Origin: a virus
IMG/VR virus record: IMGVR_UViG_3300044991_002272
Length of the DNA stretch: 64,000 bases
Reading direction: 5' to 3' (one strand)
Shown: positions 1 to 64,000 of the stretch, piece after piece
Position numbering within the stretch: the stretch's first letter is position 1
Layout of the letters: every line of letters begins with the position of its first letter
Translations under genes and position numbers: made by a program
The notes under the pieces: generated by a model
Databases searched by the model: none
What the model was told of the DNA's origin: nothing
Seen by the model: only the letters and a program-made list of their open reading frames with translations

Positions 1-883
1 CATAGAGCCCCAAACTCAAGGCCACCTCCATACAGGAGAGTTTGGAGTTGCCGCCAACAGCACTACTCATGCTACCAGAGGTGTCAACCATTGGAAGGAT
101 GTTGTCCTCACCCAACAGATTTGGTAGGCTGTCCCATTGAGCTTGCGCAACTTCTGCATCGCCATTACGCATGCTCTTCAACACATCGTAGGGAAAGAGA
201 ACGGAGCTGTTCACACGGGCAACACCAGTTTTCAAACCCTCTTTCCAAAGGTTGTAGCGTGCTGGATCATTTTTCAAAAAAGCCTTTTGATAGCGAGCAC
301 TGGCTACAGAAGGCAATTGGCTATAGTGAATGTTGTGCCATTGTCGCGCACACATCTGTTGTTCCACTGTGTGACATTGGTTAACCACTAACTGGCGATA
401 TTCTTTGGGAGTTTTGATTCCCAAGAGTTTGCGCAAGCGATTGGCTAGTTGTCCTTGGCGCGGGGCATATTTGGCTGCTAGTGCCTTGCCTTTGTGCAGC
501 TCATCAGCATAATATGCTAGTGCAACCTGTTGCACTAGTGGATGAGCAATACTGAGTAAGTCGTCATATCTACCAAACTCAGGGATCAATGTGAGCAAGC
601 GAATTGCCAGCTCTGGATCCTTCTCACACAGTTGGTTGAACAATTTCCGGAAAATATCGCGTTCACCAGCACCACCGCGTGCATCACGTGCCCAAAACAG
701 GGTTTTCACTGTCAGCAGTGTATCACAACTGAATGCAGCAGAAAATTGAGTAGACAGATTTTTGCCTCGACTGCTGCCGATGACAGCAAAGAGATCCAAT
801 ACAGGATTGTTGGTTGTTGCATTGGTGGGCATGCCATTGGCTGTTTCTGAGTGGGTGAGATCAACGGCTGCTGCAAAGCTCAT
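1..883 (-). CDS. DUF2828-like (TROVE-related) VWA domain protein, 3'-truncated by window edge
   Basis: Not in ORF track. Manual translation from ATG at 883: MSFAAAVDLTHSETANGM..VLDLFAVIGSSRG..LFWARDARGGAGERDIF..IPEFGRYDDL..AAKYAPRQ..LFPYDV..ILPMVDTSGSM (MIDAS DxSxS)..VALSLGLY; open to base 1. Confidence 0.8.
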   Translation of the reverse strand, partial: MSFAAAVDLTHSETANGMPTNATTNNPVLDLFAVIGSSRGKNLSTQFSAAFSCDTLLTVKTLFWARDARGGAGERDIFRKLFNQLCEKDPELAIRLLTLIPEFGRYDDLLSIAHPLVQQVALAYYADELHKGKALAAKYAPRQGQLANRLRKLLGIKTPKEYRQLVVNQCHTVEQQMCARQWHNIHYSQLPSVASARYQKAFLKNDPARYNLWKEGLKTGVARVNSSVLFPYDVLKSMRNGDAEVAQAQWDSLPNLLGEDNILPMVDTSGSMSSAVGGNSKLSCMEVALSLGLY

Positions 884-913
884 GCAAAATTTCCTCATGC
901 ATATGTGTAGTGA

Positions 914-942
914 ACTATACCCTGTAAACAGGGTTGTGTCAA
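914..942 (-). promoter_or_regulatory. sigma70-type promoter with palindrome in spacer
   Basis: TTGACA(942-937)-N17-TATAGT(919-914); ACCCTG-TTTA-CAGGGT inverted repeat at 934-919. Confidence 0.7.
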
Positions 943-1208
943 AAATGTCGCAGCTTGATTTCAGCAATCAATTCTTGGAAACTGTCATCTTTCAAATCAA
1001 GAGGAAAGCCTTGCAGTCGGTTATTGTAGATTGGCAGCGTGTATCTAGTGTTCTCTACTTCAAAAAAGATTACAAACTTGTCATTTACTACGTCTTGAGC
1101 TATATCAATGTTCTGAGCCGAGACTTCTGCAATGATCTCGTAGATCAAGGGGCTTAACCAACGATATGTTTGATAGCTGATGTATTGTGCATTTATTTGA
1201 GTAGTCAC
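939..1208 (-). CDS. hypothetical protein (89 aa)
   Basis: GTG start preceded by AGGAGA SD; fits gene spacing. Confidence 0.6.
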   Translation of the reverse strand: MTTQINAQYISYQTYRWLSPLIYEIIAEVSAQNIDIAQDVVNDKFVIFFEVENTRYTLPIYNNRLQGFPLDLKDDSFQELIAEIKLRHF

Positions 1209-1418
1209 AGGATCTCCTTTGTATCACACATGATGCGATTTTAAGTTTGCGGAAGAGATCCTTTGTGGTGGGCACGGATTTGGATGTGGAATTGAACCAC
1301 TGGTTTTGATAAACAAAACGTTATCCAAAGGTTTGCTGAACCAAATCCTCAAGCCCGTAAACAGAATGCTGTTTTTGCACTTTTCCAATTGCATAAACTT
1401 TGCTGTAAGCATTCTTCC
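1209..1418 (-). ncRNA. candidate structured leader RNA with three repeated stem + TWCMGCAAAS units
   Basis: Three perfect 8-bp stems (1415-1408/1370-1363; 1348-1341/1283-1276; 1262-1255/1216-1209), each 5' strand followed directly by TACAGCAAAG, TTCAGCAAAC or TTCCGCAAAC. Confidence 0.7.
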
Positions 1419-1423
1419 TTTTA

Positions 1424-1452
1424 AGGATATATGACAAATAGTGTTGTGTCAA
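1424..1452 (-). promoter_or_regulatory. sigma70-type promoter driving the structured leader
   Basis: TTGACA(1452-1447)-N17-TATCCT(1429-1424). Confidence 0.6.
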
Positions 1453-2273
1453 ATAGCAATTTCAATTTCCACTGGAGTCCAACCAAGGTTTTCACCAGGA
1501 TAGCCTCGAGCGTTGTTGATGTAGCGAACACCAGTCAGCACCCGGTCCTGACGATCATGCGTGTGACCAAAGCACCAAGCCCGAATGTTTGAGTTGGTGA
1601 TGGGTTCCAAGAGTGTGTTTGCATAACTGCCATTTAGCATAACCCACTTGGGGTTTGGATTATACTTCAGCAGTGCTCGATTTGGTGCATGATGCGTCAG
1701 TACCACCACTGGGTGTGCTGAGTTGGTTACAGTGTTTTGGATATACTCAGCATCCGCTTTTGCAGAGTCTACAATTGCTTGCACCTTGTATTCTGTTCCC
1801 CACTGGATATAGCGAGCATCATTCATGTAATGTAGGTAAGCTGAGGATTGCTGCTCAAAGTCAAATGGGCTACCAGCTTGGAAATCATGCCAACCAGTAG
1901 CACCCACAAACTTCACACCGTTGACCACAACACTACCTCGATGCAGAAATGAGACATTATGTGCTTTGTTGTATCGGCTGTAGTGGTCGTAGATTTCCTC
2001 AACAGTGCGCGGATAGGGATACTGAGCGTCAAACTCTGGGTCACTCAGTCGAGTGGAATGAAATCCTAGGTTATAGAAGTCGTGATTTCCAGCCACCCAA
2101 ATTACATGTTCAAATCGCTGACCAGCTTCACGCAGCCACCGGCTTCCAGCGCGAACATCATTTTCAATGTCGCCACACACCACAAGTGGAGTGGCAGAGT
2201 CAACCTCGTCAAGAAGCTGCCAATCCCACCCACTGTGGTCAATGTGAATGTCAGAGATGAGGGCAAATTTCAT
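1449..2273 (-). CDS. calcineurin-like metallophosphoesterase
   Basis: Motifs SDIH, GD, GNHD, HHAP, FGHTH. Confidence 0.92.
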   Translation of the reverse strand: MKFALISDIHIDHSGWDWQLLDEVDSATPLVVCGDIENDVRAGSRWLREAGQRFEHVIWVAGNHDFYNLGFHSTRLSDPEFDAQYPYPRTVEEIYDHYSRYNKAHNVSFLHRGSVVVNGVKFVGATGWHDFQAGSPFDFEQQSSAYLHYMNDARYIQWGTEYKVQAIVDSAKADAEYIQNTVTNSAHPVVVLTHHAPNRALLKYNPNPKWVMLNGSYANTLLEPITNSNIRAWCFGHTHDRQDRVLTGVRYINNARGYPGENLGWTPVEIEIAI

Positions 2274-2530
2274 AAGAATATCTTTCCAAAGAAGAAGCAG
2301 GTCACAAACTCAAGATCAAACAGAGACTCTAACAAAGAACAAACGACAACCAACAAACTGCAAAACACAATCCCAATATAGCAGCACAACAAAAAACAAA
2401 TGGCGCCTGTGAGGCTTACCGAAAACGTGCTGAGCAATGGGTTTAGCCCTGGAGGATGTTATCCATCCTGTCAATGATAATGTCTTGTTTTTTCCTTCAC
2501 TTGTGACCTGATTGTGCAGGCTTTGTGGGC
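2274..2530 (-). ncRNA. candidate structured intergenic RNA
   Basis: 257-nt gap; 10-bp inverted repeat CAGGTCACAA (2510-2501 vs 2307-2298), internal GGATG-gataa-CATCC hairpin, GU-rich 3' half. Confidence 0.4.
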
Positions 2531-3100
2531 CTACACAATACCTAGAGACTCAAGCCATGTCCAGTCTTGGTCTCGAATATTGATTTCAGTAGAGATGTTA
2601 GCAGTCATAAGCTCTTCACCAATAGCTGTCTGCCTGCGACGCAGTGTGACCAGCTGTGTGTTGAACTTCTCAATGTCGGTAAGGCTGAACACACCAACAG
2701 AAAAGCTTTCGGTGATTCGGTAAGAGCTTTTCTCATTGGCAACCGAGATGCTTTTGGCACGCTCTGCCAGGTGTGTGCTGCTGGGAACAGGAGTGCTCTT
2801 CACCAGCCGGGAGAACCGCGAAATCTGAGCAGCTACTACAGCCTGCTCACATAGCAGTTTACTAACACTGCACTTTACATTGGCTGCACCCACTTGCTCT
2901 CGGATGTTTGCGAGTGTTGACTCAAGACGATCAATCTCATCAATTGCACGCATTTGCGCACCACGAGCAATTGCCAGCATCTCATCATTTACTGACCAAA
3001 GTTCCATAGTTAGTTCGCCAGTAAGCTGTGATTGACGCTCACTGATAGCAGCTCGAATGCTGTTTTGCACAGCAGCAGCCTTGCGCAGATTCAATTTCAT
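2531..3100 (-). CDS. hypothetical helical/coiled-coil phage protein
   Basis: ORF; start MKLNLRKAAA at 3100 chosen from SD-like AGGGA and the promoter position. Confidence 0.7.
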   Translation of the reverse strand: MKLNLRKAAAVQNSIRAAISERQSQLTGELTMELWSVNDEMLAIARGAQMRAIDEIDRLESTLANIREQVGAANVKCSVSKLLCEQAVVAAQISRFSRLVKSTPVPSSTHLAERAKSISVANEKSSYRITESFSVGVFSLTDIEKFNTQLVTLRRRQTAIGEELMTANISTEINIRDQDWTWLESLGIV

Positions 3101-3133
3101 CTCGTTGTCCCTATCAGCGTTTTGTTGTAGCAA

Positions 3134-3162
3134 ATTCTAGCTGAGGGCAGAGGTTACGTCAA
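3134..3162 (-). promoter_or_regulatory. sigma70-type early promoter
   Basis: TTGACG-N17-TAGAAT. Confidence 0.7.
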
Positions 3163-3168
3163 ACCCTT

Positions 3169-3321
3169 TCAAATAGGCATGTGAATTTTTTGATGACGTT
3201 GAGTTTCAACCCTTTTCAATCGGCACTCAAAGTCAACAACATCAACAGCTTCACTCAGATAGCGTTCCTCATTGGTCATGCAATAATGGTGCCACCATTG
3301 ACGAATTTTTTCCAAAAACAT
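3169..3321 (-). CDS. small protein (50 aa), DUF3563-like
   Basis: Below ORF-track cutoff: MFLEKIRQWWHHYCMTNEERYLSEAVDVVDFECRLKRVETQRHQKIHMPI; GGAGA SD; TTAAATA late promoter at 3349-3343. Confidence 0.6.
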   Translation of the reverse strand: MFLEKIRQWWHHYCMTNEERYLSEAVDVVDFECRLKRVETQRHQKIHMPI

Positions 3322-3373
3322 AATAGTTCTCCTGTTTTTGGCTATTTAACAGGAAATTGTTGCAGTGCACAAA

Positions 3374-4078
3374 TTACCATCTTGCATTTCCTTCAAATCC
3401 TGCATCTTCCAATTCTTTTTGGCAATCAAACATTGCTCGTTTGCCTTGTCCCAAGAATGGTTTCATTATGTTTATGACTTCAGTAGCTTTGCTGGGAAAC
3501 TCAATACTGGCGAGACTAAGGTTATTTGCCACCAATGTACGCAAGAGAGGCATGTCTTCGCGCCAATCGAGGGCTACATGAGACACATCCACAGGAAAGC
3601 CCTCTAGTGAGCGTAGATTTGGATTTCGTATAGCCACCATTATTCCATCTACTTTTTTGGGCCCGCCGATGAAATTTGTGATATTTGTGTCCAAAAGCAA
3701 AAACTCTCCGCGGATATGAACAGGCGCGCCTTGCAGGGTGCGTAGTGGGTTGTCTGAGCAGACATATGCCCCAAAAACTTCAGTAGGGCCACCTTCAAGT
3801 GAAGTGAGCTTGTTATCCTGACACTTAAAACTGCCTTCCACTGTATAAGGACAGCCTACTAAACTTTTCAAGTTACTATTACTCACATTGAAGTGTCGCC
3901 GCACATAACCAAACTTCACCGGCAGTGTTGAAGTGAGTTTGCCGTCAAATGTGCGAAAGTTTTTGTTCAACGCATCTACACCGGTAGCCGAGACTTGACC
4001 CTCGTCATCAATATCAACTGGACCAGAAAAGGCAAAATTGATTTTCAGGAGGTCCCATATGTCAGCTTCAGTTACCAA
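3374..4078 (-). CDS. LRR-like repeat protein, paralog 4
   Basis: LxSLEGxP repeats; C-tail LPLLRTL..FDCQKELEDAGFEGNARW; TTG start overlapping upstream stop. Confidence 0.85.
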   Translation of the reverse strand: MVTEADIWDLLKINFAFSGPVDIDDEGQVSATGVDALNKNFRTFDGKLTSTLPVKFGYVRRHFNVSNSNLKSLVGCPYTVEGSFKCQDNKLTSLEGGPTEVFGAYVCSDNPLRTLQGAPVHIRGEFLLLDTNITNFIGGPKKVDGIMVAIRNPNLRSLEGFPVDVSHVALDWREDMPLLRTLVANNLSLASIEFPSKATEVINIMKPFLGQGKRAMFDCQKELEDAGFEGNARW

Positions 4079-4752
4079 TGTGCGTTCCCTTCAAATCCAG
4101 CGTCCTCTAGATCCTTTTGGCATTCAAACAAGTATCGTATGCCGTTTCCTGCGTATTTGTTTAGAATTTGTTTGACTGTCCAAACGTCAAGATTATCAGG
4201 ATAAAATTCAATTTTTTTGGCCATTAGTGTGCGAAGCAAAGGCAGCCGGTTTTTGTATGTGATGTGTACAGTGTCGCCAACCTCAGGAAACCCCTCAAGT
4301 GACCGGAGCTTGGTATTACTGTAGCACCAAAAATCGCTGCCAACAGAGGCAGGTGCCCCCAGTAGTGATGACAACAGTGGGTTCTGTGAGCAATAGAAGG
4401 TGCTAAGAACTTCAACAGGTCCTCCCTCAAGTGATTTTAGGAGCTGGTTCTTTCGACAGCGAAACCCTGTGACTTTTTGTGGGGCGCCAGCTAGTGATGT
4501 GAGTTTAGTGTTGTCGCACCAGAAATCACCGCCAATCACTTGGGGTGCACCTTCAAGAGATATCAATTTTTCGTTGTTTCTGCAAAAGAAATCTCCAGCT
4601 ACATCACCAAACCGCACAGGCAATCTCGCCGTATCGTGTGTTAGCTCCACATGCCCATTACAAGAGACCAGTCCGTGATCGTCAATGGTTATCTCACCAG
4701 TTGTTTTAAAATATTTTTTCAACAACTCCATTATTTCATTCTTGTCTACCAC
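4072..4752 (-). CDS. LRR-like repeat protein, paralog 3
   Basis: SLEGAP repeats; same C-tail ending GFEGNAHW; GTG start. Confidence 0.85.
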   Translation of the reverse strand: MVDKNEIMELLKKYFKTTGEITIDDHGLVSCNGHVELTHDTARLPVRFGDVAGDFFCRNNEKLISLEGAPQVIGGDFWCDNTKLTSLAGAPQKVTGFRCRKNQLLKSLEGGPVEVLSTFYCSQNPLLSSLLGAPASVGSDFWCYSNTKLRSLEGFPEVGDTVHITYKNRLPLLRTLMAKKIEFYPDNLDVWTVKQILNKYAGNGIRYLFECQKDLEDAGFEGNAHW

Positions 4753-5480
4753 CTTGCATTTCCTTCAAATCCAGCATCTTCCAGTTCTTTTTGGCAATCA
4801 AACATTGCTCGTTTGCCTTGTCCTGCATAGAGGTTTAAAATTGTTTCAATTGTTTTGTCCTCTCGGTAGGGATAGAATTGAACCTTTTTTGCCAGCAAAC
4901 AACGAAGCAGTGGCAAAGTGGAGCTATAGGAGAGATGTAAGATTCCAGGTATGGTTGGCAAGCCTTCAAGTGTGGTGAGCTGCTGGTTGATGTGGCAGAA
5001 GAAATCACCACCAACTGAAGTGGGTGCACCTTCAAGTGTGGTGAGCTGGTTGTTGTAGCAGAAGAAATTACCACCAACTGAAGTGGGTGCACCTTCAAGT
5101 GTGGTGAGCTGGTTGTTGTCGCACCAGAAACTACCACCAACTGAAGTGGGTGCACCTTCAAGTGTGGTGAGCTGCTGGTTGCTGCACGAGAAATCACCAC
5201 CAACTGAAGTGGGTGCACCTTCAAGTGTGGTGAGCTGGTTGTTGTAGCAGAAGAAATTACCACCAACTGAAGTGGGTGCACCTTCAAGTGTGGTGAGCTG
5301 GTTGATATGGCAGAAGAAATCACCACCAACCTTATCAAAAGCAACAGGCAATCTCTTCAACTTCTTTTTTAGATTTACCATACCTGTACAACTAACCAAT
5401 CCCTTATCATCAATGGTTATTGAACCAGTTGTTTTGAAATTAGCTTTCAACAAAGCCATTATTTCTTTTTTGTCTACCAT
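4746..5480 (-). CDS. LRR-like repeat protein, paralog 2
   Basis: Near-identical 21-22 aa repeats LTTLEGAPTSVGGxFxCxxxQ; same C-tail. Confidence 0.9.
   Translation of the reverse strand: MVDKKEIMALLKANFKTTGSITIDDKGLVSCTGMVNLKKKLKRLPVAFDKVGGDFFCHINQLTTLEGAPTSVGGNFFCYNNQLTTLEGAPTSVGGDFSCSNQQLTTLEGAPTSVGGSFWCDNNQLTTLEGAPTSVGGNFFCYNNQLTTLEGAPTSVGGDFFCHINQQLTTLEGLPTIPGILHLSYSSTLPLLRCLLAKKVQFYPYREDKTIETILNLYAGQGKRAMFDCQKELEDAGFEGNARW
4963..5332. repeat. 63/66-bp tandem coding repeat (about 6 units)
   Basis: ccttcaag anchor at 4963, 5029, 5092, 5155, 5218, 5281; 42-bp block accaccaactgaagtgggtgcaccttcaagtgtggtgagctg identical in five copies. Confidence 0.95.
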
Positions 5481-6112
5481 TTTGCATTCCCTTCAAATCC
5501 AGCATCTTCCAAGTCCTTTTGACAATCAAACAAACCCTTTTTGCCTTTGCCAGCATATTTGTTCAATATCTTGGCTACCTGGTAAGCCTTCTCGAAAGTG
5601 TCACCTGTGTTTGAGAACCCAACTTCCTTAGCAACCAAAGTTCTCAACAAAGGCAAACTATTGTGCCATGTTAAGTCAACACTTGTTCCAACGTGGTTAG
5701 GAAACCCTTGTAAGGAGGTTAACCAGTTACCATGGCAGCTGAGTCTGCCTGGAATTTCAGTAGGCAGGCCTGTTAAATCACTCAAACGATTATAAGAGCA
5801 ATTGTATTCGCCGCCTACAATCTTTGTTGGTCCATGTTCAAGAGACTCTAGTTCGTTACCAGAGCAATAAAAGGACCCGCACTCTTGTGGCGCACCTAAG
5901 AGAGATTCAAGCCCCATGCTGGCAAAGCCGCAGACGCCTGTGACTTTTTTGAAACGCACAGGTAGCTGGGGAAAGGATTGCCCTACTCCCCAAGCTACAA
6001 TATCACCGTCAACAACTATCTCATTACTGGGACTCAAGGAGATTTTGGTTGTGCTAGGCACATCAAAATTTTTGTAGACCCAACTCTCTACTTGTTCTTT
6101 TGTGTCCAGCAT
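5474..6112 (-). CDS. LRR-like repeat protein, paralog 1
   Basis: ESLLGAP/ESLEHGP/SDLTGLP repeats; same C-tail; start MLDTKEQV at 6112 overlaps upstream TGA (TGATG). Confidence 0.85.
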   Translation of the reverse strand: MLDTKEQVESWVYKNFDVPSTTKISLSPSNEIVVDGDIVAWGVGQSFPQLPVRFKKVTGVCGFASMGLESLLGAPQECGSFYCSGNELESLEHGPTKIVGGEYNCSYNRLSDLTGLPTEIPGRLSCHGNWLTSLQGFPNHVGTSVDLTWHNSLPLLRTLVAKEVGFSNTGDTFEKAYQVAKILNKYAGKGKKGLFDCQKDLEDAGFEGNAKW

Positions 6113-8421
6113 CAGAGGTGACTGAAGTTGGGTGTGTTTTGACCCAATTTTTTGACAGCCTTGCGCCAAGTGTATTCATTATCACTTATGAAAAACACAT
6201 TCCTTTTGTGGGCTTTCCACATTGTCAAGAATTGTTTCCAGTTTTGAGAATCATCCACGATGTCACTGTCACTAAAGATCATAATATTGAATCCTTCCGC
6301 AGCAGCAGCACTGAGCTGACTTGCCATGGAACCGCTAAACAGCGTGGCACCAGTGCCATGCTGTTGCAGCACATTGTTCCATCCTTTTATTTGTTTGTTT
6401 TTGTCCACAGGTTGACTCAATTGACTTAGGTTGGCGATAGGAGCGTAATAATTTTGCCCTTGATTTACAACAAAGTTTTCATGATCTCCAGCGAAAAACA
6501 TAACACCAAAAGGATAATCCACTTTGCCCAATTGTTTCAACAATGTTTCTGCTTCTTTCAAAGCTTGTGGCACAGCAGCCCACATGCTGCCTGAAGTGTC
6601 AAAAACAAACAACACTTTGTTAACAGGAACAGGACGCTTGACTTCACCGGGTTTGATTGCTGCCGCGCCCAGTTTGGCTGCTATGGGTGCGCCAGTAATG
6701 TTTCTTCGGCTGGGTTTGGTATAACTGGTGTCAATAGCCAATTGGCTGCTGGAAACCATTTTCCTAATCAAAGCTTTCCAGTTCATTTTAGGAGTAATAT
6801 CTTCCACACGTTTTTTGGCAGTGCCTAATGTCAAGTCACCACTGGCTCTAGATCCAGATGTACTCTGTTGTTCAGGTGAAGGAGGAGGCGGCGAATCCCG
6901 TTCTTCACGATTTTCCAATTTGTCTTTCAACTTCTCGTGAATTTCATCAGGAGTTGGTCCATAGACTTTTTTAGGTTTTTTACCTGCCTTTTCGCCTGGC
7001 TTTTTTTCTTTTTCTTCGCTAGGAGGCGATGGCGGTGGTGGAGGTGGAGGTGGTTCGCCTTCCATTTGAGTTTGTGGTGGAGGCGGAGTATCAGAGGGAG
7101 GAGCAGGAGGTGTAGGCGGTTGCGAACCTGGGTCCTTATAAGGTTGCATCCAAGTTACGTCATCAGATTTCCAACGCCCTTCCATCAAGACTCGTTTTTG
7201 GCGGCTTTCCGTTAAATTGCCTCGAGCTACACCAGTTCCTTTGGGGTAGTTCAATTTTTGTGTGGCTTGGTCAGGTGTCAAGATTTGTGTGTCAAAAGAA
7301 CCATCAGGATCAATTTTTGTGACTTCACCATAGGATCCATCTGGTAAGCGTACAACGTCTCCCACACTGGCTTTGTAAGGCACTTTGATTACAGGTGCAT
7401 CAGGACCTTTGGGTTGGGGTGGCAGTTTGTTGGGTTCTTCATCAATTTCTGCCATACCTTCCCAAGTTTTTCTCAAATGGGGTGGCAGCTTTTTCAACTC
7501 ATCGTGAACCAATTGGGCCATTTCGCTATAGCTGCTTTGCCGGTCACTATTGATGTGATCGCTGAACAAGCCTATTGGCAACTGTTGGTAATTGTTTTTG
7601 ACTAAGTCGTAATTGCTACGGAAATCGCTTGCCCAGTTGTGTATTTTGTGACTGAACTCTGGCATTTGTTTGCCATAATTGAAGTCACCCCAGGCAAAGT
7701 GCATGTATTCGTGCATAATGAGAAACTCCACATACACATATGCATCTGGAATAGATCCGCCATTGCTTTGATATTTCTTGCCTTCGCCTTGGGCACCTTC
7801 AATTACAGCCCAGTCCATGAGATTTTGCATGAAATGAGTATTGAAAACAAAGTCTCCACGTTCTGTAGCACAGGCAGTTTTCACACCATTGAACTTTTTG
7901 AACTCTGGCAGATCGCTAGGAATCAAAATGGGATGAACTTTCCAGATTCTGCGAATTGGGTCAGCAGGTTGTTTCAAAGGGCGGAACATAGGATGCTCTT
8001 GCTGAACCATTTGAGCCAGTTTCAAAAACGTTGTGGGATCAAACTGAACCAATTGTGGATTTGGACGATTGGTATTGTGCCGTACTGACGAAACTAGATC
8101 AAACACCGCATTCTCAGCAGCATTGTGTGCAATTGTTTCATACAATATAGGACTATATTTTTTGATCTCTTCAATTTCTGCCATTTTTTTCTTAACATCA
8201 CGAATGATAATTGCCACAGGTACACCTGTGACTTCACTTGCATGTTGAATTACTTCTTGAATATGAGGATCTTGTAGAGAACTCTTTTTGAAGGGCGTTT
8301 CGCCCATTTCGCGTGCACGCATAGTCCAAGCCTCAGTAACCCTTGTTCTGGCGGTTACTGAGGTCTTGGTATCCAAAGCCAAAAGTGTTTTGGCTAAATT
8401 GCTCTTGACAGAAAATGCCAT
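6112..8421 (-). CDS. DUF2201-like Zn-metallopeptidase + Pro-rich linker + VWA domain protein
   Basis: HEYMH (HExxH), poly-Pro linker, MIDAS FDTSGSM..T..SDSD. Confidence 0.85.
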   Translation of the reverse strand: MAFSVKSNLAKTLLALDTKTSVTARTRVTEAWTMRAREMGETPFKKSSLQDPHIQEVIQHASEVTGVPVAIIIRDVKKKMAEIEEIKKYSPILYETIAHNAAENAVFDLVSSVRHNTNRPNPQLVQFDPTTFLKLAQMVQQEHPMFRPLKQPADPIRRIWKVHPILIPSDLPEFKKFNGVKTACATERGDFVFNTHFMQNLMDWAVIEGAQGEGKKYQSNGGSIPDAYVYVEFLIMHEYMHFAWGDFNYGKQMPEFSHKIHNWASDFRSNYDLVKNNYQQLPIGLFSDHINSDRQSSYSEMAQLVHDELKKLPPHLRKTWEGMAEIDEEPNKLPPQPKGPDAPVIKVPYKASVGDVVRLPDGSYGEVTKIDPDGSFDTQILTPDQATQKLNYPKGTGVARGNLTESRQKRVLMEGRWKSDDVTWMQPYKDPGSQPPTPPAPPSDTPPPPQTQMEGEPPPPPPPPSPPSEEKEKKPGEKAGKKPKKVYGPTPDEIHEKLKDKLENREERDSPPPPSPEQQSTSGSRASGDLTLGTAKKRVEDITPKMNWKALIRKMVSSSQLAIDTSYTKPSRRNITGAPIAAKLGAAAIKPGEVKRPVPVNKVLFVFDTSGSMWAAVPQALKEAETLLKQLGKVDYPFGVMFFAGDHENFVVNQGQNYYAPIANLSQLSQPVDKNKQIKGWNNVLQQHGTGATLFSGSMASQLSAAAAEGFNIMIFSDSDIVDDSQNWKQFLTMWKAHKRNVFFISDNEYTWRKAVKKLGQNTPNFSHL

Positions 8422-8439
8422 TGTTGGTCCTATCTTTGA

Positions 8440-11136
8440 TTATGTTCCTGCTGGTTTTCTGAAACTTCTTACTTTGGCTGCAATCTTGCGTTGATAATCC
8501 ATCAACGTGTTTTGATACCCCTCTACAGCAGCCAAGGCAGCTTTTGATGCAGCCTGATCAGTTTTGGCAAGATCTTTAGCCTCTTCTTCCATTCTCTCAA
8601 TATCAGCAATGAACACGCTGCTCCAGAACTTTCTCAACGCAGCTTCCATACTTTGTCCAATTTGGCTACTGAGCTTGTGAACATTCATTGCCATGATAAT
8701 TTCATCAACAATGAAGTTCACTTTGTCGATCAAATCTTGGCTTATTTGAACTACACCATCTTGCATGACTTTTTTGTTATGCGTTTTGCTGACCAACAGA
8801 TCAAACTTGTTGGCCTCTTGTGCAGCAACGTTTGTTAACCAAGCTAGGAACTCATTGGTGAAGTCAGCTGGGCTGAATTGTGTGTCAACCCAATTCATAA
8901 ATGCCACATTGTCTTTCAAATGCTTGCTGGGATTACGAACTGCGCTGTCAAAAATACTTTCAAGTGAGGCACCAGTTGTTTCCGCAGTTGTGAGCTTTTC
9001 TTTTTGTTCTTGTAACCATAGATCCAGTTGATCCACAAACATTTCTCTATCAACTTCGTTTTTGAAGAGAACATTGTCCATAGTCATCATAATCTTTTTG
9101 CTGGCCATTTTCAACACTGCATCAACGTAGCTATCACTGTCAAATTCGCCGTCTGGTCTCACAAATTGCTCTTTTTTCTCAACCACTCTATCCAAACCGC
9201 GTTGAAGTGCCAACAGCATGTCTGAATACTCTCTGCCACTGATATACACATCGTCATCGCCCACTTGAATATAAAATTGGCGGCTGTCAGAATGGATGTT
9301 ACGGCTGGGGTCAGGCACGTCCAGTTTGAATTTATCTGCAAAGTTGTGAACCAACATACGAGCTATTTCACTAGCCTCTTCACTCAAATCAGCCCGCATC
9401 AAAGCCTCGCTATCATGGAAATCCTTTTGCGAACTCCATCGAGGCGCGGCAGCAATATAGTCGGTTGCGTCTTTCATATGGCCAGTTAGTGGTTGTGTTT
9501 TGATATCAGTGGGATTCATAGCAGCCACAACAATTATATTGTAAGGCAGCTTGACATCATCAGTGAAACTTTTGTTCAAAATCACTCTGCGCAATGTGTT
9601 ATAAGTGGCTGCTTCTTCAGGACGATTGAATTCATCAAAGAACAAGAGATACTGCTTGGATTTTTCAAGCCATTCTTGTTTCCTGGCTTCAGAGATTTTG
9701 GATGAGTTAAGAAAAGCTTCTTTCTTCTTCTCCATCTCATCCATAATCTTCTTATACAATGGAGGATCAGCAAACTTCACATCATATCTGCCGTCCTTTT
9801 CTTGAGGCAATGGAATACCTGTTACATCTTCAGGACGCAATCCACTGCAAGAAACACGAATAAGGCGCAAGTTCAACTTGTCAGCAATGGACGCCATTTC
9901 TGCGGTTTTACCAATGCCAGGTTGTCCAGCAACAATAGGAACATAGGCTCTAGCATCGCCCATTTTTTGAGCCATTTCAACCTGATGCATCAGGGTATCA
10001 CGCCAAAGAGTTGGACTGTTGGGGCTTACTGATGCCAGTTCACTACCACTTGTATCTCTGATAATATCTCGGACTATGGCATCAACCTTGCTGTATAGCT
10101 TGCTGGTGTTTTCAATGTCCTGGAAATTGGCTTTGATATTGGCCAAAAGAGCAGCAGCATCTTCTGTTGTTTTGACTGGCACTGCTGCATTTACATAACT
10201 GATAATCTGTTCCCAGCGACGAGGACTTGTTCTGATTTCATTCTCAACATCATCAAAACTGATGTGCTCATCTTTTATGGCTTTGTAAAAAGCTGTTGCT
10301 ACCTCTGGCTTGAGATGCACACCATCTTTTTCAAATTTGGCAGTCAAATAATGAAAGAAATCACTTTTGTTGGGCGGGGTGAAATGAATTTGTTGAAACT
10401 GATAATTCAAAGGCATTTTTTCAACAGTGCCACCCACATCTTGTAGGTTGCTGGCATACAAACTATACACGTTTGACGGCAAAGGATCTTGACCCACTCG
10501 TTTGTCAATCACCAATTCACGCAAAATGTTGCGCACACCGCCAGTTACTTGGCGCATGAACTCATCAAGGAACAGGATACTTTTGTATTTGCTACGAACC
10601 TCACTGACTCTGCGAGGAATACTTGTGTTGGTGCCACCTAATGCTTGCCAAATGGCCTTGGTGTTGTTGCTGGCATTGGTGTTGATATGATTCAACAGTT
10701 CTTGGTCACTGACTGGCTTTTGGGCTTGTAACAGGGAAACCAAGTGACTTTTACCATAAACCACGTCCCAGTCTTTTGTGCTGATCTGTTCACTACCGGC
10801 TTTTTTGGCTTTGGTAAGGGGATTGTAGACCATAAAAGGAATGTTAACAAGATGCTCTTCAGTAATGTGCGGAGCTTCCACAACCACTGCATTCATACCC
10901 ACTAATTCAGCCAACTGTGCAACAAAGGTGGTTTTGCCAATACCAGTTGGTCCCACAAGGATAACACCTGAAATGTGATCCAGCATGTTGTCCAACACGT
11001 CTTCAATCATTTCTGTTCGAGAATTCAGTGTAGCACTGCTGACAGATATTTTGGCTGGTGCTGGTTTTGCGCCACTGCCGGGAGAGACAGCTTCCAATAA
11101 TGCGTTTTGTAATACTCTAGTAATCTTTGATTTCAT
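8440..11136 (-). CDS. MoxR-like AAA+ ATPase with two tandem ATPase modules
   Basis: GPTGIGKT..LFLDE..YASN and GQPGIGKT..LFFDE..AAMNP; start MKSKITRV at 11136. Confidence 0.85.
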   Translation of the reverse strand: MKSKITRVLQNALLEAVSPGSGAKPAPAKISVSSATLNSRTEMIEDVLDNMLDHISGVILVGPTGIGKTTFVAQLAELVGMNAVVVEAPHITEEHLVNIPFMVYNPLTKAKKAGSEQISTKDWDVVYGKSHLVSLLQAQKPVSDQELLNHINTNASNNTKAIWQALGGTNTSIPRRVSEVRSKYKSILFLDEFMRQVTGGVRNILRELVIDKRVGQDPLPSNVYSLYASNLQDVGGTVEKMPLNYQFQQIHFTPPNKSDFFHYLTAKFEKDGVHLKPEVATAFYKAIKDEHISFDDVENEIRTSPRRWEQIISYVNAAVPVKTTEDAAALLANIKANFQDIENTSKLYSKVDAIVRDIIRDTSGSELASVSPNSPTLWRDTLMHQVEMAQKMGDARAYVPIVAGQPGIGKTAEMASIADKLNLRLIRVSCSGLRPEDVTGIPLPQEKDGRYDVKFADPPLYKKIMDEMEKKKEAFLNSSKISEARKQEWLEKSKQYLLFFDEFNRPEEAATYNTLRRVILNKSFTDDVKLPYNIIVVAAMNPTDIKTQPLTGHMKDATDYIAAAPRWSSQKDFHDSEALMRADLSEEASEIARMLVHNFADKFKLDVPDPSRNIHSDSRQFYIQVGDDDVYISGREYSDMLLALQRGLDRVVEKKEQFVRPDGEFDSDSYVDAVLKMASKKIMMTMDNVLFKNEVDREMFVDQLDLWLQEQKEKLTTAETTGASLESIFDSAVRNPSKHLKDNVAFMNWVDTQFSPADFTNEFLAWLTNVAAQEANKFDLLVSKTHNKKVMQDGVVQISQDLIDKVNFIVDEIIMAMNVHKLSSQIGQSMEAALRKFWSSVFIADIERMEEEAKDLAKTDQAASKAALAAVEGYQNTLMDYQRKIAAKVRSFRKPAGT

Positions 11137-11138
11137 TA

Positions 11139-11399
11139 TCAATCCCATTTCAATATACGAGCCCACAAGTCTGGATCAGTGTCTCTAATCAGTTCCAATT
11201 CACTACCTGGCTTCACTGAGTGACCAGGAGGCAACACACCTGTCATAGGCTGAGAGGTATTGTGTGTTACCTCTCGCATTTGGTGAGGGATTTTGAATTT
11301 TAACTTTTTCTCAACCAATGATGGTGGACTGGCAACAACGGATTGCGTGGTCTTTTTTTGAGGTTTTTGTGGCTTTTTGGCAAATTCGTTGGCTTGCAT
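11139..11399 (-). CDS. hypothetical protein (86 aa)
   Basis: ORF with GAGGA SD downstream of a late promoter. Confidence 0.6.
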   Translation of the reverse strand: MQANEFAKKPQKPQKKTTQSVVASPPSLVEKKLKFKIPHQMREVTHNTSQPMTGVLPPGHSVKPGSELELIRDTDPDLWARILKWD

Positions 11400-11425
11400 A
11401 AGGATTTCCTCGTGAATTTCAAAGG

Positions 11426-11432
11426 TATTTAT
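11426..11432 (-). promoter_or_regulatory. T4-type late promoter ATAAATA
   Basis: Heads the 86aa-AAA-VWA-LRR operon; the motif recurs upstream of many genes. Confidence 0.65.
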
Positions 11433-11445
11433 TGTAGTGCACGGT

Positions 11446-12861
11446 TTATGATTTGTTGCGAGGCAAAGATTTCAAAAGAGCTTGAGTCTCTTTTTTGTAA
11501 TTGTCGCGAATCTTTTTGGGATCTTTGAGCAACTGTTGCAGTGCATCAATTTCAAGGGTCAAGCGTGCAATGTCTTCAATAATCTTCTCAACACTGTCCT
11601 TGGACCATCGATAGCTGGGAAGGCCTACAATTCGATCCAGTTGGTCTTCGTCTAGGCAAACGCCTTTGACCAGTTTTTCAACTCTAGCTTGCACTTCAGC
11701 ACGATTTTGGGCCAAGGGCAAGAATTTGGGCAAGCCACCCTCAACACAGAGTTTGATAGCTTTGGCAAAGTTCAGTTCTCGTGTGAGATCAGCAATTTGT
11801 TTTTCATAACGCTTGGCATACCAACTTAGTCTCCACTCCACAAATGCTTGCACTAGCGACTCAGGATTGGGATATTGGCGGATGCTGGCGCCGTTGAAGT
11901 CTAGAACAACCAATCGCTGTGTTGTCTTGCTTTTGAGTTTCAAAAATCCAATGAACTTGTCTTCATCCCAGCCTTCAATCGAACCTCTTTTGAATCTGAT
12001 TTCTACGTCAATTGTTTTGGTGCTGCGGTCAATGTAGGTGGTGATGCTGCCGTCATCTTCCATTTGATTTAGTCGAGCTTTGAACTTTTCAAGGCTGAGA
12101 TCAGGCGGCAACTCAGTTACCCGTAACACTGTGCTGCCTTCAATCTTGACCTTTCCGGTGAACTCATAGCTGTTATTGCCAAGAGAATTGACACCTACAT
12201 TGAGATAATCAAAGCTGGGCAGTAGTGCGGGCAATGGTTTTTTGTCAATAGCAGCCACAGTTGCAGCCACTAGGTTTTCCAAGCTGTGGGGCAAGATCTC
12301 TGTACTCCAGCCCACAGCAATACCGCTCACACCATTTAGCAGCACCAATGGCACAAGTGGCAGAAAGTTCACTGGTTCCAGAGTGCTGCCATCATAATTG
12401 GGCTTCAATGGCACAATGTCAAGGTCAGTGTAGAGCAATGCGTCAGCAGCCCGACCACGTTTTACATAAGTGTATCGAGGTGCACCCCAACTGTCTGGAC
12501 CAACTCGAGTGCCAAATGCACCAATGCCATCAAACAATGGAACATTGTTCAGATACGGTGCTGCCAGTCTACTGATGGTTTCAGCAGCACTAACGTCTCC
12601 GTGAAGAAACAGCCCTTCTTGAATCGCAGAACCGGCAAGGCTGATGGTCTTAACCTTCTCACTTTTGCTTCTCATCAACCACAGCATCTTACGTTGTCCA
12701 TCCTTCAAACCATCACAAATGCTGGGAATAGCCCGGTTTTGGGCAGTGTAGATGGCATATTCTTTGGAGCTTGTGTTGATGAAGGCGCTTGTTTGCCCGC
12801 CAATGTCCACAATGTCTGGTGTCACAGGTGTAGTTGATGTTCCTGCTCGAGACTTCTTCAT
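11446..12861 (-). CDS. type IIA DNA topoisomerase, GyrA/ParC-like subunit (T4 gp52-like)
   Basis: RAIPSICDGLKDGQRK, HGD, GAPRY active-site Tyr; start MKKSRAG 1 nt after upstream stop. Confidence 0.95.
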   Translation of the reverse strand: MKKSRAGTSTTPVTPDIVDIGGQTSAFINTSSKEYAIYTAQNRAIPSICDGLKDGQRKMLWLMRSKSEKVKTISLAGSAIQEGLFLHGDVSAAETISRLAAPYLNNVPLFDGIGAFGTRVGPDSWGAPRYTYVKRGRAADALLYTDLDIVPLKPNYDGSTLEPVNFLPLVPLVLLNGVSGIAVGWSTEILPHSLENLVAATVAAIDKKPLPALLPSFDYLNVGVNSLGNNSYEFTGKVKIEGSTVLRVTELPPDLSLEKFKARLNQMEDDGSITTYIDRSTKTIDVEIRFKRGSIEGWDEDKFIGFLKLKSKTTQRLVVLDFNGASIRQYPNPESLVQAFVEWRLSWYAKRYEKQIADLTRELNFAKAIKLCVEGGLPKFLPLAQNRAEVQARVEKLVKGVCLDEDQLDRIVGLPSYRWSKDSVEKIIEDIARLTLEIDALQQLLKDPKKIRDNYKKETQALLKSLPRNKS

Positions 12862-12862
12862 G

Positions 12863-14740
12863 TTAAATTTCCATCCATTGTTTTCTGAGATCAGCTTTTG
12901 TGTGATTGAACAAGAGGTCAAGAGTCCCGTCAAGTTTGCCATCATCAGTCAAAGGCACAAGCCTGGGCTTCAACAAACTGTTGCGCCAATCAACTTCTTC
13001 CAAACTGCCCAGGCCCTTTGCCCTAGTGGGCTTGGGACAACCTTCCCAGTCACGTCCATTGTAATTGGTGTGGTCATCACTGTACCAATAATGCCGGTTC
13101 TTTTTCTTGTCCTCTTGAATAATGAATGGTGTTGAGAACACAAGGAAAAATGGTTGTTGCTGAGGATCAAACAATTCTGACCAGTGCAGATAAAAGAAGT
13201 TAACCAAAAGAGCCATAATGTTAGCGCCATCTGTGTCACTGTCACAAGTGATCCACACTTGTCCATACCTCAAGTTGTCACGAACACATTTTTGTCCCAG
13301 TGTTAGCCCAATGCTGCTCATGATGTCTTGTAGCACACTGTTGTCCAACACTGTTTTGTTGCTCTCACCTCTCACATTTAGGATCTTGCCCCGCAAAGGC
13401 AGGCCACCATGCACATCTGGATCACGCACCGCTGCCACACTGCTAACTGCCGAATCACCTTCTGTAATCAACAAGATGCATTTGGTTCGATCTTTTCCTG
13501 TGGCATCCATTAGCTTGGGCACTTTGGTGCGCAGCACTTTTCGTGCCAGCTTGGCTGTTTCAGCATCATCTTTTTTCTGAGTACGAGCTGCACAACGGGC
13601 ATAGATTTGATCAATCCATTCTTTGTGATCCTTTTGAATCCTCTTGTACAGCTTGTCGTCATCCAAGGCTGTGCGAATGTATGACTCCACGTCCTCATTG
13701 ATTAGTCTTGTTTTGTTTTGGCTATCAAAGTTAGGAGCGTGCATCTGCGTAATATTGTAGACCAAGATGCCTTCTTGAATGTCACTTCTGTTGGGTGTGA
13801 GTGCCCGCCTACGACTTTCTTTCTCTAAGCTTTTGAGAAGATTGGAGAAAAATACACGTTTGAACACATCTATGTGGTGCCCACCGTTGAACGCAGGAAT
13901 ATCATTTACTGTGCTGTGAACAAACTCACCCTCAGTTTGAAAATTTGGCACAAGGAAAAATGTGCTGAGAAAATTGTCTGCTTCCGAGGTGATTTTGATG
14001 AAGTTGGAATCTGAGAAAAATGTTTTCTCCACAGTGTTTTTGACAACCACTTTTTCACCATTGAATGTGAATTTAACAGTGGGATGATTGGCTGCCACCT
14101 CATACACTCGAGATTGAACAAAACTTGTGGGCAGGATGCGATGTTTGAACACACCCTTGCTGAGAGTGAAAGTCAACTCTGTGCCAGACTTGGCTGCGCT
14201 TTTGATGATTTTGGGATCACTTACTTGTAAGTCTTTGAACACAGCATTGGGTTCGGAAAATGTTTGTGTAAACTTGCTGCCGTCCCGATACACGGTTACT
14301 GTACTGGTTTCACAGCAATGGATTGTAGCCGAGCTGCCAATACCATTTGTGCCTCGGACTTCCCCACGTTCGCCAAAATTACGTCCAGCACGTGGATACA
14401 CCAGCACCATAGTGGCTTTGTGCATGTTTTCACTTTCATCCCAGTCAATGGGAATACCACGCCCATCATCTTTCACACTGAAGCTGCCTGCTGTTTCATC
14501 GTAAGAAACGTCAATACGGGATCCAGAGCTGTGACCAATTACCTCATCTAGAGCATTATCAAATATCTCGCGAAAAGCGCAATACATGGCTGGTGTCCAT
14601 GTGACTTCTTGTGCTTCCAGTTTTTTGCCAGTCCAGTTGATGACAGTTTGTGTATGCGGGCTTCTGCTGCCCAAATACATTTCAGTGCGTAATCTGATAT
14701 GGTCCCCGTCGCTTAGCTTCCTGATATCGTTGTTGCTCAT
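12863..14740 (-). CDS. type IIA DNA topoisomerase, GyrB/ParE-like subunit (gp39+60-like, unsplit)
   Basis: EIFDNALDE, DDGRGIP, GTNGIG, TEGDSA, PLRGKILN, DSDTDG, KGLGS. Confidence 0.95.
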   Translation of the reverse strand: MSNNDIRKLSDGDHIRLRTEMYLGSRSPHTQTVINWTGKKLEAQEVTWTPAMYCAFREIFDNALDEVIGHSSGSRIDVSYDETAGSFSVKDDGRGIPIDWDESENMHKATMVLVYPRAGRNFGERGEVRGTNGIGSSATIHCCETSTVTVYRDGSKFTQTFSEPNAVFKDLQVSDPKIIKSAAKSGTELTFTLSKGVFKHRILPTSFVQSRVYEVAANHPTVKFTFNGEKVVVKNTVEKTFFSDSNFIKITSEADNFLSTFFLVPNFQTEGEFVHSTVNDIPAFNGGHHIDVFKRVFFSNLLKSLEKESRRRALTPNRSDIQEGILVYNITQMHAPNFDSQNKTRLINEDVESYIRTALDDDKLYKRIQKDHKEWIDQIYARCAARTQKKDDAETAKLARKVLRTKVPKLMDATGKDRTKCILLITEGDSAVSSVAAVRDPDVHGGLPLRGKILNVRGESNKTVLDNSVLQDIMSSIGLTLGQKCVRDNLRYGQVWITCDSDTDGANIMALLVNFFYLHWSELFDPQQQPFFLVFSTPFIIQEDKKKNRHYWYSDDHTNYNGRDWEGCPKPTRAKGLGSLEEVDWRNSLLKPRLVPLTDDGKLDGTLDLLFNHTKADLRKQWMEI

Positions 14741-14799
14741 GTTCTCTGTACTCAAAAATTGTAGTGTGATTATATGTAGTGTTTTTGTTGGGTCAAAAC

Positions 14800-14830
14800 A
14801 AAAGGGCAGGAATATTATTCCTGCCCTTTT
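14800..14830. terminator. intrinsic terminator
   Basis: AAAAGGGCAGGAAT-att-ATTCCTGCCCTTTT. Confidence 0.85.
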
Positions 14831-14853
14831 TAAATCTCAAATTGTTGATACTG

Positions 14854-15540
14854 TTATTCTCGATCACCAATCAAGTTGAGGAGCAGCTGAAAGATGTTGA
14901 TGAAGTTCAAGTAGAGACTTAGTGCCCCATACAAACTGCTTTTGGCAGGACTGTCAAATCCAAACACTTCACCATTGCTGTAGTAATCATTCTTCAAGTT
15001 TTGTGTGTCGTAAGCCGTGAGCCCCACAAACACAATAACGCCAATAATGCTCACAACAAAGGTCAAGATTGAACTGGCTAGCCAAATGTTTACAACACTG
15101 GCTATCAATACTCCAATCAGGCCCACCATCAAGAAAGTACCCATGCTTGTGAGGTCACGGGAGGTAGCATAACCATACACGCTGGCAGCACCAAAAGTGG
15201 CACTGGTAATGAAAAACACAGTGGCAATACTAGTGCCAGTGAACTTGAGGAAAATTGTGCTCATGCTCAATCCCATGCTGACAGAAAATAGCCAAAACAG
15301 GAGATTGGCTGTGCTGTAGCTGAGTCGTTCAATACCAAAACTCAACACCAACACAAATGCCAAGGGCAAGAGCATAAGGCCAATGCCTGTCCATCCTGTC
15401 ATGAGAGCGGCAAAAAATTTAGATACCAGCCAAGCTGTAGCTCCTGTTACAACCAAGGCGGCTGTCATTCGATTGTAGATGCCCAGCATGAACGTTCGAA
15501 GTCCGGCGTCATAACTGGAGTCGGCAGCAAGTGTGTTCAT
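14854..15540 (-). CDS. yccA: Bax inhibitor-1/YccA family membrane protein
   Basis: About 7 TM helices; GLRTFMLGIYNRM, AYDTQNLK, ALSLYLNFINIF. Confidence 0.9.
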   Translation of the reverse strand: MNTLAADSSYDAGLRTFMLGIYNRMTAALVVTGATAWLVSKFFAALMTGWTGIGLMLLPLAFVLVLSFGIERLSYSTANLLFWLFSVSMGLSMSTIFLKFTGTSIATVFFITSATFGAASVYGYATSRDLTSMGTFLMVGLIGVLIASVVNIWLASSILTFVVSIIGVIVFVGLTAYDTQNLKNDYYSNGEVFGFDSPAKSSLYGALSLYLNFINIFQLLLNLIGDRE

Positions 15541-15553
15541 TGTAATTCCTTTT

Positions 15554-15821
15554 AAAAGTGCAACCGCTTCTGTTCCAAGGAGGGTTGCCCTCCCGCTGAG
15601 ACTATGCGGCTATTAGACCGGTAGACTCAAATGCAACGTTGTTGTCGTTAGCATTTGTACGTTTAGAACTGTTCCCATCTCTGGGCGGCCATATCTCACC
15701 GAATGCCTCCTTCAACCCTTACTGCCTGCAATCGATCCTATTTCATCCCCGTTTGGTGGAGATGCGGAAGCACTGCCCTCCCGGTCTTGCATAGCCTATT
15801 TGATTGCTATCAACAGCATCA
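15554..15821 (-). ncRNA. ssrA: two-piece (circularly permuted) tmRNA
   Basis: Order: T-arm CGGGAG-GGCAGTG-CTTCCG, 3' acceptor strand CATCTCC-ACCA (15764-15754), AAC, then 5' strand GGGGATG (15750-15744) with G3.U70; tag ORF 15652-15602 = ANDNNVAFESTGLIAA*. Confidence 0.93.
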
Positions 15822-15827
15822 CTTCCT

Positions 15828-15855
15828 AGTATATCAGGTATTCTTCAGTTGTCAA
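15828..15855 (-). promoter_or_regulatory. sigma70 promoter of tmRNA
   Basis: TTGACA-N16-TATACT with extended -10 TG. Confidence 0.8.
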
Positions 15856-15858
15856 CCA

Positions 15859-16698
15859 TTAGGTTGGTGGTGTGCCAAATTGTGCCACGGGTGACCCCTG
15901 TTGTGCTGCGGCAAGACAGGGATTCACTCCGGAAACACTGCGACTGAAGCCAGATGCAAATCCAGATGTTAATGCTGTTGTGATATTTTGTGTTTCGCGA
16001 GCTACTGCTCCTGTAACTTGGCTTATACCAGCGCCAATGGTGCCTAGCAAGCTGCTGACCCCACTTATGGCGCCAGTGAGTACTCCCACAGCACTCCTTA
16101 CAACTCCAGCAGCAGCTTGTACAACAGCAGAAATGCCACCCACAACTGCCCCAATCAAGCCAGAAATGGCAGAGGTTATAGCCCCAATTATGCGTGCAGG
16201 GATACTTACAAGAGCTCCTACAAATTGGCCTATAGCACTAGTAATAGATCCCAATGTGTCGTTGTATCGGCCTTGTATGGTTCCTATGTAATCACCAACA
16301 GTAGCACACCTACTGGGATCTTGTGCTCTACCTGGTTGAAAAAAGTCATTTATTGCCCGAAATATTCGCGTACCGTCATCCACAATCCTGTCTCTATGAC
16401 TTGCCAACAGTGTGCCAAAGCCGCCTATTTGGCCAACAGCTTGCAATGGTCCCAAGCTCTGTTGCACTGCCCTCTGAGCGTCAGGATCATTGGCTGCGGC
16501 TGCTTGTGCAGCTTGTATAGCATCATTTATAGCTACTACTTGAGGTTGATTAGCATCTTCGTTAATCTGTCTAACCAATCGATCATAGGCCGGATTGACT
16601 CGAGGTGGTGGTAGATCCTCAATTTGTATACTCGCTATTTCATTAGGGGTTGCTATGACATTGAAGGCCACATACCCGCCGTCTCGCTCACCAGCCAT
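15859..16698 (-). CDS. Gly/Ala/Ile-rich hypothetical protein, probably late/virion
   Basis: 279-aa ORF; GGAGA SD; TTAAATA at 16727-16721. Confidence 0.7.
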   Translation of the reverse strand: MAGERDGGYVAFNVIATPNEIASIQIEDLPPPRVNPAYDRLVRQINEDANQPQVVAINDAIQAAQAAAANDPDAQRAVQQSLGPLQAVGQIGGFGTLLASHRDRIVDDGTRIFRAINDFFQPGRAQDPSRCATVGDYIGTIQGRYNDTLGSITSAIGQFVGALVSIPARIIGAITSAISGLIGAVVGGISAVVQAAAGVVRSAVGVLTGAISGVSSLLGTIGAGISQVTGAVARETQNITTALTSGFASGFSRSVSGVNPCLAAAQQGSPVAQFGTPPT

Positions 16699-16744
16699 AT
16701 TTGATGTTCTCCTTTTTGATTATTTAAAGGAGAAATCAGGGAGG

Positions 16745-17026
16745 TTATTGTGGAGATATGCTGCCAGCTTTGACTTTTGCCTCTAGATCGGTATAACCGC
16801 CAATATGCACGCTGTCGATCCAAATTTGAGGCACAGTTTTGGCACTTGGTAACTTGTGCAACAGCTCAGCCTTGGTAACATATTGTTGGTTTGATGCAGC
16901 AGGTGCTTCATCGTATCCAGGGCTGATGATAAATTCCTTGTAGGGAATATTCAAACTCTTGAGTAGGTCTTTGGCCCGGTCACAATAGGGGCAAAAATGT
17001 TTGCTCCAAATCTCTGCTTGCATCAT
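16745..17026 (-). CDS. glutaredoxin
   Basis: CPYC, TVPQIW, IGGYTDL; start MMQAEIW after AAGGA. Confidence 0.93.
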   Translation of the reverse strand: MMQAEIWSKHFCPYCDRAKDLLKSLNIPYKEFIISPGYDEAPAASNQQYVTKAELLHKLPSAKTVPQIWIDSVHIGGYTDLEAKVKAGSISPQ

Positions 17027-17095
17027 AGGTTTCCTTTGGTATTTCTTGTAATATACCTGATCACCCAACGTCGTGTCAAAACGTTGGGTGTCTGA

Positions 17096-18232
17096 TTATA
17101 GAGTCATCCCGGAGAATGTCTTGTCTGTTACGTCCATCTTTGCATCTCCAATACGATAGCTTGACAGCTCAACTTCTTGTGGGCTCACTTGAACTTCTTT
17201 TCCGCTGATCCACTTTTGTGTCCACGGCAATGGATTGGGGCGCCGCCCAAAAGTGCTGGGAATACCAATGCTTTCCATACGAGTTCCTGCTATGTATTCA
17301 ACATAGTCCTTCAAAAGTGGTGCATTTAAACCAATCATGCTGCCGTCTTTGAACAAGTAGTCTGCCCATGCAATTTCCTGTGCCACTGCTGACTCAAATA
17401 GCTGTTGGCACTCTAGGGCCATTTCATCACGAATATCAGCAAACTCTGGATCGTCTTTTGGCAACAGTTTGATGAGAGTTTGTGTGCTGCCTAGATGTAG
17501 GTTTTCATCACGGCAAATCAGCTTGATGATTTTAGCATTGCCTTCCATCTTTTTAAGTTCGGCAAATGCAAAACTGCAAGCAAATGAAACATAAAAACGC
17601 ACACCTTCTAGTGCATTCACACTGTTCAGTGCCATCCAAATGCGCTTTTTCAGTTCTCGCTTGCTGATTGTGATTGTTTGCCCATTTACAATATGCACTC
17701 CTTCACCCAGCACATGGTATTGCATAGTGTAGTTGATGAGATTGTCATAGTGCTGAGTAATATCTCGTGCACAATCTGCAATCTCCTGAATGTTCATCAG
17801 CTCATCAAGAACCTTGCTGGGATCACTGTAGATGTTGCGGATGATGTGCGTGTAGCTTTTACTGTGGATAGTCTCACTGAATGCCCAAGTTTGGATCCAA
17901 ATTTCCAGTTCAGGCAGACTGCAAAGGGGCAGGAATGCTGTGTTGGGTGCTCGTCCCTGTACGCTGTCAAGCACAATTTGTCGTTTTAAATTTGCTGTGA
18001 AGATATGCTGCTCATGTGCAGTTAGCTTTCGAAAGTCGTTAGCATCCTTGTTAAGCTCGATCTCCTGGGGACGCCAAAAAAAGCTGAGTTGTTCTTCAGT
18101 CAAACGATCAAATACTCTGTATTTCATGCGATCATACCGCGCTACTGTAGTAGTACCGCTGTCATCCAAGAATGCAAGGGATTTCACATGATCTTTGTTG
18201 TTAGTGCTGCTGTCTAGTGTATGGTATGCCAC
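17096..18232 (-). CDS. nrdB: ribonucleotide reductase class Ia beta subunit
   Basis: FFWRPQE, DSVQGR, ETIHSKSY, EGVRFY, RDENLH. Confidence 0.97.
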   Translation of the reverse strand: MAYHTLDSSTNNKDHVKSLAFLDDSGTTTVARYDRMKYRVFDRLTEEQLSFFWRPQEIELNKDANDFRKLTAHEQHIFTANLKRQIVLDSVQGRAPNTAFLPLCSLPELEIWIQTWAFSETIHSKSYTHIIRNIYSDPSKVLDELMNIQEIADCARDITQHYDNLINYTMQYHVLGEGVHIVNGQTITISKRELKKRIWMALNSVNALEGVRFYVSFACSFAFAELKKMEGNAKIIKLICRDENLHLGSTQTLIKLLPKDDPEFADIRDEMALECQQLFESAVAQEIAWADYLFKDGSMIGLNAPLLKDYVEYIAGTRMESIGIPSTFGRRPNPLPWTQKWISGKEVQVSPQEVELSSYRIGDAKMDVTDKTFSGMTL

Positions 18233-18296
18233 GGTGTTCTTCTCTCAGTTTTTGACTATTATGTGCTAGGGGATACGTATAGCAAGAGCATGCACC

Positions 18297-20600
18297 TTAG
18301 ATGGTGCACGCCTCACAAGCTTCTTCTTCTTGATCTGCGTTGTCTGCTATCATTTGATCGCTGTCTACTTCTTGTTGGCCATCTAGTGTGTTAAAGTAGT
18401 AACCAGTTCGAATACCCAATTTATACATGAGAATCTGATGACGAAGCAGTTCACTCATAGGCAGTTGACGCTCAGGATAAAAGTTGGGGTTGTAGCTGGT
18501 GTTTAGACTGACACTTTGATCAATCCACTTGTTAATAATAGCACAAATTTTGATGTAGCCTTCTGGACTTTTCTGATCCCACAAGAGTTCGTAGCGATTT
18601 TTTAGGCGCCGAGACTCCGGGACCACTTGCTTCACCACAAAATCCTTGTTTTGTTTAATGCTGATCAAGTCTCGAGGAGGTTCAATACCATTGGTGGCGT
18701 TGCTGATTAGGCTGCTGGCCTCGCTGGGCATGCAGGCCATCAGTGTGGCATTGCGGATGCCATACTGTTGCAGGTCTTCACGCAGCTTGCTCCAAGGAAA
18801 CCGCTCTTGATGTGGCACCAATTGGTCTACGTCTGCTTTGCGTGTTTCGTGTGGGAACACGCCATCACTGTATTTGAGATCGGCAAAACCAGGGCATGCT
18901 CCCCTTTCTTTGGCCAAGTCAACACTGGCCCGAATCATATAGTAGCTCCATGCCTCGCAATATTCATCAATGGCAGAAAGAGCACTGTCATCGCTGTAGC
19001 GCAATCCCATTCGGGCCAACCAATAGGCCAAGTTGATGATGCCTACGCCCAAGTTGCGATACTGGCGGCAGTTGTTTTCGGCACCACGCACTGGATACAG
19101 CTGGTAGTCAAGAAGCGCATCTAGAGCTCGCACAGCCAAGCGGCACGGGCGTTCAAAATCCTTGGGTTCGCGGATACGTCCCCAGTTGATAGCACTGAGT
19201 GTGCAGAGGCTGATGCTGGGATCTTCGCTGTGAATATCCTGGAGAGGTGTGGTGGTCTGAAGTATTTCTAGGCAAAGATTGGATTGTCTAACTGGGGCAA
19301 CCTCTGGTTTGTAAGGACCATGCGAGTTCACGTGGTCTACGTTCATGAAGTAGATCCGGCCTGTGTTCTTCCGCTCATTCATGAACTGTGTAAAGAGGTC
19401 AATAGCCTTGATAGTTTTCTTCCGGATTGTGGGATCCTGCTCATACTGCTCGTACAATATTTTGAACTGATCTTGATCAGCAAAGAACGCTTCATACAGC
19501 CCAGGTACATCGCTGGGACTGAACAGTGTGAGATCGCCACCTTGAATCAATCGTTCGTAGGCCAGCTTGTTGAACTGAACACAATAGTCCAAATGACGAG
19601 CGCGATTTTTATCTGTACCTTTGTTGTTTTTCAGCACCACCATGTCCTCAAACTCAAAGTGCCAAAACTGGAAAAACACTGTAGCTGCCCCCCCTCTCAC
19701 ACCACCTTGACTACAACTGCGCACAGCTGACTCAAGATGTTTCACAAATGGCACTATTCCTGTATGAAATGCACGGCCGCCACGTACCGGGCTACCAACA
19801 CCTCGCACACGACCAATGTTAACACCGATTCCAGCCTTTTGGCTTATGTAACGGGTGATAGCATGTGGTACGGCACCTAAGACGCTGTCAATGGTGTCAT
19901 CAGCTTCAATCAAAACACAAGACGAGAATTGCTTGTCAGGAGTTCGCACACCAGCCATAATAGGCGTGGGCAAGCTGATGTCGTGCTGACTGATGGCATC
20001 GTAGTATTCTTTTACATACTTCATCCTTGCGTTAGCTGGGTAGCTGTGAAACAACGTAGCTGCAATCAGCATCAAAGACATTTGTGGAGTTTCGAAGATT
20101 TGCCCGGTGACACGGTTCTTCACCAAATACTTTCCCCGCCACTGTTCCATTGCAGCAAATGTGAGATCAAAATCACGCTCATGGTCAATGTAAGTATCCA
20201 AAACTTGGAATTCATCTGGGGTGTACCATTGTAGTAATTCATCAGTATAAAATCCCAGATTCACTACTTTTCGAACATGTTCCAGTAATAGCGGTGTTTC
20301 AAAATTCCCATATGCTTCTTTTCTGATATGATGATTTACCAATCGTGCAGCAACAAATTGATAGTTAGGAGTCTCCAATTCAATGAGATCAGCTGCTGCT
20401 TTGATTAGCGTCTCCTGAATATCTACAGTTTTCATTCCTGCATAAAACTGCAATTGACTCCGAATTTCCACCTCGCTGGCACTTACTCCACTGAGCCCCT
20501 CTGTGGCCCACATCACTTGTCGATGGATCTTATCAATATCAAGAGGTTCTTTGTGACCATCCCTTTTAACGACAAAAATGCTGTCGGACCTTACGCTCAT
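18297..20600 (-). CDS. nrdA: ribonucleotide reductase class Ia alpha subunit with ATP cone
   Basis: VVKRDG ATP cone, FSSCVL, QSNLCLE, MPSEASS, GYY, C-terminal CEAC. Confidence 0.97.
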   Translation of the reverse strand: MSVRSDSIFVVKRDGHKEPLDIDKIHRQVMWATEGLSGVSASEVEIRSQLQFYAGMKTVDIQETLIKAAADLIELETPNYQFVAARLVNHHIRKEAYGNFETPLLLEHVRKVVNLGFYTDELLQWYTPDEFQVLDTYIDHERDFDLTFAAMEQWRGKYLVKNRVTGQIFETPQMSLMLIAATLFHSYPANARMKYVKEYYDAISQHDISLPTPIMAGVRTPDKQFSSCVLIEADDTIDSVLGAVPHAITRYISQKAGIGVNIGRVRGVGSPVRGGRAFHTGIVPFVKHLESAVRSCSQGGVRGGAATVFFQFWHFEFEDMVVLKNNKGTDKNRARHLDYCVQFNKLAYERLIQGGDLTLFSPSDVPGLYEAFFADQDQFKILYEQYEQDPTIRKKTIKAIDLFTQFMNERKNTGRIYFMNVDHVNSHGPYKPEVAPVRQSNLCLEILQTTTPLQDIHSEDPSISLCTLSAINWGRIREPKDFERPCRLAVRALDALLDYQLYPVRGAENNCRQYRNLGVGIINLAYWLARMGLRYSDDSALSAIDEYCEAWSYYMIRASVDLAKERGACPGFADLKYSDGVFPHETRKADVDQLVPHQERFPWSKLREDLQQYGIRNATLMACMPSEASSLISNATNGIEPPRDLISIKQNKDFVVKQVVPESRRLKNRYELLWDQKSPEGYIKICAIINKWIDQSVSLNTSYNPNFYPERQLPMSELLRHQILMYKLGIRTGYYFNTLDGQQEVDSDQMIADNADQEEEACEACTI

Positions 20601-20709
20601 GGCATACCTTTCCAGTCTATTTCAAATTGTTTGCAAGATTATAAATGCTATTGTAAATGGCATCGTGGGCTATTTAAATCCATGACCACTGCCCAAACCC
20701 TATAAATTA

Positions 20710-21177
20710 CTATTTTTTTTCAGGACTAAATTGGCTTTGCCAATTGCGGCCATCAAATGCCCATCGAGAATGCACTTGGCAACTGCTGATTACAGAGGCA
20801 GGTAACTGGTCTAGCCAACCATAATTCAAGACCTGTCCATGTGTTTTGGCAACAATTTTTTGAACATGGTTCACTCGATCAGTTATCAATAACAGTGACA
20901 AGTCCTGAAAATGTTCAGGACTGCTCAAGATCAATGTGTAGGCTACACCAAGAGTCAAAGCGCCTTCACAAAATCGGTTGTTGTGTAGCAATTCCCATGG
21001 TGAGGGCCATTTTTGAGCATTGTCCCAGTCTATCAAAGGATTCTCGATAGGAGCTTGTTTCCAAAAAGTCAGAGCCATGTTTATTTTGGAAACTGGATCA
21101 GACTGCTGAGATACCTGTTCTCTGAGAAGTTTCCAAGATAAACGCCTACTATTGGGATCAAGAAGAAATGGATTCAT
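20710..21177 (-). CDS. hypothetical protein
   Basis: 155-aa ORF in gene-dense run. Confidence 0.65.
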   Translation of the reverse strand: MNPFLLDPNSRRLSWKLLREQVSQQSDPVSKINMALTFWKQAPIENPLIDWDNAQKWPSPWELLHNNRFCEGALTLGVAYTLILSSPEHFQDLSLLLITDRVNHVQKIVAKTHGQVLNYGWLDQLPASVISSCQVHSRWAFDGRNWQSQFSPEKK

Positions 21178-21871
21178 TGCTGATCAAAGAAGGCATTGGG
21201 TGTTTGTCATAATACATCATCAGCCGGTCTAACCAAAGTTTTTCATACTCTTCCAGTTGATGTGGCTCCAAAACAAATTCTTGATATGAAAGATCTCGGC
21301 TAACCATGAAAATTACACCCTGTTGGATATTGGTACCAAAGGTTTGATTGTGGGCCATAATGTAGGCAGTAAGTTGCAGAAAGTAGTCTTGCACATGGTC
21401 AAGTTTTTTGGGCTTGTTGGTGGTTTTGAAATCCATTATAGCTTCCTGCCCTTTGTAGACACCTACCAAATCTGTAGTCCCAGCCCAAAGCTGTTCATAC
21501 CGTAGAGGTACTTCAATACCCCAAACTTCTGATACGTTTGACAGTCCTTGATCAATAATCACATCTGCCATCTGTTTGGCCATAACTCGACCAACATTTG
21601 TGCCACCTGGACGCTCTTCCTGTTTGATCCAACACTCAAGATGACTATGCATCATACTGCCCAACCCAGTACTCTCTTTTGTGATTTGGTCAGCCGCAGC
21701 ATCGCCTATTCGTTTCCGCCACTCCAGCAAATGAGTCATATCCTTGCTTTTGCTTAAGATTGTTGTTACTGAAGGCACTTTGTGGCCATCTGGGGTTAGA
21801 TAGTGTCTCGTTCCATTATCTTCACTTCTCTTACTGAGACCATAATCAAAAAGGGATGCAACTGGGATCAT
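21158..21871 (-). CDS. PD-(D/E)XK exonuclease
   Basis: PSVTTIL, GSMMH, E..AGTTDL..IMDFKT..QLTAY. Confidence 0.88.
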   Translation of the reverse strand: MIPVASLFDYGLSKRSEDNGTRHYLTPDGHKVPSVTTILSKSKDMTHLLEWRKRIGDAAADQITKESTGLGSMMHSHLECWIKQEERPGGTNVGRVMAKQMADVIIDQGLSNVSEVWGIEVPLRYEQLWAGTTDLVGVYKGQEAIMDFKTTNKPKKLDHVQDYFLQLTAYIMAHNQTFGTNIQQGVIFMVSRDLSYQEFVLEPHQLEEYEKLWLDRLMMYYDKHPMPSLISNESISS

Positions 21872-21898
21872 AACTGTGACTTTATACGATGCAATGCT

Positions 21899-22396
21899 CT
21901 ATTGCAATGTCCTGCTGTATTTCTGTTCCAATTGAACTTTCTTCAGTAAGTTAAGATCTTGAAAGCTACCAAAACTATGAAACACACTGCTAGCTAAAAT
22001 TTGTTCTCTGCTTATTTGTAATCTTAACCAATTGTGATTTATGAATATTTTCTCTTGATCTTTTAAGAAATAACTGTTGGGCTGTACTTCAATACTGCTA
22101 GTAGGCGTTACAGCTACAAAAATTGTAGAGCCTTGATATTGCCAAATTTCTTTCGAGATAGTGGATATTGGAACAGATGACTGGGACATTTTGTCAGCCA
22201 AAAGCTCTGCGGTATGTTGGCTTTTGTCTTTCTGACCAAACTCAGCAATGAACATCATGGCCTTCTTTACATCTGGCTTGACGTTCATTTTTTGGATGTC
22301 ATGCGGACAAAGAGTTTCAGCATCTTTCAACAGTTGCTGAATCTGAGGGTCCTTGCTCTTTTTCAAGAAAAAGTAAGGATTACGGTCGCTTCTCAT
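21899..22396 (-). CDS. hypothetical protein
   Basis: 165-aa ORF. Confidence 0.6.
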   Translation of the reverse strand: MRSDRNPYFFLKKSKDPQIQQLLKDAETLCPHDIQKMNVKPDVKKAMMFIAEFGQKDKSQHTAELLADKMSQSSVPISTISKEIWQYQGSTIFVAVTPTSSIEVQPNSYFLKDQEKIFINHNWLRLQISREQILASSVFHSFGSFQDLNLLKKVQLEQKYSRTLQ

Positions 22397-22399
22397 CAG

Positions 22400-24871
22400 T
22401 TACCACTTAACGTTCCAGCTAATTGTATCACCTGTTGACGTGTTAGTGTATCTATTGATAGTGTACCCCAAATCTGTGAAGTATTTGATAACAGCGTTCA
22501 TTTGATCTGCCATAGGACGCACTAGTAATTCACTACTGGGACTTTGATTTTTCCATACTTTGTAATAGTCTCGGCTGGCTTCATATTGTATTAAACTAAA
22601 ATTGCCAGTGCCGCTTCCTAGAGAGGCAACAGCCACAGCAAGGATACCTGTGGAGATATCCGGTGCACTTATGGTTACAGATGGTATAGTCTGATACTCA
22701 TCTCCACTTTCCAAGACTTGAATCAGCTCAATGCTAAAACTTCTATTTGTGTTGCTGGTGGGGGCCACAGGAGTGCCTATTTGGCCGGCACCAAAACCCA
22801 AAAGTAATAAAGGGTCACTAACATAATTGGTGCCACCATTTATAATATCTACACTCAAAATACCTGTAGGTGTCATGCGTGCTACTGCTGTTGCAGCTCC
22901 TGCAACTATTACTGAAGGCACATGTGTATATCCAGTGCCATTGGCAATTACACTTATGCTCTGTAATGTAGTGGGTATAATATTAGCGGTTCCCACAGCA
23001 TTACCTGCAATTGTTACGCTAGGTGCACTTGTATATCCAGACCCAGGATCAATTACTGTAATGGTGTCAATAACATCACCAATAAGATCAGCAATTGCCA
23101 ATGCCCCTGTGCCACCGCCACCGCTTATAGTGACTTCCGGCGCTGTCACGTAACCTGAACCTGGATCGTCCACAGTAATGGTGTTTACCCCAGTTGGTGT
23201 CAACTGTGCCTGCGCTGTTGCACCACTTCCGCCACTTATGGTTGCTATAGGAACACTAGTGTAGTTGGCACCATTGTCTGTAATTATTATTTGGGAAACT
23301 GCACCCACAGAGATTGTGGCATATCCGGCTGCGCCGGCACCACCACCGCTTGTGAACACAACTAAGGGGCTAGTAATATAACCACTTCCACCACTAGCTA
23401 ACGTTACTGATTTCACGCCCATAGTCAATGTCCAGCTTGCACCTATACCATTGCCACCCACAAAATTGTTACTTTGTAATTGTGGCAAGGCTGTGTATAT
23501 GCCTGGGTTGACTATATTCCACGTTAAAATTCTTCCTTGGCTGTCAGTAGTGAGCACTTGTATTTGTGTGCTTGCCAATCCAATCCCGCCACTTGCTAGG
23601 AGTTGATCTCCTTGCGTATAGCCAACACCTGCATTTACTAGGAAAGCACCCACAGTCAACATGCTTATGCTGAACACTGTGGCACCACTACCAAGAGCCT
23701 GTATAGACACATTTGGAACGCTCGTATATGTTGCACCACCATTGTTGGTTATGGCAACTGTAGCAACAGTTGTTGGTACCAATCTTACAGATGCAGTGGC
23801 TCCGCTACCAGCAAGGGCTTGTACAGTGGGTTGGCCAGTAAACCCAGCTCCTGGATTTGTTATTACAACATTTACTACAGCGCCGCCAGAAATTAGAGTC
23901 GTAGCTGTGGCATTTGTTCCACCACCTCCGCCTATTGATACCAAGGGAGGATTCACATACTGTATGCCTCCGTTGGAAATGCTGATGCTAGATATGCCCA
24001 TGCTGAGTGTGAATTGGCAACCAGAGCCTGTGCCACTTGAGCTTGTAATAGCACCACTCAATGTTGGTAGTACACTGTAATTACCAGCGTTAGTAACGGA
24101 AATAGATGTTACTGCACCACCATTAACACCTGTTGCTTTGGCAATAAATGCTGTGCCTGTCCCGCCTATTACATAAATGAGATCATTTAAATTATAGCCA
24201 CTGCCCCCAAATAAGACTGTTACACTTACAACTTTAAATGTGCAAGGACCTAGGACAGCGCCGGTGCCCACAGTGAAAAAACTGGCATTTGGAATATCAG
24301 TGTAACCAGAGCCACTTGTGAGCAAACTCACTATGGCTACAGGACCTGAAGATTGTAAGACGGCTTGTGCAGTAGCGGGAATAGTGGGTTGACCCCCAAC
24401 AAAACCAATTGTGGGCGGACTCAAGTATCCACTACCAGTATTGGATACTGCAACTGTTGTTACCCCTTGACCAAAATCTATGGAAATTGGCTGACCACTA
24501 GCTGCATTGGCTTTGCTAGTTGCCAGTTTTATAGTGTCTGGGTTTATGTAAATCACGTAATAATATTTTGTAGACAACAGTGGCGGGGGTAACTCACCAG
24601 TGCTGCTCACTACCACAACATCACCGGTACGAAATGGATGCGAGGTGATTGTTAGAGTATCTGTTACTGGATCAACAGTGAAGGGGATTACAGGGTCAGG
24701 ACTGCTTTCTGTTATCAAAGTATTGTCAGTAACGTCGACTTCGTAATCACCTCGCTGCACAGCAAAAAGTATTTCACGTTCAATACCTGTTATTTCACTA
24801 TGAACTGCAATGTCTTTGACAATATTGTTTCTTGCTTCAACAGCAGTAATAAACCAACTAGTTGTAACCAT
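22400..24871 (-). CDS. Gly/Thr-rich beta-repeat virion structural protein
   Basis: Many GSGY/GxNY..P.V.I.GG..GA.A repeats typical of T4-like tail/baseplate proteins. Confidence 0.75.
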   Translation of the reverse strand: MVTTSWFITAVEARNNIVKDIAVHSEITGIEREILFAVQRGDYEVDVTDNTLITESSPDPVIPFTVDPVTDTLTITSHPFRTGDVVVVSSTGELPPPLLSTKYYYVIYINPDTIKLATSKANAASGQPISIDFGQGVTTVAVSNTGSGYLSPPTIGFVGGQPTIPATAQAVLQSSGPVAIVSLLTSGSGYTDIPNASFFTVGTGAVLGPCTFKVVSVTVLFGGSGYNLNDLIYVIGGTGTAFIAKATGVNGGAVTSISVTNAGNYSVLPTLSGAITSSSGTGSGCQFTLSMGISSISISNGGIQYVNPPLVSIGGGGGTNATATTLISGGAVVNVVITNPGAGFTGQPTVQALAGSGATASVRLVPTTVATVAITNNGGATYTSVPNVSIQALGSGATVFSISMLTVGAFLVNAGVGYTQGDQLLASGGIGLASTQIQVLTTDSQGRILTWNIVNPGIYTALPQLQSNNFVGGNGIGASWTLTMGVKSVTLASGGSGYITSPLVVFTSGGGAGAAGYATISVGAVSQIIITDNGANYTSVPIATISGGSGATAQAQLTPTGVNTITVDDPGSGYVTAPEVTISGGGGTGALAIADLIGDVIDTITVIDPGSGYTSAPSVTIAGNAVGTANIIPTTLQSISVIANGTGYTHVPSVIVAGAATAVARMTPTGILSVDIINGGTNYVSDPLLLLGFGAGQIGTPVAPTSNTNRSFSIELIQVLESGDEYQTIPSVTISAPDISTGILAVAVASLGSGTGNFSLIQYEASRDYYKVWKNQSPSSELLVRPMADQMNAVIKYFTDLGYTINRYTNTSTGDTISWNVKW

Positions 24872-25203
24872 TAGTCTTTTCTCCTCTGCAAAGCTTTTTT
24901 GGCCATTTTCTCTACAGTTTTTTGATCCTCTTGATCATCTTTGGCTTCAGGCTCTGGATCGTCTGTTTCCACGTCAAGGGAGATTTCTTTTTCGTCAACA
25001 TCTTTGACAATACCTATGTTCCTAGCATTGTCTTGAATCCATTTCTTGGTAACCCAAAATCCAGAACCTTCAAGGCTTTGACGTATTTGTTTCAAACTCA
25101 CACTAGGAACTTGATTGGCATGTAATGTAGTTAACAACAACGCAAGTTGCTCGCGGATGTTATCAACATTGTTGGCTTCATTTAAAAATTCATGTGCTCT
25201 CAT
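24871..25203 (-). CDS. hypothetical late protein
   Basis: N-terminus MRAHEFLNEA; TTAAATA at 25216-25210. Confidence 0.7.
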   Translation of the reverse strand: MRAHEFLNEANNVDNIREQLALLLTTLHANQVPSVSLKQIRQSLEGSGFWVTKKWIQDNARNIGIVKDVDEKEISLDVETDDPEPEAKDDQEDQKTVEKMAKKALQRRKD

Positions 25204-25235
25204 AATCAGTATTTAACAATGAGGGACGGAGATGA

Positions 25236-25263
25236 AAAAAGGGAGTTTTTAAACTCCCTTTTT
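25236..25263. terminator. intrinsic terminator
   Basis: AAAAAGGGAGTTT-tt-AAACTCCCTTTTT. Confidence 0.8.
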
Positions 25264-25265
25264 GC

Positions 25266-27221
25266 TTAGCGCTCAATACGCTTTTTCAAATACTGTTTTG
25301 CTTTGTCTATGTTGCTGGGGTCTATCAAACGATATTCCTTCAATGTGTCTTGTTGGAACTCAAGCCACATCAGGCGTTTTTCAGCACTTTCAAACAAACG
25401 ATGCACTTTTTGGCCGTTGGTTTGAATACCAATTACGCCATAGGGCGTGGAACCAAGATTTTTATCCAAGCTCTGTAGTTTTGTTTGTGCTTCTGCCACT
25501 GCTGTTTTTCTGTTGGAAATAAGCTTTTGAACTTTACCTTGTAATGTTTGTGCTTCTTGGACTTTCTCTTTGATTGAGCGCATTTGTAGTCTAATGGCAT
25601 CGCCTTCCAATCCATAACCTAAATTCAATGGATCTGTAATGCGACCTTCATTTAGTTTTTTGGCAAACTGAGTCTTGTGTTCCGCCAATTGTGTCTTGAG
25701 TTGATTGAACTTTTTGATAAGTGATTCCAAGAGTGCATTGACTTGAGCTAGTTGGGATTCTTCCTTCTTGCTCTTTTCTGGGTGCATACCATAATAGGCG
25801 CCCAACGCCATTTTTGTGCGCTCAGCTTTGTTCTTGCCTTTGAACTTGGGATCATCACTGTGAACAAAGTCACTTATGATTTCACCTTGACTCATTTTCT
25901 TTGTGATTTTTTCGTCAATTTTGGCATTAGATAGCTTTTCAGCAGCATCTTGTGCAGCTTTCTTTTGAGTAGGAGTCAGCATTTGTCCATTTTTCTTTTT
26001 GCCGGTAATAGCCATAGTAGCTAGTTCAGCAACACTGCCTTCATCTGCTTCCTTGATTTTGCCCCAGTTGTTTTCCTGCTTGGCACGCAAAGCAAAGTTG
26101 ATTTGGTGGACCTCTTTTTGTTCTTTGGCACTGCGTTCTTCTTTGGCCATCAACTTTTTCTTGCTAGCCTTCAGTTCAGCTATTGTATAACCTTCCCACT
26201 TGCCAATGTCTTTCTTGGCAGTCTTCATCTTGGCATCCCAAGCCTCAGCTACTATTTTACTGCCGCATGATTTGCACTTCATGTGACCAGGTTTGTCCAT
26301 TTCGTAGACACCTGTACCGCATTCCATGCATTTTTTGCTGGCTTCAGCCAAACCTCTTTTGCTAGCACGGCCCAAAGGCTCTTCTTTAGGACCGCTTGTT
26401 GCAGGGCTAGCAGAAAACTCTTGATCCAAGTCAATGTCTGCACCCTGCTCTTGGGAGGGTTCACTTGGCAAGGGAGCAGAAATATCCGCAGAGGTTGATG
26501 GTGTTTGGCCGCCCTGTAGGGCCATAATAGCATTATCAGTTTCGTCTTTGGCTTTGATTACCGCATCCAATACACTTTGCAGATTGGTTTTCAAAACTTC
26601 ATTGAATGCATTAGCTTGTTCCTGCCCAAATTGAGCTTTCATTGTATCAACCAATGGCATAAGTGCATCTACACTCATTTTGGCAGCATCTTCCGCCATA
26701 TCTTGAAGTTGGTCACTGATGTCTTTGGCAGCCAGGAGAGTTTCAGCTTGCTCTAGGTTTTGATCTTCCTTCAGCTTCTTCTTCTTTTGTTTGGCTTTAT
26801 CAGCAGCACGCATTCTGCTGCCCCAAACCTCATCCTTTTCGCTTTCAATCTTTCCGTCGCCATCCCAGTCTCTGGTGGCCATTTTTTCTTTGAGGTTGCC
26901 TTTGCGCATGTAATGGTCCTTGTTGCGATATTGTTCTTCACCCTCTTTGACAGATTTCTTGCGTCGTTTTGGGGCAATTTCCAGCAGCATATATACAGCT
27001 TCAGTAATCAATGCTGCTTTGGTGTATTCAGGGTTGGTGTAATAACTGTTGAATGCACTTTGTTCAACAATTTTTTGCTTCAAAGCCTCATAGACGCTTT
27101 GCGTTTCTAATAGAGAGATTTCGTCATCTGAGGCTAATTCCCACTGATGCACATGCTTCAAAGTGTGCAATATTTGGGAGAGTTTTCTGTCTCTGTCGAA
27201 ATCTAGAGAATTGACGAACAT
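25266..27221 (-). CDS. large charged modular protein, probable prohead core/internal head protein
   Basis: Lys/Glu-rich; EF-hand-like DWDGDGKIESEKDE; CxxC..CxxC ribbon; many L/I-x-E sites; ATAAATA at 27253-27247. Confidence 0.6.
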   Translation of the reverse strand: MFVNSLDFDRDRKLSQILHTLKHVHQWELASDDEISLLETQSVYEALKQKIVEQSAFNSYYTNPEYTKAALITEAVYMLLEIAPKRRKKSVKEGEEQYRNKDHYMRKGNLKEKMATRDWDGDGKIESEKDEVWGSRMRAADKAKQKKKKLKEDQNLEQAETLLAAKDISDQLQDMAEDAAKMSVDALMPLVDTMKAQFGQEQANAFNEVLKTNLQSVLDAVIKAKDETDNAIMALQGGQTPSTSADISAPLPSEPSQEQGADIDLDQEFSASPATSGPKEEPLGRASKRGLAEASKKCMECGTGVYEMDKPGHMKCKSCGSKIVAEAWDAKMKTAKKDIGKWEGYTIAELKASKKKLMAKEERSAKEQKEVHQINFALRAKQENNWGKIKEADEGSVAELATMAITGKKKNGQMLTPTQKKAAQDAAEKLSNAKIDEKITKKMSQGEIISDFVHSDDPKFKGKNKAERTKMALGAYYGMHPEKSKKEESQLAQVNALLESLIKKFNQLKTQLAEHKTQFAKKLNEGRITDPLNLGYGLEGDAIRLQMRSIKEKVQEAQTLQGKVQKLISNRKTAVAEAQTKLQSLDKNLGSTPYGVIGIQTNGQKVHRLFESAEKRLMWLEFQQDTLKEYRLIDPSNIDKAKQYLKKRIER

Positions 27222-27264
27222 GATCCAAACTTCCAATGTTTAGATCTATTTATGGGTTCTCTTG

Positions 27265-27564
27265 TCAAAAATTGAAGCTTTTACCACATCCGCAGGAAAT
27301 TGACGCTTGGGGTATGTCTAGGACAAATTTTTGTTCCCCCAAGCTGATTTTATAGTCTAAGGTGGCGTTGCCCAACAGTTCCAGACTTTGTGGGTCAATC
27401 AATACATGTCCAAAGTTAAGATCGTCAGGGCGAATGTCGTTGCAGATTTCAAACTTTTTTTCAAAGCCGCTGCATCCACCGCTCTCAATGAGAATCCTAA
27501 ATCTTCCCCCAAGAGGGAGAATTTTGGACAGTTGTGTTTGTGCTTGGTCTGTAACAAGTATCAT
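27265..27564 (-). CDS. iscA: HesB/IscA-type Fe-S cluster carrier
   Basis: GGCSG..LDY..CGCGKSF. Confidence 0.9.
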   Translation of the reverse strand: MILVTDQAQTQLSKILPLGGRFRILIESGGCSGFEKKFEICNDIRPDDLNFGHVLIDPQSLELLGNATLDYKISLGEQKFVLDIPQASISCGCGKSFNF

Positions 27565-28229
27565 GGCAAGCTGTTGTAGATTTTTTTGATACGACTTTTA
27601 GCTGTCATTGCTTTATCCATTGCTGCTACTCGACGTGCTTCAAATAGACTGGTATCGTGGCCCTTGCCTTCCATCAGACTCTTTTTGGCACGGCGCTTGA
27701 ATCGAATAGCATCCATTTTGTGGCTAGTATAGGCGGCTTCCGCTTCCAAAAGATCTCTGACGCTTTGGCTGTTGATATAGAGGCCGCTGTTTAGCATTTT
27801 TACCAAGCCATGTGCAGCTTCATAAAGGCCCAGTTCGTGAGCCAAAACTTCACCAGAAATCTTGTTAACAACACTGTAATGTTGTTTGTTGACCAGCCTA
27901 GTTTCATCTAGATTGATTTTGATTTCATAGCGCCCTATTTTGATACCAGCATAGGTTGTTTCAGTTACAAGAGCTTGTGCTAGCTCAGGATTGTTGTCAC
28001 TTTCCAACAAGATATCTGTTGACACTTGACCTACAACATTGTTTAGCCGCGTCAACACTTGCGCCATAGCATCAACATCTGCCCTAGTAACTTGCCCAGC
28101 ACCAGCCAGTTCTAGGGGAGCAGAACTGGCTGGACTGCGCGCTGAGCGAGGACTCTGTGGAGTTTTTTCTCCGTTCATAATCTGCAAGAGACGGCTCATT
28201 GCGTCTTTGTCTTCATTACTAACTGTCAT
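27561..28229 (-). CDS. hypothetical protein
   Basis: Start MTVSNEDK after GGAGA; TTGACA-N17-TAAACT at 28302-28274. Confidence 0.7.
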   Translation of the reverse strand: MTVSNEDKDAMSRLLQIMNGEKTPQSPRSARSPASSAPLELAGAGQVTRADVDAMAQVLTRLNNVVGQVSTDILLESDNNPELAQALVTETTYAGIKIGRYEIKINLDETRLVNKQHYSVVNKISGEVLAHELGLYEAAHGLVKMLNSGLYINSQSVRDLLEAEAAYTSHKMDAIRFKRRAKKSLMEGKGHDTSLFEARRVAAMDKAMTAKSRIKKIYNSLP

Positions 28230-28230
28230 A

Positions 28231-28458
28231 CTAGATTCTCCATTGATCACTTGGGTCGTCAAAGCTATAATAGAGTTTATCATCCCGTTTAACTCGTGTC
28301 AACACTCCACGGGCTACAAGATTTTTTGCTACTACTTTTTCTCTATCCGAAAGAGAACTTTTGGCTATTGAGCCTTGATTGCCAGTTATTTTATTGATCA
28401 AAAGATTTTCTTCATTGCTGACTGGCGTTCGCCAGGCACCCAGTTCAATAATCTTCAT
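28231..28458 (-). CDS. hypothetical small protein
   Basis: 75-aa ORF overlapping neighbour. Confidence 0.6.
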   Translation of the reverse strand: MKIIELGAWRTPVSNEENLLINKITGNQGSIAKSSLSDREKVVAKNLVARGVLTRVKRDDKLYYSFDDPSDQWRI

Positions 28459-29452
28459 TCTCTAGCACCTCTGGAATATTGCTGCCAGCACCTTGAGATG
28501 TTCGTATGATTTGAAGATCTTGTAAGGCAGCTTGCATAGTATCCAAACTGTTGGCTAACCTCTTGGCATTGGCACCTGCAAATTTATAGTCAGGGCTTCC
28601 GCTTGTTAAGTCAGCACTCAAATCACGGAATTGTCGTTGTATTCTCAAACGGAGGCCTTCCAGTGTTACTGTTGCGTCCACATTCAAAATTTTAACTCTC
28701 GTTTTGTCCATAGGTTGTTCAGGATCAAATTCCACAACCACGCGCATGCCCAGAGGCAACTTGTCTTCACGAATCCCATCTGAGGCTTCTGGCAATGTGT
28801 CTACACCTGCCAAAGTCAGCATCCTGGCTAAACTGGGCATTTGCGTCATGCCCATAACCTGTTCATTTAGTGGCCCACAATCAGCTCGAGGCACCATTGT
28901 CAACTTGTGATCAAGAATAATACCCACAGTGTTATTGGGACCACGAGGAACACGTACCTCAACAATTTGATCTTTGTAAATTACTTGTTCCATGAATTCT
29001 TCCTTGGCGTGATGGAGGATCGTTTGTGCTTGCGATTTTGTAACGTTTTCTGTTTTTTGATTGGAAACATGATGATACAGTCCTTGCATGGTTTTGGGAT
29101 CAAGAGTAGGCCAAGTCAATTCCCAATCTTGATCGCTCAGCGATCCCACAATACTTAAAATTTGGCGTATTCTTGTACGCTGTCCTAGTTTGGAATCTTT
29201 TTCCAAGCTATGTAGTTTGTCTTGTACATCGTCTAACGTCGTTTTTTTGCTGCCCATGTTTGTGAACTGCAATAGTTGTAAGGCTTGTTTGATATTCTGT
29301 TTTTCAACACTAGCGACTAAATTTATCAGTTGATCAGCTGGAAGGTCATCAACAGCTTGTTTTACCTGTTTGGGGCTGAATCTACTGGCCTTGCTTAATA
29401 TTCTTACAACGTCAGCAATGCTGTTTTCATGTAGTGGGGTCATTGCGGTCAC
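28445..29452 (-). CDS. hypothetical protein
   Basis: 335-aa ORF. Confidence 0.7.
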   Translation of the reverse strand: MTAMTPLHENSIADVVRILSKASRFSPKQVKQAVDDLPADQLINLVASVEKQNIKQALQLLQFTNMGSKKTTLDDVQDKLHSLEKDSKLGQRTRIRQILSIVGSLSDQDWELTWPTLDPKTMQGLYHHVSNQKTENVTKSQAQTILHHAKEEFMEQVIYKDQIVEVRVPRGPNNTVGIILDHKLTMVPRADCGPLNEQVMGMTQMPSLARMLTLAGVDTLPEASDGIREDKLPLGMRVVVEFDPEQPMDKTRVKILNVDATVTLEGLRLRIQRQFRDLSADLTSGSPDYKFAGANAKRLANSLDTMQAALQDLQIIRTSQGAGSNIPEVLENEDY

Positions 29453-29609
29453 TGCTTATAGGAAACATGGGTTTTAAAGGTTTGGAGTTAACATCTAATT
29501 TTTCCACAGGAATGTTAAGAGCACGCAATACTCCATTTTTCCTTTGAAAAACAGTTTTTGTGGCCTTGTGGGTTTCAAAAAGTTGTTGAGTATTCATCTT
29601 GTTTCTCAC
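29427..29609 (-). CDS. hypothetical small protein
   Basis: 60-aa ORF behind TATAAATA at 29629-29622. Confidence 0.5.
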   Translation of the reverse strand: MRNKMNTQQLFETHKATKTVFQRKNGVLRALNIPVEKLDVNSKPLKPMFPISSDRNDPTT

Positions 29610-29649
29610 ACAAATATCGTATATTTATACGGCGAACATTACAGACGAC

Positions 29650-29673
29650 AAAAGGCGCATTTCTGCGCCTTTT
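29650..29673. terminator. intrinsic terminator
   Basis: AAAAGGCGCA-tttc-TGCGCCTTTT. Confidence 0.85.
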
Positions 29674-29697
29674 GTACACTGTCTATACCAATAAGGT

Positions 29698-30321
29698 TTA
29701 GAGTTCTTCGCGAACCTTGCCGATAATGTTGCGGGCGGCGTTGCTGCCGCTAACAACAAAGCTTGTTGCAGAGATAACAGAAGTAGCTGTTGTGATCACA
29801 CCGTCAATGGCATTCAGGAACTGATAGCCATTTGTGTTGCTTTCTACAGTGCTTGTGTCCAACAACCAAGCTGGGTTACGCTCAGTGGCCAGGTTGATGT
29901 AGTAACCTGTTTGTGCGCCATTGAAATCGCTACCAAAGTCCACAGCATTTACACCACTGGTCAACACTGTTGCACCAGCACCGTCAGAAATAGCAGCAGT
30001 GCTCACAGCTACGATCACAGGGTTGGCACGAGTGGCAAATGTGTTCAACAGCTTTGTGAGGTTAGCTTGCTTTGCACCAGCATCATTGTAGGCAGCGTCA
30101 CTGGTGTAGGTTTGGCTTGCTCCATTGCCATCCACAATGGTGATGGTGCGGCTGGCGCTCAAAGAGGTCCAGTTACGAGCCTTCAGTGCTTGAGCCAAAG
30201 GAGCTGTGACATTGGTGGGAAAGCAGGGGATCACAGTTACCAGTTGGAAGAAATTTAGATTGCCGGTGAGGAACTCGCCACCGCGAGAACCGCCGTTTAC
30301 GTTGGTTTGACCATAGGCCAT
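29698..30321 (-). CDS. probable abundant virion protein (Ala/Thr/Gly-rich)
   Basis: Own late promoter (30363-30357), AGGAGA SD, own terminator. Confidence 0.6.
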   Translation of the reverse strand: MAYGQTNVNGGSRGGEFLTGNLNFFQLVTVIPCFPTNVTAPLAQALKARNWTSLSASRTITIVDGNGASQTYTSDAAYNDAGAKQANLTKLLNTFATRANPVIVAVSTAAISDGAGATVLTSGVNAVDFGSDFNGAQTGYYINLATERNPAWLLDTSTVESNTNGYQFLNAIDGVITTATSVISATSFVVSGSNAARNIIGKVREEL

Positions 30322-30359
30322 AGTTTTGTCTCCTTAAGAGTGCATTATTGCAAGGGTAT

Positions 30360-30536
30360 TTATTGTTTACGACTTTTTTTGCGCTTTTTTGGCTTGTTTG
30401 GCACATATCCAAACAAACTGGGGCGTCTCATTACAATACCAAAAGGATTGGTTACTGATGCGATAGAGCCAGCTGAGCTACTCCCGCCTGTGGCCATTTC
30501 AGTTAATGGTTTGAGCAATAATTCACTTATTTTCAT
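30360..30536 (-). CDS. small basic protein (58 aa)
   Basis: Below track cutoff: MKISELLLKPLTEMATGGSSSAGSIASVTNPFGIVMRRPSLFGYVPNKPKKRKKSRKQ; ATGA overlap with upstream stop. Confidence 0.7.
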   Translation of the reverse strand: MKISELLLKPLTEMATGGSSSAGSIASVTNPFGIVMRRPSLFGYVPNKPKKRKKSRKQ

Positions 30537-31279
30537 TTGATCCCTCCTGCCAGTGCCTTTCCAAGGTAGTATGCGCCTATACCAATGCCTGCTGTTATGG
30601 CAAGCTGTTTCAACAAGCTGAGTTTTTTCTTTTCTGGGCCTTGACCCACTTGCGGAGCAACGCAGCCTGCGCCAGTTTCGGGATCACAAACATCTTTCAA
30701 TTCCCAATTATGAGAGTGTGCTAGATTGTCCAATTCATGGACTATGTCCCCACGAGCTGCTCTAGATCGTAATGCTTGGAGCAATCGGGTAACGCACAGT
30801 TTTTTGCCATCCAAGTCAATATGGAGGGAATTCCAGTCAGCAACAATACGTCTAATACTGCGATAGTTTTGGGTCTTGATGCGCAATGAAGTTTCAATTT
30901 GATACAGAATCTGAGATGCTTGTTTTTGATCAAAATTTGTGTTTTGTATATTCTTCAAGAAGCGTTTGACAAGACGTTCGTCCATTGAAGGTGGTTCCTT
31001 GTTCAATACAAAATACAACAAGTCATATAAATCAGGGGCACCAGGATGCCAAGTGCGAAAGTTACTATAGCGTAATGTTTTGTTAGCATATTGCTGTGCA
31101 AACTTTTGTGTGCTTGACTCTACACGCAGGAGTTGTAGGCTTACAAGATACAGAAACACAAGGTTTTCTGCATTGTCCTGATTCAAGGTTGACAAAGAAC
31201 TGAAAAATGGAAGTAATCTGCTTTCAGCCACAATGCTTTCTGGTTCAGAGAAGCGAGTAATAGGAGATGCTAATCTCAT
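30533..31279 (-). CDS. hypothetical protein with C-terminal hydrophobic helix
   Basis: 248 aa; coupled to neighbours. Confidence 0.7.
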   Translation of the reverse strand: MRLASPITRFSEPESIVAESRLLPFFSSLSTLNQDNAENLVFLYLVSLQLLRVESSTQKFAQQYANKTLRYSNFRTWHPGAPDLYDLLYFVLNKEPPSMDERLVKRFLKNIQNTNFDQKQASQILYQIETSLRIKTQNYRSIRRIVADWNSLHIDLDGKKLCVTRLLQALRSRAARGDIVHELDNLAHSHNWELKDVCDPETGAGCVAPQVGQGPEKKKLSLLKQLAITAGIGIGAYYLGKALAGGIK

Positions 31280-32109
31280 TTGTATTTGGGTACTTTTGTT
31301 GTCGTCACTTGAGCAACGTCTGGCGACTGCTTGGGTTGCCTTTTGGCTCTTGTAGCCGATTTTGCAACTGGGGCCGCTGTAGGCTTTAATGTAGATGGTT
31401 GGGTCGCAGCTGGCATACTTTGGCCATATCCCGGAAGTTGCATTGATTGAACCTTGTCGCCTGCAATATTCAAGCGATAAGGCCGTTCTTTTGGCTTCGG
31501 GCTAAGAGCTTGTGCCAGTTTTGTATCCCGCTGGAATCCTTGTGGTTTTTGTTGTACCCAGTCCGCTGCGGCCCAAGGTTTGCTGGAAGCCGCTCCTGCT
31601 GAGGCGGCTGTTGGACTTGTTGAATTGGTGGATGTTCCAGCCTGTGAGAATGCTTTTTGCAAGATATCAGGACCAATTGCTCCACGGGTTAACCACGCAT
31701 ATTTGGGATCTTTTTTCAATTGTTCAATTTTGTCTTGTAAACGGGCTCGCTCATCATTTGCAAATTTAGCAAAATCCAGCTTTGGTGGCTCACCAAGCTG
31801 TGTAGGAGCAGGCGTAGGAGCTGTCGCACCCTGCTTTGGGGGCTCAGAAGGTGCAACAGGATCTACGGATGATCTAGTGAACTCATTAGGGTTGTCTTTG
31901 CGAAAGCGGGCTTGTATTTCTGGAGTGATCCCATTTTTGGCTAACTCTTGACGCAATAGTTCTAATTGAGATTGTACTCTGGCAGACAGCTGACCAGTTC
32001 CTGAACCGCTTGGTGCAGCAGCAGTAGATTGTGTGGTGCGCGGCCTCGGCGGTAGGCCGCGCTCTGTAGGAGTTGGCCCAAATTTTGGGAAGTTAGGGGG
32101 TGACGCCAT
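31276..32109 (-). CDS. Pro/Ala/Gln-rich hypothetical protein
   Basis: 277 aa; largely low complexity. Confidence 0.65.
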   Translation of the reverse strand: MASPPNFPKFGPTPTERGLPPRPRTTQSTAAAPSGSGTGQLSARVQSQLELLRQELAKNGITPEIQARFRKDNPNEFTRSSVDPVAPSEPPKQGATAPTPAPTQLGEPPKLDFAKFANDERARLQDKIEQLKKDPKYAWLTRGAIGPDILQKAFSQAGTSTNSTSPTAASAGAASSKPWAAADWVQQKPQGFQRDTKLAQALSPKPKERPYRLNIAGDKVQSMQLPGYGQSMPAATQPSTLKPTAAPVAKSATRAKRQPKQSPDVAQVTTTKVPKYK

Positions 32110-32111
32110 TG

Positions 32112-33518
32112 TTAAAATCCTTGTCTGTTTGTAAAGCGACCGCTGCGTAGTCCCGCTTGAGTGTCTGATCTAGAGCCAACACCCTGATCGTAAGTTCTAC
32201 TGCCGGTTTCAGAAGGGATATTGATTGTTTCTCCGGTCCTGAGTTGATCAGGATTTGTTATTTGAGGATTAGCAGCAAGCAATTCGCGCACACTGAGATT
32301 ATTCTTTTGTGCGAGGGTGCTTAGATTATCGCCTCTTTGCACAGTGTATTCTTGGGATGGTATAGAGATGGTTGGATCATAGTCACCTGCCTCACCAGAT
32401 GCCGATGATATGTCTACTGGGCTAGCGTCATCATCGTCTTGAGTGCCGGTCCCTGTCCCTATTTCAGGATCGTCACGGTCCACCGGCCGCACTCTTAAAG
32501 GTCGAGAATCAGGTTCCACCACCGGGACTGGTTCATCATATCCTACTTCACCTGGGAAAGAGTTGGTTCTATTTCTGCTGGTTGCTGCGTAATCTCCTGC
32601 TTCACCAGAAGGGATACCTGTACCTGTTTTGTCAGATGCGTAATCTCCTGCTTCACCAGAAGGGATACCTGTACCTGTTTTGTCAGATGCGTAATCTCCT
32701 GCTTCACCAGAGGGGATACCTGTACCAATTGGTTCACTTTGCCCGCTTAACCATGAATCTAATGTATTGGATATTGCGTCTGAATAACGGATTGCGCCGC
32801 CTATTGCTGCCCCTATAGCAGTAAATGTAATGTTTTTTGCAACAGCTGATTTAAAGCTGGCGCCGTTCAGCATATCCGTAACGGTCTTTGTTAAAATAAG
32901 AGCTGCTGGAGCCGCCCACCAATATCCTGATGCCAAAATAGGAATTGACACACCCATCAGCCCCACAACTGCATTAGCTGTTTTTGGATGGTTTTTAACA
33001 ATTTTGCTCAATTTTTGGAATATTGCACCCAGTTTTTTGTATTTGCCTTTGGGATCAGCCTTGCTCAAGGATTGCTGAAGTTTATCTTCCCGATTAGCTA
33101 CCCACACTTCAGGATTAGACACTAAAGGATCACTGCTTTGGGTTTTTTTCAAGATTGTTGCAGCGGCACCTTTGAGTGTCCGCAAGGCACTATCTTTGTC
33201 TAAGTCTTGTGTTGCTGGTTCATCGCGTAGGTTTGCGTGTGCAGCAATTAAGTCCTGTATGTTGGGATATTTCTTAGCCAACGCCAAGAGTTCTTCGTCA
33301 GTGTAGCCTTGTGCGTCAGCTTCTTGCACCCGCCCTTTGTAGCTCTCAAATACTGCATGAAAAGCAGGAATCAATTTCTCTTGAACCTGTCGCTCAGTTT
33401 CCAAGATCACTTGCTCTTCCTGCAATGCAACACTTTCATATAAGCGTGTTGCCTTGGGATTTGCGATGCTGTTTAAAAGTTGACGCATTAGCTCTGCATC
33501 AGAAACATGATTTTTCAT
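32112..33518 (-). CDS. LysM-domain protein with hydrophobic segments and 17-aa repeats
   Basis: C-terminal YTVQRGDNLSTLAQKNNLSVRELLAANPQITNPDQLRTGETINIP. Confidence 0.85.
   Translation of the reverse strand: MKNHVSDAELMRQLLNSIANPKATRLYESVALQEEQVILETERQVQEKLIPAFHAVFESYKGRVQEADAQGYTDEELLALAKKYPNIQDLIAAHANLRDEPATQDLDKDSALRTLKGAAATILKKTQSSDPLVSNPEVWVANREDKLQQSLSKADPKGKYKKLGAIFQKLSKIVKNHPKTANAVVGLMGVSIPILASGYWWAAPAALILTKTVTDMLNGASFKSAVAKNITFTAIGAAIGGAIRYSDAISNTLDSWLSGQSEPIGTGIPSGEAGDYASDKTGTGIPSGEAGDYASDKTGTGIPSGEAGDYAATSRNRTNSFPGEVGYDEPVPVVEPDSRPLRVRPVDRDDPEIGTGTGTQDDDDASPVDISSASGEAGDYDPTISIPSQEYTVQRGDNLSTLAQKNNLSVRELLAANPQITNPDQLRTGETINIPSETGSRTYDQGVGSRSDTQAGLRSGRFTNRQGF
32587..32726. repeat. 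51-bp tandem coding repeat (about 2.7 copies)
   Basis: gcgtaatctcc at 32587, 32638, 32689; encodes GTGIPSGEAGDYASDKT. Confidence 0.95.
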
Positions 33519-34456
33519 GGTGTTGGCGCCCCTCCACGTAAGTTTGCTATAATAAATCGTATCATATCATCTGAAAATCCTTGCGTGCGCAAGTCTGTTA
33601 TCAGGTCAGTAAGGTCTTTTACAGGATTAGTGGGCAGCGGCGGAGGAGGTGGGGGTGGCTGTTTGCGACCGCCTCTTGCGAGGTTTGTATCATTAGCAAT
33701 AACTATTTCCAACACCAAATCAGCCAGTTTCCCTATAAGGGCTTGTTTTTCCAAAACCGTGAGATTCCGGGTATTTGTGACTCGGAAGGGTTGTGGTAGA
33801 GGATGAACTGGCGCGGGTCTGATCCTAGCATAATCTCGAGCAAACGCAATCATACCCGCGTTAACTGTCTGGATAGGTATTTGCTTTGCTGCGCTAGAGC
33901 CTCCAAGCGGCACAGCGGCAATTGTCTGGCCCAATTTTGCTAAGGAGAACTGACTTAGTCTAGGTAATGTAATTCTCAAGCTTTGCATTATTTGTAATGC
34001 CTCAGCTTCTTGTTGCTGTGTGCCTTTGGCCAACAAATTAGTGTGCAGCTTGTTTGCAGCTTTTTGCTGTATTTGTCCCAAACCCAAGAAGATTTTCTTG
34101 AGATCATCATCATTCAAGATTTTGCTCAAATCGTTATTGGTTACTTGGGCAACAACTTGATTCACATACTGATCACCAATTTTGGTAGTGCTTTCTTTCC
34201 CGCCAAAACGAACTTGTTGATACCATTTCATGAAATCTGCTGCTGAAACATTTTCCAACCCTGCTTGTCGCCATGCTAAATTCAATTGGTTGGCGTAATT
34301 ACCGGCTGTGAGTTGGGCTGCTGCGGCTGGGTTACTAAAACTCTTTGCCCATAATGCTATTTCACGCCCAAGTCCCATAGGGGCACCAAAAGCCTCATCA
34401 AGCTGTGGCTTTGCTACACTGTTTATGAGCTTTCTCATATCCTCGGCATTACTCAT
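33515..34456 (-). CDS. hypothetical protein, probable internal virion protein
   Basis: 313 aa; N-terminus DMRKLINS..QLDEA; poly-Pro tract. Confidence 0.65.
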   Translation of the reverse strand: MSNAEDMRKLINSVAKPQLDEAFGAPMGLGREIALWAKSFSNPAAAAQLTAGNYANQLNLAWRQAGLENVSAADFMKWYQQVRFGGKESTTKIGDQYVNQVVAQVTNNDLSKILNDDDLKKIFLGLGQIQQKAANKLHTNLLAKGTQQQEAEALQIMQSLRITLPRLSQFSLAKLGQTIAAVPLGGSSAAKQIPIQTVNAGMIAFARDYARIRPAPVHPLPQPFRVTNTRNLTVLEKQALIGKLADLVLEIVIANDTNLARGGRKQPPPPPPPLPTNPVKDLTDLITDLRTQGFSDDMIRFIIANLRGGAPTP

Positions 34457-34703
34457 GACCTTTTCCTTTTTTAACAGTGTTAAGCTTACGCATAAATTTG
34501 GTTGATTCTTTACATAAGATGCTCTTTACTAACCGTTTGGTTAAATCTTCAGCTACTTCTGCGTCATAGCTGGCATGGAGTTGCTCAATAAGGTGAATAG
34601 CACTGCTGATTACATGAGCAGCTCTACTTTCAATAACTGAGTGTTTGTTTTTAACTGGAACGAGCGAATCCAATTCCTCAATAATAGATTTCTGTTTGTT
34701 CAA
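34449..34703 (-). CDS. hypothetical small protein
   Basis: 84-aa ORF downstream of a late promoter. Confidence 0.65.
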   Translation of the reverse strand: MNKQKSIIEELDSLVPVKNKHSVIESRAAHVISSAIHLIEQLHASYDAEVAEDLTKRLVKSILCKESTKFMRKLNTVKKGKGHE

Positions 34704-34724
34704 AGCCTGTCAACCCAATTTTTG

Positions 34725-34751
34725 AATATTTATGCTCCCTCCATAAATATT
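34725..34751. promoter_or_regulatory. back-to-back late promoters (palindrome)
   Basis: AATATTTATG-ctccctc-CATAAATATT between divergent genes. Confidence 0.7.
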
Positions 34752-34777
34752 TTTGACACTGTTTTTGGGCTCACATT

Positions 34778-35125
34778 ATGACACAAATTTTAACAGAACA
34801 AATGAGAAGCTTGGCTAAAAGATTACATGAACTGGATAGTTCACCGGGCGCTGCAATGGTTCCTGGTAGTAAGGAAACGGTGCCTATAGAGCCAACGCAA
34901 GGGAGCGTTATGCCCAAGCAATTGGCTGACATTCTTGGTATGCAGGACATAAACTTATTCACCCGTGCCTGGAATAAATTACGTCAGGGCAGAGAACATC
35001 AGCTCACACGTCAAGAGATGGCAGAACTTAGCATTGCATTCATGAAATTGGTGCTGGCTGATCCCAATGATACAACCAAAGCCATGAGCTTGTTGCGCCG
35101 GATCAGCGCCAAAAATCCAGAGTAA
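34778..35125 (+). CDS. hypothetical protein
   Basis: 115 aa; plus-strand late promoter upstream. Confidence 0.7.
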   Translation: MTQILTEQMRSLAKRLHELDSSPGAAMVPGSKETVPIEPTQGSVMPKQLADILGMQDINLFTRAWNKLRQGREHQLTRQEMAELSIAFMKLVLADPNDTTKAMSLLRRISAKNPE

Positions 35126-35665
35126 CTATCGCCTGATCAAGGATGTAAGCTCTTTGAGCTTAGCAAGATTGTTTGCTGGAGCAGACATGGTGTCAGTATT
35201 TGCAGGGGGAATAGGTGCAGCACCTGTTGCCCCAGTGTTTTTCCTACGCAAGTCTGCCATCATATCTGCTGCGGTTTTCACTGGCACTTGGCTTTCATTC
35301 TCTTCCAAGTCATAGATGCGCAGTGTTTCAACATCATATCCCATAATGATCTTGCTGCCCACACCACTGCTGCTTCTTGTTTTCAAAAACTGGTATTGAT
35401 ACTGTCCACGTTCTCTCATTGCTGGTGTAGCCAAGATTGATACCACATTATCTGCTGTTTGAATCTTGCTGATACCGCCTGCAATGTGACTGTGATCATG
35501 TTCCATTTCATTGACTGAGCTGTTATGAGTTAAGATGTCATTGGCCCAAAACAATCTGTCATTGTCAACATTGATATCAATAGTGTCTTGAATTCCTAAG
35601 TACTTGATGTCTACGATCTCGTCCCAATCAATATCTTCACTTAACTCGTCAAAAATTTCAGACAT
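35126..35665 (-). CDS. split intein C-part (48 aa) + C-terminal part of gp41/DnaB-like helicase
   Basis: IDINVDNDRLFWANDILTHN|SSVNE (IntC 35665-35522); then IAGGISKIQTADNV..KTRSSSGVG; GAGG SD. Confidence 0.93.
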   Translation of the reverse strand: MSEIFDELSEDIDWDEIVDIKYLGIQDTIDINVDNDRLFWANDILTHNSSVNEMEHDHSHIAGGISKIQTADNVVSILATPAMRERGQYQYQFLKTRSSSGVGSKIIMGYDVETLRIYDLEENESQVPVKTAADMMADLRRKNTGATGAAPIPPANTDTMSAPANNLAKLKELTSLIRR

Positions 35666-36939
35666 TGTTCCATAACCTCTTTTGTATTCTTTTTGTAGTC
35701 ACTCTGCCAAATAGTCAATGTATTATAGCCTCTTGATTCATATAATTTAAGCTTGGCAGCATCTTTTTCCCATATTTCTTGTGCAGTAAGGTCCTTATTC
35801 AACGGGTTTGGCCTATCATCTGATTTATAGACAGTTGGATTGGCATGCCAGCTATCTCCATTGAACTCAATTATTCGACCGTTATAGAAGAGATCTGGCT
35901 TGACATAGATATTCAAACCTTCAAACTCCCTGCATGAAATCCTTATTTCATTTTCCCCAAAATAATACAAATCATTTATAGTTTTAGAGAGCTCACAACA
36001 TATCTCAAACGACCATTTGCTGAACCTTTTACTACTGTTTATTGCAGACATAGTTTTTTCATATCTGTCTTGAAACATAGTTTTGCCTTCAGGTCCGTAT
36101 TTCTCCAAATAATAGGCAAGCGTATTTGCATAACCTTTTCTTTGGCAGACATCACTATATATTTTTGTACCAGTCTCTATGCCGTATCTATCAATATGTC
36201 CCTGTAGCGTTGCAATATAACCTATTCTGGCATTGAGTTCTTTATATTTTTCTAACCCTTGTTCAAGACCATATAAACTGGTAAATTTAGCTAAATTACG
36301 TGTTGTTTTAGTTTCCTTGCAGATGATAGGGCCCATTTCTGGTCCATACTTCTCTATAAACCCTGCCAAACTATTTTTGTGACTTGAATCAGAAATTTTA
36401 GTATTGTATCGTGCTGTCCCTTCTTCTGCACCATACAAGGCAATATAATGATCTAGTCCAGTTGACGGGTAGCAATGCCCGATTGCTTTGCGAGATTTGT
36501 AAGTATTTGATCTCTTAACACAATATTCTGCCCATTTTTGATTACCAATATCCTCGCCATACCGGTTCACATAATTCTCCAGAGATGCTCCTCTAGCAGA
36601 TAATTTGCGAGTAGCTTCTTCTTGGCCATATTTTTGTACATAATCCTCTTTGGTCTGTGTAGACGCTGCTGTCTTTTCTTCCCACAGCTCTAAACCTTTT
36701 TTCTCACCATATCGAGTAATAAATGACTTCTTTGAAGAGCTATCATGCCCAAGCTTAGTAATCTCGTCCCAGTTTTGGTGCAAGTGCCAAAAATCAAGAG
36801 TATATTTTTGGTAAATCTCAATAAGTGTAATCAACATCCGTTTTGTGCGGCCATCATACTCGACTGAATTGAGCAATGCCTGTTTGTCCGCAGTCAAACA
36901 TAAATTCCTTATTCTTTTAGAGTTGCAGATATTCTTCAT
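35641..36939 (-). mobile_element. free-standing Vsr-like (EDxHD-type) homing endonuclease gene
   Basis: Lies between intein halves; about 8 YxxxYGxExG repeats; C-terminal PDLFY..IIEFNGDSWHANP..YNTLTIWQSD. Confidence 0.85.
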
Positions 36940-36963
36940 ATGGTCCTCGTGTTGCCGTTAGCA

Positions 36964-38247
36964 TTATTTATGCGAACGGCAACGCAACCTATCACCAATT
37001 TTCAATCCAGATTCAAGATTTTTCAATCCGCCCTCAGTGGGAAACATATGCTTGCTACTCACCTTGATAGTCTTGCCACTTTTGGTAGTAATTTCAAACA
37101 CTGCTTGTTTCACCACTGGTAGTACTTCTGTTACTCTTACTGGGCCAGATTCATTTTCAATGTAGTCTCCTACTTTCAATTGATCAATTGTTACTTTTTG
37201 GCCATTTCGAACTACTATAGTATCCAGAGTCAGACACCTTCCAAGTTGGCTCGCAGTTTGCATGATGATGTTGCGCTCTACTGCCAGTCCGCGAAGCTCC
37301 TCAGTTACAAACTTGTCCTTGATGAAAAGGTTACTAACGTCAATTCTCTTGTTGTTAGGAAACATGAGATCAAGATAATCTACCATGAGTGCATCGCATT
37401 TTTGCCCTGTCTCAATCTCATAGTTTTTCAAAAACGCTCTCAGGTCGTTAGTAGTTGTGCCTTGAGGCATCTGTTTCACATACAATGTGCCTGCACGTTT
37501 GCCTGCCTGTGCAACTTTGATCTCCACCTCATCAATTCTCTTGAAAATTTCTGTTGTGGGAATATGCGCCACCATTGAGTCCAAGCGCATGGAGATCATT
37601 TCTTCACTCAGCTCTAGACTGATGTAGATAACATTCAGTCCAGCCTTAACCATGTTCACTGCCATGTTTTGAAGTGTGAGACTTTTGCCACCACCTGAAC
37701 CTGCACACCAAATGGTGATTTCTTTTCTGTTCACACCGCCATACAGCTTTTGGTCCACAGTTTTCCAACCAGTGCTGACCTGACCATTTGAGTTTTTGAT
37801 TCGCATCAACCGCTCTCGGGGATTGAGAAAGTAGTTGGTGCCAATGTCACTAGTAAGCCCAACTAAGATAGCTTCTTTGACTCGCTTTTCCACCTCAGCA
37901 TAGTTGCCTTTTTGAATCAACTCTGGTGCACTCAGCACAGCATCTGCAATGGCTCGGTTTTTACAAAACTCTTCAATTTGATCCAGAAAAGCTTGTTGCA
38001 GTTGGGGATTGATGTTGTCAATTTTTTCAAAATCAATACCAAATTGCGCACTCAATTGTGCTGGCTTAGGCAATGCCCTGTATTGATTTGCGAAATCAAT
38101 AACAAAACGCATCACAGGTCTCAGCTTGTTCACAAAGTATTTGGGCTGCAATATGTTTTGGCAGCGTGCATAAATCTCTTCATCACTCAACAGAACGCTT
38201 ACCAGCATTTTTTGCACGTCTTCGTTGTAATCTTTTGCTTCAGCCAA
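36964..38247 (-). CDS. gp41/DnaB-like helicase N-part + split intein N-part (90 aa)
   Basis: AGSGGGKS Walker A, ISLELSE, VDYLDL, TASQLGR|CLTLDT..TKSGKTIKVSSKHMFPT (IntN 37236-36967). Confidence 0.95.
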   Translation of the reverse strand: MAEAKDYNEDVQKMLVSVLLSDEEIYARCQNILQPKYFVNKLRPVMRFVIDFANQYRALPKPAQLSAQFGIDFEKIDNINPQLQQAFLDQIEEFCKNRAIADAVLSAPELIQKGNYAEVEKRVKEAILVGLTSDIGTNYFLNPRERLMRIKNSNGQVSTGWKTVDQKLYGGVNRKEITIWCAGSGGGKSLTLQNMAVNMVKAGLNVIYISLELSEEMISMRLDSMVAHIPTTEIFKRIDEVEIKVAQAGKRAGTLYVKQMPQGTTTNDLRAFLKNYEIETGQKCDALMVDYLDLMFPNNKRIDVSNLFIKDKFVTEELRGLAVERNIIMQTASQLGRCLTLDTIVVRNGQKVTIDQLKVGDYIENESGPVRVTEVLPVVKQAVFEITTKSGKTIKVSSKHMFPTEGGLKNLESGLKIGDRLRCRSHK

Positions 38248-38249
38248 GG

Positions 38250-39269
38250 TTATCCCCTAAACATTTGTCGTTTGATGCCGATCTCAACATCGTTTTTTGT
38301 GCGACTTTGAATCACACTTGTAATGGTATAGAGTTGACCATACCTCCTGCAAGCCTCAGCAGCATCTTTTACATCATCTTCCCACTCTGGGAAACTCACA
38401 CTCCAGCCAAACATCAATGCTGTGTCAATCAATTCTTGATTCTTACGCTGCCGGTCAGGCAACACTATGATCTCTTGATCCCTGGCTACCAATTGGTATA
38501 TTTGCTGTTCACTAAGAGTGCTGCCCAATGCTGCAACGCCCTGTGTGGAAATAGCATCAAATCCACCCTCAACCAATATGGCAAACTTGCGTCCAGGAAT
38601 ATCCAGCACATCATTATTGAACAAATATCCATCTGGTATGCTGCTGTTGAAGTAGCGAGAAGTTCCAGGCGGTGGCGAGCCTGCATATCTTGCAGTCCAC
38701 CCCACAATTTGGTTATGTGAGTAAAAGGGTATTAACACACGATTGTTCAATTGATGTTTTTTGTTGGGACTCCAATAATAATCGTAACCAGCTGCTATGT
38801 CTTGCCCACGACTTTCAATATACTCAACAACCTTCAAAAAATCAGGGTCAAACTCAGACTCGGAAAGAAGGCTCTCTATGGGCCTTGCGCCCTCAGGCAT
38901 TTCAACAGTGGGGAATTTTTGGAAACTGATCTTAACAGATTCTGGTAACGAGATCCGTCCATCCAGTTCTTTTTGTAATATTTCCATCTTCAAAGATTGA
39001 ACGCTGCTTCGCGGCACGCCCAACCAGTCAAGATACTGTTCAAAACTGCTGCTTAACCTAGTGCCATCAAATCTTGTTTTGAACCCACAATTGAAACAAT
39101 GGATGCCCAGTTGACCATCTTCTGAAAGTCGAAGATTTCCGCGCATGCGAGTATCAGCTTTGTGGCCTCGATGGCTGCAACAGACTGCATTGTGTATGAC
39201 CCATCCTTTGGGTGTAACTCTCCGCTGAACTGGAAGATGCTGCATAATTAGTTCGTGTATCAAGCTCAT
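38250..39269 (-). CDS. DNA primase (gp61/DnaG-like)
   Basis: Zn-finger region CCSH..HCFNC; TOPRIM LVEGGFDA, PDRQ, KDAAE. Confidence 0.88.
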   Translation of the reverse strand: MSLIHELIMQHLPVQRRVTPKGWVIHNAVCCSHRGHKADTRMRGNLRLSEDGQLGIHCFNCGFKTRFDGTRLSSSFEQYLDWLGVPRSSVQSLKMEILQKELDGRISLPESVKISFQKFPTVEMPEGARPIESLLSESEFDPDFLKVVEYIESRGQDIAAGYDYYWSPNKKHQLNNRVLIPFYSHNQIVGWTARYAGSPPPGTSRYFNSSIPDGYLFNNDVLDIPGRKFAILVEGGFDAISTQGVAALGSTLSEQQIYQLVARDQEIIVLPDRQRKNQELIDTALMFGWSVSFPEWEDDVKDAAEACRRYGQLYTITSVIQSRTKNDVEIGIKRQMFRG

Positions 39270-39288
39270 ACACTATTATAGTCAGCTT

Positions 39289-40110
39289 TCAGCTTATTTT
39301 GTAGAGTATTTTATCTATTGTTCCTCGATTGATTGGATCTGGAATACACACAAATCTGATCCAACGACAATTGATAGCGAAAGTATAACTCCGTAATGAG
39401 GTAGTTGTGCTGTCATAATAGTCTTCAGTTACTCCTGGACTGAGATCCACATAAAACCAACTCCGCTCAACTGGTGCTAGGTTTTCCAAACTGGCTTGTA
39501 TTTTAAAGTACCCTTGCCAATTGGTTTGATAGAAGGCAACTGAAAATAGCCCAGTGTTGTTACCTACACTGTTTTCTGCCCTAATAGCCCCACTAACCAA
39601 CCATTCTTTCATTTCATCCCAGTCTACTGTTATGGGCGTGAGTTCAGAACCCTTGAGTGTAACACTGGGAATAAATGTGCCGCCCACACTATCATACAAA
39701 TCAAAATCACCAATTGTGGAATTGTTGATATCTGTGTAAAGCATCTCTTGATTTTGATAAGGGCGGGTGATTTTCACTTGGTAGCGATATCCGCCTAAAC
39801 TCCAATTGGATGTATCGTTGCTGCTTAGCACAACTTGTGCTCTACCTTTGAGTTCATCTGTTACAGTACAAGATTTTTCCAGGACTATTGTCTGTGTAGC
39901 TGCATGCTCAATTACGATACTGAGTTGGCAATCCACTAATTTGACAGGCCTGCGGTCATTGTTACGTACAACAAAATCAATAATGTTGTAGTTGTTTTTG
40001 TATATTTTTGTGTTGTAATTTATCATGGGCCTATTGTAATTTGGGGCGCGATGATCAGTCATGCTCAATTGAACTGGCAGTCTGTAACTGTAGAGATATA
40101 TCAAGCTCAT
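39289..40110 (-). CDS. hypothetical protein, possibly BppU-like baseplate-type domain
   Basis: IDFVVRNNDRRPVKL beta-sandwich pattern; start 40110 chosen downstream of the late promoter. Confidence 0.55.
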   Translation of the reverse strand: MSLIYLYSYRLPVQLSMTDHRAPNYNRPMINYNTKIYKNNYNIIDFVVRNNDRRPVKLVDCQLSIVIEHAATQTIVLEKSCTVTDELKGRAQVVLSSNDTSNWSLGGYRYQVKITRPYQNQEMLYTDINNSTIGDFDLYDSVGGTFIPSVTLKGSELTPITVDWDEMKEWLVSGAIRAENSVGNNTGLFSVAFYQTNWQGYFKIQASLENLAPVERSWFYVDLSPGVTEDYYDSTTTSLRSYTFAINCRWIRFVCIPDPINRGTIDKILYKIS

Positions 40111-40140
40111 TGGGATAACATCATCAACAAAAGATTTACA

Positions 40141-40165
40141 CCTATTTAAGAGTGTCTTAAATAGG
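40141..40165. promoter_or_regulatory. back-to-back late promoters (palindrome)
   Basis: CCTATTTAAG-agtgt-CTTAAATAGG between divergent genes. Confidence 0.7.
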
Positions 40166-40167
40166 GC

Positions 40168-40536
40168 TTGATGGAAAACACACCGCAACAGAGATGGCCA
40201 TTTTTAACAGAAATCCGCTATCTCAACAAAGATTACACTGGCATTGTTCAAAATGCTGACAACACGATGCTGCACATGTATGTGATTGACCAGACCATGA
40301 GCATCCAACAGAAAAAAGAGATTATCCAATGTGGAGAGCTCTATTGGTGGGGTAGCAATCGCCAAATTCCCATCAATGTGTTCTTGCGGGAACGGTTCCG
40401 ACCCTTCAAAGGGTGTTTGAAGACCTTTGTGAGAAAAGAAGTAACTGTGTTAAGCGGCCCCTTACCCAGCTTGGACACACTTATTAACAAGCGTGGCAAA
40501 AAGCGCACAGTTCAGCTTGTTAAGAGCACAAGCTAG
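40168..40536 (+). CDS. hypothetical protein
   Basis: 122 aa. Confidence 0.7.
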   Translation: MMENTPQQRWPFLTEIRYLNKDYTGIVQNADNTMLHMYVIDQTMSIQQKKEIIQCGELYWWGSNRQIPINVFLRERFRPFKGCLKTFVRKEVTVLSGPLPSLDTLINKRGKKRTVQLVKSTS

Positions 40537-40748
40537 CCACCGATCATCAAAAAGTGCACAAAGCCATCTAGTTTGATGGCTATTGTGACACTCTGATCAG
40601 GGGCAGTAAATTCAGGCAACAAGCAGTCTATGCCCTGGAGGTTGAGCCAGGTTTTCACAGTTTCCTGTGTTTGGCTGTCCCAAACCTCAAACAAGGTCAT
40701 ATAGGTCAATGCTCTTTCAATAGCATCTAGAGTGGACTTAGTCCCCAA
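40533..40748 (-). CDS. hypothetical small protein
   Basis: 71 aa. Confidence 0.5.
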   Translation of the reverse strand: MGTKSTLDAIERALTYMTLFEVWDSQTQETVKTWLNLQGIDCLLPEFTAPDQSVTIAIKLDGFVHFLMIGG

Positions 40749-41181
40749 GTGAGGTCACCTGCACCTTCACCTTCACACTGCCATCTTTGCCTACCTTCAC
40801 TTGTGCAGGGCGGCGAGACTTGAGATCCTTTTCGTCTCCTTTGCTCCACTTCATCCAAGTGCTAGTGAGAGTCCAGGCCACTGTAGCAGCATCAGTTTCG
40901 TCACTGAGTTTTAGGCTGGCGCTGAGTTTGTCTTCACTTTCGCCAAAAACTTCCAGGAGGTAGTTGTTTTCCAGTTCACTGAGAAAGCTTAGTGTGGTTC
41001 CAAGATCAGCTAGGGAAATCTTGGGTGCCCGGAACCAAAAGTGTTTTTTGATGTTCTTTTGACGAGACAGCCAATCATTTTCCAGGTTTTCGCGCACCAA
41101 TACCTTGGTCTCACCCACTGTAAGATGGTAAGTGTGTCCAAACATATTGGCAGAGTGTTGCCAGTCTAGTGATTTGCTCAT
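40738..41181 (-). CDS. hypothetical protein
   Basis: 147 aa; AAGGAG SD. Confidence 0.7.
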   Translation of the reverse strand: MSKSLDWQHSANMFGHTYHLTVGETKVLVRENLENDWLSRQKNIKKHFWFRAPKISLADLGTTLSFLSELENNYLLEVFGESEDKLSASLKLSDETDAATVAWTLTSTWMKWSKGDEKDLKSRRPAQVKVGKDGSVKVKVQVTSLGD

Positions 41182-41193
41182 ACATGTTGCTCC

Positions 41194-41820
41194 TTATACC
41201 TGTACACTATAACTGCCATTTGCAATTAATTCAACCAGAAGGTTGAGCTGCACTTGGATAGCCACAGCGAGACTGATTGCATGTGATTTTTTGAAGCTGT
41301 AGTTTTGGTTAGGGTCAGGAGTCCAAATTTCAGGATCAAGGCTGTGCCAACCTTGATTTTGACATTTCCCAACCAAATGCCTTTTGCCAGGCCGGATCAA
41401 AGCCAAAATCATAGCCAATTGCACAGTGCTCTTGGGCTTCAAGCGGCGTACTAAATCAAAATGGTTATTGATATGGGCAAGCTGCTTAACAACTTCTTCA
41501 TGTTCTAGAAGTTCCCACATTGGAGCAGTGCTCATCAACTGTGATAGATGTGCCTCACTTTGTACCCCAGCATAGATGCTGTTGTTAAGTATATCAATTT
41601 TGTAACAGTTTCTTTCTTCAGCAACATCATAAGATATGCTGCAACATTCCAAAAATGGATGTTGGGGGACGTTGTGGAAATATACACCGCTGTTGTGCAA
41701 GGAATGCTTGTTGTTCTTGACAATACTGGCGGGAATATGTGGAACTACATTGAGCAGTTTTTTCCTATCTCCAGTGTCAATGTCAATATCGCCAAGGAAT
41801 GCCAATACTTTAGGTTCCAC
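41194..41820 (-). CDS. miniature DnaE (Pol III alpha)-like protein
   Basis: DIDID, HNSGVYF, KIDILN, LALIRPG, FKKSHA in 208 aa. Confidence 0.8.
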   Translation of the reverse strand: MEPKVLAFLGDIDIDTGDRKKLLNVVPHIPASIVKNNKHSLHNSGVYFHNVPQHPFLECCSISYDVAEERNCYKIDILNNSIYAGVQSEAHLSQLMSTAPMWELLEHEEVVKQLAHINNHFDLVRRLKPKSTVQLAMILALIRPGKRHLVGKCQNQGWHSLDPEIWTPDPNQNYSFKKSHAISLAVAIQVQLNLLVELIANGSYSVQV

Positions 41821-42124
41821 CTGTTATCCTATCCATTTGTTTTGACAACGTGTCTACTTTTTGTGTCAGCTTTGTTAGACTATTGTTAGCTCTGATAAGA
41901 CGATTATGTAAATCAATACAGGTTTGTGATGTTTGAATAATTTTTCGTTCAAGATCTTCAATCCATTGAGGATCAACCATCACAACCTTTTTGCCATCAA
42001 CTTCCAAACTTTGTAATTTGCCAAGGCTTGTTAAGCTTACCTTGCTCTTGCTGATCAAGGTGGGCTGCGCAGCAGGTTCCATTTCCTCGTTTCCATACAT
42101 ATCTAGATTCAAACGATCACTCAT
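41810..42124 (-). CDS. hypothetical coiled-coil protein
   Basis: 104 aa. Confidence 0.65.
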   Translation of the reverse strand: MSDRLNLDMYGNEEMEPAAQPTLISKSKVSLTSLGKLQSLEVDGKKVVMVDPQWIEDLERKIIQTSQTCIDLHNRLIRANNSLTKLTQKVDTLSKQMDRITGGT

Positions 42125-42133
42125 GCATTTTTC

Positions 42134-42904
42134 CTACATTCCAGCTTCTGTCAACACACTTTTGATTAAATCAGCCTGTTGTTTATAACGGAGCAGTCTT
42201 ACCTTCCATTTTTTCACTGGCGCAACCGTTTGTATCAAATACAGTTGCTCAGGATTACATCTTTCAAAAAATTCCACTGCGCTGTTACAATTATATAGCA
42301 TCCAAGGGCTGATTTTGCCTTGTGATATCCATCGAGTAGCTAAGTTTGGATTTACCTTTATCCAAAAGTCTTGCATAGGCAAGTCTTGCTCTTCAGTCCA
42401 TTTTTGAACTGTGCGCAAGCTTCTCTGCAATCCCATTTCAGGGGTTTCATCATGCAACAGCTCACTCAAAAAGCTGTTGTATAACAGCACATCACTCCAT
42501 TTTTTGAAATCAGCTTTTTGTTTCAATAACCACCGCACATATGTTTCAATCTCCTGAACTTGCTGCTCAATCAACCAATTGCCAAAGCGCACAAACTCAG
42601 TGTAATGCCTACTAACACAAAACTCTTGATAACTTTTGCTCTTGAGTGTTGTATTTTTCGGTGCTGTGCCTTCATTAAACAATAGATATGATGCATACCC
42701 CAGCTTGACATCTGGATTGTATTGGGCTTCACTCCTGCGCCTTGGTTCGCAACTGTGGGAAACCAAGGTTGCTTCTTTGGCAAATGCTTTTTGACACCAA
42801 GTGCAGAAGTGGGGCCGATTTAAATCAATCGCCTTTGGCAGCTTTTTTGAGTTCGTCTTTGAGCTCTTTGATACCACGGTCATCCATTCCACTGTATTTG
42901 GCAA
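42134..42904 (-). CDS. C2H2-type Zn-finger hypothetical protein (start uncertain)
   Basis: FCTWCQKAFAKEATLVSHSC. Confidence 0.65.
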   Translation of the reverse strand: MPNTVEWMTVVSKSSKTNSKKLPKAIDLNRPHFCTWCQKAFAKEATLVSHSCEPRRRSEAQYNPDVKLGYASYLLFNEGTAPKNTTLKSKSYQEFCVSRHYTEFVRFGNWLIEQQVQEIETYVRWLLKQKADFKKWSDVLLYNSFLSELLHDETPEMGLQRSLRTVQKWTEEQDLPMQDFWIKVNPNLATRWISQGKISPWMLYNCNSAVEFFERCNPEQLYLIQTVAPVKKWKVRLLRYKQQADLIKSVLTEAGM

Positions 42905-43340
42905 TTTCCATCAACTCTTCATCACTGTGATTGGTTTTCAAAATCATCATCTCTGCTTCATTTACATCACCATACAATTGAGTCAGCAAAGCCTCTGTCT
43001 TGGGTGTCTTGGAAGCTGTAGACTTGGTGCTGATCCACTGATGGTACTGTTTTTTCCCCACACCAGCAACACACATCAGCAAGTATTGCAGTTCTGGATG
43101 TTTGCCTAAATTCCATAAGCCATTGTTCACAAGATCATTAGCTGCCAGTACAAAATATTCTTTGTAGGGATTTGAGTCTGGGACGGCAGAAAGCCAGCGA
43201 ACTACAACTTTCGGTACAAAGCCCTTGCGCTCTTCTTCAGTTAAATTTGCATAAAATCCGCGATCCTTTTTGTCAATAGCCTCCAGCAGTACCATAAGGT
43301 CCAGTTTGAAGCTTCTTTTTGCTGTTGCTGCTTTTGCCAT
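42825..43340 (-). CDS. possible clamp-loader small subunit (T4 gp62-like)
   Basis: KGFVPKVVVRWLS..AND..HPELQYLLMC..KKQYHQWI resembles the gp62 pattern. Confidence 0.5.
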   Translation of the reverse strand: MAKAATAKRSFKLDLMVLLEAIDKKDRGFYANLTEEERKGFVPKVVVRWLSAVPDSNPYKEYFVLAANDLVNNGLWNLGKHPELQYLLMCVAGVGKKQYHQWISTKSTASKTPKTEALLTQLYGDVNEAEMMILKTNHSDEELMEIAKYSGMDDRGIKELKDELKKAAKGD

Positions 43341-43398
43341 AATATTTCCTTATCTAGTGTAATTGTAGGCTGTAATCTTGGTTCATTCAAGGCATCCA

Positions 43399-43406
43399 TA
43401 TAAATA
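43399..43406 (+). promoter_or_regulatory. T4-type late promoter TATAAATA
   Basis: Exact consensus upstream of the plus-strand structural gene. Confidence 0.8.
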
Positions 43407-43485
43407 TCAGTAACTGCAATTGGTGCAGTTTTATGGGGTTACCCGCCCCGTATGGCCTAGAACGCCACGTAGGAGACCAAAAGCA

Positions 43486-44418
43486 ATGGGACGACCACTT
43501 AACAAAAAATATTTTGGCAGCTTGGCTGCCTCGGGAATTGGAGGCGAAGGTGTTGCCTCTGTAACCATAACCGGACAAGGTAATTATACTAGTTTGCCAA
43601 CAGTGGGCTTCAGCCCGCCATTATTACCAGGCGGCATTTCAGCTGTGGGTAGTGTGGTGATGGAACTGCGCACTGTTGCCATCAACAATGCTGGTGGATC
43701 TTACACAGCAGGTGACGTGCTAGTGATAGGCGGCGGCGCTGTGGTAGGTGATACCACTGCTGGCACATACACTGTGCAGGCCGAGATAGTTGTTGACACA
43801 GTTGACGGTGGCACAGGAGCTATCACAGCTTTTGAAGTTTTGGCCGTTCGCGGATCATATACAGCACTGCCTGCAAAGGTTGCAGGTGGCAGCAATATCA
43901 CAAACCTCAGCCTAGACGGCGGCACTGGTAACAATGCTCGTGTCAACATCACATGGCGGGTTCTTTCTGTTACTGTGACAACAGCTGGTTCAGGTTACAT
44001 TAGTGTAGCTGATGCTCTACCTACTTTCAGCGCCGGTACTGCTACAGCAACTGGCGCAGCAGTGCTCACCAGCACAACTGAGCCAGCTATCACTCCTTAT
44101 GCTGTTACCATTGACGGTGGCACAGTTTTGCCAGCCGATATCATCAAACAAACTGGTGACAACAACTACATCATGGAAACTACAGAAGGGCAAACTCTCT
44201 GCACGTTGGGTACTACTGATACACCTGTGTTTGGCGGCGCGTACCTTCTGGCAACTGACGCAAATGGCAGCACATACTATGTGACAAAGCTTACAGCCCA
44301 TCTTGCTGTGTTGACCCAAAAAGCTATGGTTGGCAGCTATGTTTGGCAAACCGGTGAGCTAGCTCCTTGGGGCCTTGAGGCTGCTGACAACCTTGTTGTG
44401 CAAATCAACAATACCTAA
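43486..44418 (+). CDS. probable virion structural protein
   Basis: MGRPLNKKYFG start after AGGAGA; Gly/Thr beta repeats (GSY, GSGY). Confidence 0.7.
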   Translation: MGRPLNKKYFGSLAASGIGGEGVASVTITGQGNYTSLPTVGFSPPLLPGGISAVGSVVMELRTVAINNAGGSYTAGDVLVIGGGAVVGDTTAGTYTVQAEIVVDTVDGGTGAITAFEVLAVRGSYTALPAKVAGGSNITNLSLDGGTGNNARVNITWRVLSVTVTTAGSGYISVADALPTFSAGTATATGAAVLTSTTEPAITPYAVTIDGGTVLPADIIKQTGDNNYIMETTEGQTLCTLGTTDTPVFGGAYLLATDANGSTYYVTKLTAHLAVLTQKAMVGSYVWQTGELAPWGLEAADNLVVQINNT

Positions 44419-44454
44419 GACAGTTTCGCTGCCTTGGTAAAGCAGTGGACTCTG

Positions 44455-44501
44455 GAAACCCTCTCAAGCAAGCCCGAGCGAACTTGAGAGGGTTTCTTTT
44501 T
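44455..44501 (+). terminator. intrinsic terminator
   Basis: 14-bp stem GAAACCCTCTCAAG/CTTGAGAGGGTTTC + T run. Confidence 0.8.
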
Positions 44502-44503
44502 GA

Positions 44504-45946
44504 CTACCAGGTAATATAGGCTTGGGCGATGCTGTCACGCAGTTGACTTGTGTCCACATCAACCATCTGATCTGGCATATAGCTGCTGGGCCCCTGCCGC
44601 ATAGTGACTGCATCCACATACATTGAAAATTTACCCTCTTCGGCAGTTTTCAACACGCTGGGAATCTCCAGTTCCTGCAGGATTGGGTCAAACTGTTGCA
44701 CAAAAGCCGTATCCACTCCCAGCATACTGAATCTGGCGTTGTAGTGGGCCTGGCCTTTTTCCTGCCGAAGTCGCAGAACCAAGTCCAACCCAGTGAGATC
44801 GTGGGGGGCGAAGTTTTCACCAAATCCCACATTTTTGTAGCCGAGTAGAAGAACGTTCACACCTTCCTGCCAGCAACGTTCCAGGAGTTCTGCTGTTTCA
44901 GCAAGGTCCACACTGCCAACCACATGCTGAGCCATAATGGAGGGCAGTTTCCACCACTTCTCGCCCTGACTCTTCATGTGATTGTCTAGGTTACTCCTAA
45001 TCTTGGAGATTTTGTTCAAGTCTTTGGCATTGTGAACACTCACACCAATAGCACCAGCATGGTTCACTACAGCCAATGCCTTCTCCCGATCCAAACTCCA
45101 CTTAACACCAAAAGTAGTGAAGTTTGGTACAATGTTCTTACTTGCGGTGTACTGAATGATCTCTGCGAAATTGGGGTGGTCAGTTGTCTCCCCGCCACCA
45201 TAAGCAATTTCAAACACTCCCATCCGACTAAACGTATCAACCAAATTGAGAACTTCCTTCAGTTGTGCATGCTTGCCTTCTGGGGTGCTGCCCTGATAAC
45301 ACCAATTACATTTGTAAAGGCAGTGGTCGGTCAGCTTAACGTCGACGAGCTCAGGATAAGTGCTCTTGACGTAAGGAAGAGCGTCATCTTGCATGCTGAG
45401 CCGCACCTTGTGCCCACTGCTGGGGCTGAACAAGGTCCAATAATCCCCATCCTGGCGAATGCGCTTTTCGCCCGAGTGTTGGATAGCCGCAGTGATGTCG
45501 TTCTCAAAGCTGCCGTCTGGGGGTGTTTGCCCATCGCTGTTGTCGTTCCCGCCGAGGATAACAACATCATCGCGCATCACATACTGGTAGAGGCTCTTGA
45601 CAAATCCACCATCAACAGGATCTGAGCTTGAGAAAATTCCCCAAATGCTTTGATGGTCCACACCATAGCTGCAAAAAGTGTCTGCTGTGTAGTTTGTGCC
45701 AAGCCAGCTGTTCATCAACTGAACAGCGGTTTCCCCTGACACATTTTCCCTATCCAGAGCATGGTATAGCTGGGTGGCAAAATACGCCGACTTGCTTTCT
45801 TGATCAGCCAGGGTGAACTGTTCCCAACCATATTCAAAGCGGTTGTGCTCATCTGTGCCAACCCGCATTCCGGCCGGAATCATCACAATGCTGTGACTAC
45901 TACTGCTGTTGGTAGCAAAGCCAGCCCGAACGTTGAAAATCTTCAC
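44504..45946 (-). CDS. radical SAM enzyme fused to an N-terminal RxGFxTNSSSS domain
   Basis: CLYKCNWC, YGGGETT; GTG start KIFNVRAGFATNSSSSHS. Confidence 0.85.
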   Translation of the reverse strand: MKIFNVRAGFATNSSSSHSIVMIPAGMRVGTDEHNRFEYGWEQFTLADQESKSAYFATQLYHALDRENVSGETAVQLMNSWLGTNYTADTFCSYGVDHQSIWGIFSSSDPVDGGFVKSLYQYVMRDDVVILGGNDNSDGQTPPDGSFENDITAAIQHSGEKRIRQDGDYWTLFSPSSGHKVRLSMQDDALPYVKSTYPELVDVKLTDHCLYKCNWCYQGSTPEGKHAQLKEVLNLVDTFSRMGVFEIAYGGGETTDHPNFAEIIQYTASKNIVPNFTTFGVKWSLDREKALAVVNHAGAIGVSVHNAKDLNKISKIRSNLDNHMKSQGEKWWKLPSIMAQHVVGSVDLAETAELLERCWQEGVNVLLLGYKNVGFGENFAPHDLTGLDLVLRLRQEKGQAHYNARFSMLGVDTAFVQQFDPILQELEIPSVLKTAEEGKFSMYVDAVTMRQGPSSYMPDQMVDVDTSQLRDSIAQAYITW

Positions 45947-45971
45947 AGCAACCTCTCTCGTGTGTTCAGCC

Positions 45972-45999
45972 ATTATACACACGAGAGAAAATACGTCAA
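45972..45999 (-). promoter_or_regulatory. sigma70-type early promoter
   Basis: TTGACG-N16-TATAAT. Confidence 0.75.
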
Positions 46000-46000
46000 G

Positions 46001-46501
46001 CTAGACCAATTGGCGAATATCCAGTTGATCGGGCAGCTTGCCCAGCTCTTTCACAAAAAACACACATAAGGGATTACTGCCTTGGGTCAATGGAAAGGCC
46101 AGTATGTGTCCATTCTTCAATCTGGGAAAATACCACTTGACATCACTGAACACATTGAGAATTTCAATGTTACAGAAATCAGGCATATAGCCTTTTATGG
46201 GATTGATACAAAAGGCATCAAAATCCTTGTCGTTTAGGTCCACTAGCTTCATGATTTCCAAATCACCAGCGTGTTTGTCTCCCACAACAATGCTCCAATC
46301 CAAGGGCATTTGTATGTTGTAAGGTCCAATTTTGATATCTGCACAAGGGCTATGGAAAATATCTAAGAAGATCAATGGGTACCAATAGTAGTCAATGTTG
46401 TGGCTATCACTGTAGTCAAGAACGCAATAGCGCAAATCATCCACTTTTTCAGGAAGTTGATTCAAGTCATACGCTGTATTTTCTGTGGTCAAAATGCGCA
46501 A
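46001..46501 (-). CDS. hypothetical protein
   Basis: 166 aa; TTAAATA at 46534-46528. Confidence 0.7.
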   Translation of the reverse strand: MRILTTENTAYDLNQLPEKVDDLRYCVLDYSDSHNIDYYWYPLIFLDIFHSPCADIKIGPYNIQMPLDWSIVVGDKHAGDLEIMKLVDLNDKDFDAFCINPIKGYMPDFCNIEILNVFSDVKWYFPRLKNGHILAFPLTQGSNPLCVFFVKELGKLPDQLDIRQLV

Positions 46502-46546
46502 AGGAGTTTCCTAATGTGATGATCACTTATTTAAATTGAAATCACA

Positions 46547-48004
46547 CTAGTAACGGATTTTTTTCACCTCAAAAGGGTATTCACTTGTTTTGTAAAACTG
46601 TTTGCGTTTGTTAAGATGGCTGTTACTGAACTTCATCTTGCTGCTGATGTCATAAATTTGAACACTGCTCTTGTCATCTGCCATTCGTAATCCACGCCCA
46701 ATGCTTTGAATAGTTCTTACAAAACTTTTGCCTGCTTCAACCAATACTAGATTGAAGATTCTGTTGATTGAAATACCTGTTGACGTGGTGCCATATGTGG
46801 CTACCATTATTTTATTATCGCTGAAATTGATCTCTTTGTAATGCTCTCTACGATCTTTGGCACTCATTTCTCCTGAGATGAATACTGCTCCACTTAGTTG
46901 ATTATAGAGTTTTTGTCCAGTTTCAATACGGTCAACAAGAACAAGTGTGTTTCCTGACTCAGCTATTGTCTCGATAGTTTGTGCCATCCATTGCAGCCTC
47001 TGATCATTTGTGACCAAAAACTTCAACTCTTCCTGGTAGTTTCCATATTGGAATGTTTCTTGTGTTTGTAAGCATGTTACATCACACTGTGCCAGCACTC
47101 CTTTGTCTTGCAGTTCTTTGGCAGTAAGGCTTCCAATTTGCGGCCCAATAGCAGTAAACAAACCCACTTGTTTGTATTCTTCCTCAGGAACGGTGCCAGT
47201 CAGTCCCCAACGAATGGGAATGTTTTTGAACACGCTTGTGAGTAATTGATGTAACACATTTAAATCTTTTACTCCATGGCACTCATCACAAATCACACAC
47301 ACCAAATCTTTCAAAAATGTCTCTAACTGATCTCCATCAAGAGAGTCTTTGTTCTTTTTGTCTAGAACATTCAAGCTCTGCCATGTGCAGATAGTGTGTT
47401 TGCAGGTGTACTCTTTTCGATCACCAAACAATACCCCTACATCAAGACCAATATTTCGATAATCTTCTTCTGTCTGTTGCACAAGATTCTTGTTAGGAAC
47501 AATAACGATAGTTCGTCCACGCTCTTCAACAATTTTTGAAAGTGTGGCTGTTACAATAGTTTTGCCAGCTGAAGTGGGTAGTACATTGACCCCTTGTGGG
47601 TTTTGGAGACAGAGATTGATGGCGTCTACTTGATAGTCTCGCAATTGAATTGGTTGACCAGCAAATCGATGCCCTGCAGGCCAAGTCAAAGGACTTAGAA
47701 AATTCTCATCAATTGATGGAAAGCTGATGTTGTGAAATGCACGTTGATCGTCAATCTCAAACTCATAACCATGTTCTTGTAAAACAGGTAATAGTCGATC
47801 CAGAATGTTGAGATAGGTTTTGCCTCCAAGAGTACAAAAGCTGGTGCAGCCGTCCCATCGTCCCATTTTGAAAGCGGGACTATACCGAGCTGATGGCAAG
47901 AAGTATTTGACAGAATTAACCAATGCTCTCTTGACAGGTAGGTCGATCCCTGTGATTTGAATGTTTACCTCGTCTTGAATAATTATCTTTGCAACTTTGC
48001 TCAT
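46547..48004 (-). CDS. uvsW: UvsW-like SF2 helicase
   Basis: LRDYQ, PTSAGKT, DECH, LTGT, QSIGRGLR. Confidence 0.92.
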   Translation of the reverse strand: MSKVAKIIIQDEVNIQITGIDLPVKRALVNSVKYFLPSARYSPAFKMGRWDGCTSFCTLGGKTYLNILDRLLPVLQEHGYEFEIDDQRAFHNISFPSIDENFLSPLTWPAGHRFAGQPIQLRDYQVDAINLCLQNPQGVNVLPTSAGKTIVTATLSKIVEERGRTIVIVPNKNLVQQTEEDYRNIGLDVGVLFGDRKEYTCKHTICTWQSLNVLDKKNKDSLDGDQLETFLKDLVCVICDECHGVKDLNVLHQLLTSVFKNIPIRWGLTGTVPEEEYKQVGLFTAIGPQIGSLTAKELQDKGVLAQCDVTCLQTQETFQYGNYQEELKFLVTNDQRLQWMAQTIETIAESGNTLVLVDRIETGQKLYNQLSGAVFISGEMSAKDRREHYKEINFSDNKIMVATYGTTSTGISINRIFNLVLVEAGKSFVRTIQSIGRGLRMADDKSSVQIYDISSKMKFSNSHLNKRKQFYKTSEYPFEVKKIRY

Positions 48005-48081
48005 GTTTCCATCTCAGTTTCAAGTCTAGATTGTAATTTAGCATCTGACTTCAGCCAAGTTGTGGTAGTGTAAATACTCTT

Positions 48082-48732
48082 ATGCAACTTAGTGAATTGG
48101 AAATAACCAAACAATTGAAAAAGCGCGGACCTGTTCACTGGCAAGAAGTTGTGAACAAACATGGCTGGACGCTTGTTGGGTGGGGTAATGAGGCTGTAGT
48201 GGTAGGTCATCCTGAAAAACCCTATGTGCTTAGAATTTTCAGTAAGGACACGCCCTATGTGGATTGGGTCAATTTAGTTAAGTCACATCAAGAAAATCCA
48301 CATTTTCCCAAATTCAGCCGCTACGTAAGACCTATTCCAGGAACTGAAATGAATTATGTGAGAATGGAAATATTAAAATCCATTACGGAAAATCAATTGA
48401 TGAAAGATTATCTACCAGAATTAGCATATTTGTATATTCAAACAACACTGCTGGGATATCAGTTTGAATTAGACTTTGCCCCAACAGTAGGGGTTTACCT
48501 CCGAGAACTTTCAAGAGGCAGTATTTTTGACAAACAAATTCAAAACGAACTATGGGAAAAAATTGGAAAACCAGACAGCTCTTGGAAACAGGCAATAGAC
48601 TTATTGTTGACCTTACACCAAAAAAGTAAAAAGTGGCCTAGTGAGCTGGATATGCATTATGGCAACTTCATGCTACGAGGCAATATTCTTGTAATCTCTG
48701 ACCCCCTGAAGTTACCTAGTCACCGTGCATAA
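48082..48732 (+). CDS. T7 gp0.7-like protein kinase-fold protein, paralog 1
   Basis: LVGWGNEA..HPEKPYVLRIF..PKF..LDMHYGNFM..ISDP; TAAATA at 48071-48076. Confidence 0.75.
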   Translation: MQLSELEITKQLKKRGPVHWQEVVNKHGWTLVGWGNEAVVVGHPEKPYVLRIFSKDTPYVDWVNLVKSHQENPHFPKFSRYVRPIPGTEMNYVRMEILKSITENQLMKDYLPELAYLYIQTTLLGYQFELDFAPTVGVYLRELSRGSIFDKQIQNELWEKIGKPDSSWKQAIDLLLTLHQKSKKWPSELDMHYGNFMLRGNILVISDPLKLPSHRA

Positions 48733-49357
48733 CTTACACGAGCTAGAGATTACAAAAGACTTAAAAACCAAAAGCCTTAGCGAAATATTGCACAAAAATG
48801 GATGGCAATTATTGGGCACAGGCAAAGAAGCGTTTGTTGCTGAACACCCCAAAGAGTCTTATGTACTGCGCATCTGGGTCAAAGGCAGCCGGTATGAGCA
48901 CTTTGTTGAGTATTGTAGGCACAACCAACACAATACTCATGTTCCCAAATTCAGTAGATATATACGCCCTATTCCTGGGACACCTTATGTGTATGTGCGA
49001 ATGGAAAAACTATTACCTGTTAGTTTGAATAGATTAACACAAAATTATATGCCTGAGCTGCTATATTTGCACCTCTTGGCCAAAAAATATAATGTTCGTG
49101 CCCTAGTGGACCATGTTTTTGATGCAGTTGCAGATTTTATCTATGCAGAGGGAATTGATATAGAGTCAATATCTGACATAATGGGAGATCTTTGGGACAT
49201 TTGGCAAAGGATTGGTCCCCCAGATCCCAGTTGGAAACAAGTATCCCAAAATTTGATTTCGTATGCCACTCACTATGGATTAACATCCTGGGATTTACAC
49301 AATGCAAATTTTATGACCCGAGACGGCAATCTAGTAATAACTGACCCATTCTTTTAA
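48725..49357 (+). CDS. T7 gp0.7-like protein kinase-fold protein, paralog 2
   Basis: LLGTGKEA..HPKESYVLRIW..YCR..PKF..WDLHNANFM..ITDPFF. Confidence 0.78.
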   Translation: MHNLHELEITKDLKTKSLSEILHKNGWQLLGTGKEAFVAEHPKESYVLRIWVKGSRYEHFVEYCRHNQHNTHVPKFSRYIRPIPGTPYVYVRMEKLLPVSLNRLTQNYMPELLYLHLLAKKYNVRALVDHVFDAVADFIYAEGIDIESISDIMGDLWDIWQRIGPPDPSWKQVSQNLISYATHYGLTSWDLHNANFMTRDGNLVITDPFF

Positions 49358-49390
49358 AAAAATGGGGAGGATTGCTCCTCCCCATTTTTT
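49356..49390. terminator. bidirectional terminator
   Basis: AAAAAATGGGGAGGA-ttgc-TCCTCCCCATTTTTT between convergent genes. Confidence 0.9.
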
Positions 49391-49391
49391 G

Positions 49392-50117
49392 TCACACCTT
49401 ACTGCGAAGTGCAGCCAGCTTTTCGTGCAGGCTGTTGCTTTTGCCTTTGCCGTCAACTTCTGCAAGAGCAGCAGCTACAGCAGAGTCGTTGTCTGAGGCC
49501 TTGCCCAGTGCATCACTCCGAATACGGTTAGCAGCAGCGCGCTCGCGAGACTCACGAACATTTGCTGCCATAGCATCCAGTGCTGCGTCTGTACCCGACA
49601 GCCCTTTGCTGATGCCAGCCATACGTTCCCGTTCTGCTCGGCGTGCCTCAGAGACCTTGGCCTCCTGTTCCGCACGCTCTTGGTCTCGGCGAGCACGGTC
49701 CAGCTTCTGCCGGCCTTCGAGGACCAGTCGCTGGGCATTTTGTGCAGCTTGGCGAGTTTCAGTAGCCCACTCAGAGGCATCAGCAGCCTCTTCCTCAGCA
49801 TCCTTCAGCTGAGCTTGATACGAGAGTGCTTCATCAGCAGCCTTGTTGGCAGCAGTTTCGTTACCAGCGGTCAGCAGCTTTTCAGCAGCAGCCGTGTAGC
49901 GAGCTAGGTTACTTTGGATGTTGGCTAGTCGCTCAGCAGCCTGCTTGCTGTCAGTTTCAGCTCGTGCAGCAGCCGTAGCCATCTCCTGGGCCTGAGTGTC
50001 CCACTCCCGTAGCTGGGCTGAAGAAACTGCCTCAGGGTCCCATTGGGCCATCAGCTTGATTGCCCCATCGTGCAGTGAGTCCATCTTGCTTTTGAAGAAT
50101 GAAGTGAAGAAAGCCAT
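49392..50117 (-). CDS. PspA/IM30-like coiled-coil protein
   Basis: 241 aa all-helical; N-terminal amphipathic helix, DPEA hinge, C-terminal LAALRSK; TTGACA-N17-TACACT at 50180-50152. Confidence 0.65.
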   Translation of the reverse strand: MAFFTSFFKSKMDSLHDGAIKLMAQWDPEAVSSAQLREWDTQAQEMATAAARAETDSKQAAERLANIQSNLARYTAAAEKLLTAGNETAANKAADEALSYQAQLKDAEEEAADASEWATETRQAAQNAQRLVLEGRQKLDRARRDQERAEQEAKVSEARRAERERMAGISKGLSGTDAALDAMAANVRESRERAAANRIRSDALGKASDNDSAVAAALAEVDGKGKSNSLHEKLAALRSKV

Positions 50118-50190
50118 GTTTATATCCTTTCAGTGGATTGATAGCATCAGTAGTGTATTTGTAGTGTGTAGTTGTGTCAATAGTTTTATG

Positions 50191-50295
50191 GCCGGAGGTT
50201 CCTGCTAAACGGGCAAATTAACCCCTCCTTAACCCTGTTTCCAAGGTCCCAATACGGAGCCCGCCCTGGGAGTTATCAGGGCAATTTTCCCCGGC
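50191..50295 (-). ncRNA. candidate structured RNA element
   Basis: Closing stem GCCGGGG/CTCCGGC, hairpin GCCCTG/CAGGGC, hairpin ACCTTG-GAAA-CAGGGT. Confidence 0.4.
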
Positions 50296-50303
50296 TCAGT
50301 GCG

Positions 50304-50771
50304 CTATGACACAACCACAACCTCATCAAAGCCTTCGTCCTCAGTGGGTATCTCCAAGTGACTGGCCATGCCCTGGAGGATGTTCCAGGGAATATGCTTG
50401 CCTGGCCGGCTGGCGAGCCTGCGTTCCAGCTCCTTGGGCTCAGGAGTGGGAAAGAACACTGCCACCTTCCGGTAGGTGTTGGGCACAGAGGCCAGCTTAG
50501 CTGCACGGCTTTTGCTGGTCACATTGGTTTGATCCCAACAAATGTCGTTTCCATCCTTGATGGCCATGGCCAAATCAGCGTTCATGATGGAGCTAGCACG
50601 CTTCACAAAGCCCTTGAACACCTCGCTGTATGTTCGGCCTTGACGAGCTGCCTCAGCATCAATGTGCTGATCGGTGCTGATGATAGCAGTGTCTCGACCA
50701 AAGCCCTGCTGGTCAAGCCATGTGGACTTCCCGCTGCCAGGCACACCTACCAACATCCATAGAGTAGGCAT
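50304..50771 (-). CDS. AAA_33 / polynucleotide-kinase-like P-loop protein
   Basis: LVGVPGSGKST, ISTD, WDQTN, R..RPGK. Confidence 0.88.
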   Translation of the reverse strand: MPTLWMLVGVPGSGKSTWLDQQGFGRDTAIISTDQHIDAEAARQGRTYSEVFKGFVKRASSIMNADLAMAIKDGNDICWDQTNVTSKSRAAKLASVPNTYRKVAVFFPTPEPKELERRLASRPGKHIPWNILQGMASHLEIPTEDEGFDEVVVVS

Positions 50772-50772
50772 C

Positions 50773-50982
50773 TTACATCTTCCCCACGCAGTAGGGCATA
50801 TAGCGGCGGTTGGTTCCAGCCTCAGCTTCGGCACGGTTCATGCCAGCCACAGTGGCCCGTTCGAACTCGCAGCCTTTGCTCACAGTGTCCAGGCGCCTGG
50901 GCTCAAAAGAAGGATCTCCTGTGAGCATGAGAGTTACGACGAGAATGTTACCCATCTTGATTTCCTTTCTTATTCCGGCCAA
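50773..50982 (-). CDS. hypothetical small protein
   Basis: ORF; start uncertain. Confidence 0.45.
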   Translation of the reverse strand: MAGIRKEIKMGNILVVTLMLTGDPSFEPRRLDTVSKGCEFERATVAGMNRAEAEAGTNRRYMPYCVGKM

Positions 50983-51362
50983 TTGTCAGCAAGCTGGCCC
51001 ACTCGGAAACTACCGTCTTTCATTTCCAGTAGGTTGAAGCCACAGTCACTCATCTCATCCAGCACCGCAAAATAGCGCATCTGTGAGACCTTGACGGCTG
51101 GCACAGTGTTGGTTGGTTCAACGTATTCATTTGGGGTGGAACCCTCAAGATACACTCCAATACTGGTGCCCTTGAAATAGTCATCCTCGTTAGGCGGGCG
51201 CGGCCCCAACATTTGCCAGTTGCTGGAATTTTCACAATAGCTTTGAAACTCCTGCATTTCATTGCCCTCAGCATGCTTACCGTAAGCTGTTTTCAGGATT
51301 TGCGGATTGCGCTTGAGGAACTCTGCGAGATAAGTCAGCGCAGCTTGATCGGTAGGTGTCAT
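50970..51362 (-). CDS. hypothetical early protein
   Basis: AAGGAGA SD; TTGACG-N17-TAAAGT at 51412-51384. Confidence 0.7.
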   Translation of the reverse strand: MTPTDQAALTYLAEFLKRNPQILKTAYGKHAEGNEMQEFQSYCENSSNWQMLGPRPPNEDDYFKGTSIGVYLEGSTPNEYVEPTNTVPAVKVSQMRYFAVLDEMSDCGFNLLEMKDGSFRVGQLADNWPE

Positions 51363-51386
51363 GAATATTCTCCTTGTTTGCGCACT

Positions 51387-51665
51387 TTAGCGGTAACGTT
51401 GGCTTGCGTCAATCTCTTCTTGGGTGTAGCAACCGCCCATACGGTCTGGGTTGCGTTCCCAACTGCCGGCTGTGGTTGCCTCCTGCACCTGTTTGAGGTC
51501 AGTTAGGATGCGCTCCAGCTCACTGATGTTCACTCGGAGGAACTCTGACGTGACTCGCTCAGCCACCCCATCTCCGCCTGTGTAAAAGTTGATGCTGTCA
51601 AATAGCAAGCCGCGCTTGCCCAGGATGGTATTCTCAAGGTTGCGGATAACTTGGTCCAGTGTCAT
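51387..51665 (-). CDS. hypothetical protein
   Basis: 92 aa; AAGGAGA SD. Confidence 0.65.
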   Translation of the reverse strand: MTLDQVIRNLENTILGKRGLLFDSINFYTGGDGVAERVTSEFLRVNISELERILTDLKQVQEATTAGSWERNPDRMGGCYTQEEIDASQRYR

Positions 51666-51666
51666 G

Positions 51667-51840
51667 CTAAATCTCCTTGGCCATCAGTGCCATCACGCCC
51701 GTGAAGCCATACATGGCAACGCCCCCTTGTTCTTGCTCAAAGAGATGGCGCACTTCGGTGGCCAGGTCCTCCTCGCTCATCTCATGCAGCCTGTCGTCAT
51801 CGCGGAGTGTGAACTCCACAGTCACCAGCACTCGCTTCAT
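51667..51840 (-). CDS. hypothetical small acidic protein
   Basis: Start MKRVLVTVEF after GAGGAGA. Confidence 0.55.
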   Translation of the reverse strand: MKRVLVTVEFTLRDDDRLHEMSEEDLATEVRHLFEQEQGGVAMYGFTGVMALMAKEI

Positions 51841-51853
51841 TTCAATTTCTCCT

Positions 51854-52900
51854 CTAGCTTGCACGCTTGCACAGGGTTCGCTCAGCACGCTTGCGCCACG
51901 TCGTGGGCATCGCACGCTTTAGGTCAGCAGCTTTCACCACAGTTCGCAGATCAAAAAACTCAATGCGGTTCACATTTTCCAGCAGCCATGCCATGAGATC
52001 TGCAACGTCTGCCTTATTGAAATTGTAATCCCACAGCATGTCAGTGGTTTCAACAATGTTGCGAATATGGATCATACGCTCGCGCATGGTGTCGATCTTC
52101 AGGTCCAAATAATGAACTCGGCTAAGGATGGCCTGCAAGTGGTTAGCAATACGCGGGCTCTTGGGCTTGTCCCACTTGAGATTGGTAAGAAACACTACCG
52201 ACCCTTCAAATTCAAAGCTTGCGGGCACACCTTCCTTCTCCAAAATTGTGGTTTGTGTGCCCCAGTGGATGCGCCGAGTCTTCTTGCTGTCCAGTGCAGC
52301 CTTTAGGACATTCAAGCCGTCTTCGTCATACAAGATTCCATCGCAGTCATCTAGCACCAGCACGCTTCCTGCGCTGCTGTGACGATACAGCTTGCAATAC
52401 AGAGTAATGGCGCTGAGATTTCCTCGGATGATATCATACTTGGGCTCCACGCCCTGAAGCTTGCATTGCATCCCAACAGTTTCGTCCAGCACCGTCTCAA
52501 CAGTGTGGCTTTTGCCAATACCAGCAGGACCCGAGATGATCAAACCCTTGATCACACCCGTTGTGGTGGCCTCTGTCATCTCAGCCACAATCTCAAAAGT
52601 CTCTTTGAGATCCGCACCAATCTCTGCATCGGTTCGGGAGTCAGTTTCCTCAAAGCTCATAATATCAGGGTCAGCTTGCACTGCACCTTGGGCATCAATC
52701 ATCTGATAGCCGGTTGCGCTGACATAAATCCGGGCTTTACCATTCCGGGTACCTTCATGCCCACGACCATCTACAGTGATATAGGTGCCCCACTGATCAG
52801 TATTGAGATGGCCCAGCAGACGGAACACAGTTCCGTCAACGCTCACTCCCTGCCGTGTGTTTCCTTTGATCACACGCACAAAAGCGTTTTCCAGTTCCAT
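51854..52900 (-). CDS. AAA+-type P-loop ATPase
   Basis: GPAGIGKS, VLDDCD, LTN, SR; promoter TTGCAT-N17-TATACT at 52954-52926. Confidence 0.8.
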   Translation of the reverse strand: MELENAFVRVIKGNTRQGVSVDGTVFRLLGHLNTDQWGTYITVDGRGHEGTRNGKARIYVSATGYQMIDAQGAVQADPDIMSFEETDSRTDAEIGADLKETFEIVAEMTEATTTGVIKGLIISGPAGIGKSHTVETVLDETVGMQCKLQGVEPKYDIIRGNLSAITLYCKLYRHSSAGSVLVLDDCDGILYDEDGLNVLKAALDSKKTRRIHWGTQTTILEKEGVPASFEFEGSVVFLTNLKWDKPKSPRIANHLQAILSRVHYLDLKIDTMRERMIHIRNIVETTDMLWDYNFNKADVADLMAWLLENVNRIEFFDLRTVVKAADLKRAMPTTWRKRAERTLCKRAS

Positions 52901-52981
52901 TGGTAGGCTCCTTGTTTGCCTCAGCAGTATAGCAGGGAGAAAAGGCAATGCAAGAGGTTTTCCTTGCATTGCCTCAAAAAG

Positions 52982-53218
52982 TTAAGCTTCCACTTGCCAC
53001 TCAATCAAGCTGTCGTTCCGCATGCTACGCCACTGGCCCTTGTCCATATCCCACAGCACAGTAACACCGTCATTGCGCTTGCGCTCACCAGTGGCTTTGC
53101 TTTCGTAGATGAAGCGGCTCGCGTCCGTTGTGGCACGCATCTTACGCACCGTTCCATCAACCTTCTTGAAGGTCACAACAACTACATTGTTCCGCAGTGC
53201 TGTAGTAAGCTTGTCCAT
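52982..53218 (-). CDS. WYL_2/DUF2693-like SH3-barrel protein
   Basis: VVTFKKVDGTVRKMRAT..WDMDKGQWRS. Confidence 0.8.
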   Translation of the reverse strand: MDKLTTALRNNVVVVTFKKVDGTVRKMRATTDASRFIYESKATGERKRNDGVTVLWDMDKGQWRSMRNDSLIEWQVEA

Positions 53219-53579
53219 TTGCGTATGCTCCTTGTTTGCCCACGCAATATAGCTGTGTGATGCTGGCTTGTCTATGGAAAAAACCGTCTTATTTGGAGAA
53301 TTTTGGGCTTGACAGATGTCATTGGAGTCTTATGCTGGGGCATAAATGTGCAAGAGAGGGTAACAGATGTTTTACGCAGTTGCATACCTAGTGGCAGCGG
53401 TCCTGGCAGCAGTTGGAGCGGTGGCTGTGTCGGTAATGTTTGAGTTGAGTTTTTTCTGGAGCTTTGTGGTGGGAGCATCCTGTGGTATGGTTGCTGGTTT
53501 GGTTTTTGATAAGGTTTTTCCATCAAAGGCTTGACCTCGTCAAAAAATCTGCTAAATTGCAATTGTTGCACGGAGAACA

Positions 53580-53852
53580 GTGATGCTTGTAAACACCAAG
53601 GACATGACTTACTGCCGCCAACTGCGTAGGTTTGTGGTGGAGGCCAGTCAGGTGGATCGCGGGGGCCACAGCTTCTGGTATGATGGCTTGCGTTTGGTGA
53701 GCCATCGCACTGGGAGTGAGGCAGAGTTCACAATCCAGCGCCGAGTTATGCACTATGGAGAGGTGACTGCTTGGGTGATGGCACCCAGCCCTAACACCCT
53801 CCAGCATATGCCTCAGCTGGCTGGCGTTACTGTTCACGTGCTCAACACTTGA
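53580..53852 (+). CDS. hypothetical early protein
   Basis: ORF behind TTGACC..TAAATT; AAGGA SD before alternative start MTYCRQ. Confidence 0.6.
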   Translation: MMLVNTKDMTYCRQLRRFVVEASQVDRGGHSFWYDGLRLVSHRTGSEAEFTIQRRVMHYGEVTAWVMAPSPNTLQHMPQLAGVTVHVLNT

Positions 53853-53878
53853 CACACTAAACTGAAAGGACATACAAA

Positions 53879-54013
53879 ATGGCTCACGAATCTTCTGCTC
53901 AGCGTCTGCACCGGCTCCTGGTGATCCTCTCTGGGGGCGGAGCTGTTTCCGACTCTCTGCTTCGGCAGGTTGAACGGGAGGCTGCCCAGGAAGCTCAGCT
54001 GGCACGGACCTAA
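53879..54013 (+). CDS. small protein (44 aa)
   Basis: Below track cutoff: MAHESSAQRLHRLLVILSGGGAVSDSLLRQVEREAAQEAQLART; AAAGGA SD. Confidence 0.55.
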   Translation: MAHESSAQRLHRLLVILSGGGAVSDSLLRQVEREAAQEAQLART

Positions 54014-54072
54014 ACTGGATTGACAGCGTCGCAAATTCAGCTACATTGCTGGGCAAACAAGGGACTGTGAGT

Positions 54073-54792
54073 ATGGATCGTTTGGCACAGATGACTCAAA
54101 AGGTGCACAGCCTTTTTGAGCTTGCTGATCAGCTATATGGCTTGAATTTGCGGCAGACTGCGATTCGCTTTGACCTTCGAGGGATGAAGGCTGGAAAGGC
54201 CTGCTGCCGGATTTGCCAGCGCACGTTTACTCGTAAGTATTCTGTGCATTTCAACCAACAGGTTATCCAAGGGTCTGAGTTTGATGATGTGCTACAAAAT
54301 GCCACAGCACATGAGGTGGCGCACATCGTGTGTTTCATGAACCCCAGTTTGGGCCGGGATCATGACCAGGGTTGGAAGAGGGTTTGTGTAGCACTGGGAG
54401 GTAATGGCAGCATCTACCACAGCTACAAAACCACATACTCTGGCGGAAACTACCACTACACTACCTCTACTGGGCAAGAAGTGGTGATCTCGGCTCATAG
54501 ACACACAAAGGTGCAGAAGGGCCATAAGTACCGATTCAAGGCCAAAGGGTGGATTGATCGGAGTTGCAATTGGCGTAAACAAATTATTCCAGGGATTGAT
54601 GTCTCTGGAAATACAACCACCAAGATCCCTTCTCAGAAGGATGGATCTTATGCGGCTAGGATCCGGGAATGGATCCGCACACATAAGCCCCAAGGTGCGT
54701 CTCAATCTGACATTATTCAAAAGGCTGTTGCTGCTGGTATGCGACTGAGTTCTGCCCGGTCAGCAGTTTTGACCTTTTGGGATAAGGTGTAA
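54073..54792 (+). CDS. SprT-like Zn metalloprotease
   Basis: AGKA, HEVAH, DHDQGWKRVC; TTGACA-N16-TACATT upstream. Confidence 0.9.
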   Translation: MDRLAQMTQKVHSLFELADQLYGLNLRQTAIRFDLRGMKAGKACCRICQRTFTRKYSVHFNQQVIQGSEFDDVLQNATAHEVAHIVCFMNPSLGRDHDQGWKRVCVALGGNGSIYHSYKTTYSGGNYHYTTSTGQEVVISAHRHTKVQKGHKYRFKAKGWIDRSCNWRKQIIPGIDVSGNTTTKIPSQKDGSYAARIREWIRTHKPQGASQSDIIQKAVAAGMRLSSARSAVLTFWDKV

Positions 54793-55605
54793 TTACCTCT
54801 GAGGCAAAGTACAAGCTGCTTGCCGAGCCTCACTTACAGATCGAACAGGAAGTAAGAAGGGTTTAGCAGTTTTATCGCCTGGCATGGGAATTTCATATCC
54901 CACAAGAGATTCCAGTTCAACTACTGTGACCTGGAAGCTTTTGAGTTCTGTAGAGATGTTGGGTTGATTGGGAAAAAGAAAAGCCCACGCCTCGCCAGTG
55001 CGATGGCTTACAACAACCTTCCAGAGGCTGTTGGGCACTACTACTGCATTGCGGCCAATGGTTTTGGCAGTCATCACATCATAAATGTTTCCGCTGTAAA
55101 CGGTATAGGTATCATTAGTCTGTTGGGTCCATCCTCTGATACCAGTCTCTAGAGTTTTCCACGCACCACGGTTTACATTAGCCAATTGCGGGCTCATATT
55201 GCTGAGAATGAAGCTCTCACGCTCAGCAGTAACACTCCACAACATATCGGCTGAATTCACCATGTGACCAGTGTCATATCCTGATTGTCGATAGTCGCCC
55301 AATTCAGCTCGCTCACCACGAGGCAAGCTTTGGTCTGGAGAGAATGCATCACTTCTCTTTCCACACCCCATGGCCTTTTCAGGCGTAATCGTATAGACAG
55401 TCCATAATGGTATCTTTGCCCTATTGTCGTGCAATAACGCATAAGCCATGCGACAGATGGGTTGGCCAGTGGGTAAATTGGCAGTGGGAAACCCCCACGG
55501 CGCTTCTGATTGACAAGCCTCCATAGGCCTTGGCGGCGTTTGTTGAGCATAGGCATCACTAAGTGAGAATATAAGAGCTGAGATAGCAAAAAATAATTTG
55601 ATCAT
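54793..55605 (-). CDS. DNA/RNA non-specific endonuclease with signal peptide
   Basis: FSPD, SGYDTGHM, SFILSNMSPQ, NRGAWKTLE; N-terminal MIKLFFAISALIFSLSDAYA. Confidence 0.92.
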   Translation of the reverse strand: MIKLFFAISALIFSLSDAYAQQTPPRPMEACQSEAPWGFPTANLPTGQPICRMAYALLHDNRAKIPLWTVYTITPEKAMGCGKRSDAFSPDQSLPRGERAELGDYRQSGYDTGHMVNSADMLWSVTAERESFILSNMSPQLANVNRGAWKTLETGIRGWTQQTNDTYTVYSGNIYDVMTAKTIGRNAVVVPNSLWKVVVSHRTGEAWAFLFPNQPNISTELKSFQVTVVELESLVGYEIPMPGDKTAKPFLLPVRSVSEARQAACTLPQR

Positions 55606-55663
55606 GCAGGGAGTGTAATGGTTTCAATAGACAAACCCAAAATAGATCTTTCATAATTTTCAT

Positions 55664-55975
55664 ATGAACAAAGTTTTGATGTTTGATAACCCAAATGATT
55701 TTTTGACCCATTTGAAGAACTCATTAGAGAAGGAAAACACACTGTCCCAGACTGAATTGATCAGCTTACTAAAAGGCAGTGTGAGTGCTTTAGAGCAGCT
55801 TTGGACAAGTCAAAATATCTTGGTCACCAAAATGGCAGAAACTGTTGACTGTCTCAACAGGCATGATGAAAGCTGGGGCCATAAGCTAGCCCAGCTCTAC
55901 ACTGTGTTGGAATGTGGCCAAGTATCTCCAGATGAGATGGAACAGATCTTGCGGGATGAAGTCTGTGGGAGTTAG
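55664..55975 (+). CDS. hypothetical protein
   Basis: 103 aa; sigma70-like promoter upstream. Confidence 0.55.
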   Translation: MNKVLMFDNPNDFLTHLKNSLEKENTLSQTELISLLKGSVSALEQLWTSQNILVTKMAETVDCLNRHDESWGHKLAQLYTVLECGQVSPDEMEQILRDEVCGS

Positions 55976-56424
55976 AGCGCAATATCATTCATACCCACAG
56001 ACCTAAGGCGTATGATATTGTTAAGTTGAAAACCCTTGATCTCCATTGACTTGATTACACCAAGATACTTGTTGCGAATCAATGCCACCTCATTCACTAG
56101 ACTCATCATTGTTTGAACATCAGCCTCGCCATCAATGTATTTTTCAATGGCGCGGTCACTCAATTCTCTGTTGTAGCGTTCGAGATAGCGACGATAAAAG
56201 TCGCTTCTCATTTTGTCCACTTGGTTGTTGAGATGTTTCAACACAGCCTCAATCTCTTGCAGTTGACTGAAACGCCAACTTACCTGACCTGGCAGCTCTT
56301 GACTGTTTTTTTCAAGGCTGCCAAAAACCTTGCACTCTTTTTGAGCAACCTCGAGCTCATTGTTGTAGTAGTCCACCATATCAGGAATTTGCGATAGGTC
56401 GTTTTTTACTCTGTTAAACCACAT
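55972..56424 (-). CDS. uvsY: UvsY-like recombination mediator
   Basis: Helical; IEKYIDGE..LGVIKSMEIKGFQLNNIIRLR. Confidence 0.75.
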   Translation of the reverse strand: MWFNRVKNDLSQIPDMVDYYNNELEVAQKECKVFGSLEKNSQELPGQVSWRFSQLQEIEAVLKHLNNQVDKMRSDFYRRYLERYNRELSDRAIEKYIDGEADVQTMMSLVNEVALIRNKYLGVIKSMEIKGFQLNNIIRLRSVGMNDIAL

Positions 56425-56435
56425 GACAATTGATA

Positions 56436-56669
56436 CTAGCAGTCGTCGTCTACGTCAACATCTCCATAGAGTTCATCAAGGGCAGAATCAAGGCTGTCAT
56501 CTGCACCACGCAGTGAGTCAAGATCATGAATCTCCACATCATTTTCTTCAAAAACACTGATGAATTCCAGTGCCACATCGTCTCGCTTGCCAGCTGGAAT
56601 CAAGTCCTTGACTGTTTCCCAAAGCTCTGCAATTAGTTTTGCATCAATTTCCATTAGTTTGATCTCCAC
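56436..56669 (-). CDS. small acidic protein
   Basis: 77 aa; TTAAATA at 56690-56684. Confidence 0.7.
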   Translation of the reverse strand: MEIKLMEIDAKLIAELWETVKDLIPAGKRDDVALEFISVFEENDVEIHDLDSLRGADDSLDSALDELYGDVDVDDDC

Positions 56670-56693
56670 AAAAAATCTGGGGTTATTTAAAGG

Positions 56694-57539
56694 TTACTTG
56701 GGTACAAATTGGCCGCAACTTGCATATACGTCTTGACCAACTTTCGGAATAATCTTACAGGGCATATATTGCTGGATTTGTGCAGCTATGTCATCCACCC
56801 GTAGACTTTCTTCACCCTGTTGACTGCTATAGGGATTGTATCTCACAATGTTGAACTCACTGTGAAAACCATAAGTTTGAATCAAGTTCATCATCTGTGC
56901 AATATCTTCTTCACTGTCGTTTTCACCGCGTATAAATGCTGAATGAAACTTAACTATCTTTTTGGAAACTTTTTGATATTCCTTCAGATTATCCAGGGCA
57001 CGCTCTACTGGCATCGCTGCTGGTAACCATTTGTTTCTAAATGAAGAATTTACTGAATAAATGCTAAAATAAATTGTGGGCCCAATAATAGGAAACACAT
57101 CACACAAGCTTTTTTTCAAAGTCACTGGCATAATAGTGCTGATATTGAACTTGGGTCGTAGAGAATGATCCTGTGCCCTATTGCCCAGTCGCCAAAGAAG
57201 TTCTGCGCCAGTGTTGATAATTGTGGGATTGGCAAGTGGCTCTCCCCGGGCCATGAAATTCAAGTGCACTGTTTGCGCAGGAGTGTCTTTTTCATAATGA
57301 GACAATACAGTTTCAAACTGACTGACAAAATTACTTTGGTCCAGATTCGAAAATTGTGTTTGTTTGGTTGCAGTGAGATGACACATTTGGCATCCACGGT
57401 TACAGCCAGTTTGTGAACTGAGATACGCGATGAAATAGTCAGCTTGACGTCTTACATAACGCGACTCAATAAATCCTGTCAGCTGTTGCTCAACAAAATT
57501 TACACTCGCATCCAGTTGCGAGTTGATCTGTTGTAACAT
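56694..57539 (-). CDS. RlmN/Cfr-like radical SAM protein
   Basis: YLSSQTGCNRGCQMC, MARGEP, ISTI, GEND, RYNP, ASCGQ. Confidence 0.88.
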   Translation of the reverse strand: MLQQINSQLDASVNFVEQQLTGFIESRYVRRQADYFIAYLSSQTGCNRGCQMCHLTATKQTQFSNLDQSNFVSQFETVLSHYEKDTPAQTVHLNFMARGEPLANPTIINTGAELLWRLGNRAQDHSLRPKFNISTIMPVTLKKSLCDVFPIIGPTIYFSIYSVNSSFRNKWLPAAMPVERALDNLKEYQKVSKKIVKFHSAFIRGENDSEEDIAQMMNLIQTYGFHSEFNIVRYNPYSSQQGEESLRVDDIAAQIQQYMPCKIIPKVGQDVYASCGQFVPK

Positions 57540-57556
57540 ACGTTGAAACTTTCTGG

Positions 57557-57748
57557 TTAACGGGATTTGGGCGAAGGTAGTTTTTTTTGACCAAAGTTAC
57601 AATGTTTTTGTACCACTGGGTCATACTTCTTCAGACGCAACTTTTCACTAGACTTTGCACCTTTTGTAGTAACATGCGTCATGTATTTGGTTGGTGTATC
57701 ATGGTCTTGATTTACCAACATTACAATTACGGTTGCTGCTTTTGCCAT
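57557..57748 (-). CDS. rpmG: ribosomal protein bL33 homolog
   Basis: MAKAATVIVMLVN..EKLRLKKYDPVVQKHCNF; AGGAGA SD. Confidence 0.85.
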   Translation of the reverse strand: MAKAATVIVMLVNQDHDTPTKYMTHVTTKGAKSSEKLRLKKYDPVVQKHCNFGQKKLPSPKSR

Positions 57749-57802
57749 CCTGTGTCTCCTGCTATGCGTGATTATATATGGCAATCAGCTCAAAACAATG
57801 AA

Positions 57803-57823
57803 AGCGGGACATTTTGTCCCGCT
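57803..57823. terminator. hairpin/terminator after uvsX
   Basis: AGCGGGAC-atttt-GTCCCGCT. Confidence 0.6.
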
Positions 57824-57847
57824 CTTTGCACTGCTATGTATTGGAAG

Positions 57848-58942
57848 TTATGATAGATCTTCTTCAGGCTCTTGAACTTCAATATCTTCTAACACAGGGG
57901 CAATTTTGCTTAGCTTCTGATGGAACTCATTCATTATTTGATCAAGACATCCATCTTCATTGCGATCCCAAGCTTTTTCAAACTGCTTGATCTGTGTGCC
58001 ATCCAAACGAGTGTAACACCACTTGTTTCCTTCTTTGACTAACAACCCTTTCTGAACAAACAGGTCATACAAGCCACTGTAGGGGTCCATGCCTCGGTCG
58101 TATGGGATTTTAACCTCAACAGTCTCAAAGGGTTTGTTATATCGCGTCTTCATTACACGACATTGAGCACGGATACCTTTGACGTCCGTTGTCTTGTTGC
58201 CCATCTCATCTTCCTTGAGCTTGAGCTTGCGCATAGCCAACACAATGCTGCTGGCGTAGATGGGGCCTTGCCCACCACTAATGACATCATCTGGATTGAA
58301 CATGTCTTGGCTTGCATAACTGTGGTTTGTGCAAATCATGCCGATATCATATTCACCAAACATGTTAACACAATTTCGCACAAGCGCAGCAAGTGCACGC
58401 GGCTTGCGCCCCATATCACCCTTGAGCTCACCAGCCTCAAATTGATTGACATCAGTTGGAGTTAGGAGCATGCCTAAACTGTCAATCACAAAGAGCACGC
58501 GAGGGCGTTCTTCCTCACTCACGCTGTTGTAACGAGCTTTGTAGTCCTTCATGAAATCTGAGATCAACTTGGCAACATCATCAATCATTGCCAAGTTTGC
58601 CTTCAAAAGCTTGTCCTCAGATGTATCTACATCTAGCGCCTTTAGCCATTTTTCATCTAGTGCATTCTCACTGTCGATCAACACCACAAACACATCTTTT
58701 TTCTGTGCATTAGAGGTTAAGTTTCCTGCTGCTAAAAAGCTCTTGCCACTGCCACTTTGTCCAGCCAGCATTGTTACTTTGCCTAGCGGGATGCCACCGT
58801 CACGGAATCTACCAGAGATAGCATAATTGAGTGCATAGTTGCCTGTTGAGATCCATACCTTGGGATCGCGAAAGCCAACTGATAGTCCAGGAATGCTCTT
58901 GGCAATATCTTTTCTAAATCGGGATAAATCTAAAGGTTTCAT
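57848..58942 (-). CDS. uvsX: RecA/UvsX recombinase
   Basis: GQSGSGKS, IDSENA, VIDSLG, SGGQG, KTR. Confidence 0.95.
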   Translation of the reverse strand: MKPLDLSRFRKDIAKSIPGLSVGFRDPKVWISTGNYALNYAISGRFRDGGIPLGKVTMLAGQSGSGKSFLAAGNLTSNAQKKDVFVVLIDSENALDEKWLKALDVDTSEDKLLKANLAMIDDVAKLISDFMKDYKARYNSVSEEERPRVLFVIDSLGMLLTPTDVNQFEAGELKGDMGRKPRALAALVRNCVNMFGEYDIGMICTNHSYASQDMFNPDDVISGGQGPIYASSIVLAMRKLKLKEDEMGNKTTDVKGIRAQCRVMKTRYNKPFETVEVKIPYDRGMDPYSGLYDLFVQKGLLVKEGNKWCYTRLDGTQIKQFEKAWDRNEDGCLDQIMNEFHQKLSKIAPVLEDIEVQEPEEDLS

Positions 58943-59614
58943 CTATTTTTCCATCTTCTTTTTGTTTAGGTATGCTTGTCGACGAGCCTCTGACCAAAGT
59001 TTTCCTTTATGCGTTTGACTTATCAAGAGTTTACTCTCCTCTGTGTGTTTATAGATATGTCCTTCATGGCCTTTACGAATATTTTCAAGTGCTTGCCCTG
59101 TTCGTTTTGAACCCTTATAGGGGTTCGGCACTCCTTTTTTAGCTGCACTTATATTCTTACCACGTTCGGCTAGTTCTTCAGGAGTCATATTCACTTTGCA
59201 GCCTCTTTTTTGAGATGCAATTTTTTCAACATGTTCTGGACTCTTCTTTTTTCCTTTTGCTGCTAGACTCATTTTCTGTCTTGTTACTGTATTGTGAATC
59301 AACCCATAATTGGATTCTCCACCATCTGTCAGATTATGCAAGACACCAGTGCCGTTATCAAGACGACCCCAAAGCCTAATCAACTTCCTTTCCATGATAA
59401 GTGACCATAGTTCTGATAGATTACAAGCAACTATGACTATTCTCCATTTTTCTTTGGGAACTGGAACTCTATGTCTGCCATGCCAGGCTCTGTCGCCCTT
59501 GCCTTTACCAATATAATACGGTGTTCCTGCCTTACCATTTGCCGAATCTTTGATTCTCAAATAAGCGTAAACGTAATAATCTTCAGACAGAATTGTAGTG
59601 GGATAAATATCCAT
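58943..59614 (-). mobile_element. GIY-YIG-type homing endonuclease with NUMOD3-like repeats
   Basis: YYVYAY..PYYIGKG..R..H, E..LI, N.TDGG; [20 protein letters not shown]. Confidence 0.85.
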
Positions 59615-59683
59615 GCTGTTGCTCCTCATAAGCGATAGAGCTGGTAGGTGTTGCAAGCACCGTGACCAGCAGCATGTATTTAT
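59612..59683 (-). promoter_or_regulatory. late promoter plus start-codon-sequestering structure
   Basis: ATAAATA (59683-59677); CATGCTG (59676-59670) complementary to CAGCATG containing the ATG; inner GCTGGT/ACCAGC stem. Confidence 0.55.
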
Positions 59684-59755
59684 CCACTCCACAAATTATC
59701 ATACCGTCATAGAGAGTTCAAGTAAGGTGACATTGTCACCTTACTCTCAAGTTGA

Positions 59756-60829
59756 TCAGGCCTTGGCTTGTTGCCTACGACGTAGTGCAGCCAGAATGTC
59801 TTCTGGGCTAGTCATCTTCTTGGCTTCTCCACTTTCTGCAACGGGTGCAGTGGTTGAGGATACAGCTTTTGCACCGTCGAATGGTGCATCAGCAACATCA
59901 GCAGATGCTGATGGCGCTGTCACACTAATGTTACGGGGAGTAGTTGAGGGTTTGGAAAACCGTTTCTCTGCTCCGGCAACATCACGTGCCATAGATGAGC
60001 CAGAGTCGTTATCAGTTTGTAGGCCAAAAGGCTTGTAAAACTGTGCATACTTGTCTGGATCGTATGGCTTCTCATCAACTGAATCATGGAACATGTCCAT
60101 AATAACCTGCATGTGTGCCTCATCTGGACGCTTGGGCAGATAGTTGCTGAGAGCAAACAGCCCATATTGATCAATAGCTGAGCGTTCATCGTCACTCAGT
60201 GTTCGCTCACGACGTGCCCAAGAGCTGGTACCATAGTCAGCATACGCACCCTTGCTCCCCTTTACCAAACGGAAATCCAGCCCGTTGTCATAGTCAATGG
60301 GGTTGTTTTCAATCTCTTGGTCAAGAAACACTGTCTTGATGCGATCAAACACACTGGGATTGATCACAAAGCGCCGAATGGGATTTTCTGGAAGATTGGC
60401 TAGATCCTCAGGATTGGGATTCTGTGTCACAAAGCCCTGGAACAAAAATGACTTTTTGCGCCAATACTTGCGTGCCATGTCCTCCATTTCTTTGCCGCCC
60501 TTCCACCAGGGACGAATCTCTGCATTGATTGGGCAACTGCCAGGCTTCCACATGTCAACGCAAGGCACTTGCACTTCAATTGGACGACCAGTTGAAGCTT
60601 GACCTTTGATACTTGGGAAGGGAAGACGCGTGATCAGCCGTTCAACCCAAAAGAAATCATTACTGGTATCGCCGTCTGGAAGAAATCTAAGTGTTGCTGT
60701 GCTGCCGTCTGGATTGCTCCAGAAGGGATAATTTGCTTTATCCCCACCGCCGCCACCTGTACGAGCGCGGTCTTTTGAATTTTGTTGTTCAAGTAGTTTT
60801 TCACGAATTTGAGCTAATGATAGTGCCAT
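59756..60829 (-). CDS. gp32-like single-stranded DNA-binding protein
   Basis: ATLRFLPDGD..FFW..CPI..YWRKKSF..LDFRLVK..YADYGTS; CTAAATA at 60925-60919. Confidence 0.85.
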   Translation of the reverse strand: MALSLAQIREKLLEQQNSKDRARTGGGGGDKANYPFWSNPDGSTATLRFLPDGDTSNDFFWVERLITRLPFPSIKGQASTGRPIEVQVPCVDMWKPGSCPINAEIRPWWKGGKEMEDMARKYWRKKSFLFQGFVTQNPNPEDLANLPENPIRRFVINPSVFDRIKTVFLDQEIENNPIDYDNGLDFRLVKGSKGAYADYGTSSWARRERTLSDDERSAIDQYGLFALSNYLPKRPDEAHMQVIMDMFHDSVDEKPYDPDKYAQFYKPFGLQTDNDSGSSMARDVAGAEKRFSKPSTTPRNISVTAPSASADVADAPFDGAKAVSSTTAPVAESGEAKKMTSPEDILAALRRRQQAKA

Positions 60830-60944
60830 TGTATTTTTCTTTCTATGTGCCTATTAAAGTGTCTATATGTTTTCAGGATAGAGACAACAAAACACTGTTT
60901 TGTTGTCACTAACAAGCTTATTTAGTATTGATAGTTCTTACAAG

Positions 60945-62012
60945 TTATTTTTCTGATTTTTTCAATTGTTCAATTATTTCATCCAACTCTGCTGTCACAG
61001 CAGATGGATCGGCTTCAAAGCGGCTTTCCCACCCTGGAACATTTCTTTTCAAGTAGTCTAGGGTTTCATATTTGTTGCCATCACTTGCTACCCAAGCAGC
61101 TTTCACTTGGTCTGTTTTTGATTCATTTTCACTTATCTGGAGATCAAAACTTTCCAACCAACCCATCATGTCTTTAGCTTCACGGAAAGTCAATGGCAAT
61201 GATGTTGTAGGGTGTTTCCAATCAGTCAACATTTTTCTGGCCTTACTAACACCCTCATTGTAGGAGCGTGTTTCTGCCATTTGTCCCAAGAGCTTTTTGA
61301 TTTGTCCACGAGTTGTGCTGATTTCAGTCAGCAAGCTTGTGGACCCCAGTCTACGTGCCCGACGTTGAAGTGCACTCATGTTTTGTAGGGATTTGGTCAA
61401 ATCTTGAATCAAAGTTCCTTCAGCGTCGTGCATGGATTTTTGTTGGCTTAGATGCTGTGCCATAGCTTTAGCTCCCAGCACATGGTTCAACGGAAATTTA
61501 AATCTTTCTCCTGTTGGCGTGTGGAGCATGACCTGTTTGATTCTGCGCCAGCGTTGGGCTTGATCAAGATTGTCTTTGTGCCAAGGCCTTGAGTGTTTGA
61601 TTACAACCAAGACGCCATTGATGGGAAAATAGCTAGTGCGTGTGCTTCCACTCCAAGAATGAGTTTCTGTTACGTTCATGTGTTTAAAATGACGTGGCTC
61701 AAGCGTACGAGCAAAATGCTCTGTGTCAAAACTGAAGTCCCATGGATTGTGTCTCTTCAAGGCAAATTTGATATCCTTGAACCTTTTTTTGTCTGTTACA
61801 TCACTCGTATAAAATGTAACCAAGGGTTTAGGTGGCTTGCCTTTGGTATATCCTAGAGAAACCATCAACTTTTCATTGTTACTCCAAAGGCGATCGCTTT
61901 TCTTGGGATCAAAAACTTGATTGCCTTTTTCATCGTACATATAAATTTCATGACCCTTGCCACTCAAAACATCAAAAATCAATTGGGCCATCTCTTCATG
62001 AGGTGTTGCCAT
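60945..62012 (-). CDS. hypothetical protein
   Basis: 355 aa downstream of terminase. Confidence 0.75.
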   Translation of the reverse strand: MATPHEEMAQLIFDVLSGKGHEIYMYDEKGNQVFDPKKSDRLWSNNEKLMVSLGYTKGKPPKPLVTFYTSDVTDKKRFKDIKFALKRHNPWDFSFDTEHFARTLEPRHFKHMNVTETHSWSGSTRTSYFPINGVLVVIKHSRPWHKDNLDQAQRWRRIKQVMLHTPTGERFKFPLNHVLGAKAMAQHLSQQKSMHDAEGTLIQDLTKSLQNMSALQRRARRLGSTSLLTEISTTRGQIKKLLGQMAETRSYNEGVSKARKMLTDWKHPTTSLPLTFREAKDMMGWLESFDLQISENESKTDQVKAAWVASDGNKYETLDYLKRNVPGWESRFEADPSAVTAELDEIIEQLKKSEK

Positions 62013-62046
62013 ACTCTATCCCTTCTCTATTCCAATATTTAAGAGA

Positions 62047-63642
62047 TTACCAGATGCTAACAGCTATTGGCAAAGGCTCCATCAAATCATCAACCTCCAC
62101 TAAATCATTATTCCTGATTTGTGATGCTGTGCTGTCGTCCCATCTTGCTATAAGCTGACTCATTCTTACTATCATCAATAGTGCACTGACCAAGTCATCG
62201 TGTTCTCCACTTTTGGCTGCAAAGCTTCCGCCTTTGGTAACATAGTTTTTCAGTTCTGAGATCAAAGGCTTGCTCTTGATTTGGAGGCGATTGCCTTCTA
62301 TCAAACTTTTGAGTTTGGTTACAGCTTGATTCTTTGTGCGCCCATTTGTATTCAATCCTTTCCTGAACTTTGATCCACTTTGATTGGGTTCACTCATCAA
62401 TTGCGCTGGTACTACGTCCCATCCTGCTTCATTTAAAAGTTCAATAACAGCCTGCCCATAACTGTTGTTTTCAAATGTCCAGAATATTTCTGGTTCGCTT
62501 ATTTGCTGGGGTTGTGCTCGCATTTCTCGTTCGATGAAGCTGGTAATTTGCACAATCATTTTCAATTGTGTAGCAACATCACTGCGGTTATGCATCCATT
62601 CAGCAACCTGAGCCATTTCTGGCAATCGCCATACTTGTATAGCTGCTGAGTCCAAGCCCACGCCAGCTGATGGATCAAGGCTAATGAGATAAATGTTGTT
62701 GGCTTGAGGCTTTTCCCACCATCGTATATGGTTGGTTTTGAACAAGGGTTCAGTTGAAACCAGTCCTGCTAGACACTGACTGTCAATCAAGGTGCTGTCT
62801 GCTGTTAGGAACCGCAGTTCATATTCACGCTCAAACTTTTCATAACCAATTTTGGCACGCTCTTTTTTGGCCCAGTCTTCGTCTCGATCAGGATGTTGAT
62901 TCCATTTGGCAACAAATGCTTTGAATCCATTTGCTCCCAGTCCATCAGGCAGTTCGTTCCCAAATTCGTCAATTGTACGATTACTGCTATACCAAATTTG
63001 TGCAAATGGGTCCTCATCACTGTTGGGAGTGCTGGTGATAATGCATTTTCCTCCAGTGGCTAGAGTTGGGCTGATGGCACTCCAAAACTCTTCAGCAATT
63101 CGAGGCTTAACGAATGCCATCTCGTCCAAATATAACAAGCTGATGGATTTACCACGTCCTGTTGAAGGAGTAGTAGTAGCACTTTCAATCTTGCTGCCGT
63201 TGTCAAAAACAATCTTTTGCACGTTGTAGGTCACAACACCAGCTTTTAACCAGTCAGGAAGTTCTTCATAACTGAATTTGATGCGATCCATAATCTCGGT
63301 AGCTGCGCGAAAATTATTGGCAGCGATCAAAATATTCACATCTTTTTGGAACGTTGCGAACCATAACATGAAGCTGGCTGCTGTTTCTGTCTTCCCCAAC
63401 TGTCTTGAGCACATAGCTATAACTTGGCGGTTTTGCCAGTAGGTCAAAACCAAGTCTTTTTGATAGTCAAACAGTTTGAAGGGCACTCTGCCTTTGGTGC
63501 TATGTCGAATGTATATGTAGTTGTCTATAAAATACAAGGGATTGATAGCACACTTGAGGAACTCAGCCTCTTGGTGTGCATTCAGTCGCAACTGTTGGTG
63601 CGGCTTTTTTATTAGGACTGGATCAGTGTTATTTTGTAGCAT
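62047..63642 (-). CDS. terL: terminase large subunit (T4 gp17-like)
   Basis: SRQLGKT, LYLDEMAF, ITSTPN, LDPSAG, HDDLV. Confidence 0.96.
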   Translation of the reverse strand: MLQNNTDPVLIKKPHQQLRLNAHQEAEFLKCAINPLYFIDNYIYIRHSTKGRVPFKLFDYQKDLVLTYWQNRQVIAMCSRQLGKTETAASFMLWFATFQKDVNILIAANNFRAATEIMDRIKFSYEELPDWLKAGVVTYNVQKIVFDNGSKIESATTTPSTGRGKSISLLYLDEMAFVKPRIAEEFWSAISPTLATGGKCIITSTPNSDEDPFAQIWYSSNRTIDEFGNELPDGLGANGFKAFVAKWNQHPDRDEDWAKKERAKIGYEKFEREYELRFLTADSTLIDSQCLAGLVSTEPLFKTNHIRWWEKPQANNIYLISLDPSAGVGLDSAAIQVWRLPEMAQVAEWMHNRSDVATQLKMIVQITSFIEREMRAQPQQISEPEIFWTFENNSYGQAVIELLNEAGWDVVPAQLMSEPNQSGSKFRKGLNTNGRTKNQAVTKLKSLIEGNRLQIKSKPLISELKNYVTKGGSFAAKSGEHDDLVSALLMIVRMSQLIARWDDSTASQIRNNDLVEVDDLMEPLPIAVSIW

Positions 63643-63644
63643 CT

Positions 63645-63890
63645 CTAATACAAGCGGAACAAATGGTCAACTGCTTCCAGTTTACGAGGTGTTTCTCCGC
63701 TGACACCCAATAATATTTCTTTTATCACTGCATCAATATTTTGTTTCCAGAATTGCAAGAACGCTTGTGTTCTCTGCAATTCTGGAACGTAGTCATCCAA
63801 CGTCCACACAAATTCCTGAATCAGGTGTTGATAATCAGGTCGATAATAAAAAATGTCCAGTGTTACTATTGTTGTGCGACGTATCAGCAT
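63645..63890 (-). CDS. usg: Usg-like protein
   Basis: TLDIFYYRPDYQHLIQEFVW..DYVPELQR..FLQFWKQNIDA matches the Usg pattern. Confidence 0.75.
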   Translation of the reverse strand: MLIRRTTIVTLDIFYYRPDYQHLIQEFVWTLDDYVPELQRTQAFLQFWKQNIDAVIKEILLGVSGETPRKLEAVDHLFRLY

Positions 63891-63895
63891 GCAAA

Positions 63896-64000
63896 TTATC
63901 GATTTATGTGTTGCCGTTTGATATCAGTCAAAGGGCTTTCACTGCCGTCAGTGTCAGGTTCTTCAGTGTAGGGATCTTTCAAAAACTCATCACGTTTTGT
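63896..64000 (-). CDS. C-terminal fragment of an upstream gene
   Basis: Open frame TKRDEFLKDPYTEEPDTDGSESPLTDIKRQHINR* from window edge. Confidence 0.55.
   Translation of the reverse strand, partial: TKRDEFLKDPYTEEPDTDGSESPLTDIKRQHINR

What the first reader, a model, noticed from the sequence alone, without database searches (positions are those of the whole stretch)
1209..1452. Leader RNA with three repeated stem + TWCMGCAAAS units that sequester an SD, upstream of a DUF2828 VWA gene
Seen: a sigma70 promoter starts an about 210-nt untranslated region. It holds three units whose stems have unrelated sequences but all pair perfectly (AGAATGCT/AGCATTCT, GGATTTGG/CCAAATCC, AGGATCTC/GAGATCCT). 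In each unit the 5' strand is followed at once by TACAGCAAAG, TTCAGCAAAC or TTCCGCAAAC, then a variable inner region. Different stem sequences with constant pairing and a constant single-stranded motif are internal covariation. The third stem covers the AGGAGA SD of the 89-aa gene. Unit 2 also has a T-loop-like GTGG-TTCAATT-CCAC hairpin. Inference: a multivalent protein- or ligand-binding RNA that controls translation, possibly bound by the downstream DUF2828 protein, which is related to the RNA-binding TROVE/VWA architecture. I do not recognise a named RNA family.
Basis: partly seen in the sequence, partly recalled or inferred. Interest (0 to 1): 0.8.

Follow-up and report, generated by a model that had tools for sequence, protein, structure and literature searches.

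The report
Phage Ro60-like protein's partner RNAs
The 210-base "leader" is three small RNA modules in a row; all share one conserved handle and belong to a widespread RNA family, absent from Rfam and from the papers I searched, that travels with a Ro60-shaped phage protein (DUF2828) and is probably its Y-RNA-like partner.

Summary
A promoter at 1452-1424 (minus strand) is followed by three units. Each has a perfect 8-bp closing stem, an unpaired U-W-C-M-GCAAA motif directly after the 5' strand, and a variable interior. The third stem overlaps the ribosome-binding site and GTG start of a real 89-codon gene.

The units are not peculiar to this leader. The same "handle" occurs on the gene strand only:
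- beside DUF2828 genes in at least 55 of 74 other viral loci;
- in about 25 of 74 bacterial or MAG loci;
- at the tRNA clusters of two large phages whose DUF2828 gene has no copy next to it.

The stem covaries, and this RNA stretch is the best-conserved DNA of the locus. The DUF2828 protein model matches only Ro60/TROVE structures. Interiors in relatives imitate tRNA parts, as in bacterial YrlA Y RNAs.

My best reading is three Y-RNA-like partner RNAs of a Ro60-like protein. Control of translation by stem 3 is at most a local extra. No Rfam family reaches its threshold, and the nearest is Dictyostelium Class I RNA. This scan has reported the same family many times on other DNA. Binding and function remain untested.

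The parts
1424..1452 (-). Promoter-like site P1: TTGACA(C), 17 nt, TATCCT. Its -35 box overlaps the TGA stop of the metallophosphatase gene. The predicted start is about G1417.
   Evidence: scores it 10 of 12. One search finds the extended motif 3 times against 0.10 expected. One search shows that invariance among relatives begins at column 44, which is position 1417.
1363..1415 (-). Unit 1, a short handle RNA. 5' strand 1415-1408, motif TACAGCAAAG 1407-1398, hairpin cargo 1397-1371, 3' strand 1370-1363, then GUUU (1362-1359).
   Evidence: fold. R1 33.1 bits, though this unit was in the training set. Rfam Dicty_Class_I 21.5 bits, below the gathering score.
1270..1356 (-). Outer helix GGGC (1356-1353) with GCCC (1273-1270) that encloses unit 2.
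   Evidence: Predicted. Both strands are invariant in relatives.
1276..1348 (-). Unit 2, a handle RNA with tRNA-like cargo. 5' strand 1348-1341, motif TTCAGCAAAC 1340-1331, hairpin 1319-1303, T-arm-like hairpin GTGG-TTCAATT-CCAC 1300-1286, 3' strand 1283-1276.
   Evidence: z = -3.2; weak tRNA-Sec match of 19.7 bits through the stem and T-arm. A unit of the same layout lies in L022.
1209..1262 (-). Unit 3, a short handle RNA. 5' strand 1262-1255, motif TTCCGCAAAC 1254-1245, cargo hairpin 1239-1223 (5 bp, 7-nt loop AUCAUGU), 3' strand 1216-1209, followed by GUG.
   Evidence: z = -3.5. R1 42.5 bits, training member; loop of anticodon-arm form.
1206..1219 (-). Ribosome-binding site AAGGAG (1219-1214) and GTG start (1208-1206) of the 89-aa gene. 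Both overlap the 3' strand and tail of unit 3.
   Evidence: Sequence. The GTG and the stem are conserved in relatives, while the ribosome-binding site changes to AGAGAG in L012.
939..1208 (-). 89-aa gene of unknown family. It is real coding sequence.
   Evidence: 55% identity and 71% positives to the L012 ortholog. No Pfam or PHROG match.
914..942 (-). Promoter-like site P2: TTGACA(C), 17 nt, TATAGT, upstream of DUF2828. It overlaps the stop codon of the 89-aa gene.
   Evidence: scores it 11 of 12.. Conserved in relatives.
2..883 (-). First 294 codons of the DUF2828 + DUF7788 (vWA) gene, a Ro60-fold protein. The rest lies beyond the window's edge and was read from the near-identical contig L001.
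   Evidence: Pfam. PHROG 850 'RNA-binding protein'; the 13 matches with E <= 0.001 are all Ro60/TROVE.
1449..2273 (-). Metallophosphoesterase gene upstream. A homolog lies within 3 kb of DUF2828 in 14 more distant loci.

Best explanation
The region encodes three small non-coding RNA modules transcribed in tandem from promoter P1. All are members of a widespread family that I will call handle RNAs.

What the handle is. A 7-8 bp helix closes the 5' and 3' ends. Its base is semi-conserved (A-G-R-W-U paired with A-W-Y-C-U) and its top varies freely. The unpaired motif U-W-C-M-G-C-A-A follows the 5' strand directly. An A-rich run usually precedes the 3' strand, and a G-U(-U) tail follows it.

What it most likely does. 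The handle is most likely the docking site for the Ro60-like DUF2828 protein, whose gene starts 326 nt downstream. This would parallel the way the terminal module of a Y RNA docks Ro60.

The variable interior, or cargo, differs between the units:
- unit 1: a plain hairpin;
- unit 2: a T-arm-like, tRNA-shaped module;
- unit 3: an anticodon-arm-shaped hairpin.
By analogy with Y RNAs, the cargo would tether or present something to another factor, probably in tRNA or RNA surveillance or repair during infection.

Shown: the RNA family exists; its helix covaries; it is linked to DUF2828 in position and strand; this stretch is under strong purifying selection; the protein has the Ro60 fold.

Inferred: that the RNAs are cut out as separate molecules; that DUF2828 binds the handle; and what the particle does. 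Because unit 3 overlaps the ribosome-binding site and start codon of the 89-aa gene, folding, binding or cutting of unit 3 may also lower translation of that gene.
For: 1. Recurrence and strand.
- A covariance model built from 39 short units gives 129 matches (E <= 1) in 74 viral DUF2828 loci. All are on the gene's strand, and most end 10-90 nt before the start codon.
- It gives 33 matches (E <= 0.1), all on the gene's strand, in bacterial or MAG loci whose DUF2828 is only 31-46% identical.
- Two large phage records (225 and 233 kb) have no copy beside the gene. A whole-record search there finds two strong matches each, at the tRNA cluster about 10 kb away.

2. Covariation.
- RNAalifold predicts the same 7-bp helix on its own, and 5 of its 7 pairs change on both sides.
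- In a test anchored on sequence alone, 140 of 415 motif occurrences have a perfect 7-bp partner. With swapped 5' strands the figure is 59 +/- 7.

3. Selection. The 210-nt RNA stretch is 90-92% identical to relatives L012 and L014. The promoter stretch, by comparison, is 58-60% identical, the 89-aa gene about 64%, DUF2828 71% and the metallophosphatase 77%. Invariance begins at the predicted transcription start.

4. Protein. The AlphaFold model has pLDDT 79 and pTM 0.70. The 13 PDB matches with E <= 0.001 are all Ro60/TROVE, including phage phiLo, Deinococcus, Xenopus and human, and they span the full length. MIDAS residues are invariant in the alignment.

5. Y-RNA-like cargo.
- 20 of 36 long family members carry a T-loop signature, and several carry T-arm, closed acceptor stem and D-arm in the YrlA order.
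- Rfam YrlA matches two of them below threshold, at 39.9 and 31.7 bits.
- Short cargo is enriched for anticodon-arm-like hairpins: 16 of 26 against 1.3 in shuffles.

6. Precedent. Ro60 genes of bacteria and phages have Y RNAs encoded next to them on the same strand (PMC4201824, PMC12135203).
Against: - No expression or end-mapping data exist for this phage.
- No binding test is possible with these tools.
- The known Ro60-binding motif (GNCGAA / GGUCCGA) is absent, so binding rests on linkage alone.
- Here the units are not next to DUF2828 itself. They are next to an 89-aa gene of unknown function, which could be the true partner.
- There is no terminator or evident processing site between the units and the ORF, so they may remain part of an mRNA leader.
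- The helix statistics are circular, because the units were chosen for pairing. Only one search is unbiased.
- About a quarter of the viral DUF2828 loci showed no match at E <= 0.01 within 3 kb.
Confidence: 0.7

Rival explanations
1. Purely cis-acting leader. The three units stay in the 5' untranslated region, and a protein (DUF2828 or another) binds them to shut off translation of the 89-aa gene, and perhaps genes downstream, by locking stem 3 over the ribosome-binding site and GTG.
For: - Stem 3 overlaps AAGGAG and abuts the GTG.
- There is no terminator between the units and the ORF.
- The arrangement is kept in relatives down to 77% DUF2828 identity.
Against: - Family members sit between tRNA genes, after DUF2828 genes, and far from any start codon.
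- In most loci the last unit ends 10-25 nt before the DUF2828 start and does not cover its ribosome-binding site.
- DUF2828 has its own promoter-like site here.
- In L012 the ribosome-binding site changes while the stem is unchanged. Selection therefore appears to act on the stem rather than on the ribosome-binding site.
Confidence: 0.12
2. The handle is bound by some other partner and DUF2828 is only a neighbour. Candidates are the 89-aa protein, a host protein such as a tRNA-processing enzyme, Hfq or a host Ro60, or another phage protein.
For: - The nearest gene here is the 89-aa ORF.
- The units lie in tRNA arrays in many phages, so tRNA enzymes are plausible readers.
- The canonical Ro60-binding motif is missing.
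Against: - The 89-aa protein has homologs only in the closest relatives among the loci examined.
- The handle, in contrast, follows DUF2828 down to about 31% identity and across unrelated phage types.
Confidence: 0.1
3. Punctuation elements. The hairpins serve as RNase processing sites or stabilisers that separate parts of long phage transcripts and have no dedicated protein partner.
For: - They stand between tRNAs and genes in polycistronic regions.
- They have conserved U-rich 5' flanks and G-U-U 3' tails.
Against: - A near-invariant unpaired 8-nt motif and cargo shaped like tRNA parts are more than a cleavage site needs.
- Copies are few (two to four in each whole record searched) and are tied to genomes that have DUF2828.
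Confidence: 0.06
4. DNA-level feature: inverted repeats that serve as protein-binding or recombination sites.
For: The stems are perfect inverted repeats.
Against: - Strand bias is absolute: 129 of 129 and 33 of 33 matches lie on the gene strand.
- G-U pairs are tolerated.
- The arms are separated by 37-57 nt.
- The conserved motif lies on one strand only.
Confidence: 0.02

Closest known systems
Ro60 (Rsr, TROVE + vWA) with Y RNAs: bacterial and phage YrlA/YrlB (Rfam RF02553; Chen et al. 2014, PMC4201824) and Thermus phage phiLo Yrl1/Yrl2 (PMC12135203)
   Same: - A ring-and-vWA protein of the Ro60 fold.
- Several small RNA genes beside it on the same strand.
- RNAs closed by a helix that joins their 5' and 3' ends, with a conserved unpaired motif next to the 5' strand.
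- Interiors that imitate tRNA. In relatives the T-arm, closed acceptor stem and D-arm come in the YrlA order.
   Different: - The protein falls in Pfam DUF2828 + DUF7788, not TROVE.
- The RNA lacks the GNCGAA / GGUCCGA Ro-binding motif and has U-W-C-M-GCAA instead.
- Rfam YrlA gives no match in the window. In relatives it reaches only 31.7-39.9 bits against a threshold of 69.
- Many members are much shorter (about 55 nt), with only a hairpin as cargo.
Class I RNAs of dictyostelid amoebae (Rfam RF01414; Kjellin et al. 2021, PMC7919456)
   Same: - Length 42-65 nt, and a short helix joining the ends.
- The motif directly after the 5' strand. Unit 1 has CUUACAGCAA, which is 10 of the 11 motif letters.
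- A 5' end reading (A)AG whose G pairs with the C of a 3' CUGU. Units 1 and 3 read AAG...CUGU.
- A variable interior.
- RF01414 is the best Rfam match for units 1 and 3 and for three short units in relatives.
   Different: - All scores are below the gathering score of 41.5: 21.5 and 15.8 bits here, and at most 35.2 in relatives.
- The register between stem and motif differs by one base.
- Class I RNAs are eukaryotic genes with a DUSE promoter, and their published direct binder is the RRM protein Rnp1A.
- I did not test common descent, and convergence or chance is more likely.
Mycobacteriophage Faith1 (cluster L) gp55, annotated 'Ro-like RNA binding protein'
   Same: - gp55 is also DUF2828 + DUF7788.
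- The 369-nt gap after it holds three handle-type units (UGG...stem, UA(A)CAGCAA, stem...CCAGU). The middle one carries T-arm, acceptor-like hairpin and D-arm.
   Different: - The base of the handle stem reads UGG/CCA rather than AGG/CCU.
- The units lie downstream of the gene.
- My model scores only one of them, weakly (14.6 bits).
- These RNAs are not annotated in the record.

Membership tests
DUF2828-linked handle RNAs (no Rfam family; defined here by model R1) | A 7-8 bp helix joins the ends, with a conserved A-G...C-U base and a covarying top | tested here: met
   All three units have perfect 8-bp stems. Covariation in the family is shown.
DUF2828-linked handle RNAs (no Rfam family; defined here by model R1) | Unpaired U-N-C-N-G-C-A-A directly after the 5' strand, in fixed register (A at -8, G at -7, U at -4) | tested here: met
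   Units 1 and 3 fit fully. Unit 2 has G instead of A at -8, with a compensating C opposite.
DUF2828-linked handle RNAs (no Rfam family; defined here by model R1) | Same strand as, and in the same genome as, a DUF2828 gene | tested here: met
   The DUF2828 start lies 326 nt downstream on the same strand. Strand bias in the family is 129 of 129 and 33 of 33.
DUF2828-linked handle RNAs (no Rfam family; defined here by model R1) | Significant score with the family model | tested here: inconclusive
   Units 1 and 3 score 33.1 and 42.5 bits, but both were in the training set. Unit 2, with its long cargo, is not found by R1.
Y RNA / YrlA (RF02553) | Encoded beside a Ro60 ortholog on the same strand | tested here: met
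   The partner has the Ro60 fold, although its Pfam family is DUF2828, not TROVE.
Y RNA / YrlA (RF02553) | Ro-binding motif GNCGAA(N)G or GGUCCGA in the 5' strand | tested here: not met
   No CGAA occurs anywhere in 1209-1417. The motif definition comes from PMC4201824.
Y RNA / YrlA (RF02553) | tRNA-like module with T-arm, acceptor-like stem and D-arm; Rfam score of at least 69 bits | tested here: not met
   Unit 2 has only a T-arm-like hairpin. There is no YrlA match in the window at E <= 10. Relatives reach 39.9 and 31.7 bits.
Dictyostelium Class I RNA (RF01414) | Terminal helix, adjacent 11-nt motif CCUUACAGCAA (U3, C6, C9, A10, A11 nearly invariant), and AAG...CUGU ends | tested here: met
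   Unit 1 meets all of these. Units 2 and 3 keep C6, C9, A10 and A11 but not U3. Units 1 and 3 have AAG...CUGU.
Dictyostelium Class I RNA (RF01414) | Rfam gathering score of 41.5 bits | tested here: not met
   21.5 and 15.8 bits in the window. The best in relatives is 35.2 bits.
Dictyostelium Class I RNA (RF01414) | DUSE promoter about 60 nt upstream; dictyostelid genome | tested here: not met
   This is a phage contig with a sigma-70-type promoter.
Cis-regulatory leader (riboswitch or protein-binding translational operator) | Fixed position in the 5' untranslated region of the regulated gene across homologs, with the ribosome-binding site inside the structure | tested here: not met
   The ribosome-binding site overlaps the stem only in this lineage. 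Elsewhere units lie in tRNA arrays, after genes, or 10-25 nt before the start without covering the ribosome-binding site.

The most novel reading that the evidence does not exclude
The phage and bacterial handle RNAs and the Class I RNAs of social amoebae are one RNA family, by descent or by transfer, built to dock a Ro60-like DUF2828-type protein. Class I RNAs, long without a known mechanism, would then be a eukaryotic branch of a Y-RNA-like system. The unknown protein DDB_G0281243 was pulled down with Class I RNA DdR-21 (bioRxiv 10.1101/2020.04.05.026054), and that pull-down would be the place to look.
Probability: 0.07. Interest if true: 0.9.

Novelty: new variant of a known kind. Interest (0 to 1): 0.75.

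Why it matters
DUF2828 is a very large protein family with no assigned function. It has thousands of metagenomic homologs and occurs in 710 cultured-phage records, including Felix O1-like, mycobacteriophage cluster L, Listeria, Staphylococcus, Campylobacter and Vibrio phages.

If these RNAs are its partners:
- The family gains a likely role as a second, divergent branch of the Ro60/Y-RNA particle.
- Phage genomes gain a class of unannotated small RNA genes.
- The tRNA-part cargo (T-arm, anticodon-arm and permuted tRNA mimics) points to a role in the tRNA-centred conflicts between phages and bacterial defences.

This window adds a clean case. The 5' end of the first RNA coincides with a predicted transcription start. 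The last RNA overlaps a translation start, which makes a coupling between RNA folding or protein binding and gene expression directly testable.

Tried and rejected
- Rfam at gathering thresholds finds only a permuted tmRNA in the window, and only tRNAs, tmRNAs and one Polynucleobacter-1 RNA in 20 related loci. No family covers the units.
- blastn of the locus against GenBank phages gave no match. The nearest held virus record, G001, lacks the locus.
- The window's own assembly is not held. L001-L004 are a near-identical contig, not the same one: the metallophosphatase gene is 94.8% identical.
There is therefore no transcript evidence.
- Dictyostelium link. The paper on the Class I pull-down (Avesson 2011) is not held. 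The preprint names four pulled-down proteins, one of them the unknown DDB_G0281243. I found nothing on its domains. An earlier scan note says an amoeba has a DUF2828 protein, and I could not check this.
- I considered the T5-family anti-retron protein Rad because it lies in a tRNA region. It is a 189-aa TOPRIM-type protein unrelated to DUF2828, so I dropped it.
- A literature search for DUF2828 returned five unrelated papers. Searches on Ro60, YrlA and phages returned only TROVE-type systems.
- I considered a riboswitch (glutamine, preQ1 or similar) and rejected it. There is no Rfam match, the interiors are variable, and the element's position is not fixed relative to a gene.

Full report
WHAT IS THERE. 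All genes at this end of the window run on the minus strand:
- a metallophosphoesterase gene (2273-1449);
- a 240-nt gap, which is the finding;
- an 89-codon ORF starting with GTG (1208-939);
- the first 294 codons of a DUF2828 gene (883-2).

The near-identical IMG/VR contig L001 supplies the rest of the DUF2828 gene, which encodes 469 aa with DUF2828 + DUF7788. After it come a DNA methyltransferase, an Hsp70 and a dual-specificity phosphatase. CheckV rates that 71-kb contig 17% complete, so the phage is probably very large.

The promoter-like site is TTGACA-17-TATCCT at 1452-1424. It belongs to a local type with an extended -35 box, TTGACAC. That type occurs three times in the window against 0.10 expected, always on this strand. 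Two copies flank the 89-aa ORF, and each overlaps the stop codon of the gene before it. The degenerate motif occurs nowhere else in 64 kb. Each unit folds on its own into its closing stem. Stem 3 does overlap AAGGAG, and the GTG follows it directly.

THE STRETCH IS UNDER STRONG SELECTION AS RNA. Relatives with the same gene order were found through the DUF2828 protein. Against the relatives L012 and L014, whose DUF2828 protein is 77% identical to the window's, DNA identity by segment is:
- the 210-nt RNA stretch: 90-92%;
- the promoter stretch: 58-60%;
- the 89-aa gene: about 64%;
- DUF2828: 71%;
- the metallophosphatase: 77%.

Invariance starts at alignment column 44, which is G1417, the predicted transcription start. 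The 5' end of the first RNA is therefore probably made by initiation itself. The 89-aa ORF is a real gene (55% identity, 71% positives), but it has no family match. Among all loci examined, it has homologs only in the closest relatives.

THE UNITS BELONG TO A LARGE FAMILY TIED TO DUF2828.
- A simple scan of 80 viral DUF2828 loci for a stem followed by T.C.GCAA found 144 units on the gene strand and 27 on the other. The long-stem ones were almost all on the gene strand and mostly just upstream of the gene.
- The consensus of 98 non-redundant units is U-rich flank, A-G-R-W-U-N-N-N, U-W-C-M-G-C-A-A, variable interior, complement, then G-U-U.
- A covariance model (R1) built from 39 short units found 129 matches in 74 viral loci, all on the gene strand. 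At least 55 loci had a match at E <= 0.01, many of them outside the training set.
- In bacterial and MAG contigs with DUF2828 at 31-46% identity, R1 found 33 matches, all on the gene strand.
- In two complete 225- and 233-kb phage records with no copy beside the gene, a whole-record search found exactly two strong matches each. They lie at the head of the tRNA cluster, about 10 kb away.
- In many loci the DUF2828 gene sits inside a long tRNA array, with the units interleaved among the tRNA genes.
- In Mycobacterium phage Faith1, the annotated "Ro-like RNA binding protein" gp55 is DUF2828 + DUF7788. By eye, three handle-type units follow it before the terminator.

COVARIATION. RNAalifold predicts the same 7-bp helix. 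Two pairs never vary, and five change on both sides in 5 to 24 of the 39 sequences. The training units were chosen for pairing, so I ran a control anchored on sequence alone. Of 415 motif occurrences on the gene strand, 140 have a perfect 7-bp partner within 125 nt. With 5' strands swapped among occurrences the figure is 59 +/- 7. Within the subset carrying the AG..T signature it is 87 of 140 against 26.5 +/- 4.3.

THE PROTEIN IS RO60-LIKE. The AlphaFold model of the 469-aa protein has pLDDT 79 and pTM 0.70. It matches Ro60/TROVE structures and nothing else at E <= 0.001. These include Thermus phage phiLo Ro60, Deinococcus Rsr, and Xenopus and human Ro60, aligned over about 500 columns with TM 0.45-0.57. 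Isolated vWA domains follow far behind. PHROG 850 labels the family "RNA-binding protein". The MIDAS residues D-x-S-x-S, T and D are invariant in the alignment.

THE CARGO IMITATES tRNA PARTS.
- Of 36 long units in relatives, 20 carry the T-loop signature, where I estimate about 0.2 would be expected by chance. Several have T-arm, closed acceptor-like stem and D-arm in that order. This is the arrangement described for YrlA (PMC4201824).
- Rfam YrlA matches two of them below threshold, at 39.9 bits (E = 2.7e-5) and 31.7 bits.
- Short units often carry a 5-bp hairpin with a 7-nt loop that has U at position 2 and a purine at position 6: 16 of 26 against 1.3 in shuffles. Eight of them read C-U-N-N-N-A-A, the form of an anticodon loop.
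- In this window, unit 2 carries a T-arm-like hairpin just before its 3' strand. L022 has a unit of the same layout.
- Unit 3 carries a 5-bp hairpin with loop AUCAUGU, but the U at loop position 2 is not kept in L012.
- Unit 1 carries a hairpin with no such likeness.

MECHANISM. I read the three units as Y-RNA-like partners of the Ro60-like protein. The handle docks the protein, and the cargo addresses something else. Family membership, covariation, linkage and the protein fold are shown. Excision of the RNAs, binding by DUF2828 and the biological role are inferred. The recurrent metallophosphoesterase neighbour (14 further loci) and the tRNA setting suggest RNA end-healing or tRNA-centred conflict, but that is conjecture.

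Stem 3 contains part of the ribosome-binding site, and the GTG sits in the conserved 3' tail. Folding, binding or cleavage of unit 3 would therefore compete with translation of the 89-aa gene. This cannot be the family's function, given where the other members lie, and DUF2828 has its own promoter-like site here.

COMPARISON WITH KNOWN FAMILIES.
- The nearest system by mechanism is Ro60 with Y RNAs. It is not a YrlA member, because the Ro-binding motif is absent and the Rfam score is far below threshold.
- The nearest family by sequence signature is Dictyostelium Class I RNA. Unit 1 shows AAG, a stem, CUUACAGCAA, variable cargo, an A-run, a stem and CUGU. Three relatives reach 32-35 bits at E = 0.007-0.035 in a scan of 64.5 kb. 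All are below the gathering score, and the register differs by one base.
- Kjellin et al. found no Class I RNAs in the non-dictyostelid genomes they searched, a set that contained no phages. I treat the likeness as a lead, not as membership.

EARLIER NOTES OF THIS SCAN. The same RNA-protein pairing has been reported many times on other genomes: 148 notes matched my first query. They agree with what I found here. One carries a later check that put the amoeba-homology reading at 6 in 100, and I adopt a similar figure. One note's remark on anticodon-arm mimics prompted the test. I found no paper or Rfam family that describes the RNAs.

VERDICT. This is a further instance of an apparently undescribed Ro60-like/Y-like RNA system. 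It has a well-defined promoter and an unusual overlap of the last RNA with a translation start.

Noticed in passing
window 15557-15869 (-): A two-piece (permuted) tmRNA gene on this phage contig (RF04321 76.5 bits, RF01849 68.8 bits). Related DUF2828 loci L050 and L089 also carry a permuted tmRNA close to the DUF2828 gene.
   Followed up: partly
window 914-942, 1424-1452 and 17050-17079 (-): A local promoter type with an extended -35 box (TTGACAC, 15-17 nt, TATNNT). It occurs 3 times against 0.10 expected. In the first two copies the -35 box overlaps the TGA stop of the upstream gene.
   Followed up: partly
window 1449-2273 (-); also L020, L028-L031, L036, L038, L040-L044, L054, L078: A metallophosphoesterase (PHROG 1649) lies within 3 kb of the DUF2828 gene in 14 other, more distant loci. 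It may be an RNA end-healing partner.
   Followed up: partly
L182 (Mycobacterium phage Faith1) 2930-3200: The unannotated 369-nt gap after gp55 ('Ro-like RNA binding protein', which is in fact DUF2828) holds three handle-type RNAs. The middle one has T-arm, acceptor-like hairpin and D-arm. A terminator follows them.
   Followed up: partly
L071, L072, L077, L088, L090 and others: In many freshwater phage contigs the DUF2828 gene is embedded in arrays of 15-25 tRNA genes on the same strand, with handle RNAs filling some gaps between tRNAs.
   Followed up: partly
L034 6303-6447 (+): A Polynucleobacter-1 RNA (RF01718, 83.2 bits) lies about 2 kb downstream of a DUF2828 gene on a viral contig.
   Followed up: no
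window 2531-3133 (-) and L009 1284-1853: A conserved gene of about 189-200 aa, two genes upstream of the RNAs, has no Pfam or PHROG match.
   Followed up: no

Follow-up and report, generated by a model that had tools for sequence, protein, structure and literature searches.

A jumbo-phage gene block encoding a tandem AAA+ ATPase, a peptidase-VWA protein and variable LRR-cap proteins, best read as a phage variant of the MoxR-vWA ternary systems

Analysis of a 64-kb stretch of DNA from a lake-water jumbo phage (the window) revealed seven coupled genes on the minus strand, between positions 3374 and 11399, which encode a small protein of 86 aa, an AAA+ ATPase, a peptidase-VWA protein and four LRR proteins (Table 1). 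The AAA gene follows the 86-aa gene after 2 nt and the peptidase-VWA gene follows the AAA gene after 18 nt; LRR1 then overlaps the peptidase-VWA gene in a TGATG, and LRR2-4 each overlap the preceding gene by 7 nt. The start codon of LRR4 is a TTG located inside the ...W-stop codons of the preceding gene. Gene content and junctions, as first described in a sequence-only reading of this DNA, were reproduced. A small gene (61-86 aa) is also present upstream of the ATPase in relatives, and alignment with those of L023, L024, L025 and RsoM2USA_87 showed that the deduced proteins share the C-terminal end ...P.L[WY].K[IV].NWD; RsoM2USA is a cultured jumbo phage whose host is Ralstonia solanacearum. 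No Pfam, PHROG or NCBIfam family was matched by the 86-aa protein.

Table 1. Positions of the genes, domains and motifs of the block in the 64-kb window
Feature	Position	Strand	Details and basis
ATAAATA heptamer	11426-11432	-	candidate T4-like late promoter core, 27 nt upstream of the 86-aa gene start
86-aa gene	11139-11399	-	ORF call
AAA gene, 898 aa, ATG start	8440-11136	-	Pfam AAA, AAA_5, AAA_3
Peptidase-VWA gene, 769 aa, DUF2201-type	6112-8421	-	Pfam DUF2201_N, AlphaFold model, homologue alignment
Putative metallopeptidase domain, residues 33-327	7441-8325	-	pLDDT mostly 80-95
HExxH, residues 237-241	7699-7713	-	invariant in 21 homologues
Disordered Pro/Lys/Glu-rich linker, residues 432-537	6811-7128	-	pLDDT below 50
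VWA domain, residues 545-769	6115-6789	-	Foldseek, homologue alignment
MIDAS motif DxSGS, residues 608-612	6586-6600	-	invariant in 21 homologues
LRR1, 212 aa, 4 repeats	5474-6112	-	tail-coding part 5477-5677
LRR2, 244 aa, 6-7 repeats	4746-5480	-	tail-coding part 4749-4949
LRR3, 226 aa, 5 repeats	4072-4752	-	tail = residues 160-226, coded at 4075-4275
LRR4, 234 aa, 5 repeats	3374-4078	-	tail-coding part 3377-3577

The heptamer upstream of the operon is found in 10 copies in the window, six of which lie about 20-35 nt upstream of start codons. At positions 11426-11433 the octamer reads only AATAAATA, as against the TATAAATA of T4-type late promoters, and the canonical octamer TATAAATA was not enriched across the 64-kb window. 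The late promoter claimed earlier is thus retained as a heptamer match that often precedes starts but not as an enriched octamer, and late timing of the operon, deduced from this candidate motif, is plausible.

The ATPase chain of 898 aa, identical to a protein already on record, contains two AAA+ modules (approximately residues 40-330 and 390-600) followed by a helical C-terminal region. It matched PF07728 (AAA_5) with 47 bits (cut-off 22) and PF07726 (AAA_3) with 32.4 bits (cut-off 27), and both Walker A (GxxGxGKT) and both Walker B (DE) motifs were invariant in 21 homologues. The best PDB match of the ATPase profile was midasin (E 1e-13). Judged by the AAA_5/AAA_3 models and the Walker motifs, the protein is assigned to the MoxR/dynein-midasin clade. 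At least 266 full-length homologues were found, many of them on contigs of 280-460 kb.

The AlphaFold model of the peptidase-VWA protein showed, in order, a zincin-like domain, a small beta domain, a Pro-rich disordered linker and a VWA/MIDAS domain. Residues H237, E238, H241 and D246 of the first domain were all invariant in the alignment of 21 homologues. The window protein matched PF13203 with 28.5 bits (cut-off 23.2), covering only profile positions 192-258, while its RsoM2USA homologue, gp85, gave a fuller match (positions 62-258). The matches listed in the fold search of the model were filled by the VWA domain; the HExxH domain is termed a putative metallopeptidase, on the basis of its motif and of a Pfam family itself labelled "putative". 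In L023, L024, L026, L029, L040, L049, L055 and L059 the gene is split at the linker into a peptidase gene and a VWA gene, and one lake population carries an 18-bp in-frame insert in the linker. Residues D608, S610, G611, S612, T693 and D720 of the C-terminal domain were likewise invariant in that alignment. The top Foldseek matches were the VWA domains of NorD in NorQD complexes (E 1e-5, prob 1.0); a probability of 1.0 was also obtained for integrin I and ANTXR VWA domains, and a VIA alignment of the model gave Z 11.4 with an rmsd of 3.5 over 151 aligned residues. The model is that of a VWA fold with an intact MIDAS. The earlier assignment of the two proteins as a MoxR-type ATPase and a VWA protein agrees with the Pfam AAA_5/AAA_3 models, the midasin sequence match and NorD as top VWA fold.

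Alignment of the four LRR proteins revealed that both termini are conserved while the number of repeats differs, and the motif CQK[DE]LEDAGFEGNA.W occurs exactly four times in the six frames of the window, always at an LRR gene end; variable repeats joined to a constant tail, as had been proposed, are thus indicated by both analyses. The repeats have a period of 20-22 aa, with 4-6 per protein. Repeat entropy was highest at every second position of the beta-strand (G-x-F-x-C-x), and the 21-aa repeats of LRR2 are near-identical, differing only at exposed strand positions. The LRR identity of the four proteins was undetected by the Pfam search. The LRR profile matched the LRR domains of SspH1, SspH2 and IpaH (E 7e-8), and LRR3 was modelled confidently (pLDDT 96.4, pTM 0.91) as an N-cap helix, a solenoid and C-terminal helices; the LRR fold claimed from the letters was borne out by this match and this model. 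SspH1 LRR was also the top Foldseek match of LRR3, with prob 1.0 but E 0.04 and TM 0.50.

In the model the tail forms helices at residues 172-177, 188-200, 204-217 and 221-224 and closes the LRR solenoid as a folded helical cap, well packed with pLDDT of about 90-96, which rules out its reading as a loose free tag. The cap bears a patch of conserved acidic residues (E/D at 214, 217 and 221 of LRR3). An NEL E3 ligase of the IpaH/SspH type was also rejected, since the proteins stop 60-70 residues past the last repeat with a four-helix cap and no Pfam match was obtained. Full-length Pfam searches with the LRR proteins and seven distant tail proteins found no F-box or PRANC motif. The tail family comprises approximately 3,400 clusters at 50% identity, with up to about 30 copies per genome; it corresponds to no Pfam model and no NCBIfam or PADLOC family, and no paper on it was found in the literature searched.

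Homologous ATPase genes from IMG/VR, metagenomes and RsoM2USA formed 32 lineages (70% identity clusters), 26 of which were informative; apart from RsoM2USA the phages are uncultured jumbo phages. Tail genes were located at most 1 kb from the ATPase block in 19 of these 26, which share less than 70% AAA identity with each other, so that the synteny and co-occurrence test proposed in the sequence-only reading came out in favour of the association. The tail genes, one to nine of which usually stand beside the pair, lie upstream of the block in RsoM2USA, L032, L048, L058 and L060, downstream in the window, L023-L026, L036 and L049, and between ATPase and peptidase in L035 and L039; in RsoM2USA, with 34% AAA identity, they are on the opposite side of the block from the window. 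The peptidase/VWA gene follows the ATPase in all adequately flanked loci except L033 and L041. When 50,697 phage records were searched with the ATPase, the peptidase-VWA protein and the RsoM2USA-type tail protein, each of the three matched only RsoM2USA. Since the complete genomes G007 and G009 (approximately 360 kb) carry tail genes at only few loci, adjacency by chance is estimated, without a formal test, to fall well below 19 of 26.

Tail genes occurring independently of the pair had been named as the finding that would count against a common system; no complete genome with tail genes and without the ATPase was found. Large distant arrays exist in genomes that carry the ATPase. The majority of tail genes in G007 and G009 are distant from the ATPase; G007 carries at least 28 tandem copies at 285-350 kb, with its ATPase at about 17-20 kb. 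In four lineages the 5-9 kb next to the ATPase contain no tail gene, and in G010 (85% complete) the ATPase is present and a tail gene was undetectable. These loci speak against a single module, as does comparison of the window with its near relative G001, in which the ATPase and peptidase-VWA genes showed only 63-81% DNA identity while LRR1 and the flanks were 99-100% identical. LRR1, near-identical beside two divergent cores, thus either works with both or ignores them. Within one population, LRR4 allelic differences cluster in the repeat region (3583-3923), and lake metagenome assemblies break at LRR2.

Such distributions and the swapped ATPase/VWA cassette would fit genes that are neighbours without physical coupling, the LRR-tail proteins being an independent, fast-evolving host-interaction family whose cap binds another conserved partner, a host or a phage protein, the ATPase pair maturing or remodelling an unrelated client, and the genes sharing timing and an inherited order. 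The 400-kb relatives L023 and L024 keep a wider order of topoisomerase, module, metallophosphoesterase and DUF2828, so part of the linkage may indeed be inherited synteny. Against this stands the persistence of the linkage through rearrangement of the tail genes around and between the two core genes, through divergence of the ATPase to 34% identity and in L041, where the peptidase-VWA gene next to it has been lost, together with translational coupling across the whole window operon. We consider uncoupled neighbours improbable.

Further evidence comes from RsoM2USA, whose virions were purified through a sucrose cushion (pelleted, not gradient-banded) and gave ten gel bands, among which LC-MS/MS assigned bands to ORF86 and ORF89, the latter matched to its full-length predicted mass of 28.6 kDa, while ORF85, the peptidase-VWA homologue, was absent from the bands (PMC8504454). 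Comparison of coordinates identified ORF86 as the ATPase homologue and ORF89 as a tail-protein homologue. The gel points to virion association of both homologues.

These two bands, together with the late-promoter-like motif, would also suit a virion morphogenesis chaperone, in which the ATPase/VWA pair acts in the assembly or remodelling of parts of the virion and the LRR-tail proteins are virion components such as decoration or adhesin subunits, anchored on the particle by the cap and binding cell-surface or environmental ligands with their variable faces. The large paralogue sets resemble the multi-receptor-binding sets of other giant phages, and in Acidianus two-tailed virus (ATV) the MoxR protein p618, one of the major components of the virion, binds both a VWA protein and virion proteins. 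However, the module sits among DNA-metabolism genes, outside the structural cluster, ORF85 was not among the bands, no match to the structural PHROG category was obtained, and the LRR proteins, small solenoids that appear to be monomeric, do not carry the trimeric fibre features usual in phage receptor-binding proteins. A chaperone of this kind is a minority possibility that we regard as unlikely, though worth keeping in view.

The LRR-tail proteins might instead be substrates, their conserved termini serving as recognition signals for the ATPase, which would unfold the proteins, and for the HExxH domain, which would cleave them, for example in activation or capsid loading. T4 is known to have internal proteins that are targeted to the capsid and processed by a protease, and both the conserved termini around a variable middle and the fusion of a peptidase domain to the VWA adaptor are in keeping with such a role. 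Since the tail is modelled as a well-packed cap and not as a disordered degron, and the ORF89 band was of full-length mass, we find this reading very unlikely.

Relatives keep the genes together and two of the proteins are found in RsoM2USA virions; the ATPase, the peptidase-VWA protein and the LRR-cap proteins are therefore probably parts of one machine, as yet undescribed. In its full form, to which we give a little less than even confidence, this would be a single functional module of ATPase ring, VWA protein and cap-docked LRR receptors, made late, carried in the virion and remodelling targets. The ATPase would form a six-module ring like that of midasin, for example from three tandem chains, with the VWA protein seated on it as NorD is on NorQ. 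The LRR cap would dock on the MIDAS site or on a different conserved surface, and each LRR concave face would hold a separate target, most likely a host protein, which ATP-driven pulling would remodel and the HExxH domain may cleave. After late synthesis at least some of the proteins would be packaged in the virion and act as soon as the next infection begins. That the targets are host defence proteins is pure inference. A still bolder version, which we think doubtful, is a virion-delivered, programmable remodelling or degradation platform, in which a midasin-like ring and a zincin-MIDAS subunit take up dozens of swappable LRR receptors through the new cap, each hitting another host protein, for example one of defence; in bacterial viruses it would correspond to the SCF/F-box or poxvirus ANK-PRANC adaptor systems, but work without ubiquitin.

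MoxR-vWA pairs are common and poorly understood, and to our knowledge few of their clients have been identified. In the present case a phage lineage with genomes of 300-460 kb keeps such a pair beside a large LRR family. If the cap docks on the core, phages would possess a modular targeting machine, and a role would be found for a major family of "dark" genes in jumbo phages. The exchange of divergent ATPase/VWA alleles between otherwise identical lake phages, the variable exposed LRR positions and the two proteins in virions of a cultured relative all fit host-virus conflict, and RsoM2USA offers a cultivable system for direct work on the module.

In the MoxR/VWA pairs NorQ/NorD, CbbQ/CbbO and RavA/ViaA, an AAA_5/AAA_3 ATPase gene likewise stands directly before a MIDAS-intact VWA gene. 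The phage-encoded module differs from them in having two AAA+ modules per 898-aa chain with a long helical C-terminal region, an N-terminal HExxH domain on the VWA protein and an LRR third part, with no metalloenzyme client near it. In midasin (Rea1/Mdn1) AAA modules are likewise concatenated, and the chain also contains a long linker, charged or disordered, and a MIDAS domain that holds small adaptor proteins by an acidic residue; the MIDAS of Rea1 was also among the fold matches of the phage VWA domain. Midasin, however, carries six modules and the MIDAS in one chain of 4,900 aa and acts on pre-ribosomes, whereas the phage has two modules per chain and the MIDAS on a separate, peptidase-bearing protein.

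Short bacterial-type repeats of 20-22 aa are shared with the LRR domains of SspH1/SspH2/IpaH, the phage proteins being without the NEL ligase domain. F-box/LRR and poxvirus ANK-PRANC proteins also join variable repeats to a constant docking module and have many paralogues, a likeness by analogy only. Among viruses, p618 of ATV is stimulated by the proteins that it binds, the VWA protein p892 and several proteins of the virion (PMC4124505). By this published description it is, like the RsoM2USA homologue, a virus-encoded MoxR ATPase of the virion, but ATV is an archaeal spindle virus whose system has one AAA module and lacks both a peptidase domain and an LRR family.

In the bacterial vWA-MoxR ternary conflict systems a core is accompanied by a conserved third protein with variable sensor or effector parts, and it was proposed that vWA captures a peptide of the third component while MoxR restructures the complex (Kaur et al. 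2020, PMC7159879). Those systems serve bacterial defence, with VMAP, iSTAND, FtsH or a beta-propeller as third part, while the phage third part is a multi-copy LRR-cap family; the Pfam search of the window proteins gave no match to the VMAP family. The sequence-only reading knew of no description of the combination; in the literature searched this agrees with the LRR-cap third part, but a MoxR-vWA core with a third component (PMC7159879) and a virion MoxR/VWA pair in an archaeal virus (PMC4124505) are described. With the three-gene linkage looked for in ternary systems found here in 19 of 26 lineages, the jumbo-phage block is best read as a real module and a phage variant of the MoxR-vWA ternary systems.

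Analysis of the window revealed seven head-to-tail genes on the minus strand, from 11399 to 3374, coding for an 86-aa protein, an ATPase, a peptidase-VWA protein and four LRR proteins of 212-244 aa. The gene order and junctions described in the sequence-only reading were all found, the start codons of LRR2 to LRR4 falling within the final codons (..W-stop) of the preceding gene. The late promoter proposed in that reading was retained in part: the ATAAATA heptamer is present ahead of the 86-aa gene and occurs in ten copies in the window, six of which are located 20-35 nt ahead of a start codon, but the T4 octamer TATAAATA showed no enrichment in the window, and therefore late expression of the operon is only a reasonable guess from a promoter-like motif.

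Directly 3' of LRR4 is an ORF of 50 aa whose ribosome-binding site is good; it may be cotranscribed with the module, and is followed by a sigma-70-like promoter ahead of a coiled-coil gene. The window also codes for a metallophosphoesterase and a DUF2828/TROVE-like protein whose VWA motif is DxSGS; their order after the module recurs in relatives of 408 and 460 kb, with an HSP70 gene next in line. About 20 metagenome runs, lake or aquatic, contained the window DNA, and no RNA run was listed among them.

Features of the module, its surroundings and the tail-gene arrays of a relative (window nucleotides unless stated otherwise)
Feature	Position	Strand	Remark
Topoisomerase subunit, T4 gp52-like	11446-12945		Upstream of block
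ATAAATA heptamer	11426-11432		Ahead of 86-aa gene
86-aa gene	11139-11399	-	First in block
ATPase, 898 aa	8440-11136	-	Start 2 nt past stop of 86-aa gene
Peptidase-VWA, 769 aa	6112-8421	-	18-nt gap after ATPase gene
LRR1	5474-6112	-	TGATG overlap with peptidase-VWA gene
LRR2	4746-5480	-	7-nt overlap with LRR1
LRR3	4072-4752	-	7-nt overlap with LRR2
LRR4	3374-4078	-	7-nt overlap with LRR3
50-aa ORF	3169-3321	-	Directly 3' of LRR4
Sigma-70-like promoter	3162-3134		After 50-aa ORF
Coiled-coil gene, 200 aa	2531-3133		
Metallophosphoesterase	1449-2273	-	
DUF2828/TROVE-like protein	2-967	-	Extends beyond window edge
Peptidase-VWA, N-terminal domain	residues 33-327		AlphaFold, confident; HExxH at 237-241
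Peptidase-VWA, small beta domain			AlphaFold; between N-terminal domain and linker
Peptidase-VWA, linker	residues 432-537		AlphaFold; Pro-rich, disordered
Peptidase-VWA, VWA domain	residues 545-769		AlphaFold
Tail-gene arrays L082 and L083 of genome G007	G007:C1:287500-306000 and 334500-348500		At least 28 genes, 191-233 aa

Pfam matches of the ATPase (AAA, AAA_5 and AAA_3) fell in two separate modules, and both Walker A and both Walker B motifs were invariant among 21 ATPase homologues of 33-53% identity. The best solved relative of the family profile was midasin (E 1e-13) and the PHROGs match was 'ATPase' (phrog_1297). A single-sequence PDB search with the ATPase and VWA proteins gave P-loop-level or chance matches only; in NCBIfam and PADLOC the ATPase was matched at the P-loop level only and the other module proteins were without match. 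At least 266 full-length members of the ATPase family were found, many of them on contigs of 280-460 kb. Among 50,697 phage records the sole ATPase match was the cultured Ralstonia phage RsoM2USA, and the phage-record matches of the peptidase-VWA protein and of the RsoM2USA tail protein were likewise RsoM2USA alone. Megablast against phages yielded no DNA match to the region. The search of 185,579 prokaryote genomes gave one match, a 330-kb contig (CAZFPB010000002.1, locus L102) of a MAG filed under Pseudobdellovibrionaceae, which is probably a mis-binned jumbo phage.

The peptidase-VWA protein matched Pfam DUF2201_N and was modelled by AlphaFold in four parts. Its HExxH and MIDAS residues were invariant among 21 homologues, and several relatives carry separate peptidase and VWA genes, split at the linker. 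In Foldseek the best matches of the VWA domain were NorD in NorQ-NorD complexes (E 1e-5), and the VIA alignment gave Z 11.4, rmsd 3.5 and 151 aligned; the matches listed in fold searches with the 769-aa protein were taken up by this domain. The PHROG family matching the pre-VWA/VWA part is labelled 'HNH endonuclease', which we regard as a misnomer. In one lake population an 18-bp in-frame insertion was observed in the linker-coding region, at window position 7013.

None of the four LRR proteins matched Pfam, and their family profile matched the LRR domains of SspH2, SspH1 and IpaH (E about 1e-7). In the AlphaFold model of LRR3 (pLDDT 96.4), a cap helix at the N-terminus leads into a solenoid of 20-22-aa repeats, closed at the C-terminus by a four-helix cap. 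The constant C-terminal tail noted from the sequence is real and corresponds to this cap, which in the model is folded into the LRR domain and is not a free peptide. A conserved acidic patch of the cap comprises LRR3 residues 214, 217 and 221. Across the 20 repeats of the four proteins, variability was highest at alternate residues of the strand G-x-F-x-C-x; the LRR2 repeats have an identical scaffold and differ at these alternate strand positions only. LRR3 homologues such as P0159, P0171, P0194 and P0235 share the repeats and carry other conserved C-termini (...GFDELGLF, ...DLSDIGL), which suggests alternative cap or tail types. CDS0008 of Vibrio phage VB_VaC_SRILMA (L101:3950-4585, 211 aa), adjoining a DnaB-like helicase gene, shares the 21-aa repeat (53% identity to LRR2) and has no tail; this repeat type therefore also occurs outside the module.

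To survey the linkage, six-frame ORFs of 46 ATPase loci (32 lineages at 70% ATPase identity) were scanned with tail HMMs and both halves of the peptidase-VWA protein. A peptidase/VWA gene followed the ATPase gene in all loci with flank except L033 and L041; these two, with no detectable peptidase-VWA gene beside the ATPase gene, have tail genes nearby, directly adjoining in L041. The synteny expected from the sequence-only reading was recovered in relatives, a tail gene being located within 1 kb of the block in 19 of the 26 lineages with informative flanks and within 5 kb in three more, with none in four. Relative to the block, tail genes are located upstream in RsoM2USA (ORF88-90) and downstream in the window; L035 and L039 have them between the ATPase gene and the peptidase-VWA gene. 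In the window and the four relatives compared, the ATPase gene is preceded by a small gene with a shared ...NWD end, and the larger order of topoisomerase, module, metallophosphoesterase and DUF2828 is kept in two 400-kb relatives. As far as gene order can tell, this looks like a functional module, with a contribution from shared ancestry of that order.

The tail family extends far beyond the module. With a profile built from 68 tails, 3,408 representatives clustered at 50% identity were matched, 1,097 of them at E 1e-10; in nearly all, the domain occupies the extreme C-terminus of a 180-260-aa protein. The domain is not represented by any Pfam family. When the window tail and a G007-type tail protein were compared with phages by tblastn, neither was matched; divergence within the family is too great for BLAST, which does not link the window tail even to RsoM2USA. 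Protein-atlas look-up of the tail returned viral hypothetical clusters only, with scores below 0.8. The complete 360-kb genome G007 carries, distant from the ATPase gene, at least 28 tandem paralogues of about 200 aa ending ...CQ.ELIDAGFEEYAKL, with variable N-terminal halves and only 2-3 LRR-like repeats. G009 has 11 dispersed tail copies, two adjoining the ATPase gene, and G010 (85% complete) has the ATPase gene and no tail gene. No ATPase was found in G002-G006 and G011-G015, which carry large LRR-tail arrays and are all 4-62% complete fragments; three of them break off within arrays 74-93% identical to LRR2, so that the ATPase gene may be located immediately beyond the end of the contig. 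In view of the distant arrays and of G010, the core may be shared by many tail proteins whose genes lie elsewhere, or the tail may have a different binding partner. That LRR-tail genes and the ATPase/VWA pair are uncoupled neighbours is unlikely.

Alignment of the window with its near relative G001 (locus L003), likewise a lake phage, revealed 99-100% DNA identity on both flanks of the core and an unchanged LRR1, while the ATPase and peptidase-VWA genes (window 6234-11244) were just 63-81% identical, apart from a conserved island at 8311-8911 (96-97%). The two core genes were thus exchanged as a pair and behave, in these alignments, like a single allelic cassette that can be swapped, a pattern suggestive of co-adaptation and diversifying selection. 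Within one lake population the core was about 99.5% identical and the differences between metagenome contigs clustered in the LRR4 repeats, mostly at third-codon positions; with DGR-type diversification considered as the other option, these look like recombination between alleles. Lake metagenome assemblies break in LRR2, and the many joints between tail-coding regions, seen in contigs only, may reflect paralogous copies in other parts of the genome and therefore do not demonstrate array rearrangement.

RsoM2USA virions pelleted through sucrose gave ten Coomassie bands assigned by LC-MS/MS, including ORF86 (96 kDa) and ORF89 (28.6 kDa) (PMC8504454). ORF86 is the ATPase homologue and ORF89 a tail protein, and the coordinates agree with the RsoM2USA locus. 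In Acidianus two-tailed virus, a MoxR ATPase carried in the virion is known to bind a VWA protein (PMC4124505), and by analogy the module might act in virion assembly, a rather doubtful reading. That the LRR proteins are substrates appears quite improbable. Our tentative preference, held at somewhat below an even chance, is that the module encodes a MoxR-vWA ternary machine of the phage whose interchangeable partners are the LRR-cap proteins, with late synthesis and partial packaging. In such a machine the LRR-cap proteins would dock on the MoxR-vWA core, the LRR proteins would have targets of their own and the machine would carry out proteolysis.

The combination had been considered undescribed, and a literature search (jumbo-phage MoxR/VWA/LRR, DUF2201 and paralogous LRR families) found no description of the module. 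A MoxR-vWA pair with a third component is, however, a theme already described (PMC7159879), and therefore what is new here is only a variant of that theme.

Follow-up and report, generated by a model that had tools for sequence, protein, structure and literature searches.

The closest described relatives of the protein analysed here are the radical SAM methylases RlmN, which in E. coli forms m2A2503 in 23S rRNA and m2A37 in tRNA (PDB 3rfa and 5hr7), and Cfr, which forms m8A2503 in 23S rRNA (PDB 9p0p, a cryo-EM complex; PMC13001441). Two conserved cysteines define this class, and the second of them (C118 in RlmN, C105 in Cfr) resolves a protein–RNA cross-link (PMC9692996). The RlmN C118A/S and Cfr C105A/S variants remain in stable protein–RNA cross-links, which were exploited for structure 5hr7 and for the cryo-EM structures (PMC9692996, PMC13001441), and Cfr E91A stalls, without methylation, at the same point as C105A (PMC2836569). 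[quoted passage not shown] The HhH2 domain has been reported to be crucial for RNA binding. How the second Cys acts, as a general base or as a disulfide radical anion partner, is still argued from RNA-trapped mutants. Kaminska et al. 2010 listed viral members and 'an additional small subfamily of unknown function', with no detail, and our literature search for a Tyr-type relative of RlmN or Cfr, or for the phage proteins described below, found no paper on this clade.

The window, a stretch of 64,000 nucleotides of viral DNA (IMG/VR virus record IMGVR_UViG_3300044991_002272), encodes an RlmN/Cfr-like protein in which a Tyr stands at the position of the resolving Cys (Table 1). An earlier note made from the letters alone had proposed this replacement of C118 from the stretch IESRY...AYLSSQTGC, and had pointed to MARGEP in place of MGMGEP and to an ASCGQ loop; the first stretch is present at residues 24–46, and all three readings hold at the level of codons. 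Three independent alignments (phmmer against Cfr 9p0p, BLASTP against E. coli RlmN from NC_000913, and a 64-sequence family profile against PDB) agree that Tyr39 stands in the column of the resolving Cys and that Cys275 matches the methyl-carrier one, as the note had proposed. In the profile-to-PDB alignment, vYlssq at Tyr39 faces FCISSQ and LCVSSQ. The distance from the resolving position to the first cluster Cys is seven residues in the window protein, RlmN and Cfr alike, and the spacing from G268 to C275 equals that from G348 to C355 in RlmN.

Table 1 Features of the window at and around the Tyr-type gene
Feature	Position	Strand	Details and basis
Tyr-type RlmN/Cfr-like radical SAM gene (P0001)	56694..57539	-	281 aa; intact ORF and translation
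[4Fe-4S]-ligating CX3CX2C motif CNRGCQMC, residues 46–53	57381..57404	-	Invariant C46, C50 and C53; Pfam PF04055 match
MARGEP, residues 96–101, SAM-binding 'GGE' strand	57237..57254	-	Family-specific Arg98 where RlmN has M178
ASCGQ loop, residues 273–277	56709..56723	-	Cys275 is the methyl-carrier C355 (RlmN) / C338 (Cfr); alignments
Tyr39 codon	57423..57425	-	At the RlmN C118 / Cfr C105 position; alignments, codon checked
Glu25 codon	57465..57467	-	Equivalent of RlmN E105 / Cfr E91; invariant in the Tyr clade and Cys-type relatives
Phage ribosomal protein bL33 gene	57557..57748	-	PF00471 29.2 bits (cut-off 25); TIGR01023 28.4 (cut-off 23.95)
Terminator-like hairpin after uvsX, marking off the bL33–radical SAM unit	57801..57825	-	11-bp stem, T-rich tail
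77-aa acidic ORF directly downstream of the radical SAM gene	56436..56669	-	Homologue in the same place in 14 loci of the T4-like lineage; no family match
uvsX-type recombinase gene flanking the unit	57848..58942	-	Sequence reading and the neighbour's UvsY match
uvsY-type recombination mediator gene flanking the unit	55972..56424	-	PHROG 231 E 2.6e-16; Pfam UvsY 6e-4

The substitution is a property of a whole family. Tyr occupies the resolving position in all 116 close relatives and in 143/143 representatives sharing 38–59% identity. Of another 151 family genes, drawn from viral and cellular loci, 150 have Tyr there, and the lone exception is an over-extended ORF in which the motif was matched at the wrong place. 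Because Tyr is invariant across about 400 relatives in total (PHROG 27142; 312 clusters at 50% identity), its presence in the window protein is not a matter of chance. The invariant Cys residues of the family are the three cluster ligands and Cys275 only, the latter in 142/143 representatives; with only four conserved Cys columns, there is therefore no alternative resolving Cys at the family level. The objection that another Cys might fill the resolving position, raised in the earlier note as grounds for rejecting its own reading, was pursued by alignment, and none is conserved across the family. Two further Cys of the window protein, C146 and C261, were considered as resolvers and ruled out, as both vary among relatives.

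Profile and structure comparisons place the protein within the RlmN/Cfr fold and outside both named families. It is a full-length member of PHROG 27142 (E 1.4e-89, residues 4–279 on profile positions 8–299 of 300) and scores 31.5 bits against PF04055, above the cut-off of 29.5. The RlmN equivalog TIGR00048 gives 64.6 bits against a curated cut-off of 290, and the Cfr models give 52–60 bits against cut-offs of 468–550, the equivalogs NF000424 and TIGR04432 reaching 59.8 against 530 and 52.3 against 550. The AF2 model (pLDDT 96.7) shows strands at residues 2–39 preceding the radical SAM core, an RlmN-type beta-extension, and a Foldseek search with this model ranks RlmN-type chains on top (TM 0.76–0.81), with Cfr after them; the best fold matches are RlmN 3rfa and 5hr7 (TM 0.79–0.81). 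The earlier note had described the N-terminal domain as short. The N terminus does differ from that of RlmN, but the domain is not shortened: the HhH2 domain is absent, TIGR00048 (355 positions) is matched from position 79 onwards, and the first residues already belong to the beta-extension strands, with the alignment to RlmN beginning at residue ~87. Judged by its sequence and fold, the window protein belongs to the RlmN/Cfr superfamily of class A radical SAM methylases, as a stand-alone member of a distinct and widespread Tyr-type subfamily.

Tyr39 is one of five residues that mark this subfamily. For RlmN K94, V107, C118, M178 and H235 the clade carries N14, R27, Y39, R98 and Y161, each in at least 90% of Tyr-clade sequences, and the window protein has the whole signature along with E25 and C275. 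Alignment and phylogeny, which the earlier note had proposed as a check, separate a monophyletic Tyr clade from 15/15 Cys-type relatives compared by this signature; at the position of Arg98, all Tyr-clade sequences have R, whereas 13 of the 15 Cys-type relatives have M. The four switches besides Tyr (K94N, V107R, M178R and H235Y) also set the clade apart from other truncated phage forms. Common to the Tyr clade and all Cys-type relatives are E25, C46/50/53, M96, G99, E100, S159, R168, N207, G268, C275 and G276, and the loop that in Cfr reads adenine N1/N6 (PMC13001441) has unchanged spacing. Strict conservation of Tyr, and of no other residue, at this position, together with its kept partner Glu, argues for a rebuilt catalytic site and not for a lost step. 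The geometry of that site must differ from that of RlmN and Cfr, as the 3.6 Å gap cannot fit a Tyr ring without repositioning of the base. Longer or fused forms with a docking domain were sought among cluster members of 330–497 aa, which contain no extra Pfam domain, and among proteins of 493–2000 aa, where none was found (weak evidence); in phages, we found no fused or obvious docking partner for the HhH2-less enzyme. Net charge and pI, considered as signs of RNA binding, were uninformative (clade median pI 7.1, like Cfr and RlmN cores).

Carriers of the Tyr family include jumbo phages (201phi2-1 and CcrColossus), megaplasmids and the chromosomes of Myxococcota and Planctomycetota. Cultured members of PHROG 27142 are 201phi2-1 gp434, Phabio, Psa21, CcrColossus gp283, CcrPW and Brevundimonas jumbo phages. 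The Tyr-type proteins are a large, unstudied family of predicted enzymes in giant phages and some bacteria. A canonical RlmN scoring above cut-off is also present in 5/5 cellular carrier genomes tested, and no RlmN-like gene besides the Tyr-type one occurs in any of five tested phage genomes. This pattern supports a putative job for the Tyr-type enzyme separate from that of RlmN.

Phage copies often lie near tRNA genes, in a pattern that is patchy across lineages. Tyr-type genes sit in or next to tRNA arrays, at ≤2 kb in 5 of 24 phage lineages and at ≤10 kb in 10 of 24, and the remaining 14 lineages have no tRNA within 10 kb. All 211 neighbouring tRNAs are on the strand of the Tyr-type gene, and carrier phages have 12–58 tRNA genes per genome (10/10 tested). 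In two complete phages of ~305–315 kb, the tRNA genes form a single 7-kb cluster whose end is 0.5 kb upstream of the Tyr-type gene; in five large phages the main tRNA arrays are roughly 10 to 100+ kb away. A bias towards A37 in the neighbouring phage tRNAs was uninformative, the observed share (151 of 178 unique tRNAs, 85%) being ordinary.

Protein neighbours are conserved within phage lineages only, and none is conserved across them; likewise, no precursor peptide or biosynthetic genes recur beside the Tyr-type gene across lineages. In the window, the bL33 gene (ATG at 57748, AGGAGA ribosome-binding site) ends with a stop codon at 57557–57559 and the radical SAM gene begins with its ATG at 57539, leaving the 17-nt gap reported in the earlier note, and the two genes are probably co-transcribed. 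bL33 adjoins the Tyr-type gene, on either side, in nine loci of a single T4-like lineage and is absent in all other lineages, a restriction that leaves bL33 unsupported as a substrate or obligatory partner. The order uvsX–[bL33]–radical SAM–ORF–uvsY is kept across 14 related loci, with uvsX itself in 11 of the 14, and in a second phage lineage the Tyr-type gene lies among the recombination genes SbcD–SbcC (SbcCD).

In cells, a different neighbourhood recurs. At 33 loci of Myxococcota and Planctomycetota an AbiEii/DUF1814 toxin gene lies immediately beside the Tyr-type gene, nearly always head-to-head, and genes for an LRR protein and a sulfotransferase-like protein, conserved in this cassette, follow the toxin gene. 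Only one cellular clade, a monophyletic one, has this pairing; no AbiEii-type toxin gene was found near phage copies. PADLOC models match neither the window protein nor its cellular homologues, and the neighbouring AbiEii gene is their only match at the cellular loci, where no AbiEi/COG5340 antitoxin gene was seen. The interval between the Tyr-type and AbiEii genes has no Rfam match to a structured RNA. Toxins of the AbiEii/MenT family extend tRNA 3′-CCA ends (PMC11375011, PMC7450476, PMC10435456), and the genetic linkage suggests a functional coupling of the Tyr-type enzyme with the toxin.

From these observations we infer a substrate, catalytic turnover, a role for Tyr39 and a biological role. 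Our tentative proposal, held with slightly less than even confidence, is that the Tyr-type enzyme is a multiple-turnover adenine C-methylase of RNA, probably tRNA, that works by means of a Tyr–Glu relay. A first SAM would methylate Cys275, and the 5′-deoxyadenosyl radical from a second SAM would generate an S-methylene radical that adds to the base. Glu25 and the new arginines would activate Tyr39, which would then take a proton, return a hydrogen atom to the thiyl radical, or both, and the protein–RNA link would be resolved. Such an enzyme may act in tRNA conflicts, with phage copies modifying phage or host tRNAs and the Myxococcota and Planctomycetota copies permanently paired with a toxin of the AbiEii/MenT type, directed at the 3′ ends of tRNA. 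The retained catalytic residues and the coordinated switches speak for this proposal, and the tRNA arrays and the toxin pairing point to tRNA. Against it weigh the altered site geometry, the missing HhH2 domain with no docking partner found in phages, the patchy tRNA neighbourhoods, the recombination-gene contexts and the restriction of the toxin pairing to a single clade. The suggestion of the earlier note that the protein has a different chemistry or substrate gains support from the five-residue signature, the missing HhH2 domain and the co-residence of RlmN in 5/5 cellular genomes. A bolder version, which we regard as rather doubtful, would set the Tyr-type enzymes apart, among cysteine-methyl radical SAM enzymes, as a mechanistic class of their own, engaged in tRNA warfare. 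A Tyr–Glu pair would stand in for the resolving thiol, either through proton-coupled electron transfer or through deliberate fixing of the adduct; cellular copies would be an immunity or co-effector partner of the AbiEii/MenT toxin in an AbiE variant lacking AbiEi, and copies captured by jumbo phages and megaplasmids would modify their own or host tRNAs and so shield them from such toxins or nucleases.

The same fold could instead serve another substrate class or reaction, acting on a free nucleotide, single-stranded DNA or RNA, a protein or a small molecule, maybe with a partner such as the cellular LRR protein, and with chemistry at Cys275 and Tyr39 other than RlmN-type adenine C-methylation. 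We consider this unlikely, although it retains an appreciable chance, as several observations fit it: five non-conservative switches are fixed in and around the active site (two new Arg and two new Tyr among them), the RNA-docking HhH2 domain is lost, the 3.6 Å C-beta distance raises its steric argument, two phage lineages place the gene among recombination genes (uvsX/uvsY and SbcD–SbcC), LRR and sulfotransferase-like genes are conserved in the cellular cassette, and cellular carriers already have RlmN. However, most of what holds adenine, ribose and phosphate in Cfr, residues and loop spacing alike, is retained or has undergone conservative exchange: N230 corresponds to N288, M96 to M155 and the aromatic Y35 to W101, and the loop runs G268...A273-S-C275. 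The lack of recurrent precursor peptide or biosynthetic neighbours across lineages also speaks against it. Other HhH2-less phage clades retain the resolving Cys, and domain loss alone therefore implies no non-RNA substrate.

Two further readings dispense with turnover. The earlier note had raised a natural suicide cross-linker of host rRNA or tRNA. Such a protein would deliberately act only once: Cys275-CH2 would stay covalently bound to the target RNA, Tyr39 would supply a hydrogen atom that quenches the radical and stabilises the link, and the resulting adduct would serve as the biological product, for example by inactivating or marking a specific RNA. Tyr is a good hydrogen-atom donor and could equally act by fixing the adduct, RlmN and Cfr mutants lacking the resolving Cys stay stably cross-linked to RNA, and a destructive activity would make sense in the AbiEii cassette. 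Yet spending one enzyme on each RNA would be a poor means against targets as abundant as tRNA or ribosomes, and the Glu that works with the resolving residue is strictly kept. The family is also old and widespread, and in free-living bacteria it shares the cell with normal translation machinery; in phages, its place among their own tRNA genes speaks for a modification that does no harm. We hold cross-linking to be improbable. A catalytically dead relic, or an RlmN derivative that purely binds RNA, would explain why a residue essential in RlmN and Cfr is missing and why scores fall far below the family cut-offs, but is very improbable indeed given that the cluster Cys, the SAM-binding motifs and the methyl-carrier Cys are invariant over 312 clusters at 50% identity, that the family-specific residues are invariant too, and that AF2 predicts a compact structure with high confidence.

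Of the two catalytic Cys that define class A radical SAM methylases, the Tyr family is without the second. With an invariant Tyr and compensating changes throughout its clusters, the family would allow the requirements of the resolving step to be probed directly, and may hold a new reaction. It is carried by well-studied jumbo phages, often near tRNA genes, and is linked to a tRNA-attacking toxin family in two phyla, and may therefore be a missing piece in phage–host tRNA conflict.

Among known systems, AbiE and MenAT share with the cellular loci the adjoining DUF1814 nucleotidyltransferase toxin gene, MenT acting on tRNA 3′ ends; where AbiE has AbiEi/COG5340, the Tyr-type loci have the LRR and sulfotransferase-like proteins instead. 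Existing labels say little: the PHROG 27142 name, 'Fe-S-cluster redox domain-containing', gives no function, and annotations of member records range from 'hypothetical' to 'RlmN', none mentioning the Tyr substitution. The label RlmN or 23S rRNA (adenine2503-C2)-methyltransferase should be dropped for Tyr-type members. With RlmN, the window protein shares the radical SAM core, beta-extension and C-terminal loop, the CX3CX2C motif and GxGE strand, and the residues E105, M176, S233, R242, N286, G348 and methyl-carrier C355; it differs in having 22% identity, no HhH2 N-terminal domain (~85 residues missing), Tyr for C118, and N, R, R and Y for K94, V107, M178 and H235. Cfr is the best PDB sequence match (family profile E 3e-24) and has in common an N-x-[IV]-R-Y-N-P strand and a D-x-x-A-[AS]-C-G loop, with AACGQ in Cfr and RlmN against ASCGQ here, but the window protein has Tyr for C105 and is without the N-terminal domain, and nothing in our analysis points to A2503 activity or a resistance function. 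Other truncated RlmN-like proteins of phages (Vibrio phage 249E41-1, Aeromonas Ahp1, Salmonella Arash, Xanthomonas JGB6 and Tunturiibacter Tunturi_5; ~310–350 aa) resemble the window protein in being without HhH2 and in keeping the C-terminal CG loop; unlike the Tyr clade, they retain the resolving Cys and the V, M and H of RlmN, and they form separate branches.

The tyrosine read in the earlier note at the resolving-cysteine position of RlmN was recovered in three alignments (to the Cfr structure 9p0p by phmmer, to E. coli RlmN (NC_000913) by BLASTP and to the PDB with the family profile), all of which place Tyr39 of the window protein on RlmN C118 / Cfr C105 and Cys275 on the methyl-carrier cysteine, RlmN C355 / Cfr C338, likewise as first read. 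Spacing to the first cluster cysteine is seven residues in the window protein, RlmN and Cfr alike, and the change from MGMGEP to MARGEP is also present. Word-indexed searching returned 1884 relatives of similar length, and an exhaustive search at E <= 1e-30 gave 312 clusters (50% identity). All 116 close relatives and all 143 representatives with 38-59% identity have Tyr39, as do 150 of 151 further genes drawn from 154 viral and cellular loci; judged from these sequences, it is a family trait and not an accident of the window phage. The earlier note had raised the possibility of another cysteine in the resolving position. Only four cysteine columns are conserved in the family, the three cluster ligands and Cys275, and thus no alternative resolving cysteine is present at family level.

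The window protein is clearly within the RlmN/Cfr superfamily. It belongs to PHROG 27142, matching over its full length (E 1.4e-89), and barely exceeds the Pfam Radical_SAM threshold; its top NCBIfam matches are RlmN and Cfr models, all well under cut-off (for TIGR00048, 64.6 bits against 290, covering only profile positions 79-342). An AlphaFold2 model built from 64 relatives has very high confidence (pLDDT 96.7) and matches best the RlmN-type chains 6fz6, 5hr7 and 3rfa (TM 0.76-0.81), then Cfr. The N-terminal HhH2 domain, a region previously described as short, is absent rather than shortened, and the chain begins in the beta-extension strands.

Five fixed non-conservative switches set 34 Tyr-clade members apart from the 15 Cys-type relatives with which they were compared, namely Cfr, Cfr(C), RlmN of four phyla, three paralogs from cells and five truncated forms from phages. 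The switches are RlmN K94 to Tyr-clade N14, V107 to R27, C118 to Y39, M178 to R98 and H235 to Y161. The remaining catalytic residues are common to both groups: E105, M176, G179, E180, S233, R242, N286, G348, C355 and G356 (RlmN numbering). In FastTree midpoint-rooted sketches of 50 and 126 sequences, from which the direction of phage-cell transfer is not readable, a long stem leads to the Tyr clade, which is monophyletic, and the sequences from Myxococcota and Planctomycetota group as a single clade within the phage and megaplasmid branches. Separately, Vibrio, Xanthomonas, Salmonella and Aeromonas phages encode N-terminally truncated RlmN-like proteins (L010:2537-3481, L011:2498-3562, L012:2387-3316, L013:2474-3424) with both catalytic cysteines and a terminal GGGCGQLW loop, the Xanthomonas JGB6 copy being annotated as 'prohibitin family protein'. 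Klebsiella phage 05F01 (L008:3929-4858) provides a second natural loss of the resolving cysteine: its truncated RlmN-like protein has Val where RlmN has C118, with a Cys four positions ahead of the first cluster Cys (LSCSHGC), and its gene is flanked by an 'ADP-ribosylation'-annotated gene and anaerobic ribonucleotide reductase genes.

The window gene is an intact 281-aa ORF within a T4-like phage region, and the 17-nt gap to bL33 was confirmed. Gene order from uvsX through an optional bL33, the radical SAM gene and a small ORF to uvsY is kept across 14 related T4-like loci, with single flanking genes in 11-14. bL33 is found in 9 of the 14, on the upstream side in the loci closest to the window and on the downstream side in a group at 66% identity (L021:2753-2938, L022:10881-11066); its link to the radical SAM gene is genuine, but local to the T4-like lineage. 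Elsewhere in the window, a permuted two-piece alpha-type tmRNA gene (15557-15869, minus strand; Rfam RF04321 76.5 bits, RF01849 68.8 bits) suggests that the host is an alphaproteobacterium and that the phage carries a trans-translation RNA, and a 249-aa ORF between uvsX and a gp32-like gene (58943-59692, minus strand) appears from its sequence to resemble a GIY-YIG homing endonuclease.

Features around the Tyr-type gene in the window and in one cellular locus
Feature	Position	Strand	Remarks
Tyr-type radical SAM gene	56694-57539	-	intact ORF
uvsX	57848-58942	-	upstream of radical SAM gene
Terminator-like hairpin	57825-57801	-	after uvsX
bL33	57557-57748	-	ATG and AGGAGA RBS; 17 nt from radical SAM gene
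Acidic ORF, 77 aa	between radical SAM gene and uvsY		downstream of radical SAM gene
uvsY	55972-56424	-	downstream, beyond 77-aa ORF
Cassette (toxin, LRR, sulfotransferase-like)	L127:2786-5989	-	divergent from Tyr-type gene; likewise L103, L110, L131 and ~30 other loci

No tRNA genes were found in the window. Among 80 phage loci, 28 have tRNA genes within 10 kb of the Tyr-type gene, and all 211 of these tRNAs lie on its strand; of the 24 lineages obtained by grouping at 60% identity, the nearest tRNA is no more than 2 kb away in 5 and no more than 10 kb away in 10. The gene is embedded inside a tRNA array at some loci (L034, L043), and the sole tRNA cluster of two complete phages of ~305-315 kb stops ~0.5 kb upstream of it. 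All ten carrier phage genomes examined encode 12-58 tRNAs, with the main arrays far from the gene in five. Related T4-like jumbo phages with a 64% identical enzyme, one on a complete 452.8-kb contig, carry one or two CUA-anticodon tRNAs, which are amber suppressors that ARAGORN labels Pyl; these tRNAs stand apart from the main arrays, at ~2 kb upstream of the Tyr-type gene (L025:7871-8026, L032:7871-8026, L027:8150-8224). In one jumbo lineage of nine loci (L066:8224-10008, L063:6858-7886), the gene comes immediately after SbcD-like (Metallophos) and SbcC/Rad50-like (AAA_23/SMC_N) homologues, a setting that parallels uvsX/uvsY in the window.

Cultured carriers include the Pseudomonas phiKZ-like phages 201phi2-1 (gp434), Phabio, Psa21, D6, RVTF4 and Viktualia, Caulobacter phages CcrColossus (gp283) and CcrPW, and Brevundimonas jumbo phages; many of the 80 IMG/VR family loci lie on 200-465 kb contigs. 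Cells carry the gene as well as viruses: it is present on the complete chromosomes of Polyangiales, Rubripirellula and Pirellulaceae, in many further Myxococcota and Planctomycetota, on three Pseudomonas megaplasmids of ~1 Mb, and in Nocardia, Wenjunlia, Achromobacter, Acetobacter, Acidiphilium, Roseivivax, Pararhizobium and candidate-phyla MAGs, although MAG taxon labels (for example, Alcaligenaceae within the Planctomycetota clade) may be binning errors. A canonical RlmN above cut-off co-resides in 5 of 5 cellular carrier genomes tested, which makes the Tyr-type protein an additional enzyme with a task of its own; five carrier phage genomes tested had no second RlmN-like gene. An AbiEii/DUF1814 nucleotidyltransferase toxin gene (Pfam 1e-19 to 1e-25; PADLOC 1e-37 to 1e-59) adjoins the Tyr-type gene in 33 Myxococcota/Planctomycetota loci, nearly always head-to-head, and is followed by a 520-620 aa leucine-rich-repeat (LRR) protein in 31 and a sulfotransferase-like protein in 18. 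No AbiEi antitoxin gene was seen in these loci, and the cassette may represent a variant of AbiE that has yet to be described. Toxins of the DUF1814/MenT type extend tRNA 3'-CCA ends with pyrimidines and block translation (PMC11375011, PMC7450476, PMC10435456). No AbiEii, LRR or sulfotransferase-like genes were found beside phage copies, and the remaining cellular contexts are heterogeneous.

In RlmN and Cfr, SAM methylates the C-terminal cysteine, a 5'-deoxyadenosyl radical takes hydrogen from its methyl group, and addition of the methylene radical to C2 or C8 of adenine creates a protein-RNA cross-link with an unpaired electron; C118/C105 then strips a proton from the sp3 carbon, leading to C-S fragmentation, and the thiyl radical is reduced (PMC9692996, PMC13001441). 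C118A RlmN and C105A Cfr remain cross-linked (PMC9692996, PMC13001441). Because Cfr E91A produces the same non-methylated primer-extension stop as C105A (PMC2836569), this Glu works with the resolving cysteine, and its equivalent, Glu25, is invariant in the Tyr clade. The best explanation is retained methyl-cysteine chemistry with Tyr39 as resolver: aided by Glu25 and the new arginines, Tyr39 would act as proton acceptor and possibly also as hydrogen-atom donor to the thiyl radical. In the Cfr complex the residue 105 C-beta lies 3.6 Å from the target carbon (PMC13001441), leaving no room for a Tyr ring unless the base is shifted; pocket geometry must therefore differ, which fits the coordinated signature switches. 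This change to the pocket, together with the loss of the docking domain and the settings among recombination genes, could also indicate a different substrate or reaction, a possibility we hold as tentative. The residues that hold adenosine in Cfr (N288, W101, M155, the G...A-A-C loop backbone) are mostly kept or conservatively replaced, as is loop spacing, and adenine within nucleic acid is therefore the likeliest predicted target. Descent from a tRNA/rRNA methylase, phage copies next to tRNA arrays and cellular copies tied to a tRNA-targeting toxin are three independent lines that point to tRNA, none conclusive.

The toxin cassette, together with the suitability of Tyr as a hydrogen donor stabilising the adduct, would suit a deliberate single-turnover cross-linker, but spending one enzyme per molecule is an inefficient way to kill abundant RNAs, the Glu has been kept and the gene in phages lies with the phage's own tRNAs, making this reading improbable. 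A dead relic is contradicted by the conservation pattern and is scarcely credible. Members already in databases (PHROG 27142) are labelled hypothetical, radical SAM, methyltransferase or RlmN, and our literature search found no paper on the change to Tyr, on the signature, on the pairing with AbiEii in cells or on an experiment with any member. Under the usual definition ('two conserved cysteines', an HhH2 domain and family cut-offs), the window protein belongs to neither RlmN nor Cfr. Other phage clades also lack HhH2 (Vibrio 249E41-1, Aeromonas Ahp1, Salmonella Arash, Xanthomonas JGB6, Tunturi_5) but, unlike the Tyr clade, keep the Cys and the RlmN-type residues.
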